Source: an uncultured Gammaproteobacteria bacterium
GTDB taxonomy: Bacteria > Patescibacteriota > Microgenomatia > JAMCZE01
Reading direction: 5' to 3'
DNA: 31,666 nucleotides
Assembly (NCBI GenBank): GCA_964554695.1
Contig: CAZKPQ010000001.1
Coordinates: 1-31,666, forward strand
Each line of letters begins with the position of its first letter. The first letter of the stretch is position 1. The position numbers and the translations under genes were made by a program. Positions 1 to 31,666 of the stretch are shown piece by piece. A model generated the notes under the pieces. The model was not told the origin of the DNA. It searched no databases and worked only from the letters and a program-made list of their open reading frames with translations.

Positions 1-1
1 T

Positions 2-352
2 GGCCAGATCTTTGTTCAGGCCGTCAACCTCAAGCCCGACTATGCTAACGCCCACTATAATCTTGCTCAAGCTCTTCGCCAACTTAACCAACGTGAGCAA
101 GCCTTAGTTCAGCTTCAATTAACCGCCTCGATCGTTTGTTCCGCCCAAGGTCAAGCTGCCGCCGACTGTAAGCGCGTTAATCAAGAGATCACGGCTCTTG
201 GGAGCACTCCCGCCTCTCCAGCCGCCGGCTTAGTCCAGCCCGGTACAGAAACGGAGATAAAACCCGCCACCCCTGCTAGCCAAAACCTTCCCAACGCTCA
301 AACCCAACCTCCTGCCGTCATCAGTTCCCCTAGTGGCGAGCTTGAGCCATAG
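2..352 (+). CDS. TPR-repeat protein, C-terminal part (5'-truncated by window edge)
   Basis: Manual translation of frame 2 gives GQIFVQAVNLKPDYANAHYNLAQALRQLNQREQA..., a typical TPR pattern, then a Pro/Ala-rich tail ending in TAG at 350-352. Absent from the ORF track because there is no start codon in the window. Confidence 0.8.
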   Translation, partial: GQIFVQAVNLKPDYANAHYNLAQALRQLNQREQALVQLQLTASIVCSAQGQAAADCKRVNQEITALGSTPASPAAGLVQPGTETEIKPATPASQNLPNAQTQPPAVISSPSGELEP

Positions 353-363
353 TTTAAAAGCCT

Positions 364-876
364 CTATCGCCAGTAATAAATCATTAGCTCCCCAGCTGAC
401 CTCGCCCAGAGGCCGTCAGTTCCATTCGATATCCGCTCGGTAAATACACCGTGCAACGGCGAGTAGGCTAGATTGGTCCAAAACCGAGACCTCCGGCTCC
501 GTTCACAGCTAACCCTCACCGCTACTTTATCCGGTTGGCTCATTGACTCGACACCAAAATACTCTCGCCCCTCCCTATCTGCCCCCAAATGGTTCGTCAT
601 ACTTCCCCCTGTTGTATGAAAGATCGCCCCTCCCATTCTCTCCGAAGTCTCAACCAGCCTCACAAACATTTCCTTATTCGAGTTGCCATACTCCAACGAG
701 CTCTTTCGAAGCTCTAACTCAGTTAACCCTCTCACCTGACATTCATAAACCGGCGGACTAATCTGCTCAACTCCCTGGTAGATAAGAAGTAGAAGAAGTG
801 GAACGGTGATCACTCCTAACCATCGGCCCCAAGTAGGCCGCTCAAAAGCCCGGAATCGTTTACCCTTTTCTCTCAC
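364..876 (-). CDS. Hypothetical protein with one N-terminal transmembrane segment
   Basis: 170-aa ORF with GTG start; hydrophobic stretch WLGVITVPLLLLLIY; no recognisable family motif. Confidence 0.6.
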   Translation of the reverse strand: MREKGKRFRAFERPTWGRWLGVITVPLLLLLIYQGVEQISPPVYECQVRGLTELELRKSSLEYGNSNKEMFVRLVETSERMGGAIFHTTGGSMTNHLGADREGREYFGVESMSQPDKVAVRVSCERSRRSRFWTNLAYSPLHGVFTERISNGTDGLWARSAGELMIYYWR

Positions 877-883
877 AAATAAT

Positions 884-917
884 TACTCCCGGGAAGAGTG
901 GTCTCTCCCCAGGAGTA
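884..917 (-). terminator. Stem-loop downstream of the zinc-ribbon gene (probable terminator)
   Basis: Minus-strand UACUCCUGGGGAGAG-ACCA-CUCUUCCCGGGAGUA: 15 bp including 2 G-U pairs, followed by AUUAUUU. The U-tail is weak. Confidence 0.6.
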
Positions 918-935
918 CCAAAACCATTTCTTGCC

Positions 936-1286
936 CTAAGCCGACTTCATCTGTCGGTAACAATTATTGCAATAAATTGGTTTGACTGGTTTACCAGTCG
1001 CCTCATCAATTCTTGGTTGAAAAGGCACTTGGCAAGCCTGACCGCAGTTGCTACAAACTGCATCATACATTTGACGAGGACCGGCATTGTAACCGCCGCC
1101 GTATCGTCCCCCTTGGCCGCCACCATTGACGGCTGCTTTACGGGCAGCTCTATCAGCGGGACATCGAACTGGTGGATTTGTAAACCCCTTCGAAGCATAG
1201 AACGCTTGTTCTGAGGCTGTCCAAACAAATGTCTGACCACAGTCCCGACAAGTCAGGGTCTGATCAGTATATTGATTTGCATCCAT
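936..1286 (-). CDS. Two-domain zinc-ribbon protein (zf-trcl-like N-domain plus CxxC-x17-CxxC-like C-domain)
   Basis: DQTLTCRDCGQTFVWTASEQAFYASKGFTNPPVRCP; Gly/Tyr/Arg linker; MYDAVCSNCG...VPFQP...PIYCNNCY. Strong SD GGAGGAGGTG at 1298-1307. Confidence 0.85.
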   Translation of the reverse strand: MDANQYTDQTLTCRDCGQTFVWTASEQAFYASKGFTNPPVRCPADRAARKAAVNGGGQGGRYGGGYNAGPRQMYDAVCSNCGQACQVPFQPRIDEATGKPVKPIYCNNCYRQMKSA

Positions 1287-1313
1287 TAGAAAATTTGCAC
1301 CTCCTCCGTGGTT

Positions 1314-1353
1314 GAATTCCAGTAGATCTTCTCGTGCCTTTCTACTGGAACTC
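1314..1353 (-). promoter_or_regulatory. 13-bp hairpin in the 5' UTR of the zinc-ribbon gene
   Basis: GAGUUCCAGUAGA / UCUACUGGAAUUC (12 Watson-Crick pairs plus 1 G-U) with a 14-nt purine-rich loop, ending 6 nt before the SD. Confidence 0.6.
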
Positions 1354-1396
1354 CAGGAAAAGGAAAAAACTTCGAGGTTACTAAACTGGTAAATCT

Positions 1397-1405
1397 ATTA
1401 TACCA
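1397..1405 (-). promoter_or_regulatory. Extended -10 promoter (TGG-TATAAT) for the zinc-ribbon gene
   Basis: Minus strand reads TGGTATAAT, about 110 nt upstream of the ATG. Confidence 0.65.
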
Positions 1406-1427
1406 AGACTCTCCCTGGTTTTAAAGC

Positions 1428-2867
1428 CTACTGACCTACTCTAAGCTCAACATCAACCCCCGAAGAAATAATCGCTCTTTTAATAATACTCCATGAAAGC
1501 GCGTCTAGTTGTTCACTGGTCTGCAATTCCTCGGGCAAAGTAGGCTTCACCACTTCACGTAGCAACCTCCTGAAAGCCTCAATATCATCCTTCTCCTTAA
1601 TCTGAGCCAACTTGTCTCCCCCTACTGTCTGTATAAGTAAGTCTCCCACTGGATCCAGCACCGGTCCATAGTTAGACCTAATTAGATGAGGGCTTGCTTT
1701 AGCCCATTCATTTTGACTAAACGTCTTATCGGCTGCAATTAAATCCGCCACCCACTCCTCTAGTCCAGACATCTTCACTTCCATTGTCCGCTCACCATCG
1801 GAGAACTTCACAGCGAAATCTAGGCCAGCAGTCCTAACCTCTGATAAATCCAAGGAAAGGTACTCTCTAACCTCCTGTCGAGCCTCCTCGTCCAATTGCG
1901 GATCAACCTCTACCCCCTGCCTAATCTCAGCTTTAATCTCTTCTATCCCTACTCCCCTAACTAGCTCTTCCACCCCCTTGTCACTAGCTTCAAGTTGTGT
2001 CGATTCCAGAAGTCCAGTACAAACGTGACCTATAAATTCGTGGAACCGCGTATTAGTCTGCTGGGCACGAATAAACTCATCAAACTCCTCTCCGGTAACT
2101 ACTCTCACCAGCTCCGAGTCTAGTTCATCCCTCCGTTCTTGGAGTAGGTGATTATAGGCTTCCCTGACAGCCCCTTCACTAAGCAGCGCTACCCGCACTG
2201 GCTCGGTCGCCGAATATTCAAGTACTGTCGTCGTCACCCCGTGAATAATTCCATCGCCACCAGACACCCGGGAGAATGGTTCAGTCTGTTCAGTCACTAA
2301 TAATTCCATTCCCTGTTCTGCTTCATCTTGACAATAGTTGATCGCCGTAGAGCTTTCGAGAAATGCCCTAACTTGTGCCCTAAACCCACCCGAGCCTACA
2401 ATTGTTGCCTTGACCGCTCCGTCAACCCGAGTTACTCCTTTAACCGTATCTTCCGAGCTCGCACCGGCCCCCCCAAACATCCCCCCACTTACGGTCGGAG
2501 TCACCACGCGCTCGGTTGGAGATGGGGTCAGGGAAAGCCCTTGGCCTCCACCAGAAGGCTCTGGTGAATCGTCGTCTGACAGCTCGTCGCCATTTACTTC
2601 CTGGCTACCACCAACACAACCAGCTAAATAAACCGCACAAAAAACTGTAAAGGCAAGAGGACCCCACTTCTTGAGAATATAGCTCGATACCTCTGACAAC
2701 TTAGGCTGTCTGCCTCTTCTTAATGCACCCGCGAGTTCACTTGCCCCCAACTCCGCTTGGTACATTGCCCTTTCCCTCTCCGTCACCGCATGCCTGCCGA
2801 CCCCTTTCTCGTGAGCCTGTATGGCTTTAGTCAACTCTCGCTCCCCAGAGCGACCTACGTAGTTCAT
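1428..2867 (-). CDS. Hypothetical exported or lipoprotein-like protein
   Basis: 479-aa ORF; hydrophobic segment PLAFTVFCAVYLAGC ending in a lipobox-like LAGC; Ser/Pro/Thr linker; acidic body. Confidence 0.7.
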   Translation of the reverse strand: MNYVGRSGERELTKAIQAHEKGVGRHAVTERERAMYQAELGASELAGALRRGRQPKLSEVSSYILKKWGPLAFTVFCAVYLAGCVGGSQEVNGDELSDDDSPEPSGGGQGLSLTPSPTERVVTPTVSGGMFGGAGASSEDTVKGVTRVDGAVKATIVGSGGFRAQVRAFLESSTAINYCQDEAEQGMELLVTEQTEPFSRVSGGDGIIHGVTTTVLEYSATEPVRVALLSEGAVREAYNHLLQERRDELDSELVRVVTGEEFDEFIRAQQTNTRFHEFIGHVCTGLLESTQLEASDKGVEELVRGVGIEEIKAEIRQGVEVDPQLDEEARQEVREYLSLDLSEVRTAGLDFAVKFSDGERTMEVKMSGLEEWVADLIAADKTFSQNEWAKASPHLIRSNYGPVLDPVGDLLIQTVGGDKLAQIKEKDDIEAFRRLLREVVKPTLPEELQTSEQLDALSWSIIKRAIISSGVDVELRVGQ

Positions 2868-2873
2868 GGGTCA

Positions 2874-2882
2874 ATGTTAGCA
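2874..2882 (-). promoter_or_regulatory. Extended -10 (TGC-TAACAT) 6 nt before ATG; probable leaderless transcript
   Basis: Plus strand atgttagca at 2874-2882; ATG at 2867. Confidence 0.55.
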
Positions 2883-2952
2883 CAAAAATCGCCAAAAGTA
2901 AATGCTATAGGACTATAAAGAGCCTTCGACTTAACTGTACCACTCCAAATCT

Positions 2953-4044
2953 TCAACCCAAAGTTTTTCCTAAAAGCTGCCAAGTCTGGGAAAGAACCTG
3001 TCGCCCACGAGGTATCTGCCTATTAGGGATCCACGGTGTTTGTTTACTTTCTAATACCCGGATTTGTCCAGCCATCTCCTGAACTAATACCACATGATCC
3101 CCCGTCATTAAGTAATTAGCGAGGCTCTCATCATATCGGGCTGCAAGACCAACCAAGGTACTTACGGGTTCAAAAGGTCGGTTACCGCGTCTTATTTCCT
3201 CGGGGAACTGCCCTCCTATGGCATTCAAAATTTCATTTGCGAGAATCTCCCTATTCCCTTCCTCGTAGGTTATCCCTAAAAATTTACATAGCTTGGCTAA
3301 CTCTTCAGCCCGAATGACAATATCCTGTCGGTAAAGTTCACCAGCACCTTGACTTACCACCCCCGATACCGCCGCTACCTTAAAATCCGTTTGGAGAGCC
3401 ATTAAGGGATCAACTGGACGAAGACCCAAATTCCCCACATCCGCCAATTCGACTTCCTGCCTGGATGGCGACAGGACTACATGAAGGACTTTACCCGGAG
3501 CAGTAATCCTAGACATATATCTCTCCGCGGCAGAAAGAAGCTGCTCTGGCTCTCTCCCGAAACCTTCCAACGACGCTCTTGAGCCATACATTACTAGAGC
3601 AGTGTATCTCCTTGTTTTAAGCTCCGAAGGCACGACTACTGTGTCTGGAGCTATGTTTCTACCTAAAACTCTCGTTTCTAGTGGCTTCGCCTCACTAAAT
3701 AATTCGTGGGGAGGTTCAATAAGGTCTCCGACATAATAGGGTTCGCCGTCGGGCGCAATCGCTACTCTTACCGATTTACCACGATCGTTTATGAACTCCC
3801 CTATGGATTCACTTGGTCGAAGCCAGGCAGTTGGCCCAAAACTCCTCTCATGAACCCTTCTCGTAAATTCGTTCTCCGATAACTTAGCATTGATTCCGAC
3901 TATCTCTTGAAGTTTCCTGGCAAATTCTCTGTTTGCTCGATCCTTTGGGCTCTCTGGTTCAGTGCAGGCGGCCAATACCGTTACCAAGCCCCCCATAAGC
4001 GTTAATCGGAGAAAGTCTCTTCGGGGAATTGGATATCGCGGCAC
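2953..4044 (-). CDS. Hypothetical lipoprotein with twin-arginine-like signal peptide
   Basis: N-terminus PRRDFLRLTLMGGLVTVLAAC (RRxFL, hydrophobic core, LAAC lipobox). TGA-TAGAAT lies 6 nt before the GTG. Confidence 0.7.
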   Translation of the reverse strand: MPRYPIPRRDFLRLTLMGGLVTVLAACTEPESPKDRANREFARKLQEIVGINAKLSENEFTRRVHERSFGPTAWLRPSESIGEFINDRGKSVRVAIAPDGEPYYVGDLIEPPHELFSEAKPLETRVLGRNIAPDTVVVPSELKTRRYTALVMYGSRASLEGFGREPEQLLSAAERYMSRITAPGKVLHVVLSPSRQEVELADVGNLGLRPVDPLMALQTDFKVAAVSGVVSQGAGELYRQDIVIRAEELAKLCKFLGITYEEGNREILANEILNAIGGQFPEEIRRGNRPFEPVSTLVGLAARYDESLANYLMTGDHVVLVQEMAGQIRVLESKQTPWIPNRQIPRGRQVLSQTWQLLGKTLG

Positions 4045-4050
4045 TATGGG

Positions 4051-4059
4051 ATTCTATCA
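4051..4059 (-). promoter_or_regulatory. Extended -10 (TGA-TAGAAT) 6 nt before GTG; probable leaderless transcript
   Basis: Plus strand attctatca at 4051-4059; GTG at 4044. Confidence 0.55.
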
Positions 4060-4078
4060 CAGAGGGAAAATCCAAACC

Positions 4079-4951
4079 CTACTTTGAAGTCCTAACTGGC
4101 AGAACCTTCTCTTCTCCAAGATTAAGAACGTTAACGAGGTTAGAATCCATCGGTAACACCCACTTTGTTCCTGAACCCGACAGAACATTTTGGCTCACTC
4201 GAAGCTTCTCGTAAAGTTGAGCATTATCCTTAAAGTACTTTTCCGCCGCTTCTGATACCTCTTTAATCGCATCAGCCTGGGCTTTTGCTTGGACAATAAC
4301 AGCCTGCGCCTTTCCTTCTGCCTCTAAAATATCCTTCTGCTTTTGTCCTTCAGCTTGAAGAATCTGCGACTGTCGAACTCCTTCCGACTCTAAAATTGCC
4401 GCCCGCTTTTCCCGCTCCGCCTTCATCTGTTGACTCATCGCATCCGTAATATCCTGGGGTGGATCAATTTTTTGGACCTCAACTCTTGTTACCTTTACTC
4501 CCCACCCATGGGTTGCCTCATCTAAGACGTCTCGTAAATTCGTGTTGATTAGGTCGCGTGCTACCAGCGTTTCGTCAAGAGTCTTGTCTCCAATTAGGTT
4601 CCGAAGGTTCGTTTGAGCAAGCGTTGTGGCCGCAATTCCAAAATCCTCGACTTCAAATTCCGCCTTTACTGGATCAACTACTTTAAAGTAGATCACCGCG
4701 TCCACGACGACCGTCACGTTGTCCTTGGTAATCACTTGCTGCGGATCAACCGAGATCACCTTTTCCCGCATGTCGACTTTGATAAGCGACTCGATAAACG
4801 GAATAATAAAGTTCACTCCCGAATCAATCGTCGATCGGTATTTACCTAGTCGAAGGACTACTCCCTTCTCATACTGGTTAATGATCTTTACCGAAGCTAG
4901 TATTGCCCAGAGAGAAATTATCGCTAGTGTCCCAAAAAGAATCAGTTCCAT
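4079..4951 (-). CDS. SPFH/band-7 (stomatin/QmcA-like) membrane protein
   Basis: N-terminal TM; QYEKGVVLRLGKY; VDMRE...QQVITKDNVTVVVDAVIYF; AQTNLRNLIG; WGVKVTRVEV; QMKAEREKRAAILESEG. Confidence 0.95.
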   Translation of the reverse strand: MELILFGTLAIISLWAILASVKIINQYEKGVVLRLGKYRSTIDSGVNFIIPFIESLIKVDMREKVISVDPQQVITKDNVTVVVDAVIYFKVVDPVKAEFEVEDFGIAATTLAQTNLRNLIGDKTLDETLVARDLINTNLRDVLDEATHGWGVKVTRVEVQKIDPPQDITDAMSQQMKAEREKRAAILESEGVRQSQILQAEGQKQKDILEAEGKAQAVIVQAKAQADAIKEVSEAAEKYFKDNAQLYEKLRVSQNVLSGSGTKWVLPMDSNLVNVLNLGEEKVLPVRTSK

Positions 4952-5388
4952 TTTGTAACTTTTAGGGTAACCCCACTTACCCCCTCCACCTTTATCTTAT
5001 CGCCTTTCTGAAGTGTGTCAATAGTCCCGTCACCAAGCTCCGCCCGCCAAATCTCCGTCCCAACTTTTACTTGTCCCACTCCGCCTTCAGTAATTTCCTT
5101 TACTACCAATCCTTCGCGGCCCAACACTTCATCGGCATTAGTTTTTGAACTTGTCACAAATAGCTTCTTTTTTACAAAGGCTCGACCAAGAATAATATAA
5201 AGTCCAGCTAAAATCGTCGTTACTATAAGACCGAGCTCAAAACTGCCACTCACCACTCCCACAGCTCCCCCAACTATCAGGCTCGCTCCCAAAAGCACCA
5301 AATCAAATCCCGTCTCTACTCCAACCACGAGTTCAGCTGCTACCGCCCCCAGTCCCAAGAAGACTAATATCCAGGAATAGCTTTCCAT
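4942..5388 (-). CDS. NfeD-family protein (short form, C-terminal OB-fold)
   Basis: Hydrophobic N-half; GREGLVVKEI...GQVKVGTEIWRA...GDKIKVEGVSGVTLKV; adjacent to the SPFH gene. ATG at 5388 overlaps the glgA TGA. Confidence 0.9.
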   Translation of the reverse strand: MESYSWILVFLGLGAVAAELVVGVETGFDLVLLGASLIVGGAVGVVSGSFELGLIVTTILAGLYIILGRAFVKKKLFVTSSKTNADEVLGREGLVVKEITEGGVGQVKVGTEIWRAELGDGTIDTLQKGDKIKVEGVSGVTLKVTKWN

Positions 5389-6743
5389 CAAACGCTATTA
5401 TAAAGCTCCAGATATCTTTTTGCACTTCTGTCCCACGAGAAATCCTCAGCTGTCGCCTTTTCCCGCATCATTCGAAGTATCGCCGGCTCCCCAATTATCC
5501 TCACCGATCTCCTCAATGCCTCCAATAACTCCTGACTACTGTACTTCCTAAATAAGAACCCTGTTTCTCCATCCCGGATACTATCATGAAGTCCCCCAGT
5601 ATCCCTAGCAATCGGTAACGTACCGTATCGCATGGCTACCATCTGTGTCAGTCCACACGGCTCAAACTTCGAGGGAATCAATAGAAAATCACTAGCCGCA
5701 TATATCTCATGAGCTAACTCTTCATTAAACCTATTTATGAACGTCACCTCAGGCCGGCCAAAAAACTCATCTGTCTCTACTTCCAGGTCCGTCATTTCCC
5801 TGCGGTACTCCTCCTGGCCAGTTCCCAAGACCACCAGATGAGCATGAGTCTCTTTAGTAAACTCTTCCCACGCCTCTACCAAAATCTCCACCCCTTTCTG
5901 ATCCGTTAGCCTCCCAACAAACGCGTATAGGGGTAACCTAACATCACTGTCAAAACCCAATCTCTCAATTAGTCTCTGCTCATTAATCGCTTTGAAATTA
6001 TCAACAGACCCCTCAAGTCTATTCTCTAAATACTGATCACTCCTGGGATCCCAAACCTTGGTATCAATCCCATTTAAAATCCCAACCAACTTACCCTCTT
6101 TTGCCCTCCCGCCTAAGATCCCCTCCAGCCCACAACCCAACTCTCCTGTCTGTATTTCTTTCGCATATTGCGGACTCACTGTTGTTACTAAATCGGCTGC
6201 CCCTATCCCGGCTGCCAGTCCCGTCCGCTCACTTCCCTTATTAGCCAAATTGTGGATCGTCAAGATAGTCTTAATTCCCAATCCGCGCCTCTTTATTTCC
6301 GCTAGTAGGTGGCAGCTATGCTTATCGTGACCGTGAACAATATCAAATTTCTCTTTCTCTAGCCACGTCGCCACTGCCATCGAAAAAAACTCAAACCGAG
6401 TGTTCTCTAGACTATCTTCACTGACCGCCGAGAAATCGGCCTTATCATATGGTCCGTCTGAAAGATACTCTTCGTTCGCAAATAGATAGACTGGCACTTC
6501 ACTGCCCGGTAGTCGGCCCTCCCAAATCCGAACCTCGCTTTCCTTATCCCGAAAGTTAACTTTTACCAAGTCCCGTTCCTTAACTGGGAAATCAGCCTCC
6601 TTCACCTTTCGGTAATAAGGTAGAGCTATGCCTACCTCTACCCCTAGTCCAGCCTGAAATTTTGGCAGACTCCCAACCACGTCACCCAGTCCTCCCACCT
6701 TAACAATTGGCGCACACTCGCTGGCAGTATGAAGAATTCTCAT
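5388..6743 (-). CDS. glgA: Glycogen/starch synthase (GT5), copy 1
   Basis: ASECAPIVKVGGLGDV (KxGGL), TIHNL, TTVSPQYAKEI, GILNGID, GRLTDQKG, PSKFEPCGLTQMVAMRYG, TGGLHDSI. ATG at 6743 preferred over the ORF-track TTG at 6752. Confidence 0.93.
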   Translation of the reverse strand: MRILHTASECAPIVKVGGLGDVVGSLPKFQAGLGVEVGIALPYYRKVKEADFPVKERDLVKVNFRDKESEVRIWEGRLPGSEVPVYLFANEEYLSDGPYDKADFSAVSEDSLENTRFEFFSMAVATWLEKEKFDIVHGHDKHSCHLLAEIKRRGLGIKTILTIHNLANKGSERTGLAAGIGAADLVTTVSPQYAKEIQTGELGCGLEGILGGRAKEGKLVGILNGIDTKVWDPRSDQYLENRLEGSVDNFKAINEQRLIERLGFDSDVRLPLYAFVGRLTDQKGVEILVEAWEEFTKETHAHLVVLGTGQEEYRREMTDLEVETDEFFGRPEVTFINRFNEELAHEIYAASDFLLIPSKFEPCGLTQMVAMRYGTLPIARDTGGLHDSIRDGETGFLFRKYSSQELLEALRRSVRIIGEPAILRMMREKATAEDFSWDRSAKRYLELYNSV

Positions 6744-6745
6744 CG

Positions 6746-7075
6746 TTAACAAGCTCTAAACACATACTCACCAATAACCAGGTCTACCGGCATTATCACT
6801 TCCCGCTCTTCCAGTCCTACCGGCACCCGCTCCCTCCGCGGCCAAACAATCTCGGTTACTGAGTTAACCGGTCTAGTAACCCCGTTATCAAATTCCCTCT
6901 CCATATGCGTGGTCGCGGTAAACCCTCGCCCGGGTAATAATCGTGGCTTAACTTCGTAGCCCGTGATCTTTGTTCGCCCATCGTCTAGAAGACGACCGGA
7001 GGGAATTACCATCTTCTCGGTAAGAGGAATAAAATCTGCGTCTGAAGTCTCAACTTTTCGAAAGAACGCCGCCAC
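6746..7075 (-). CDS. Hypothetical protein, first gene of the glgA1-nfeD-SPFH operon
   Basis: ORF stops 2 nt before the glgA ATG. GTG at 7075 lies 6 nt after TGA-TAAGAT; the ORF track starts at TTG 7081. Confidence 0.6.
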   Translation of the reverse strand: MAAFFRKVETSDADFIPLTEKMVIPSGRLLDDGRTKITGYEVKPRLLPGRGFTATTHMEREFDNGVTRPVNSVTEIVWPRRERVPVGLEEREVIMPVDLVIGEYVFRAC

Positions 7076-7081
7076 GAGCAA

Positions 7082-7124
7082 ATCTTATCAGTAAAATGGC
7101 CTAAAGCCAACTTAGTGCTAAAAT
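7082..7124. promoter_or_regulatory. Divergent pair of extended -10 promoters
   Basis: Minus: TGA-TAAGAT (7082-7090), 6 nt before GTG 7075. Plus: TGC-TAAAAT (7116-7124), 6 nt before ATG 7131. Confidence 0.6.
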
Positions 7125-7130
7125 CTTCTC

Positions 7131-8363
7131 ATGCGCACCTGGGCCCCCATTCTTCATTTCTATCAACCTCCTACCCAGGCTCCTGGCCTCACGGAATGGA
7201 TTAAAAAGACTTGTTACGAACCCCTCCTACAGCTCCTCGTAGATCATCCCGAAGCCGAACTAACCATTAATTTTTCTGCCTCCCTAGCCATCCAATTAGA
7301 GTCACTCCAAGGAGGTAAAATTTTCCAAAATCTCCAGACTCTCTTTGATCGCGGTCAGATAGAAATCCTTCAAAGCCCTATCTATCACCCAATTATTCCC
7401 CTTACTCCCCTCGAAGTTATCAAGCGTCAAATAATAGAGAATCAAACTACCCTTCAAGCCAAACTAAATTTTACTCCTTTAAACGGACTCTTTCCGCCTG
7501 AGCTAGCCTTAAGCCCCGAAGCCATTCAGTCACTTCTACCTGACTTCGACTTCCTTGTTACCGACGAATCCACTCTTAATCCTACATTTGATCTGGGAAC
7601 TCTCCTCTCTAATTCTCTCTTCACCCATCCGGCGGGCAAACTCTTAGTCGTTAGCCGTAGCCTTAGTGAAATCCTCCGCTCTGGTCCTAAATCTCTCGAC
7701 CCGGACAAGTTTGCAAACTTTTTGGAAACTAACACTCCCGATGGATCCTTTATCGCGAGTCTCAGTGACGCCGAACTCTTCGGCCACCATACCCCCGAAA
7801 GACTTGATTTTCTACTTAGGCTTATCCAAGGCTCTAAAGTGAAGTTCGCCAAGCTCTCCTCTCTTCTTTCCAAAACCCCTTCCCAAGAGATCAAAGAGAG
7901 TCAGTTAACCTCTTCTACTTGGCAAACAGAGCCCAACGACTTGAAAAACCATAACCCCTTCCCCCTCTGGCAAGACCAGCAAAACCCTCTTCATGAAAAA
8001 TATCACCAGTTAATCAACCTCGCCTACGCCTCAATTCAAAAATATCTCCCGTCCAATAATTATCTTGACTCGTGCCAAGTTGCCGTTCATCACTTTGACC
8101 GCGGCATCTCTTCCTGTCACACCCTCTGGCTATCACTTCGTCCCTGGTGGCATCCCGACCTCGCGGAAGCTGGCGCTACCGAGTTAATCAAGGCCATTCG
8201 GACTCTTCCTCTCGACCCTTCAGTCAAGATTCAAGCTGAAGACCTCTATTATTCTCTAGTTCAGGAAATCTGGCACCTTCACTGGTCCGGCGAAACTCAA
8301 AAGTCCTTCGATGTCTTTGATCAAAAACGTGCCGCCCTCATAGAAAAACTCCCTCAAATATGA
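7131..8363 (+). CDS. Glycoside hydrolase family 57 protein
   Basis: LHFYQP (CSR-1), YEPLL, IYHPIIPL, GLFPPELA (nucleophile Glu region), LSDAELFGHH (acid/base Asp region). Confidence 0.88.
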   Translation: MRTWAPILHFYQPPTQAPGLTEWIKKTCYEPLLQLLVDHPEAELTINFSASLAIQLESLQGGKIFQNLQTLFDRGQIEILQSPIYHPIIPLTPLEVIKRQIIENQTTLQAKLNFTPLNGLFPPELALSPEAIQSLLPDFDFLVTDESTLNPTFDLGTLLSNSLFTHPAGKLLVVSRSLSEILRSGPKSLDPDKFANFLETNTPDGSFIASLSDAELFGHHTPERLDFLLRLIQGSKVKFAKLSSLLSKTPSQEIKESQLTSSTWQTEPNDLKNHNPFPLWQDQQNPLHEKYHQLINLAYASIQKYLPSNNYLDSCQVAVHHFDRGISSCHTLWLSLRPWWHPDLAEAGATELIKAIRTLPLDPSVKIQAEDLYYSLVQEIWHLHWSGETQKSFDVFDQKRAALIEKLPQI

Positions 8364-9436
8364 GAAAACTCCGCATTGCTCAAATTACTAATCTTCAAGA
8401 ATCCGTTCCCCCCTTAAATAAACACGGCCTTGAACAAATTGTTTCTTACTTAACGGAGGAATTAGTTCGTCGTGGTCACGAGGTCACCCTCTTTGCCCCA
8501 GCGGATTCAAAAACCAATGCCCACCTCGTTCCCCTCTGGCCTACTGCCACAAGCCGGGACTTAAATCATCACGGGATCTCTCCCGAAACTCACACCCAGT
8601 GGGCCGTTGCCACGGCTTTTTCTCGTCACCAAGAATTCGATATCATTCACGACCACACTCGCTTTACCTCGCTTTTCTTTGCTAACCTCGTCCCTACCCC
8701 GGTCGTTTCCACCATCCATCATCCAATTTCTCTTGAACTTCTCGCCCCTTCTTACCCACCCCAGTACCACCCCTATATAAGGGACGGTTGGCTTAACTTT
8801 GCCAAAAGCGTTCATACCGTAGTAGTTAGTAAGTTCCAAGCCCAAAACTATCCGAGCCCCTCAACTGTTATCCCCAATGGTATTTCCCTTCGAAACTGGG
8901 TCGCTCCCAGTATGGAACCCGGCTCCTATCTCGCTTTTCTTGGATATCTAACTCCCGATAAGGGCGCCGCCGAGGCAGTTGAGGCAGCCCTCCAGACTAA
9001 TATCCCCCTAAAAATAGCCGGGCCTCTTGACAACTCCGAGGCTAATCAGAAATACTTCCACTCTCGAATTGCTCCTCACCTTGGGTCCCAAATCGAGTAC
9101 CTCGGCCCCCTAAGCTTCGATCAAAAGCAGGTCTTTCTTTCAAACGCCCTGGCTACCCTTCTTCCCATTCAGTGGGATGAACCTTTTGGCCTTGTCGCTA
9201 TCGAGTCTCTTGCTTCAGGTACTCCTGTTATCGCTTGGAACCGGGCCGCGCTACCAGAAATTATTGAGGATGGTCGCTCCGGTTTCCTCGTCAACTCCGT
9301 TTCTGAAATGGTCGAGAAAATTAGCAAACTGAGTCAAATAAACCGGGCCGACTGTCGAAAACGTGTTGAGGAAAACTTTACCTCCGAGATCATGACCACT
9401 AAATACGAGAGCCTCTACCAAAGCCTTCTTAAATGA
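8360..9436 (+). CDS. Glycosyltransferase family 4
   Basis: GHEVTLFA, DIIHDH, VIPNGI, KGAAEA, WDEPFGLVAIESLASGTPVI, PEIIEDGRSGFL; ATGA overlap with the GH57 gene. Confidence 0.92.
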   Translation: MRKLRIAQITNLQESVPPLNKHGLEQIVSYLTEELVRRGHEVTLFAPADSKTNAHLVPLWPTATSRDLNHHGISPETHTQWAVATAFSRHQEFDIIHDHTRFTSLFFANLVPTPVVSTIHHPISLELLAPSYPPQYHPYIRDGWLNFAKSVHTVVVSKFQAQNYPSPSTVIPNGISLRNWVAPSMEPGSYLAFLGYLTPDKGAAEAVEAALQTNIPLKIAGPLDNSEANQKYFHSRIAPHLGSQIEYLGPLSFDQKQVFLSNALATLLPIQWDEPFGLVAIESLASGTPVIAWNRAALPEIIEDGRSGFLVNSVSEMVEKISKLSQINRADCRKRVEENFTSEIMTTKYESLYQSLLK

Positions 9437-10506
9437 AAATCGCTCTCTATTGCACCAATAACTACCCTTACCCCGTTCCTGCAGGAACCATATTTGCTAA
9501 TATCACCGTTGCCGGAAACCTAGCCGATCAACTAACCCTCCTCGGCCACGACGTTACCCTCTTTGCCCCCGAAGGAACTGTTACCAAGGCCCACTTAGAA
9601 ACCTTTTCTATGTCTCCCTTCTCGAATCCCCAGATCTACGAGCGTTTTCCGGACGAAACCGGAAGCTATGAGTACGAAAACCTGATGCTCATTCGGGCCT
9701 TGAATTACTCCGTGGAAAATGGCTTTGATATCTTTCACAGTCATTGTCGCCCCTTTAGCATCGTTAACTATGCTCCTCTCAAGCCAGAGCTGCCTACTGT
9801 CATTACTATTCATGATCCGGTCGACTACCCTGCCTACAATATCCTTCCTGAATTTAATCAGTTCCAAAATCTCCACTTCGTTTCTATATCCCAATCGCAG
9901 CAAGCTGGTCGCCCCAATCTAAAATGGTCTGCCGTAATCCACAACGGTATCGACCCCGGCGCCTGGCCTTTTAACCCTAATCCCGAGAACTACCTTCTTT
10001 TTGTCGGTCGGATAATCCCCGAGAAGGGACCGGATATCGCTATCCAAATAGCCCAATCCCTTAACCTGCCACTCCACATTTATGGCTCAATTTACCCCAA
10101 GGATCAAAGTTTTTTTGACACTAAAATTAAGCCTTTTCTAAGCGGAGAAATTCGATACTTTGGCCCCGTTGACCAAAGAGCACTTCCCGAAATCTACGGC
10201 CATGCCCAGGCACTCCTTATGCCAAGCCGCTGGTCCGAACCTTTTGGCCTGGTTGCTATTGAAGCTATGGCCACTGGCACCCCCGTCCTTGCTACCGCCA
10301 ACGGCGCTCTTCCTGAAATCATCCTTGACGACAAGACAGGCTATCTATTACCAGACCTCTCGTTAGAAGCCTGGCAAAAGGCCTTACAAGCCCTCAAAAC
10401 CATCGATCGAGCCGCATGTCGAACTCATGTTGAAAAAAACTTCTCCCTGGCGAAGACTGCCCAAAGCTACCTTTCCCTTTATAGCCGAATCTTAGGTTCT
10501 TCCTAG
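9433..10506 (+). CDS. Glycosyltransferase family 4 (paralog of the preceding gene)
   Basis: GHDVTLFA, DIFHSH, VIHNGID, GRIIPEKG, WSEPFGLVAIEAMATGTPVL; ATGA overlap. Confidence 0.92.
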   Translation: MKIALYCTNNYPYPVPAGTIFANITVAGNLADQLTLLGHDVTLFAPEGTVTKAHLETFSMSPFSNPQIYERFPDETGSYEYENLMLIRALNYSVENGFDIFHSHCRPFSIVNYAPLKPELPTVITIHDPVDYPAYNILPEFNQFQNLHFVSISQSQQAGRPNLKWSAVIHNGIDPGAWPFNPNPENYLLFVGRIIPEKGPDIAIQIAQSLNLPLHIYGSIYPKDQSFFDTKIKPFLSGEIRYFGPVDQRALPEIYGHAQALLMPSRWSEPFGLVAIEAMATGTPVLATANGALPEIILDDKTGYLLPDLSLEAWQKALQALKTIDRAACRTHVEKNFSLAKTAQSYLSLYSRILGSS

Positions 10507-11225
10507 GAGTATCGTTTCTCGCGGTAAAGTTCCGAAGGTATGGCTTTAATTGAATCCATAAAGCACTTCGGGTGAACTACATTTAGCATTTCTTCGTTAG
10601 TTTCCTTTCGCCATTCTTCCAAGGTCGCACTTCCCTTAATCGTCTCCTCCCTTGCAAATACTAGTAAGTTCTGTCTGTACCACCACTCTATTCGTTCATC
10701 TCGCCAAATTCTCTTCCGGATCCCATCTACCACTATGTAACCTTCTGCCTTAAATAGTTCCTGCCAGTAATCGGGCCACTGCTCATTAACGTGTCCTGGA
10801 CCTCCCTGTAGAGGGATCGCCGCCGAAAATACCACTACCTTCCCCAGGTTGGTAAGTTCTTTAATAAATCCCGAGGCCCTCTCAGCTGGTAAATGCTCTG
10901 CTACCTCAAGATTCAACACTAGGTCAAACTTTCTCCCCACCCCGATCTCGTAGGCAAGATCTCTTACCGCAAACTTGTCTTCTGGAACGGCTAGATGAGT
11001 TCTATCAACGTAAGGCCCATCTACTCCTAAAACATCCGTCACTCCCATTTTCCAAAAAACCTCTAGCCACCCTCCTTCTCCACAACCAACATCCACTACT
11101 GACTTTGGCTGAAGATTCTCTAGAAGAATTGGTACTACCACTTCCGCCGAGGACTTTGCCCCACCTTTCTGCCATGCGAAGTATTCCCCTGTATAAGCAC
11201 CGTCACTTGTTACCCAACTACCCAT
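10503..11225 (-). CDS. Class I SAM-dependent methyltransferase
   Basis: VVDVGCGEG motif I, GVDG, FDLVLNLEVAEHL, FSAAIPLQGGPGHVNEQWPDYW. Confidence 0.88.
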   Translation of the reverse strand: MGSWVTSDGAYTGEYFAWQKGGAKSSAEVVVPILLENLQPKSVVDVGCGEGGWLEVFWKMGVTDVLGVDGPYVDRTHLAVPEDKFAVRDLAYEIGVGRKFDLVLNLEVAEHLPAERASGFIKELTNLGKVVVFSAAIPLQGGPGHVNEQWPDYWQELFKAEGYIVVDGIRKRIWRDERIEWWYRQNLLVFAREETIKGSATLEEWRKETNEEMLNVVHPKCFMDSIKAIPSELYREKRYS

Positions 11226-11227
11226 CG

Positions 11228-12766
11228 CTAAACTGTCTGCCGAAATGCGGCTGGCGGATTGACTGTTAAAGCTTCTTTCCTAAACTCAATTGCCCGATCA
11301 TATAAGTCTTGGTACTTCCGTCCTGCTTTTTCCCACGAGTTATCTTGATCCATTGCTCGCCGTACTATCCTTCGCCAATTATCCGGGTTTCGGTATGACT
11401 CAATCGCCCTGGTAATCGCCACCAGAAAATTCTCTCGCGTATAGGTCTTAAATGTAAACCCTGTCCCGCTTCCTTTTTCTGGGTTATAGTTCTCGACAAT
11501 ATCAGCTAAACCTCCGGTTGCTCGAACCAAGGGAACACAACCGTACCGCATCGCTTCCATTGCCACGATTCCGCCAGGCTCATAGCGGGAAGGCAGTGTA
11601 AATATATCGGCCCCCGAGGCCATCTGGCGGGGAAGGGTAAAATTGGCCATCAAGTGGGTCCCCACTCTCCCCGGGTACTTCTTCTCTAGTTCCGTAAAGA
11701 AACTTCGGTACCTGTCTTCCCCTGGCCTGCCCATGATAATAAACTGGGCATTAAACTCCTCTAACACAAACTCGATCGTGTCCATAATTAAATCAATCCC
11801 TTTTTGTGAGTCTAATCTACCCCAGGAAGCTAAAAGTGGTACTTTTGGATTGGCTTCCAGATTAAACTGTTTTTGAAGATCGACTTTATTAATCTCTCTC
11901 CGATTAATCGACTGCTGATTATAATTTTGCTTAAGTAGTCGATCTGTCGCCGGATTAAAGTCGTTATAATCTAGTCCATTTAGTACCCCGAACAGCTTTC
12001 CCCGAAGTTCCTTAAACAGATGTTGTAACCCCCTTCCATGCTCATCCGTCATAATCTCCCGAGAGTATGTTTCCGAAACTGTATTCACTAAATCGGCGTT
12101 AATAACCCCCCGCTTTAACGGATTCTGCTTATAAAACCTTTCGTCAAAGAAAGCCGCCAACGGCCCCTTTCCATCATCAAAGTCCATTTCCGACGCGTGT
12201 TCAAAATCAAACTGTCCCTGAAACAGATTATGGACAGATAACAATCCCGCTATCTTTTTATATGTTGGATCTCCTGCGTACTCCGTCCGAAGAAAATTAA
12301 GAAGATAGCCCGTATGCCAGTCATTGGCGTGAATAACATCCGGCTTAAAGAACTCCTGCTTAATAAACTCCAGGGCTCCTCTTGAAAGAAGGCCAAACCG
12401 AATATGGTCATCGTTGTAATCATAGACGTTGGCTCGTTTTTCGTAGTACTCCATGTTCTCGAGAAAATATACTGTTGGTTCACCTTTTTTTGTCTCGCCA
12501 TACGACTTGATATTACAAACCAACTCTGTCGGCTCATTCCTCTCTCCACTGCTTCCTGTGGGTACTCGGAGTCCCCCCACAAGAAGGCTCATCGGAAATC
12601 TCTTTTCATCGATGATGGCGTACTTCGGAGTAAAAATTCTTACGTCCACGCCAAGCTTCAAAAGAGCTCTTGGAAGAAAATAGGAAACCTGAGATAGTCC
12701 CCCGACCGAGGAAAACGGCGCCACTTCCGCCGATACAAACAATACCTTGAGCGTCCGGTTAGCCAC
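11228..12766 (-). CDS. glgA: Glycogen/starch synthase-like GT5, copy 2, with atypical donor-binding motif
   Basis: FVSAEVAPFSSVGGLSQV, HANDWHTG, SVHNL, NTVSETYSREI, GVLNGLD, GRLDSQKG, PSRYEPGGIVAMEAMRYG, TGGLADIV. Confidence 0.88.
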   Translation of the reverse strand: MANRTLKVLFVSAEVAPFSSVGGLSQVSYFLPRALLKLGVDVRIFTPKYAIIDEKRFPMSLLVGGLRVPTGSSGERNEPTELVCNIKSYGETKKGEPTVYFLENMEYYEKRANVYDYNDDHIRFGLLSRGALEFIKQEFFKPDVIHANDWHTGYLLNFLRTEYAGDPTYKKIAGLLSVHNLFQGQFDFEHASEMDFDDGKGPLAAFFDERFYKQNPLKRGVINADLVNTVSETYSREIMTDEHGRGLQHLFKELRGKLFGVLNGLDYNDFNPATDRLLKQNYNQQSINRREINKVDLQKQFNLEANPKVPLLASWGRLDSQKGIDLIMDTIEFVLEEFNAQFIIMGRPGEDRYRSFFTELEKKYPGRVGTHLMANFTLPRQMASGADIFTLPSRYEPGGIVAMEAMRYGCVPLVRATGGLADIVENYNPEKGSGTGFTFKTYTRENFLVAITRAIESYRNPDNWRRIVRRAMDQDNSWEKAGRKYQDLYDRAIEFRKEALTVNPPAAFRQTV

Positions 12767-12772
12767 GAGGAT

Positions 12773-12781
12773 ATTTTACCA
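12773..12781 (-). promoter_or_regulatory. Extended -10 (TGG-TAAAAT) 6 nt before GTG of glgA copy 2
   Basis: Plus strand attttacca at 12773-12781; GTG at 12766. Confidence 0.6.
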
Positions 12782-12799
12782 CCACCGGGAGTTTGTTTG

Positions 12800-12870
12800 T
12801 GGACCCGAGGGGAATTGAACCCCTCCCTTCTCCATGCCATGGAGACAGTCTACCGATAGCCTACGGGCCC
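12800..12870 (-). tRNA. tRNA-Ala (anticodon GGC)
   Basis: Acceptor GGGCCCG/CGGGTCC with G3-U70 and A73; anticodon arm TCTCC-ATGGCAT-GGAGA; T-arm GAGGG-GTTCAATT-CCCCTC region. CCA not encoded; D-stem imperfect. Confidence 0.93.
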
Positions 12871-12885
12871 GAACCTTAGGAACAG

Positions 12886-12894
12886 ATTTTAACA
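12886..12894 (-). promoter_or_regulatory. Extended -10 (TGT-TAAAAT) for tRNA-Ala(GGC)
   Basis: 15 nt upstream of the tRNA 5' end. Confidence 0.5.
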
Positions 12895-13068
12895 AAAACC
12901 CTCGTCGCCGCCAACCCTGGATACCTTTTCGCTCAAGCTTTCCTGCCAAACCGACCCTTTCCTCACTGAATACCAAATTTGTACAGAGGTGTCTAAAGCA
13001 TATGGACCGCCGTTACGGTATAAAATCATTGAGGTACGACCTAGTTTCCGAAGATTGTGCCAATCAAC

Positions 13069-13602
13069 TTAGTCTTTAATATCGCCACAAGCAATGTATT
13101 CGTTGATTCGACTACTTGACTCATGAACATTAATCGCTACTGGCAAAACTGCTTTTATATCGGCCACTGTTGCCTTTATAACTGTCTCCGATTTTCCTCC
13201 GACCACATCGTTGAGATTGTACTTAATTGCCCCTGGCTTCGGACAGCTACCCATATGGATATGAGCTGGGTGTGCTGACACCGTTGCCCCCGGGGCTGCC
13301 GCCATTACCATTAAGACCTTCGTTGTCCCGTCTCCTATATCACTAAGTGTTGCTACTCCCGCTTCCCCCGAATCATTCTGTTCTCCTAACACCACCTGCC
13401 ACTCACTCCCCAAAGCTTCTTTGATGTCACTTGTATTATCAGCCGCTGCCTGCCGTTCTTCCTCAGTCTCTGTAGCTACTCTAACTCCCAAGGGAGACAT
13501 TTGTGATCCAAACACCACGTACCCTAAACCCACCCCTAAAATTAGTCCTACCACAGCTCCAATGATAACTCCTGTCAATCCTTGCATACCTTGTTGCATC
13601 AA
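13069..13602 (-). CDS. Membrane-anchored CHRD-like His-containing domain protein
   Basis: N-terminal TM; GEQNDSGEAGVATL, HPAHIHMGSC, INVHES, YIACGDI. Start is TTG 13602 or ATG 13599. Confidence 0.7.
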   Translation of the reverse strand: MMQQGMQGLTGVIIGAVVGLILGVGLGYVVFGSQMSPLGVRVATETEEERQAAADNTSDIKEALGSEWQVVLGEQNDSGEAGVATLSDIGDGTTKVLMVMAAAPGATVSAHPAHIHMGSCPKPGAIKYNLNDVVGGKSETVIKATVADIKAVLPVAINVHESSSRINEYIACGDIKD

Positions 13603-13669
13603 GACTTAATCTAACAACCGGAGGTCTGCGTTCCACTATGAAACCGTCAGAGAAGTGTAAGAACTTTTG

Positions 13670-13740
13670 TGGACCATAGGAGAATCGAACTCCTATCCCC
13701 GCAATGCGAATGCGGTGTACTACCACTGTACTAATGGCCC
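13670..13740 (-). tRNA. tRNA-Ala (anticodon CGC)
   Basis: Acceptor GGGCCAT/ATGGTCC with G3-U70 and A73; D-arm GTAC-AGTGGTA-GTAC; anticodon arm CCGCA-TTCGCAT-TGCGG; T-arm AGGAG-TTCGATT-CTCCT. Confidence 0.95.
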
Positions 13741-13753
13741 TCTACCCTTGCTA

Positions 13754-13762
13754 ATTTTACCA
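13754..13762 (-). promoter_or_regulatory. Extended -10 (TGG-TAAAAT) for tRNA-Ala(CGC)
   Basis: 13 nt upstream of the tRNA 5' end. Confidence 0.5.
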
Positions 13763-13768
13763 TTCCCC

Positions 13769-14878
13769 CTATCGTAAGAAGCCAAGCGGATTAATTCTCG
13801 CTCCGTTCTGAAGAACCTCAAAGTGAAGGTGGGGCCCCGTTGATCTTCCCGTTGACCCCATATCGCCTAGAACCTCTCCCCGACTTACGTTTTGCCCTTC
13901 GGAGACACCAATCTTCGACAAATGACCGTACAAAGTTTTATAGCCATTTCCATGATTCACAATCACATGATACCCATAACCATAATTTTGGTAGATCACG
14001 CTTTCTACTCTCCCCGAGTCGGCAGCTGTTACTGCCGTTCCCGTCTTGTTAGCAATATCCACCCCGCTGTGGTACCAGGCATAATACTGGGTAATTGTTC
14101 CTCCGGTTGGCCACCCAAACTGACCCGTTCCCCCCGAAAAGAGCTGTTGACCTGGGGCCTTAACTACCCTCGGAGCTACTGGAGCCACCGCTGGTGGTTT
14201 ACCTCCTGGAATAACCAGCGTCTGGCCGGCTGCCAAACTAAACGTTTCGTCGTTTACAAACTCATTATAGGCCCAGTCGACAATTGGCTGGGGGGTAGGT
14301 AAGCCATACTTTTTAGCTAAACTCTGGATCGTGTCTCCTGATTTAACTGTCACCACTACTCCCGCAATTGGCGGGATCTTAACTACCTCTCCCGGCTTCA
14401 AAACCTTTTTCTCGGAAATTCCATTCAGATAAGCAATCGAGGCTACGTCCACCACGTTATCTTCTGCACTAAACTTCTCTGCAATCACCGACAGTGTGTC
14501 CCCCGGAGCCACGGTATAGCTAACTATGTCCCTTCGTGGCTTCTTTGACTCGGACGTTTCCGTATCAATATTCGTTATATCTGTCTGTTCTCCAAGAACC
14601 GTCCCCGACGGTGTCGAACTCGTTACCACTTCAGCATTTGCCGCCATCGGATACTGACTGGCAAGAAGTGGCCCACCCGCCGCCCCCACAATCATCAAAA
14701 AAACCATTCCCGTGTGTAGAAATGGCTTCTGATAAGTCCCCCGGCGCGCCTTAAGAACGTCAACTACCAAGCTTTTAGCTCCTTCGAAGTGAGCTCCAAA
14801 AACCGAAAACTTTCGGCCCCCGTACCAGCCGATAGCTCGTCCAAACTCTCCGACTTCCCCAAGTAACTGTCTTCCCAT
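13769..14878 (-). CDS. LysM-repeat M23-family peptidoglycan endopeptidase
   Basis: TM; two LysM repeats (YTVAPGDTLSVIAEKF, VTVKSGDTIQSLAKKY); M23 motifs YHSGVDIA, YGHLS, GSTGRSTGPHLHFEV. Confidence 0.93.
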   Translation of the reverse strand: MGRQLLGEVGEFGRAIGWYGGRKFSVFGAHFEGAKSLVVDVLKARRGTYQKPFLHTGMVFLMIVGAAGGPLLASQYPMAANAEVVTSSTPSGTVLGEQTDITNIDTETSESKKPRRDIVSYTVAPGDTLSVIAEKFSAEDNVVDVASIAYLNGISEKKVLKPGEVVKIPPIAGVVVTVKSGDTIQSLAKKYGLPTPQPIVDWAYNEFVNDETFSLAAGQTLVIPGGKPPAVAPVAPRVVKAPGQQLFSGGTGQFGWPTGGTITQYYAWYHSGVDIANKTGTAVTAADSGRVESVIYQNYGYGYHVIVNHGNGYKTLYGHLSKIGVSEGQNVSRGEVLGDMGSTGRSTGPHLHFEVLQNGARINPLGFLR

Positions 14879-14884
14879 ACTCGA

Positions 14885-14912
14885 AATTTCCCTGAACTTC
14901 TTCAGGGAAATT
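14885..14912. promoter_or_regulatory. Perfect 12-bp inverted repeat 6 nt upstream of the LysM-M23 start
   Basis: AATTTCCCTGAA-cttc-TTCAGGGAAATT; no U-tail on either strand. Confidence 0.55.
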
Positions 14913-15005
14913 AAGTGTTACCCAGGGTACAATATATAATAACGAAAATCAACTCGCTCTAATGCCTCTCAAACTGTGTCAGACCGAAGAAAATTGCCGT
15001 TTAGT

Positions 15006-16394
15006 CTAAGCTCCACCCTGCGACAGCTGCTCTAGAAACTCTTCGTTCGATTTTGTCTTGGACAGTCGTTCGACCAAAACCTCTGTCCGTTCATTGTCAT
15101 TCAGGAGATGAAGCATCTTAACAAGAGTGTCTAGTTTCTTTAAGGTTTCCGCGTCAACCAATTTTTCAAAATTCCGCGTCCCGCTTCGCCCCACATCAAT
15201 CGACGGAAAAATTCGCTTCTCGGCTAGTTTCCTATCCAAATGAAGCTCCATGTTTCCCGTTCCCTTAAACTCTTCGTAGATTAGATCGTCCATCCTTGAA
15301 TCCGTATCCACCAAGGCTGAACCAATAATCGTTAAACTGCCTCCGTCCTCCACGCACCTGGCCGCTCCCAGAAACTGCTTTGGCGGGAACAGAGCTGCCG
15401 GGTCAAATCCCCCCGAAAGTGTTCTTCCTGAAGGTGGAATTGCTAAATTGTAAGCTCTGGCCAGCCGGGTGATCGAATCTAAAAGCACGACCACATTCTT
15501 GCCCATTTCCACTAATCTCTTTGCTCGATCCAGTGTTATCTCGGCTACCCTCACCTGCTCTGTTGGGCTTTGGTCAAAGTTAGAGGCAATTACTTCCGCC
15601 TTAGTATTCCGACTTATATCGGTAACTTCCTCCGGCCGCTCCCCCACTAAAGCAATCATTAGGTGAAAGTCCGGATAGTTAGTGCTAATAGCATTTGCAA
15701 TCTCCTTTAGAAGCCAAGTTTTACCGGCCTTCGGTGGCGAGACAATTAACCCTCGCTGTCCTCTACCAATCGGCGAAATCAAATCAATAATTCGGGTCGA
15801 CAGTGGCGTCGGTCCCGTCTCGAGCTTTAATTGCTTATCCGGGTAGATTGGTACTAAGTCATCGTACTTAGGACGAGTTAGGGCTTTATCGGCATCTTCA
15901 CCGTTAACCTTATCCACCCTTAAAAGACCGAAATATCTTTCTGTTTCTTTAGGTGGCCTTCCTACGCCTTCTACCATATCTCCCGATCGGAGATTAAACC
16001 TGCGAATCTGGGATGAGGAAATGTAGACATCTCCATCCGAAGGTACAAACTTAGGTCGAAGATAGCCGTGTCCCTCGGGAGTTACATCAAGTACTCCCTT
16101 AAGAGACATTGTTTGAATCGACGAGTCATTTAAATCATGAGGATGCTCCCCTCCGTTCCCTACTCTTGTCTGAGGAACAAATCCTCGTCGTCCTTGGTTA
16201 CTAAACTCTGGTGGATCCGCTGGTAGCGGCACCTCAAAATTATCCTTAACTGGCGCCCCAATTAAATCATCTACTCCTAGGCCTTCCGGCTTAGCCGGCA
16301 CCGGTTTAGCTACCTGTGAGGAGGCAAGTCTCTGGCCACCTCGGTAGACTACTCTCTTTCCACTAGACGATGAAAAATCCTTCCGAATTGTCAT
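15006..16394 (-). CDS. rho: Transcription termination factor Rho with a low-complexity N-terminal extension
   Basis: GVLDVTPEGHGYLR, DVYISSSQIRRFNLRSGD, PIGRGQRGLIVSPPKAGKT, LVGERPEEVTD, LLDSITRLARAYN, GRTLSGG, EEFKGTGNMELHL, SGTR. Confidence 0.98.
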   Translation of the reverse strand: MTIRKDFSSSSGKRVVYRGGQRLASSQVAKPVPAKPEGLGVDDLIGAPVKDNFEVPLPADPPEFSNQGRRGFVPQTRVGNGGEHPHDLNDSSIQTMSLKGVLDVTPEGHGYLRPKFVPSDGDVYISSSQIRRFNLRSGDMVEGVGRPPKETERYFGLLRVDKVNGEDADKALTRPKYDDLVPIYPDKQLKLETGPTPLSTRIIDLISPIGRGQRGLIVSPPKAGKTWLLKEIANAISTNYPDFHLMIALVGERPEEVTDISRNTKAEVIASNFDQSPTEQVRVAEITLDRAKRLVEMGKNVVVLLDSITRLARAYNLAIPPSGRTLSGGFDPAALFPPKQFLGAARCVEDGGSLTIIGSALVDTDSRMDDLIYEEFKGTGNMELHLDRKLAEKRIFPSIDVGRSGTRNFEKLVDAETLKKLDTLVKMLHLLNDNERTEVLVERLSKTKSNEEFLEQLSQGGA

Positions 16395-16521
16395 TAACTT
16401 TACAAATTATCTGGTCACTTAATCAGTTGGAAACCAAAACTGCCTCAAAAAAATCTACGGGATTTAAGGTTGGAAAACGGTCAAAGGCTTAAAAGACAAA
16501 TTGAAGAAAACTCCAAGCCCA

Positions 16522-16551
16522 ATTAAACCTTCTCTTCCCGAGAATTGTCAA
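16522..16551 (-). promoter_or_regulatory. Candidate sigma70 promoter of rho (TTGACA-N18-TTTAAT)
   Basis: tgtcaa at 16546-16551 and attaaa at 16522-16527 on the plus strand; implies a 5' UTR of about 120 nt. Confidence 0.45.
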
Positions 16552-16663
16552 TACCCAATGTTAATGCTAACTTGCCGTAAGCCTGGCTGTCATTTAACGG
16601 GAGTACAACAGCCTGCCCAACTGTCATACCCCCATTAAAAGACAGTCTTCTCAATTCTTGGGC

Positions 16664-18961
16664 TTATGCCTTTATTCCCCGAAGCTTTCGAATAAACCAT
16701 CCCACTGCTCCAGCTCCTAGAAGCGCCGGCAGTACAGCTGTCTCTGCTCCCGTCGCCGGCACATCAGATAATACCTTACCCGTCGGTGGCGGTGGTGTTA
16801 CTCCGGGTACTACCGTCGTCACTACTTTCTGGCAAGCTCCACTACCACCAGCTTGATTACCCTTGTCGTCGATCACATAGCCATTGACTACAAATGTCCC
16901 CGTACCGTCAAAAATATGCGTTAAGGAGTTACCTGTCTGAACGGTCCCCCCGGTTCCGTCCCCGAAGTCAAATTTATACTGCACGATTGACCCTCCCCCG
17001 GTCGTTCGTCCAGAAACCCTCGCCGTTACCGATAGAGGACTGGTTCCCGTCTGCGGCGTTACTACTAGCTCCTCGCAAATCACATTCTGGGAGACTACCG
17101 GTTTACAATCGCTTGAGTCGTCGCATCGATCAAACCCTCCACCATTAACCTCAGTGCATGCTTCGTTTCGACACTCTTTATGTGTAGGCTCTTCGCAATC
17201 ATTGTCACTATTACACTCATTTTGCCCCGGCCCTTCTTTAACCACACAAGCCTCGTCATCGCACTCCTTGTGGGTTACTGGCTTGCACTGGCTATCAGTC
17301 GAGCACTTATCTACTCCCGGTCCATCTTTAATGACACAGGCCTCATCCTCACACTCTTTGTGTTTTGGTCTCTTGCAGTGTGTATCCGTCTCGCATTCGT
17401 TTTGGCCTGGACCAACCTTAACTACACACGCTTCGTCTTCGCACTCTTTGTGAGTTACCGGTGCACAGTCTGCATCAATTAAACATTTGTTCGGCCCTGG
17501 CCCAAACACCTTAGTACAAGCTTCATTTTTACATTCTTTATGGGTTAGGGGTACACAGTCTCCATCAACTAAACACTTATTCTGTCCCGGGCCATCGACG
17601 AGCTTACAGGCAAAATTTACGCACTCTTTATGCTTTACTGGTTTACAATCTACGTCAGACAAACATTTGTCCTGACCAGGTCCGGCAACAATCTTACAAG
17701 CTTGATTAACACACTCGCGGTGTGTTTGAGGCTTACAGTCATTATCAGATAAACATTTATTTGCTCCCGGTCCCGCAACCACCTTACAGGCATAATTAAC
17801 ACACTCTTTGTGAGTAACCGGGGAACAGTCTGCATCGACATTACATTTGTTTTGTCCTGGTCCAGCTACTACTTTACAAGCGTAATTTACACATTCCTTG
17901 TGTGTTACTGGCACGCAGTCGGCATCGACCAAACACTTATTCTGTCCCGGACCATCAACTAATTTACAAGCAAAGTTCACGCATTCTTTGTGCTTCTGGG
18001 GTTTACAGTCTTGGTCATTAGCACAAGTATCTTTCCCTGGCCCATCGACTAGCTTACAAGCATTATTAACGCACTCCTTATGTTTCTGTGGCTTACAGTC
18101 TTTGTTAGTATCACACTTATCTTTTCCTGGCCCCTGGACAATCACACACGCTTCGTTCACACACTCCTTATGCTCTTTACACTCCTTATTTGTCGAACAC
18201 TGGTCTTTCCCCGGTCCGGGTACCAATACACAAGCTTCATTTCTACATTCCTTGTGAACTTTACAATCCTTATTTGAATCGCATTTATCTTGTCCCGCAC
18301 CTGGTACCACTACACATGCTTCATTCCTGCACTCCTTGTGGGTCTTAGGCTTACAATCATTGTTCGACTGACACTGATCAGAACCAGCTCCATTAACTAA
18401 TACGCAAGCCTCATTTTTACACTCTTTGTGTTGCGGTTGAGGACAACCTCCACAATTCCACGCAATACTTCCGCCTCCCCCATTAATCCCAGACATACAA
18501 TCCAACTGGACTACCGAACAACCCGGTACACTGGCTGATTGCCCACAACTATAGTGAACATCATCTCCGTCATCTTCCTTTGTATTTGCGGTACAACTCG
18601 ACTTGTCCGAACAGTAATTGTTATTAATGCTACATCCCCCTGGTGGAAGTAAGCCTACTAACGCCGGACCTTGACCCTCTTCCCAAGCCCTTTTACATTC
18701 CTCAAACGACCCAAACTTATGAACTACCATCTCCGTATCGATTACCGTACCCTTGTCAAAGGCTGTACAAGTAACACTTACTGATCCCTGTGATGGCGGA
18801 TCAGCTGCAAAAATATCCGTTAATGGCGAAGTCGTTACTTGAAGCGAGAAAACGAGTAGAACAAAGGCTATTAAAGCCAGAAGAATTTTTGGGGCAAGAT
18901 CAACCCACCTCTCCCAGAGGATACTAAGACTTGATGCTGCCTTGGAAAATTTTCCCATCAA
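16664..18961 (-). CDS. Exported cysteine-rich tandem-repeat protein with PKD-like domain and LPxTG-like C-terminal anchor
   Basis: N-terminal hydrophobic segment; 15 repeats of HKEC-x4-C-x10-C-x5-C; PKD-like YKFDFGDG...THIFDGTGTFVV; C-terminus VPATG, hydrophobic stretch, RKLRGIKA. 72 Cys counted. Start is TTG 18961 or ATG 18958. Confidence 0.85.
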   Translation of the reverse strand: MMGKFSKAASSLSILWERWVDLAPKILLALIAFVLLVFSLQVTTSPLTDIFAADPPSQGSVSVTCTAFDKGTVIDTEMVVHKFGSFEECKRAWEEGQGPALVGLLPPGGCSINNNYCSDKSSCTANTKEDDGDDVHYSCGQSASVPGCSVVQLDCMSGINGGGGSIAWNCGGCPQPQHKECKNEACVLVNGAGSDQCQSNNDCKPKTHKECRNEACVVVPGAGQDKCDSNKDCKVHKECRNEACVLVPGPGKDQCSTNKECKEHKECVNEACVIVQGPGKDKCDTNKDCKPQKHKECVNNACKLVDGPGKDTCANDQDCKPQKHKECVNFACKLVDGPGQNKCLVDADCVPVTHKECVNYACKVVAGPGQNKCNVDADCSPVTHKECVNYACKVVAGPGANKCLSDNDCKPQTHRECVNQACKIVAGPGQDKCLSDVDCKPVKHKECVNFACKLVDGPGQNKCLVDGDCVPLTHKECKNEACTKVFGPGPNKCLIDADCAPVTHKECEDEACVVKVGPGQNECETDTHCKRPKHKECEDEACVIKDGPGVDKCSTDSQCKPVTHKECDDEACVVKEGPGQNECNSDNDCEEPTHKECRNEACTEVNGGGFDRCDDSSDCKPVVSQNVICEELVVTPQTGTSPLSVTARVSGRTTGGGSIVQYKFDFGDGTGGTVQTGNSLTHIFDGTGTFVVNGYVIDDKGNQAGGSGACQKVVTTVVPGVTPPPPTGKVLSDVPATGAETAVLPALLGAGAVGWFIRKLRGIKA
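17105..18430 (-). repeat. 15 coding tandem repeats of 84-90 bp (28-30 aa)
   Basis: From the first His (18428-18430) to the last Cys (17105-17107); consensus HKECxNxACxxVxGPGxN/DxCxxDxDCxPxT. Confidence 0.95.
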
Positions 18962-19067
18962 GTTGTATCGGCAGAAGTCAGCTTCCCAAGTTCAATTTAA
19001 CCGAACTTCTTAAGAATTCCGTATGAAAAACTTTTTCAGTTTTTCGTTATTAAATTATTTGTATCAG

Positions 19068-19096
19068 ATTATATATGATAATTTGCGTCTTTGCAA
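19068..19096 (-). promoter_or_regulatory. Near-consensus sigma70 promoter of the Cys-repeat gene (TTGCAA-N17-TATAAT)
   Basis: ttgcaa at 19091-19096 and attata at 19068-19073; implies a 5' UTR of about 100 nt. Confidence 0.7.
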
Positions 19097-19132
19097 CAAT
19101 CTCTTATTAATGTTTCGACCGTGAAAAAAAAT

Positions 19133-19162
19133 TTGACAAAATCTTTCTCTCCGTGTTACCAC
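19133..19162 (+). promoter_or_regulatory. Candidate plus-strand promoter (TTGACA-N18-TACCAC, preceded by TG)
   Basis: Perfect -35 at 19133-19138; the -10 is non-consensus (lacks the final T). Supported indirectly by a plus-strand terminator about 100 nt downstream. Confidence 0.45.
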
Positions 19163-19167
19163 TTATT

Positions 19168-19261
19168 TCAAGTGTTTTGGGCCTCTACTGCCTAGGGGCC
19201 AAAAACCAATCAAGGCATCACTTTTCGAGACTCTCAGGCTGCGGAAGTGATGCTTTTTTTT
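19168..19261 (+). ncRNA. Putative two-hairpin small RNA (candidate antisense regulator or antitoxin)
   Basis: Upstream promoter; hairpin TTTTGGGCCTCT/AGGGGCCAAAA (~19176-19204); terminator stem 19215-19253 plus 8 T. No plus-strand gene upstream within ~8.6 kb that would need this terminator. 5' end estimated. Confidence 0.5.
19215..19261 (+). terminator. Intrinsic terminator (strong on +, possibly bidirectional)
   Basis: GCATCACTT(TTCG)...(CGG)AAGTGATGC: 9 Watson-Crick bp plus G-U, followed by TTTTTTTT at 19254-19261. Confidence 0.75.
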
Positions 19262-19276
19262 GGCAAAACCTCAAAA

Positions 19277-19450
19277 TTACAGCGTGGTCATCGTGATAAT
19301 CTCTGACCCTCGCTGGGACAGTAACTTCCCAACTTGCTTCGAAACTAATCCTTCCTTAAAAGAAACTACTCTCGCCTCTCTAGCCTGAAGGGCAAGTCTC
19401 CTCCCAAGCCATCTTCGAACTTTTATCCAAAACTTTGCTTTATACGCCAT
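19277..19450 (-). CDS. Small cationic protein, 57 aa (below ORF-track cutoff); candidate toxin or regulatory peptide
   Basis: Manual translation MAYKAKFWIKVRRWLGRRLALQAREARVVSFKEGLVSKQVGKLLSQRGSEIITMTTL*; 13 K/R vs 3 E; own promoter upstream and a hairpin just downstream. Confidence 0.45.
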   Translation of the reverse strand: MAYKAKFWIKVRRWLGRRLALQAREARVVSFKEGLVSKQVGKLLSQRGSEIITMTTL

Positions 19451-19477
19451 AGGTTAATGTCTCAGGCTGCGAAGGAA

Positions 19478-19505
19478 ATCATAACTCAATTGAATGATTT
19501 GTCAA
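19478..19505 (-). promoter_or_regulatory. Sigma70 promoter (TTGACA-N16-TATGAT) for the 57-aa ORF
   Basis: tgtcaa at 19500-19505 and atcata at 19478-19483; predicted TSS about 19470-19472. Confidence 0.65.
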
Positions 19506-19639
19506 GACCTGTAGTCTAACATCTATACACTACAAGATATGCCCATAGTAAAGAGAAAGGGGGGAGGCTGTTACAGCAAGCTATTTATAACAAGAGGCGA
19601 CTCTCTCTACTCTGTGGACAAATTGAGGAATTCCCAAAA

Positions 19640-20935
19640 CTATATGGAGATATCGCTTAGTGAGCTCAGGGTCTCGGAAGTTAGAATATTCTTGAAACCC
19701 AACTTCTTTGCTTCCTTAACCCTTCTTGGAAGTGAGTTTACTTTTCTGACTGTCCCCAATAAATCAAGCTCCCCTATTGCCAAAGTTTTAGGCGGAACGG
19801 GTCTATCCTTGAAGGAAGAAATGATTGCTAGAGCAATTGGTAAGTCTGCTGCCGGCTCTGTTATCGTTAATCCCCCCGCCACCGAAACATAGATATCTTC
19901 TTTATACAGGGGTGCCGACAGTCGCTTCTGAATAATGGCTACAATGGTCTGTAATCGACTATTAGAGATACCCGTCGCCACTCTCCGAGGGGCTGGTAAT
20001 GGCGTCTGGGTTACCAAAGCTTGGACCTCAACTAGTAGCGGCCGCATTCCCTCCATCGTGATTGTCATACACGCGCCCGGCTGTCCCTGACTCTTATTGT
20101 CAGTAAATAGACTTTGTAAATCAGCCACTTCCCGAAGGCCCCCATCACTCATTTCTAATACTCCTACCTCATCAGTTGGCCCAAACCTGTTCTTAGTACT
20201 TCTAATTATCCGTAAGGAGGTAAATCTCTCACCCTCAATACTAATAATAGTATCAACTGCATGTTCTAGTACTTTTGGCCCGGCTATACTACCCTCTTTT
20301 GTAACATGCCCCACAATAAATGTCGGTATCCCTAATTGTTTTACTACCCCGATTACTCTTGCCGCCGACTCTCGTACTTGTCCGACCGTCCCTGCCATAC
20401 CGGCTAGTTCGGTTGTCGCTAGAGTCTGAATCGAGTCAATAATGACTAGCCTAATATTTTTATCAGCCTGTATCTGCCCAACCACCCGATCAACATCATT
20501 TGTCTCCAAAACGCTCAAATTCGGAAGTTGAGCCCCTAATCTCTCCGCCCGAAGCTTGATCTGACCAGCAGACTCCTCGCCCGCCACATACAACACTTCC
20601 CCCCTCCACGCCCTCGCTACCTCAAGAAGAAGCGTCGATTTCCCTACCCCTGGTTCACCTGACAACAACACTACCATTCCTCCCACCACCCCGCCTCCTA
20701 GAACCATGTCAAGTTCTGCGAGTCCCGTTGACTGTCTAGTTAAAACTCCCGCCTCTACCCCCGAAAGCCGAACTAACCGGGAAGACCCGCCCTCTCTAAG
20801 AGCCTTCGTCTTTGGCGCTTCGCTGATCTCCTCCACAAAACTATTCCAGCTTCCACAGTTAGGACACCGGCCTAACTGTCCTGGGCTCTTGTAGCCGCAC
20901 TGTTGACACACAAAAACCGAGGACTTCTTCGCCAT
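19640..20935 (-). CDS. radA: DNA repair protein RadA/Sms
   Basis: C4 zinc finger CQQCG...RCPNCGSWNS, Walker A GEPGVGKS, IIDSIQT, GHVTKEGSIAGPKVLEHAVD, KNRFG, Lon-like C-domain EVQALV...AADLPIALAI. Confidence 0.98.
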   Translation of the reverse strand: MAKKSSVFVCQQCGYKSPGQLGRCPNCGSWNSFVEEISEAPKTKALREGGSSRLVRLSGVEAGVLTRQSTGLAELDMVLGGGVVGGMVVLLSGEPGVGKSTLLLEVARAWRGEVLYVAGEESAGQIKLRAERLGAQLPNLSVLETNDVDRVVGQIQADKNIRLVIIDSIQTLATTELAGMAGTVGQVRESAARVIGVVKQLGIPTFIVGHVTKEGSIAGPKVLEHAVDTIISIEGERFTSLRIIRSTKNRFGPTDEVGVLEMSDGGLREVADLQSLFTDNKSQGQPGACMTITMEGMRPLLVEVQALVTQTPLPAPRRVATGISNSRLQTIVAIIQKRLSAPLYKEDIYVSVAGGLTITEPAADLPIALAIISSFKDRPVPPKTLAIGELDLLGTVRKVNSLPRRVKEAKKLGFKNILTSETLSSLSDISI

Positions 20936-20936
20936 A

Positions 20937-22235
20937 TTACGTAACTATAACACGTCTGGAACGACCCCCGTCTAGCTTCGGCCGGGTCTCCCAAAGGGTA
21001 TCAGTTAAAACTAACTTCTCACCGCCTAAGCCAAATAAGCTCTCAATAAAGCCAACTATCTCCGGTCGCGCTTCACTAAAAGGAATCACTTTATTTCCGT
21101 CTACCACCGGTGTCTCAAGTCGAAGGTTAAAGTTCGGTAACTGGAAAAAATACTCTCCCTGAGCCAACTCCTCCCGCCCATCAGATGAACGGAATTGCCA
21201 GCCATCATGGGCTTTCCCACTAACCCAATAATCAAGACCATATTCCCCTAAAAAGGTTTTTAGCCTCTCATCTGTTGTTTCAAGCGCTACTCCCAACACT
21301 TCTTCTCTAATCCCCATCTCTCTAATTGCCTTCGCCATCATCAGTTCGGGTCCCTGAACGCCGGGATGAAAATAAAGAGATCTATGCAAAGAAGCTGATG
21401 CTACGGCGTAGTGTGCCATCAATTCTGAATCAGTCATTACCCACTTCTGTCGTTCCTTGTCCCAAACAAACTTTTCCATTGGATCAAAATCCTCGTACGC
21501 AAACGCGACAGCTGGAACTTTATCAGATTGCCCAAATTCTCCTCCCGATATGATATTCTCAAGAAGCACTGACACCGTTGGGAAAGAGTTAATTACCTGA
21601 CAGGGGTTGGCTTCGAACTCTTTATCGCACTCACTCCAGCCCAGCTTTCTGAGGTATTGAAAGGCCGACCCGAACTTCAAGTCTGATCTTGTATAGCTCA
21701 GGAAATCAATATCGGCCTCACGCTTAGTTGGACCGTGAATTAATTGAGCCGTGGGAGAGTTCGACTCTCGTTTAATCATGGCAATGATCTCTCTTTTTAC
21801 TTCCACTGGATCCCATCCTAGTCGCGAACTACACCTGATAAAACGTTCTCCAGCTTCTGAACTAAACCAATAGTCCTCAGCTATTGCCGCCTCATCAATT
21901 CCCAAGGCGATCTTCAAGCCATCTCCACCAGCCGGATGTGGATCATGATAAATCCCCATAAACAACGCTAATAGCTGATCACTCTGAGAAAACCCATTCC
22001 TTTTTGCAATCTCACTCCCTTCCAGTCCAACTGCCAAACAATGGTTGTACCTCGTCCAGTAGTTCCGATACGGTCGTTCTCGCGACAACCCAAGTTGCCC
22101 GACCTCGTCCATTCTCGTTACCTTCGGGTCATGGACTAATTCCTCTACCAAACTTCCTTGAGGAATTGCCAAACCCGTTAATGGATCGACATAGCATATC
22201 TCCCCAATTGTTTCGTGCGCAGCTCGGACTATCAA
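20937..22235 (-). CDS. Divergent HD-superfamily phosphohydrolase (SAMHD1/COG1078-like motif order)
   Basis: VDPLTG; ELVHDPKVTRMDEVGQLG; TRYNHCLAV; YHDPHPAGGD; DIDFLSYTRSD; LYFHP. Stop lies 1 nt before the radA ATG. Confidence 0.75.
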   Translation of the reverse strand: MIVRAAHETIGEICYVDPLTGLAIPQGSLVEELVHDPKVTRMDEVGQLGLSRERPYRNYWTRYNHCLAVGLEGSEIAKRNGFSQSDQLLALFMGIYHDPHPAGGDGLKIALGIDEAAIAEDYWFSSEAGERFIRCSSRLGWDPVEVKREIIAMIKRESNSPTAQLIHGPTKREADIDFLSYTRSDLKFGSAFQYLRKLGWSECDKEFEANPCQVINSFPTVSVLLENIISGGEFGQSDKVPAVAFAYEDFDPMEKFVWDKERQKWVMTDSELMAHYAVASASLHRSLYFHPGVQGPELMMAKAIREMGIREEVLGVALETTDERLKTFLGEYGLDYWVSGKAHDGWQFRSSDGREELAQGEYFFQLPNFNLRLETPVVDGNKVIPFSEARPEIVGFIESLFGLGGEKLVLTDTLWETRPKLDGGRSRRVIVT

Positions 22236-22265
22236 TTTGTCAACTCGGGGCAGTCGAAATCAAAT

Positions 22266-23717
22266 CTATCTAACACTTAATCGATCGATATCCAGTTCAT
22301 ATACTCCTACAAACTCCTCGTCAAGTGGCTTTTTAAATCTTGCCAGCTCCTTTAAAACTGACTCCATTCCCGCATACTGCCCCCCCCGTGAGACAAAGTA
22401 AACCGCAAGTCCGCTCTCCCTGAACTGTTTATTCCTCACAAAGGCCGGTAACAGGTCCAAATAGTAAACCCTCAGGTTAGTTGCTTTATCTAGGTAAACA
22501 AACATCGCCCCCTCTGGGTTCCCCGTATCATTACGAACAAACACTACTCCCGGCCTTACTTTGCTGCGCCTCTTCAAAAAATCTGCTGCCTCCTTCACTC
22601 CATACCCGCTCGAAAATCCCTCAAAATATTGTGACAGGTCCCTCTTTATAGGCGAAAGGTTGCTAAATGTCTGGTAAAAATTAAGTGGCCAAACACCTAG
22701 CCAAACTGCCTCTATCGCTAATAATAAGGCCATGCCCATGCCCAGAAGCTTATTTTTTAGGTAAACCCTCCCCAGTCCAACCCCCGCTACTATTAATAGT
22801 AGCGGCAATGTCCAGACTATATACCGACTTGTTATATCTCGGGTAACTAATATCATAAGTACCACCGGTAGCCCAAACCACATCCCCAGTAAAATTCCCT
22901 CCCGTCGTCTAGTCCTCAAACCTACTATTAGTAATAGTAAGGCTGGCGAAAGAGTCACCAGCCAGACCAGAACTCTAACTAAATTGTCCCACCACAAGCC
23001 CCAAGGTAGTTGTATAAGTTCGTCCGCTGTTAAAACCCACCTCTCCGAAGGCGTTTGCATCGCCGGATGGCTAACAATTGGTATTATGAGCAAAGTAAAA
23101 ACGACCACTGCTATTACCAAGTCTTTCAAGGCTTCCGTCACCGATTTATCCCTCCGCCAAGCAATCAATATTCTTGTAATTACCATCGGCAATATCATTA
23201 GAAGCACCGTTGCCTTAATCCAATAACCCACCGCCAGTATTCCTCCAATTGCGACTCCCCTAAGCCACTTTTGTCGCGGTCCCCAAAGGCAACATAGGAA
23301 AAGTAATGGGTACAATATTAAAAGGTGGGGCTCTGCCAAAGCCATCTTCTCGTAAAAGAGAGTTAAAGGATTTGCGATCAAAACTACCGCTACCCAATCG
23401 ATAACACTCTCACCATAAAGTTTCCGAGCTATTATTAACCCCAAGCCAAATGCGACCGTTGAGTATCCAATCGCAAGTGTTCTCCCAGCCTCTACCGGAT
23501 CGCCCGGCCATACGAGCCAAGGACTATAAAGAATTGCAATTCCTGGCGGTCGCTGATCAAGTCTAAGCGTGTAATCCCAAGTACCCTGATTGCTAAAGAT
23601 AATTTTCCCCCAGTGCAAGTAGCTTGCCTCATCATTAAAAATTGGCACCGATCCCATAAAAAGACCCCGAGAAATTAGAAAAACCATTACCCATAGAGTG
23701 ATTCTTTTAGTCATCAT
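22266..23717 (-). CDS. Polytopic GT-C glycosyltransferase (GT39/PMT- or ArnT-like)
   Basis: IFNDEASYLHWG, DQRPPG, many TM segments, NPLTLFYEKMALAEP, YWIKAT, SRYIVWTLP. Confidence 0.8.
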   Translation of the reverse strand: MMTKRITLWVMVFLISRGLFMGSVPIFNDEASYLHWGKIIFSNQGTWDYTLRLDQRPPGIAILYSPWLVWPGDPVEAGRTLAIGYSTVAFGLGLIIARKLYGESVIDWVAVVLIANPLTLFYEKMALAEPHLLILYPLLFLCCLWGPRQKWLRGVAIGGILAVGYWIKATVLLMILPMVITRILIAWRRDKSVTEALKDLVIAVVVFTLLIIPIVSHPAMQTPSERWVLTADELIQLPWGLWWDNLVRVLVWLVTLSPALLLLIVGLRTRRREGILLGMWFGLPVVLMILVTRDITSRYIVWTLPLLLIVAGVGLGRVYLKNKLLGMGMALLLAIEAVWLGVWPLNFYQTFSNLSPIKRDLSQYFEGFSSGYGVKEAADFLKRRSKVRPGVVFVRNDTGNPEGAMFVYLDKATNLRVYYLDLLPAFVRNKQFRESGLAVYFVSRGGQYAGMESVLKELARFKKPLDEEFVGVYELDIDRLSVR

Positions 23718-23772
23718 TTAGCCACAAATCTACTTGCAGTATTTTACGCCTCATCTTATGATACCCTAGCCG

Positions 23773-24405
23773 GTGTTAACCATTTTGTCGATCCTCCTGG
23801 TTGGCCTCACCTTCCTGATTCCAGTCCCCCCACCTACAAGTTCCGCTGTTCCAACAAGCCTCAAAATCTCCCAGGACCCAGATACCATCAAAACTACCCT
23901 TGCCGACCCTTCACTCCCGAAGCCCCTTACCTTATCTACTCCAACCGTTTCCAAACCACCCGCTAGCCTCCCCTGGGGCCAAACCGAAAAAATCGGCGAT
24001 CATCTCTACCGAACTTACGTTGCCAATGACCCGGCAATGGCCGCCCCCGGGGATATACTAGCAGCCCTTAATCTTTATCGTCAAAACCATGGTCGCGGCC
24101 CCCTTACCTCCGACGAGAAGATCTGCCAATTTTCTGTCTTCCGAGCAGGCGAGCAACAAGCCGGACTTGACTCCCATGCCGGTTTCCAAAAATATCTCGA
24201 AGACCCAAAACACTGGGAAGATCTCGGCATCACTGGCATCGGCGAAAACGCTTCCTACGGTTATGTTCTCTCTGGTACCCATCTTATTGAGTGGGTCTTC
24301 AATGCCGACGACGAGCATAGAAATAACCAGCTAAACCCCGACTGGACCTTAGCCTGTGCTGCAGTTTCTGGTAAAACCGTCAACATTATTTTTGCGAAGA
24401 GGTAG
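23773..24405 (+). CDS. CAP (SCP/cysteine-rich secretory) domain protein, exported
   Basis: Signal/TM; Pro/Thr linker; LNLYRQNHGRGPL, DSHAGF, GENASYG, WVFNADDEHRNNQLNPDW. Confidence 0.8.
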   Translation: MLTILSILLVGLTFLIPVPPPTSSAVPTSLKISQDPDTIKTTLADPSLPKPLTLSTPTVSKPPASLPWGQTEKIGDHLYRTYVANDPAMAAPGDILAALNLYRQNHGRGPLTSDEKICQFSVFRAGEQQAGLDSHAGFQKYLEDPKHWEDLGITGIGENASYGYVLSGTHLIEWVFNADDEHRNNQLNPDWTLACAAVSGKTVNIIFAKR

Positions 24406-24784
24406 CTTTCTTCCGAAGTTCAATCTTTGTCCCCACCACATAGCCTATCCGTTCTTCACCCCAGAAAAGGTCCACCTGATCGGAGTCGTCCTCCTCAAAC
24501 ACGCTAGCTCGCCTTGGCTTAAACTTCACCTCTGGCTTTTCATTATCCGTCCACATCGCATATCTTTCTTTTTCTCTCTCTGTTTCCTCCTGAAGCATTT
24601 CGACGACAACTACTAACTTCCCGTCATAAACAATCCTTAACCTTTCTCCTTGTCTTATGTAGAGGTGTCGACCGGCCGTTTCCTCGTTTCGGGAAAACTC
24701 AAGTCTCCACTCCTTGCCCGAGTCACTCGGGTTAGGTTGAGACGTAACCGCTCTTATCCCCTTCTCGTGGCCAACAATTAACAC
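24386..24784 (-). CDS. Hypothetical protein
   Basis: 132-aa ORF; GTG start 7 nt after TGT-TAAGCT (24792-24800); fills the gap between two genes. Confidence 0.6.
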   Translation of the reverse strand: MLIVGHEKGIRAVTSQPNPSDSGKEWRLEFSRNEETAGRHLYIRQGERLRIVYDGKLVVVVEMLQEETEREKERYAMWTDNEKPEVKFKPRRASVFEEDDSDQVDLFWGEERIGYVVGTKIELRKKATSSQK

Positions 24785-24881
24785 ATCGGGTAGCTTAACA
24801 CGAGTAGCCCAAACCTACCAATTGGACTCTCCCGAGTGATTGACAACTACCTTCGCGTTAATCATACTGGGTATAATAATC

Positions 24882-26783
24882 ATGGCCCGAGTAATCGGCA
24901 CTCTCCTCATAATCGGGATTCTCATTGGCGGCCTCATCGCTGGCTTTTTCCTTCTCCGAGATCGGGTTTCATTCTTTCAACAAGCCGGAAACGCCACTCG
25001 ACTTGCCTTTCAACCAGCCACTGCCAACAAGCCTGTAGGTAAAAATATCCCCATGGTTCTCACCCTTAACAATGCCAAAAAAATTAAACAAGCAAAAATT
25101 GTCATCGAATTTGACAAGACCAAGCTCAAACTCGTTGGTACTCCTAAGATTAACCCCGATCTTGGCAAAGCTAAGGTTACTAAAGTAAAAAAGGCTAATC
25201 AAACCGGTCGAATTGAGCTTACTGCTAAGGTCGGCAAAAAAAAGGGTGGCTTCAAAGACGCCTACCTTCTTAAATTTACTTTCCGTGGTAAGAACGAAAC
25301 TAACGGCCAAAGTACTGACGTCAAAATAAACGTCAGCGAGTCGTATCTTAAAACCGAAAAGAACGAGAATCTCCTCGACGCTTCTGTCGCCAAAACCGCT
25401 AGCCTCGTTATCCGAAAAAAGGGACAGGAGCCCGAACCAATATGTGATGAGCTGGAAATCGACCCCGAGGAAGGTCTAGCTCCCTTGACCGTGACTGCAA
25501 ACGTCACCGCCATCCCAATTAACAAAAACACTCCGATCAAACAGTATATCTTTGACTTTGCTGGCACTGAGAAAAAGACCAATAAGCGAACCGAGTCCTT
25601 TACCTTCTCCACCCCCGGAAGTTACGAGATTAAAGCTTCAGTCAAGGATTCTAAAAACAACGTCTCTGAAGAATGCGTCTCCGCGATCTACATCTTTGAC
25701 CCAAGCGACGAAAGTCACAACGTCTGTGCTAACAATGCCTGTGTTGAGGTCGAAGGACCTGGCAATGACGAGTGCGACAGCCTTGGGGATTCCTGTGGAA
25801 ATCCCAATAAGCACAAAGCCTGCGCAAATAATGCCTGCGTCGAGGTAGCTGGCGACGGAAACGATGAATGTTTAGAACTTGGCCAAGCCTGTGGGACCAA
25901 TACCCACCTTACCTGCGTCAATGACGCCTGTGTTGAAGTAACTGGCGCTGGGACTAGTAACTGCACTACCATTGGTGAAACTTGTGGGGAACCAAATAAA
26001 CACCTTGCTTGTGTTAGTAATAGTTGTACCCTGATCGATGGTGCTGGTAATGACCAGTGTGCTACCCAAGGAGCAACCTGCGGTACTGGTAACTCCCATT
26101 TCGAATGTATTAACAGCTCCTGCGTCTCGGTCTCGGGATCTGGAACTAATCAATGCCAAACCGCTGGTGCTAACTGTGGGTCCGACCAAACTCATAAATC
26201 CTGTATCAATAATAGTTGCACCGTGGTTCAAGGTAGTGGTAACGATGAGTGTAGCCTAGCCGGCTCTTCCTGTTCTGGAGAACCCACTCATCTGTCATGC
26301 GTCAATAATTCTTGTGTCATCGTTACTGGATCAGGCACTAATGAATGTACCACTGCCGGAAGTTCTTGCGGAGCCACCAAACACAAGGCTTGCGTAAATA
26401 ATGCCTGTACCGAGGTGGACGGCGAAGCGGTTGACGAGTGCACCACCCTCGGAGCGGCTTGTGGAGAATCCACCAGCCATAAGGCCTGCGTTAATAATAC
26501 TTGTACTGTCGTTCAGGGTAGTGGTACCGACGAATGCCAAACAGCGGGGGCAAGTTGTGGGTCCACCCAGACTCACAAGGCCTGTGTCAGCAACAGCTGT
26601 ACTGTTGTTCAAGGCAGTGGTACTGACGAATGTCAGACTGCCGGCGCCAGTTGTCAAACTAACTCCTCCAGTGTCTGCCAAACCCCCGGCGACCCCACTT
26701 GTTATGACTGCAACCAAGACGGATCGATCACGATTCTTGATTATTCTTGTTTCCGAAGCAATTACGGGTGGAGAGAAGACTAA
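24882..26783 (+). CDS. Exported protein: cohesin-like, PKD-like, 10 cysteine-rich repeats, C-terminal dockerin-like EF-hand
   Basis: N-terminal TM; Lys-rich beta domain (VGKNIPMVLTL...IVIEFDKTKLKLV...LLKFTFRGK); PKD-like PICDELEIDPEEGLAPLTVTA...YIFDF...FSTPGSYEIKASVKD; repeats H-x2-C-x4-C-x10-C-x6-C; DCNQDGSITILDYSCFRSNYG. ATG 24882 preferred (TATAAT at 24872-24877); the ORF track starts at TTG 24840. Confidence 0.82.
   Translation: MARVIGTLLIIGILIGGLIAGFFLLRDRVSFFQQAGNATRLAFQPATANKPVGKNIPMVLTLNNAKKIKQAKIVIEFDKTKLKLVGTPKINPDLGKAKVTKVKKANQTGRIELTAKVGKKKGGFKDAYLLKFTFRGKNETNGQSTDVKINVSESYLKTEKNENLLDASVAKTASLVIRKKGQEPEPICDELEIDPEEGLAPLTVTANVTAIPINKNTPIKQYIFDFAGTEKKTNKRTESFTFSTPGSYEIKASVKDSKNNVSEECVSAIYIFDPSDESHNVCANNACVEVEGPGNDECDSLGDSCGNPNKHKACANNACVEVAGDGNDECLELGQACGTNTHLTCVNDACVEVTGAGTSNCTTIGETCGEPNKHLACVSNSCTLIDGAGNDQCATQGATCGTGNSHFECINSSCVSVSGSGTNQCQTAGANCGSDQTHKSCINNSCTVVQGSGNDECSLAGSSCSGEPTHLSCVNNSCVIVTGSGTNECTTAGSSCGATKHKACVNNACTEVDGEAVDECTTLGAACGESTSHKACVNNTCTVVQGSGTDECQTAGASCGSTQTHKACVSNSCTVVQGSGTDECQTAGASCQTNSSSVCQTPGDPTCYDCNQDGSITILDYSCFRSNYGWRED
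25716..26654 (+). repeat. 10 coding tandem repeats of 93-96 bp (31-32 aa)
   Basis: Consensus HxxCVNNxCxxVxGxGxDECxxxGxxCG; first His at 25716, last Cys at 26652-26654. Confidence 0.93.
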
Positions 26784-26798
26784 CTCAGGACTCCAGAC

Positions 26799-27848
26799 TT
26801 ACTTATAACCAATCGGCTTATAAGTGACCACCGGCACTAAGGAAATCCGGTGGCCCGGGACATCAATCGATTCAATTGTACAACTAACCTCTTCCCCTGG
26901 CTTAAACTCAGCATCTGGTGGCACTTTACTGATGTGAATTAGGCCTTCGATCCCTTCATCTAAGCGTACAAACACTCCATAGGGACTAACCCGAGTGACC
27001 TCCCCCTTAATCTGTTGGTCAGTTGAGTACTTTTGTGATAACTTAACCCATGGGTCTGGTAGAAGCTGTTTAATCGACAAATTCAACTTTCCATCTGCCT
27101 CGTTGATCCCAAGTACCATTACTTCCACTTCTTCACCCACCTTGAAAAGTTCTCCTAGGTTCTCAACTTTCTGCCAGGAAATCTCACTTATATGAACTAG
27201 GCCGTCCGGTCCAGCTTCCAAATTTACAAATATGCCATAAGGCATAATTGCCGACACCTTCCCTTTATATTTCTCCCCAATCGCGACCCTTGCCTTTACT
27301 TCTTCAATCTTCTTCTGTGTCTCCGCTGCCCCTGAAACCGCCTTCTCACTAAAGATTAGCCTGTTCGAAGCCTGATCAACCTCAATAACTTTTACCTCTA
27401 ATACTTTGTTCACCAGCTTATTCAAATCGGCTTGATGTTCTGAGGAAAGCTGAGACCCAGGAATAAAGCCCTTCAGGCCTTCAAAATCCACTACCAAACC
27501 TCCTTTATTAAGCTCTGTTCCCCGAACCCGAATACTTTCTCCGTTTTTTAGTAGCTCATCCGCCCGATGCCACCTAAACTTTGATCCCGCCGAGCGTATC
27601 GAGACTACCATTTGTCCTCGATCATTTTCCGGAGAAATTACCACAGCATCAATCGTGTCCCCGATCGACAATTTGGCCACGAAATCCTTAACTTGTTCCC
27701 ACTCCTTTTCACCCACGATTCCTTCCGTTTTCCCCCCAAAGTCAATCAACACCTCTTTACCAGCAATTGATGAAACACTACCGCTTACCACATCCCCCCT
27801 TTTAAATCCCTTAAATCCATAGCCTACCCGAGCCAATAACTCCTCCAT
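26799..27848 (-). CDS. rpsA: 30S ribosomal protein S1 (four S1 domains)
   Basis: Four S1 repeats (GDVVSGSV, GESIRVRG..KGFIPGSQL, GEKYKGKV..DGLVHISEISW, IKGEV..EGLIHISKV). ATG 27848 has SD TAAGGAG 9 nt upstream; the ORF track extends to TTG 27929. Confidence 0.9.
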   Translation of the reverse strand: MEELLARVGYGFKGFKRGDVVSGSVSSIAGKEVLIDFGGKTEGIVGEKEWEQVKDFVAKLSIGDTIDAVVISPENDRGQMVVSIRSAGSKFRWHRADELLKNGESIRVRGTELNKGGLVVDFEGLKGFIPGSQLSSEHQADLNKLVNKVLEVKVIEVDQASNRLIFSEKAVSGAAETQKKIEEVKARVAIGEKYKGKVSAIMPYGIFVNLEAGPDGLVHISEISWQKVENLGELFKVGEEVEVMVLGINEADGKLNLSIKQLLPDPWVKLSQKYSTDQQIKGEVTRVSPYGVFVRLDEGIEGLIHISKVPPDAEFKPGEEVSCTIESIDVPGHRISLVPVVTYKPIGYK

Positions 27849-27882
27849 CGTCTGGGGCTCCTTAGTGGATTTCGTTTCTAAT

Positions 27883-27933
27883 TTAGGCTTTACCGAAGAG
27901 CTTTTTAATGAATTCGATGATCTTGGCAATCAT
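27883..27933 (-). CDS. 16-aa amphipathic upstream ORF / leader peptide before rpsA
   Basis: ATG 27933 to TAA 27883 encodes MIAKIIEFIKKLFGKA; SD-like AAAGGAAGT immediately upstream. Confidence 0.45.
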   Translation of the reverse strand: MIAKIIEFIKKLFGKA

Positions 27934-28032
27934 GCCCACTTCCTTTCTTTTAGTCCTCTAACCTTGTTAGTAGAACCCGGTAACACGAAGCTCAGATTTT
28001 TAAGCTCAAATGTATCCGAATATATCAGGGCT

Positions 28033-28038
28033 ATTATA
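28033..28038 (-). promoter_or_regulatory. -10 box TATAAT of the rpsA transcript, flanked by a CAGGG/CCCTG inverted repeat
   Basis: Plus strand cagggctattataccctg; predicted TSS about 28026. Confidence 0.55.
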
Positions 28039-28092
28039 CCCTGCCTTCCACACTCCCACAAGTGCTAAATTCTGGTAGTGTATACTTTTCCC

Positions 28093-29007
28093 ATGGTTCG
28101 AATTGCCATCGGAACAGTTAACTATAACCGGAAAGACGATACCTTAGAATTTCTCAAAAGCCTCAAGCGGTTAAATACCAAGGGAATAGCAATTAAGGTC
28201 TTCGTTGTCGACGGCGGCTCAACTGACGGGTCCGCCGACGCCATTTCCGCTTCTTTCCCAAAAGTTATGGTTCTAAAAAAACTCGAAAACCGTGGTTCCG
28301 CTGGCGGCTACAACGATGCAGCTCATGCCGCTATCGCCGAAAAATTTGACTATATCCTCCTTATTAATAACGATGTTTTAATAAACGACTCTCTCCTTCT
28401 TAAAAACCTTCTTCAAACCGCCTCTTCGCACCCTGATATTGGAGTTGTCTCCCCTAAAATGTATTTCGCCCCCGGCTTCGAATTCTATAAAGAGAAGTAT
28501 TCCCCAAAAGACCTAGGCAAAGTTATCTGGTATGCCGGTGGTAACTTTGACTGGAACAACGTCCTTTCTTCCCATCGTGGCATCGACACCGTAGACACTG
28601 GCGAGTTCGATGTAGTTGAAGAGACTGGCTTTACCAACACTGCCTGCATCCTCGTTAAACGAGCCGTCTTCGATAAAGGCACCTTCTTCGACGAGAGCCT
28701 CTTCGCCTATTTCGACGACAATGACTTCCTAGAAAAAGTTCGCCGTGCCGGTTTTAGGCTCTATTACGACGGCCGAAGTAGCATCTTCCACAAGGTTTCC
28801 CGCACTGCTGGAATTGGCTCTCCCTACGCCGACTATATGATTACCCGGAACCGGCTTATCTTTGGGATGCGTTATGCCCCATTTAAAACCAAACTCTCCC
28901 TTATCAAAGAGGCCCTCCGGCTCCTGGTCACTGGTCGCCAGACTCAAAAGAAAGCCATCCTGGCCTTTTTCCAGGGTAGGCGTGGTCCCGCCCCTAAATT
29001 GCCTTAA
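28093..29007 (+). CDS. Glycosyltransferase family 2 (GT-A, rhamnosyltransferase-like)
   Basis: IGTVNYN, VVDGGSTDGS, NRGSAGGYN, LLINND, GVVSPK, YFDDNDF. TATACT lies 6 nt before ATG 28093; the ORF track starts at GTG 28078. Confidence 0.92.
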   Translation: MVRIAIGTVNYNRKDDTLEFLKSLKRLNTKGIAIKVFVVDGGSTDGSADAISASFPKVMVLKKLENRGSAGGYNDAAHAAIAEKFDYILLINNDVLINDSLLLKNLLQTASSHPDIGVVSPKMYFAPGFEFYKEKYSPKDLGKVIWYAGGNFDWNNVLSSHRGIDTVDTGEFDVVEETGFTNTACILVKRAVFDKGTFFDESLFAYFDDNDFLEKVRRAGFRLYYDGRSSIFHKVSRTAGIGSPYADYMITRNRLIFGMRYAPFKTKLSLIKEALRLLVTGRQTQKKAILAFFQGRRGPAPKLP

Positions 29008-30001
29008 ATATCTCCAAAACCTCGTCGTCCGATCGTACCCGAATTTTCTTTCTTTCCCACCTCGCCTTAAATATCTGCATAAATTGGGTCTCTGACCACA
29101 TATGTGCTTTAACTCTCCCTAAATCTCCATTCTTAAGTGCTACCAGATAATGGTATGGTAGCCAGAAAAAGTACAAAAGAAGGTATTTCCAATCAGCATT
29201 GGCCCATAAAAAATTCCGCTGGTTTCTCATGTTAAGAACTCTCAGGTATTCTCTATTCCTCGTTCTTGCAATACTTCCCTTGCTATACTCATGTCGCAAA
29301 ACCGCCTTGGGTTCAAATATCACTTTATATCCCGCCTTCCAAGCCCGGTATCCTAAATCTGTATCTTCCCAGTAGAAGGGAGCAAAGAGTCCGTCAAAGC
29401 CACCCAATTTCAAGAAAAACTCTCGTCGAAATGCGCTTGACCCGCCATCAGCCCATGCCGATAACATTTCTTTCCCTTCTCTTCGCATTTGACTTTCATC
29501 CGTTATCATTTTTCTGGTCGTTCTCATAGTCCCTAGCCATTCTCCATACTCCCTATGGGTTCGGAAATGAAGGAAAAAGCCTCGAAAGTAGCGAACTATC
29601 CCCTGACCCCTAATCTCCTTTTTGCTATGTTCAATGGTTTCCAGTGCCGAGGACACCGCAAATACTTCCTCATCTTTAAAATGCTTTAAACATTCCCCAA
29701 AATAATCTGCTGCTTTGGGAAGAACGTCCGCTTTAAGAACAAAGACAATTTCTCCCCGGGCCTCCCGAACGGCTCTGTTCACAGTTGGTCCGAAGCCTCT
29801 ATTTCGGTCGCTCGTCAACAATTTGACCTTATGCTCGTTGGCCAGCTTTCGTAGCTCACTAACGGCTCCTTCTGGACTTGCATCGTCAGAAATCATAATC
29901 TCCGACGCCAACCCAGCCTGCCGCAAAAGCTTCTCTAGTCGAGGTAAGCTCGTCCGTAAGAGCTCTACATCATCAAAATGTGGAACAATAATCGAAATCA
30001 T
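28994..30001 (-). CDS. Glycosyltransferase family 2
   Basis: ISIIVP, ISDDAS, NRGFGPTVN, GGFDGLFAPFYWEDTDLGYRAWKAG. Confidence 0.92.
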   Translation of the reverse strand: MISIIVPHFDDVELLRTSLPRLEKLLRQAGLASEIMISDDASPEGAVSELRKLANEHKVKLLTSDRNRGFGPTVNRAVREARGEIVFVLKADVLPKAADYFGECLKHFKDEEVFAVSSALETIEHSKKEIRGQGIVRYFRGFFLHFRTHREYGEWLGTMRTTRKMITDESQMRREGKEMLSAWADGGSSAFRREFFLKLGGFDGLFAPFYWEDTDLGYRAWKAGYKVIFEPKAVLRHEYSKGSIARTRNREYLRVLNMRNQRNFLWANADWKYLLLYFFWLPYHYLVALKNGDLGRVKAHMWSETQFMQIFKARWERKKIRVRSDDEVLEIFKAI

Positions 30002-30019
30002 CGAACTTGACTTATTATA

Positions 30020-30056
30020 TCTAACCTCTTAGAATTTCTAACAACTCGTTAGAAAT
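30020..30056. promoter_or_regulatory. Two tandem related inverted repeats in a divergent intergenic region
   Basis: TCTAA-N4-TTAGA (30020-30033) and ATTTCTAAC-N5-GTTAGAAAT (30034-30056). Confidence 0.4.
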
Positions 30057-30069
30057 AACGGGGATTTTT

Positions 30070-30300
30070 ATGGCCGAAATGGGCGATGCTAGTCACGATA
30101 GCTTAACTCCTTCCCAATGGCGAGAGGCCCTTTTCATGAACCCTCAATTCGGCCGAGACTTCCAACGCGAGCAAGTGATTATCGCTCAATACCAGGCCGA
30201 AAATCGCACCAATCGAGTTCGCTTAATTATCCGTACAGCCTTAACAATCGGGACACTCGGGGGGTATGAAATAGTCAGACGCCTTGCTAACCGCCACTAA
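30070..30300 (+). CDS. Small hypothetical protein (76 aa), possible C-terminal membrane segment
   Basis: ATG-started ORF filling the gap between two GT2 genes; VRLIIRTALTIGTLGGYEIV. Confidence 0.55.
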   Translation: MAEMGDASHDSLTPSQWREALFMNPQFGRDFQREQVIIAQYQAENRTNRVRLIIRTALTIGTLGGYEIVRRLANRH

Positions 30301-31280
30301 AGAAGTAAGGCCTCTAGATAAATCTTAGCCATTTGGGGCTTTAGTCGGGCCAGCCAAAAAATCACCCTCAGGAAAGCCGCTATGTCCAGTAATGTTCCCA
30401 AAAGAAGCTGCTTCCAAACCGGAAAGTACTTACCGTAGATATACTTCAAACCACGAAACTCCCCCAGAAGTGCCCCCCGCGGTAAACCACCCTGACTACC
30501 CCTCTCTAAGTGAATTATCTTCGTTATTGGCGTATACCCAACTTTCCACCCCGCCATTCTCGCTCTCATACACCACTCCAGTTCTTCCCCGTACATAAAT
30601 ATCCCTTCATCTAGGCCACCTAACTGATCAAGAGCCGTTCTTCTTATAAAGAAAAATGCCCCCGTCACCCAATCAGGATAAAATTCCTTGTCATATTTAT
30701 AAGTCTCAGTTGCAGTCTTCGACCCACCAACTAACTTCTTTATCCATGGCAAGTCCAAAAAGAATCCTTGCCAGTGCGAATCAGAAACATGCGGATGATA
30801 CGAAGGAAAGAACCGGCTTATAAGTGGTAAATCATCCAAAAAAAGAGCCCAGGAGGCCACCCGGGCTAGAGTGGGAGCATATCCTCCCGTCGGAGACAAT
30901 CTGTTTTCAGAGTCGACTAGTTGGCAAGAGGCAACAGCGAAATCCGGCTTGCCCTCCATGCAAACAAACATACTTTTAACGGCATTCTCTACTAGCTTAG
31001 TATCATTATTTAGAAGTAGGATGTATTTACCGCTTGCCTGTCTAATCCCAAGATTATTTCCTTTAGAAAACCCTGTGTTCTCCTGAGAATAAATCACTTT
31101 CAACCTCTTCCCGTAGTTTTTTTCCGCTTCCCGAAGATATTCCACCACTCCATCAGTCGAAGCATTATCGACAACAATTACCTCAAAACTAACCCCCTCA
31201 GTATATTTGAAGATTGACTCTAAACAGTCCCGGAAGATGTCTTTGGAATTATAGGAGACAATTACTATAGAAACATCCAT
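30297..31280 (-). CDS. Glycosyltransferase family 2 (GT-A, rhamnosyltransferase-like)
   Basis: VSIVIVSYN, VVDNASTDG, NTGFSKGNN, LLLNND, DWVTGA, FMYGEELEWC. Confidence 0.93.
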   Translation of the reverse strand: MDVSIVIVSYNSKDIFRDCLESIFKYTEGVSFEVIVVDNASTDGVVEYLREAEKNYGKRLKVIYSQENTGFSKGNNLGIRQASGKYILLLNNDTKLVENAVKSMFVCMEGKPDFAVASCQLVDSENRLSPTGGYAPTLARVASWALFLDDLPLISRFFPSYHPHVSDSHWQGFFLDLPWIKKLVGGSKTATETYKYDKEFYPDWVTGAFFFIRRTALDQLGGLDEGIFMYGEELEWCMRARMAGWKVGYTPITKIIHLERGSQGGLPRGALLGEFRGLKYIYGKYFPVWKQLLLGTLLDIAAFLRVIFWLARLKPQMAKIYLEALLL

Positions 31281-31286
31281 GAGAAA

Positions 31287-31295
31287 AGTATATCA
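31287..31295 (-). promoter_or_regulatory. Extended -10 (TGA-TATACT) 6 nt before ATG; probable leaderless transcript
   Basis: Plus strand agtatatca at 31287-31295; ATG at 31280. Confidence 0.6.
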
Positions 31296-31323
31296 ACTCC
31301 AAAAACAAAAAGGCCCTAAAATA

Positions 31324-31439
31324 TCTGGCCTTGACTTATCTTCCCAGGGAGTTGCCCCCCAAGTATTGTCAGCGCTGCGGCGTTTTACTTTCCTGTTCGG
31401 GAAGGGAAGGTGTAGTTCCACCGCGCTCCAAAGACCAGA
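31324..31439 (-). rRNA. rrf: 5S rRNA
   Basis: TCTGGTCTTTG...CAAGGCCAGA helix I; conserved CACC...CCCGAAC..GAAAGTAAA and GGGAAGATAAG segments; 116 nt; downstream of 23S. Confidence 0.95.
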
Positions 31440-31499
31440 AATTTTAGGACCCTTAGTCCTTACTCTCTAAAAAGCAAATAGAAGGCCAATCTTTACAAA

Positions 31500-31666
31500 A
31501 AATCTACTACTCGACCAATTAGTACTACTAAGCTGAAAGCCTTGCGACTCTTACACCTGTAGCCTATTAACGTGGTAGTCTTCCACGGGTCTTTCTCTGT
31601 CTTGCGACAAAGTGGAGTTCTCATCTTGGGGTCGGCTTGGCACTTAGATGCATTCAGCGCTTATCC
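31500..31666 (-). rRNA. rrl: 23S rRNA, 3' end (truncated by window edge)
   Basis: GGATAAGCGCTGAATGCATCTAAG...CCCCAAGATGAG...GAAGACTACCACGTTAATAGG...GGTGTAAG...GTACTAAT matches the conserved bacterial 23S 3' terminus; 3' end approximate. Confidence 0.96.

Follow-up and report, generated by a model that had tools for sequence, protein, structure and literature searches.

A conserved small RNA and a convergently encoded micro-protein in CPR bacteria: a putative trans-acting antisense regulator

Within the window, by which we mean the whole stretch of 31,666 nucleotides that was analysed, a structured small RNA (sRNA) gene on the plus strand faces a gene for a basic micro-protein on the minus strand. 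As shown in Table 1, each gene has a promoter, the sRNA consists of two hairpins, the second of which is followed by a run of eight U residues, and the leader of the micro-protein gene carries a sequence antisense to the sRNA. The sequence-only reading of this DNA had pointed to a plus-strand TTGACA at 19133, to two hairpins and to the T8 run, all of which are present, and the sRNA folds with a z-score of -4.3; the transcription start and the ends of the sRNA are predictions. That reading had also described the sRNA -10 element as weak, a description that holds only in part: the element has an extended form, TGn-TAnnnn, which is conserved. The loop of hairpin 2, given there as 21 nt, has to be redrawn from the class-wide variation as an inner stem and an apical loop of 9 nt.

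Table 1. Features of the sRNA and micro-protein locus and predicted target sites of the sRNA elsewhere in the same genome (G000)
Feature	Position	Strand	Details
sRNA promoter	19113..19162	+	CGTGA and A-run; -35 TTGACA 19133-19138; 18-nt spacer ending TGT; -10 TACCAC 19157-19162
Small RNA gene, ~94 nt	19168..19261	+	hairpin 1, A-rich linker, hairpin 2 doubling as terminator, U8
Hairpin 1	19174..19206	+	14-bp stem; loop CUGCC 19188-19192
Hairpin 2 and U-run	19212..19261	+	basal stem 19215-19223/19245-19253; bulged-G inner stem; 9-nt apical loop; T8 19254-19261
sRNA seed region (predicted)	19225..19245	+	apical loop and flanking inner-stem bases; includes 12-mer 19232-19243
Basic micro-protein gene, 57 aa	19277..19450	-	stop 19277-19279; no transmembrane segment
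Anti-sRNA copy in micro-protein 5' leader	19460..19473	-	12 Watson-Crick pairs, with A-U and G-U in addition; begins near the predicted +1
Micro-protein promoter and conserved upstream block	19478..19552	-	-35 19500-19505; -10 19478-19483
ClpB-like gene leader match to sRNA seed	G000:C3:22860-22873		
12-mer leader match to sRNA seed	G000 C35:2109-2120		
lexA leader match to sRNA seed	G000 C78:2260-2276		17 nt

The comparison with related genomes shows conservation of the plus-strand unit both in its promoter and in its RNA fold. DNA-level similarity to relatives begins at about 19113, where the sRNA promoter starts, and in 14 of 15 family genomes 19113-19263 is matched as DNA whereas the DNA of the micro-protein ORF is not. 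The promoter block is aligned and conserved across the 14 family relatives, and in all 21 class-wide loci with upstream sequence (21/21) a perfect, correctly spaced TTGACA lies upstream of the sRNA. Further, compensatory changes were found in 13 of the 14 pairs of hairpin 1, with 93.8% of cells paired, and this degree of covariation was reached by none of 500 shuffles; the loop of this hairpin reads CUGCC throughout the family, and most sequences of the class have CUGYC. Hairpin 2 is invariant within the family; across the class its sequence varies, yet pairing is kept (303 Watson-Crick, 80 G-U and 3 A-C cells), the inner stem consisting of UCG/CGG and AG/CU with a bulged G. Because hairpin 2 holds 80 G-U but only 3 A-C cells, the plus strand is the structured strand, and in the same orientation hairpin 1 holds 34 G-U versus 15 A-C cells. 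On these comparative grounds, the plus-strand unit is a genuine structured sRNA gene. Hairpin 2 is its predicted intrinsic terminator and, read backwards, probably also terminates the convergent micro-protein ORF. The basal stem of hairpin 2 and the loop of hairpin 1 are nearly invariant in sequence, which suggests an extra constraint, perhaps protein binding or another partner.

We also examined how widely the sRNA occurs. With the covariance model R2, which scored 97.5 bits at 19168..19261, a full-length match was obtained in 63 of the 151 class genomes, never more than one in each. The sRNA and micro-protein together were present in 7/7 sampled genomes in each of two families, as a single copy per genome in a stable neighbourhood, often beside radA, and their adjacency holds in at least five families. 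No match to Rfam 15 was found in the region, either at the gathering threshold or at E<=10, a search for 6S RNA gave no match, and neither a literature search nor Rfam 15 yielded a described regulatory sRNA of CPR/Patescibacteria. The sRNA thus appears to represent an uncatalogued RNA family spread over many families of one tiny-genome CPR (Microgenomates-type) class. This genome belongs to an activated-sludge community, and the runs X1 and X2 are DNA of it. In the search for RNA-seq matches, one sequencing run labelled RNA that contained related words was DNA-like and covered only the conserved hairpin of relatives; the remaining matches were DNA-like runs or fragments from relatives.

On the opposite strand, the 57-aa ORF that had been proposed from the letters is present, and so is its promoter, TTGACA-N16-TATGAT (19505..19478), which agrees with the consensus at 11 of 12 positions and is the top match of the region. 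The micro-protein has a net charge of +10 and a Trp/Arg/Lys-rich N-terminus. It has no transmembrane or hydrophobic segment because the Kyte-Doolittle mean over 19-residue windows reaches a maximum of only 0.38. As for the conservation of this ORF in relatives, which had been put forward as a check, homologous ORFs were found in 14/14 family relatives with the sRNA element; the N- and C-terminal motifs of these homologues are conserved, with in-frame indels in between. In several relatives the homologous ORF is preceded by a TCTTGACA-N17-TATAnT promoter, and four relatives gave weak DNA matches to ~19498-19582, in the region of the micro-protein promoter and its upstream block. Homologues also occur in at least four further families, each time convergent to the sRNA and just past its terminator; indeed, all confident matches in sRNA-positive genomes have this arrangement on the opposite strand, and in the class loci the small ORF ends -1 to 125 nt past hairpin 2/the terminator. 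In the sRNA-bearing families f29 and f22, no adjacent small ORF or copy of the micro-protein was detected. The comparative evidence indicates that the 57-aa ORF is a real, conserved micro-protein gene. It matches 30 clusters at 90% identity, all named 'hypothetical' apart from a RelE label given by one source. Pfam returned no family, only a weak, sub-threshold HicB match, searches of NCBIfam and the ESM Atlas gave no match, and no similarity to any RNA-binding family was found. The AlphaFold model is one low-confidence helix (pLDDT 66), with the N-terminus predicted to be helical.

The two genes are further connected by an exact 12-nt direct repeat, with one copy in hairpin 2 of the sRNA (19232-19243) and the other at 19460-19471. 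The sequence-only reading had noted this repeat and the resulting complementarity of the sRNA loop to the predicted 5' end of the micro-protein mRNA; in this genome the complementarity is indeed perfect, and the leader copy (19460..19473) ends 9 nt upstream of the micro-protein AUG. The repeat also exceeds chance, with 4 occurrences of the antisense 12-mer in this 0.79-Mb genome versus 0.09 expected. Among the relatives examined, however, the anti-sRNA copy before the micro-protein ORF is found in this genome only, and in several of them the micro-protein promoter leaves little or no room before the start codon, which predicts a leaderless or nearly leaderless mRNA. The absence of the 12-mer before the ORF of relatives is an outcome that the sequence-only reading had itself named as speaking against its proposal, and a dedicated two-gene switch is unsupported. 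What stands of the module that had been proposed is a convergent, conserved pair of an sRNA and a small cationic protein that apparently share a terminator; the dedicated antisense switch and the toxin-antitoxin system are not supported.

Elsewhere in the genome, extra copies of the 12-mer lie in the 5' leaders of the ClpB-like gene and of a membrane-protein gene, and the site in the membrane-protein mRNA abuts the ribosome-binding site. On the scale of the family, 11 antisense copies were found outside the sRNA gene in 16 genomes versus ~1.7 expected, and a backwards control pattern of the 12-mer had 0 matches in the same genomes. Ten of the 11 copies are on the sense strand, in a gene leader or at the first codons; the eleventh lies at the 3' end of a tRNA and is probably due to chance. 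The sites follow -10 elements at a distance of ~6 to 18 nt, and the matches extend along the sRNA sequence to differing lengths (14, 16, 19-20 and 28 nt), which fits RNA pairing and does not fit a fixed operator. The leader of an M23 peptidase gene is also among those with anti-sRNA matches, and the additional copy in G002 bears the loop variant of G002's own sRNA. Families f29 and f7 (10 genomes) have no additional copies, and the targets found therefore do not explain the class-wide function of the sRNA. Only long exact matches are statistically clean: a wobble-tolerant genome scan gave 61 matches versus 40 with a reversed seed and did not separate true from control. RNAduplex energies on long windows were inflated by long internal loops and were excluded as evidence. 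With the query used, ClpB-type genes were found in 3 of the 16 family genomes, and the one in G013 has no anti-sRNA site. Any complementarity of the hairpin 1 loop to leaders is speculation, the matches being 5-7 nt long and too short to test.

A further series of matches concerns lexA. As judged genome by genome, the lexA leaders of G000, G013, G010, G003 and G007 contain 17-22-nt matches to the sRNA of their own genome, with scores of 20-24 versus a shuffled maximum of 14-17; that of G001 contains a gapped 9+8 match, so that the lexA leader matches the loop of its own sRNA in six genomes (five genera) of family f1. Where the sRNA variant has an A (G001 and G007), the target has a U opposite it, and where the variant has a U (G000 and G013), the target has an A. 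Similarly, the lexA leader of family f22 contains, a few bases after the -10 element, a 14-nt exact complement of the different loop of f22's own sRNA. Such complementarity occurs only in some genomes of family f1 and in a single genus of f22, scores outside these two families being at background in ~40 genomes of some 20 families. None of the conclusions draws on genome G081. The lexA A/U swap, the f22 loop and the G002 variant together suggest that seed and target change together, in what amounts to few independent events.

We consider it probable, at roughly 0.7, that the sRNA is a base-pairing, trans-acting antisense regulator and that the 57-aa micro-protein is encoded convergently to it. 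The observations behind this reading are the conservation, structure, strand and conserved promoter of the sRNA, the non-random target-like matches and the co-variation with lexA leaders; because the antisense 12-mer and the longer matches lie in the leaders of unrelated genes, the regulator would be one that acts in trans on several targets. We infer transcription, pairing in cells, a regulatory outcome and a role for the micro-protein along the following lines. A near-consensus promoter of its own would drive transcription of the ~94-nt sRNA, and transcription would stop at the hairpin and U-run of the same unit. The 9-nt apical loop of the terminator hairpin would then nucleate pairing at or near the 5' ends of target mRNAs, and the duplex would grow to 12-22 bp as the weak inner stem opens. 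In G000, the predicted targets are the mRNAs of the neighbouring micro-protein, the ClpB-like chaperone and the membrane protein and the leader of lexA, which encodes the SOS repressor. Pairing would alter the translation of the targets, the stability of their mRNAs or both. The sRNA terminator apparently serves both genes, in which case the 3' end of the micro-protein message would also be complementary to the sRNA, and the micro-protein may have long been a target of the sRNA or may act as its partner.

The possibility raised at the outset, that the locus is a type I toxin-antitoxin system in which the 57-aa peptide is a toxin whose mRNA the convergent sRNA restrains by means of the complementarity at the 5' end and the shared terminator, now appears unlikely. 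The small ORF, the convergent genes, the apparently shared bidirectional terminator and the direct repeat, which in this genome would let 12-14 bp form at a distance of 9 nt from the AUG, are all as such a system would have them, and the Trp/Arg/Lys-rich N-terminus would, as far as sequence goes, be compatible with membrane activity. However, the peptide has no hydrophobic or transmembrane segment, none of the relatives examined has the 5' repeat ahead of the ORF, the module exists as a single copy with a constant neighbourhood beside radA, several families have it in every genome sampled, the sRNA matches unrelated leaders, that of lexA included, and it occurs in families in which no adjacent small ORF was detected. 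A different role for the peptide, compatible with a trans-acting antisense sRNA, would be that of a dedicated chaperone or stabiliser of RNA-RNA kissing complexes that binds the sRNA, for instance at the unvarying loop of hairpin 1 or at the internal loop of hairpin 2. This ribonucleoprotein pair is tentative and, in our view, has the odds clearly against it: strict gene adjacency in at least five families, the charge of +10, the N-terminus predicted to be helical and RNA elements that are invariant beyond the needs of folding speak for it, but similarity to RNA-binding families is lacking, the structure model is of low confidence, f29 and f22 have the sRNA without a detectable protein, and a relation of regulator and target could explain the adjacency equally well.

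Other readings dispense with the antisense sRNA itself. If the 12-mers were DNA operators of some transcription factor downstream of promoters, with the copy in the sRNA gene a coincidence, their position ~6 to 18 nt after the -10 element would be typical of a repressor, and lexA is usually autoregulated; yet the matches outgrow the 12-mer, differ in length and direction while always following the sRNA sequence, track genome-specific loop variants (the unrelated f22 loop among them), lie on the sense strand in all ten non-tRNA cases and have their sRNA-gene copy within an RNA element under structural selection, all of which makes operators a very improbable explanation. Equally remote is the reading that there is no independent sRNA and that the block is a bidirectional terminator with the 3'-UTR structure of a minus-strand radA/micro-protein operon. 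The A- and U-runs that flank the hairpin could terminate both strands, and the hairpin is always at the end of the minus-strand operon, but the G-U pairs are those of the plus strand (80 versus 3 in hairpin 2 and 34 versus 15 in hairpin 1), the minus-strand hairpin would be mismatched in many families, and the perfect plus-strand -35 element is kept at a fixed distance. A highly divergent signal recognition particle (SRP, 4.5S) RNA of the class was rejected as a candidate on the basis of the G084 control and the class-wide alignment. A length of ~95-115 nt and a single copy per genome would suit an SRP RNA, and RF00169 matches 0/16 family genomes and 1/151 class genomes. Small bacterial SRP RNAs, however, have a helix 8 with a GNRA tetraloop between conserved AGG and AGCA internal loops, whereas the GGAA of hairpin 2 gives way to GGUA or GGUG in other families, the AGCA/AGG loop pair is missing, and there are two hairpins instead of one long hairpin. 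Further, in G084, the one class genome with a weak SRP match, the matched RNA shows a canonical helix-8 motif, and R2 fails to recognise it; loose regular-expression and pattern searches for such motifs gave no useful signal. We regard this identity as the least credible of those weighed here.

A trans-acting antisense sRNA of this kind would have several precedents. RsaE and the RNAIII hairpins of Staphylococcus are trans-acting base-pairing sRNAs with a hairpin-loop seed, and the antisense RNAs CopA and RNA I start pairing by loop-loop or loop-linear contact. Like these, the sRNA described here is predicted to form a short transcription unit of its own that ends in an intrinsic terminator, to nucleate pairing through a conserved, exposed loop and to hit several mRNAs in their 5' leaders or start regions, with seed and target varying together. 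Unlike them, it has its predicted seed near the apex of the terminator hairpin and its sites at or near predicted mRNA 5' ends, often far from the start codon, and it occurs in many families of one CPR class and is absent from Rfam 15. Among the type I toxin-antitoxin loci, pAD1 par (the Fst toxin with RNA I/RNA II) and the 3'-overlapping txpA/RatA and bsrG/SR4 of Bacillus likewise have a small ORF facing an sRNA and a bidirectional terminator apparently common to both, and as in pAD1 par a direct repeat in this genome gives complementarity just before the start codon; they differ from the present locus in that its peptide has no hydrophobic or transmembrane segment, its 5' repeat is not conserved, and it is a single copy in a stable neighbourhood with further predicted sRNA targets, where such loci are typically, though not by strict definition, patchy, multi-copy or mobile. 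SOS-linked riboregulation is known from istR-1/tisB of Escherichia coli, in which a LexA-controlled toxin is regulated. Here, too, a small RNA may be tied to the LexA regulon, and the locus adjoins the DNA-repair gene radA, but the sRNA is predicted to target the leader of the lexA mRNA rather than a toxin under LexA control, and the search for similarities turned up no LexA box in the sRNA promoter. Finally, Rop/Rom of ColE1 and FinO, which acts with FinP on F plasmids, are small proteins that assist the pairing of antisense RNAs. The micro-protein resembles them in being a small basic protein encoded next to an antisense RNA gene, but not in sequence or in any confident structural feature, and RNA binding by it is purely hypothetical.

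CPR/Patescibacteria have very small genomes with few recognisable regulators. If the antisense reading is true, the sRNA would open a first way into the study of how these uncultivated bacteria regulate genes after transcription and how they control the SOS repressor. The sRNA is easily recognised and brings testable target predictions (lexA in two lineages with different seeds, the ClpB-like gene and the micro-protein), and annotation pipelines would gain an uncatalogued RNA family together with a micro-protein family that sources label only as hypothetical, save for the one RelE label. More doubtfully, riboregulator and micro-protein could form a new post-transcriptional layer common to many families of the class, in which the micro-protein would serve as a dedicated RNA partner, the sRNA would tune lexA and stress genes by pairing at the 5' ends of the mRNAs, and lineage-specific decoy RNAs in G002 and G003 would titrate the sRNA. 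In both of these genomes, an anti-sRNA motif is followed by a terminator.

We read both strands between radA and the gene for a 765-aa Cys-rich repeat protein, and every element that the sequence-only reading had placed there was recovered: a minus-strand promoter TTGACA-N16-TATGAT (11/12, the top site of a 4-kb scan), a 57-aa ORF, a plus-strand TTGACA with two hairpins and a T8 run (fold z-score −4.3), and an exact 12-nt direct repeat, hereafter the 12-mer.

Locations of features in the window, elsewhere in the genome under study (G000) and in relatives (other G numbers; C, contig; L, extracted locus)
Feature	Location	Strand	Remark
765-aa Cys-rich repeat protein gene	16664-18961	minus	
Promoter-like site TTGCAA-N17-TATAAT	19054-19096	minus	10/12; divergent from sRNA promoter; presumably serves the 765-aa protein gene
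Conserved block CG(A/T)(C/G)CGTGA, then A-run	19113-19132		directly upstream of sRNA −35
sRNA gene	19168-19261	plus	
12-mer, sRNA hairpin 2 loop	19232-19243		
57-aa ORF	19277-19450	minus	
12-mer, ORF leader	19460-19471		
radA	19640-20935	minus	Pfam-confirmed
Extra 12-mer copy 1, G000	~11 nt past −10 of ClpB-like AAA+ gene		after CIRCE-like operator
Extra 12-mer copy 2, G000	17 nt before GTG start of membrane-protein gene		beside its AGGAGG
CIRCE-like repeat TAGCACTC-N9-TAGTGCTAA	G000:C3 ~22830-22858 (L093 ~1469-1497)		
lexA site, G000	C78:2260-2276		12 exact + G-U + 4
lexA leader hairpin	G000:C78 ~2307-2325		CCUAAG-AAGGCAG-CUUAGG
lexA promoters with spacer motif	e.g. L118 ~1380-1420, L139-L143, L145-L174		
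Partial antisense copy of sRNA 3' half	L085:1473-1512 (G011:C9 ~13885-13923)		28-35 nt
Loop complement, then immediately strong terminator hairpin	G003:C119 ~3555-3625 (L095)		12 nt
Loop complement, then immediately strong terminator hairpin	G002:C4 ~262520-262590 (L103)		19 nt
Frameshifted micro-protein gene	L012:773-927 (G011)		
Sole weak RF00169 match	G084:C50:2725-2817 (L047:1501-1593)		26.8 bits

A DNA search of relatives matched window ~19113-19263 in 14 of the 15 genomes of the same family, covering 12 genera; this block corresponds to the proposed sRNA with its promoter, and the DNA of the ORF was not matched in that search. Rfam gave no match at the sRNA/ORF region, even at E ≤ 10. 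In the aligned family copies, the −35 TTGACA is invariant and preceded by an A-run, and a TGn-TAnnnn extended −10 is conserved; across the class (Microgenomates-type CPR bacteria, 151 genomes sampled), a perfect TTGACA stands at the expected distance in all 21 sRNA loci having upstream sequence. The block upstream of the −35, also present in family relatives, could serve as an UP element or be bound by some factor.

Within the family alignment, the 14-bp stem of hairpin 1 varies freely around an invariant CUGCC loop, with compensatory double changes in 13 of 14 pairs and 93.8% of cells paired, a level of covariation reached by 0/500 shuffles, and hairpin 2 and the U-run are near-invariant. A covariance model of the sRNA (R2) matched 63 of the 151 class genomes, each exactly once at full length, including 7/7 genomes in each of four families; none of the conclusions depends on the unpublished genome G081. 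At this scale, the sequence of hairpin 2 varies with its pairing kept: the basal stem stays near one pattern (GCAUYRCU... paired with ...AGURAUGC), the inner stem UCG/CGR with its bulged G is retained, and the apical part ranges from 8 to ~40 nt. Its cells comprise 303 Watson-Crick, 80 G-U and 3 A-C pairs, and the last two counts therefore indicate that the structure is selected on the plus strand. This comparative evidence shows that the plus-strand unit is a genuine RNA whose structure is conserved.

Because RF00169, the Rfam model of small SRP RNA, detects almost nothing in the class (no match in the same family and one weak match among the 151 genomes), the sRNA was weighed as a divergent SRP RNA, and we ruled against this identity. 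The RNA giving the weak match has the canonical helix-8 motif and is unmatched by R2, the GGAA of the sRNA is not kept across the class, and the sRNA has two hairpins instead of one long hairpin. The SRP RNA of the class seems too divergent for RF00169, or for the pipeline's filters.

By tblastn, the 57-aa ORF was found in all 14 relatives carrying the sRNA element, with conserved ends (N-terminal MxxKANxxKKxRRWL, C-terminal SxQVGKLLxxRGSEIITMTTL) and in-frame indels between them. Similar small ORFs lie on the opposite strand in the other families examined, ending −1 to 125 nt past the sRNA terminator, with C-terminal motifs like ..EQVKKLLxxxDQKIILMVRG or ..GLSIPVFTL. A class profile search gave confident matches in five families, including 7/7 in each of two, and wherever the genome also has an sRNA match, these are all convergent to that sRNA. 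By this pattern of conservation, the ORF is judged to be a real micro-protein gene. Its product has a net charge of +10, no TM segment and an AlphaFold model consisting of a single helix of low confidence. Database matches amount to just 30 clusters at 90% identity (16 at 50%) and carry no Pfam domain. Except for a single RelE label, their sources name them 'hypothetical protein', from Microgenomates or Patescibacteria bacteria; nothing useful for the micro-protein came from NCBIfam, Pfam or the ESM Atlas. In one relative, G011, the gene is frameshifted within or beside an A-run, reflecting either a pseudogene or an error in assembly.

In half of the family relatives (7/14), ~265-1,190 nt separate the micro-protein gene from the sRNA, and most of these gaps contain 1-3 additional minus-strand ORFs; what stays constant is an sRNA located where the radA/micro-protein transcription unit ends and oriented toward it. 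In several other families too, radA is close by.

The earlier reading had named lack of co-conservation of the 12-mer at both positions as a refuting result, and by that measure support is lacking for a conserved two-gene antisense switch dedicated to this pair: the copy upstream of the ORF occurs in G000 only, and nothing comparable in complementarity to the hairpin 2 loop was found upstream of the ORF in any relative. Several relatives have a promoter TCTTGACA-N17-TATAnT only 6-12 nt from the micro-protein start codon, and those predicted mRNAs would therefore be leaderless or nearly so. The antisense 12-mer (CGCAGCCTGAGA) nevertheless occurs 4 times in the 0.79-Mb genome versus 0.09 expected, a recurrence that is not accidental. 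Outside the sRNA gene, the 16 family genomes contain 11 copies versus 0 for a backwards control pattern. Of the 11 copies, 10 are on the sense strand, in a gene's leader or at its first codons, including lexA (two genera), an M23 peptidase gene (one genus) and a 199-aa gene of G011 (28-nt match); the last one, which sits at the 3' end of a tRNA, is probably due to chance. The matches run past the 12-mer by differing lengths in both directions, always along the sRNA sequence, which argues for RNA-RNA pairing over a fixed DNA operator.

The CIRCE-like inverted repeat, directly before the anti-sRNA 12-mer, overlaps the ClpB-like promoter, an arrangement suggesting putative HrcA-type heat-shock control plus sRNA control of this one gene. 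The 199-aa gene of G011 is an insertion that separates the micro-protein gene from the sRNA, and the partial antisense copy lies 27 nt upstream of it. The two sites at which a complement of the genome's own sRNA loop runs into a terminator have no ORF within ~100 nt downstream and are possible short decoy or 'sponge' transcripts.

LexA genes are present in 16/16 family genomes, and in five of them (G000, G013, G010, G003 and G007) 17-22 nt of the lexA upstream region are complementary to the sRNA loop region of that genome, scoring 20-24, where shuffled sequences reach at most 14-17; in G001 the match is gapped (9+8). The sole variable seed position in the family co-varies with the lexA leader, with sRNA A/leader U in G001 and G007 and sRNA U/leader A in G000, G013, G010 and G003. 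Further, the sRNA loop of another family (f22, with three genomes of one genus) differs in sequence from that of the G000 family, and the f22 lexA leader carries an exact 14-nt complement of this f22 loop a few bases past the −10. The lexA leaders of the remaining ~40 genomes tested, from some 20 families, are mostly short and gave background scores, and no additional copies of the 12-mer occur in families f29 and f7; lexA thus ranks as a predicted target restricted to certain lineages, not a universal one. The obvious candidates for a class-wide constraint on the sRNA are two of its loops (the invariant one of hairpin 1 and the internal one of hairpin 2) and the micro-protein encoded beside it.

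The suggestion of an antisense-controlled small-protein module, possibly of toxin-antitoxin type, is partly supported, the toxin-antitoxin part being unlikely. As in the type I system par of pAD1, the genes are convergent with an apparently shared terminator and, in G000, a direct repeat. Unlike par, however, the locus has no hydrophobic toxin, the defining component, and its 5' repeat is not conserved; in contrast to typical type I loci, the module is single-copy in a stable gene neighborhood, and the sRNA has other predicted targets. Judged from sequence, the locus is best read as a trans-acting base-pairing sRNA of a new family, coupled to a micro-protein gene that is itself conserved, and a literature search found no published description of such an sRNA/micro-protein system.

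For this proposed trans-acting sRNA, we infer a mechanism in which its own promoter would drive transcription, and the apical loop of the terminator hairpin would touch a complementary stretch of target mRNAs at their 5' ends or close to them; opening of the weak inner stem would lengthen the duplex. The resulting 12-22-bp duplex may change ribosome access, or 5'-end-dependent or double-strand-specific decay; the predicted pairing site is near the start for the membrane-protein gene and the micro-protein gene (9 nt from the AUG). Should both genes use the terminator, the micro-protein mRNA would gain a second stretch of complementarity to the sRNA, across the hairpin at its 3' end, an overlap resembling 3'-overlapping antisense pairs.

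Between −35 and −10, lexA promoters throughout the class have a spacer motif in common, TTCGGGTT..TTTGG (TTCGTnTAT in the G000 family), a candidate for the LexA operator of the group. The G000 lexA leader hairpin, ~15 nt before the lexA start, exposes GGCAG, the complement of the invariant CUGCC loop, a match too short for statistics; GGCAG is present in the G010 lexA leader as well.
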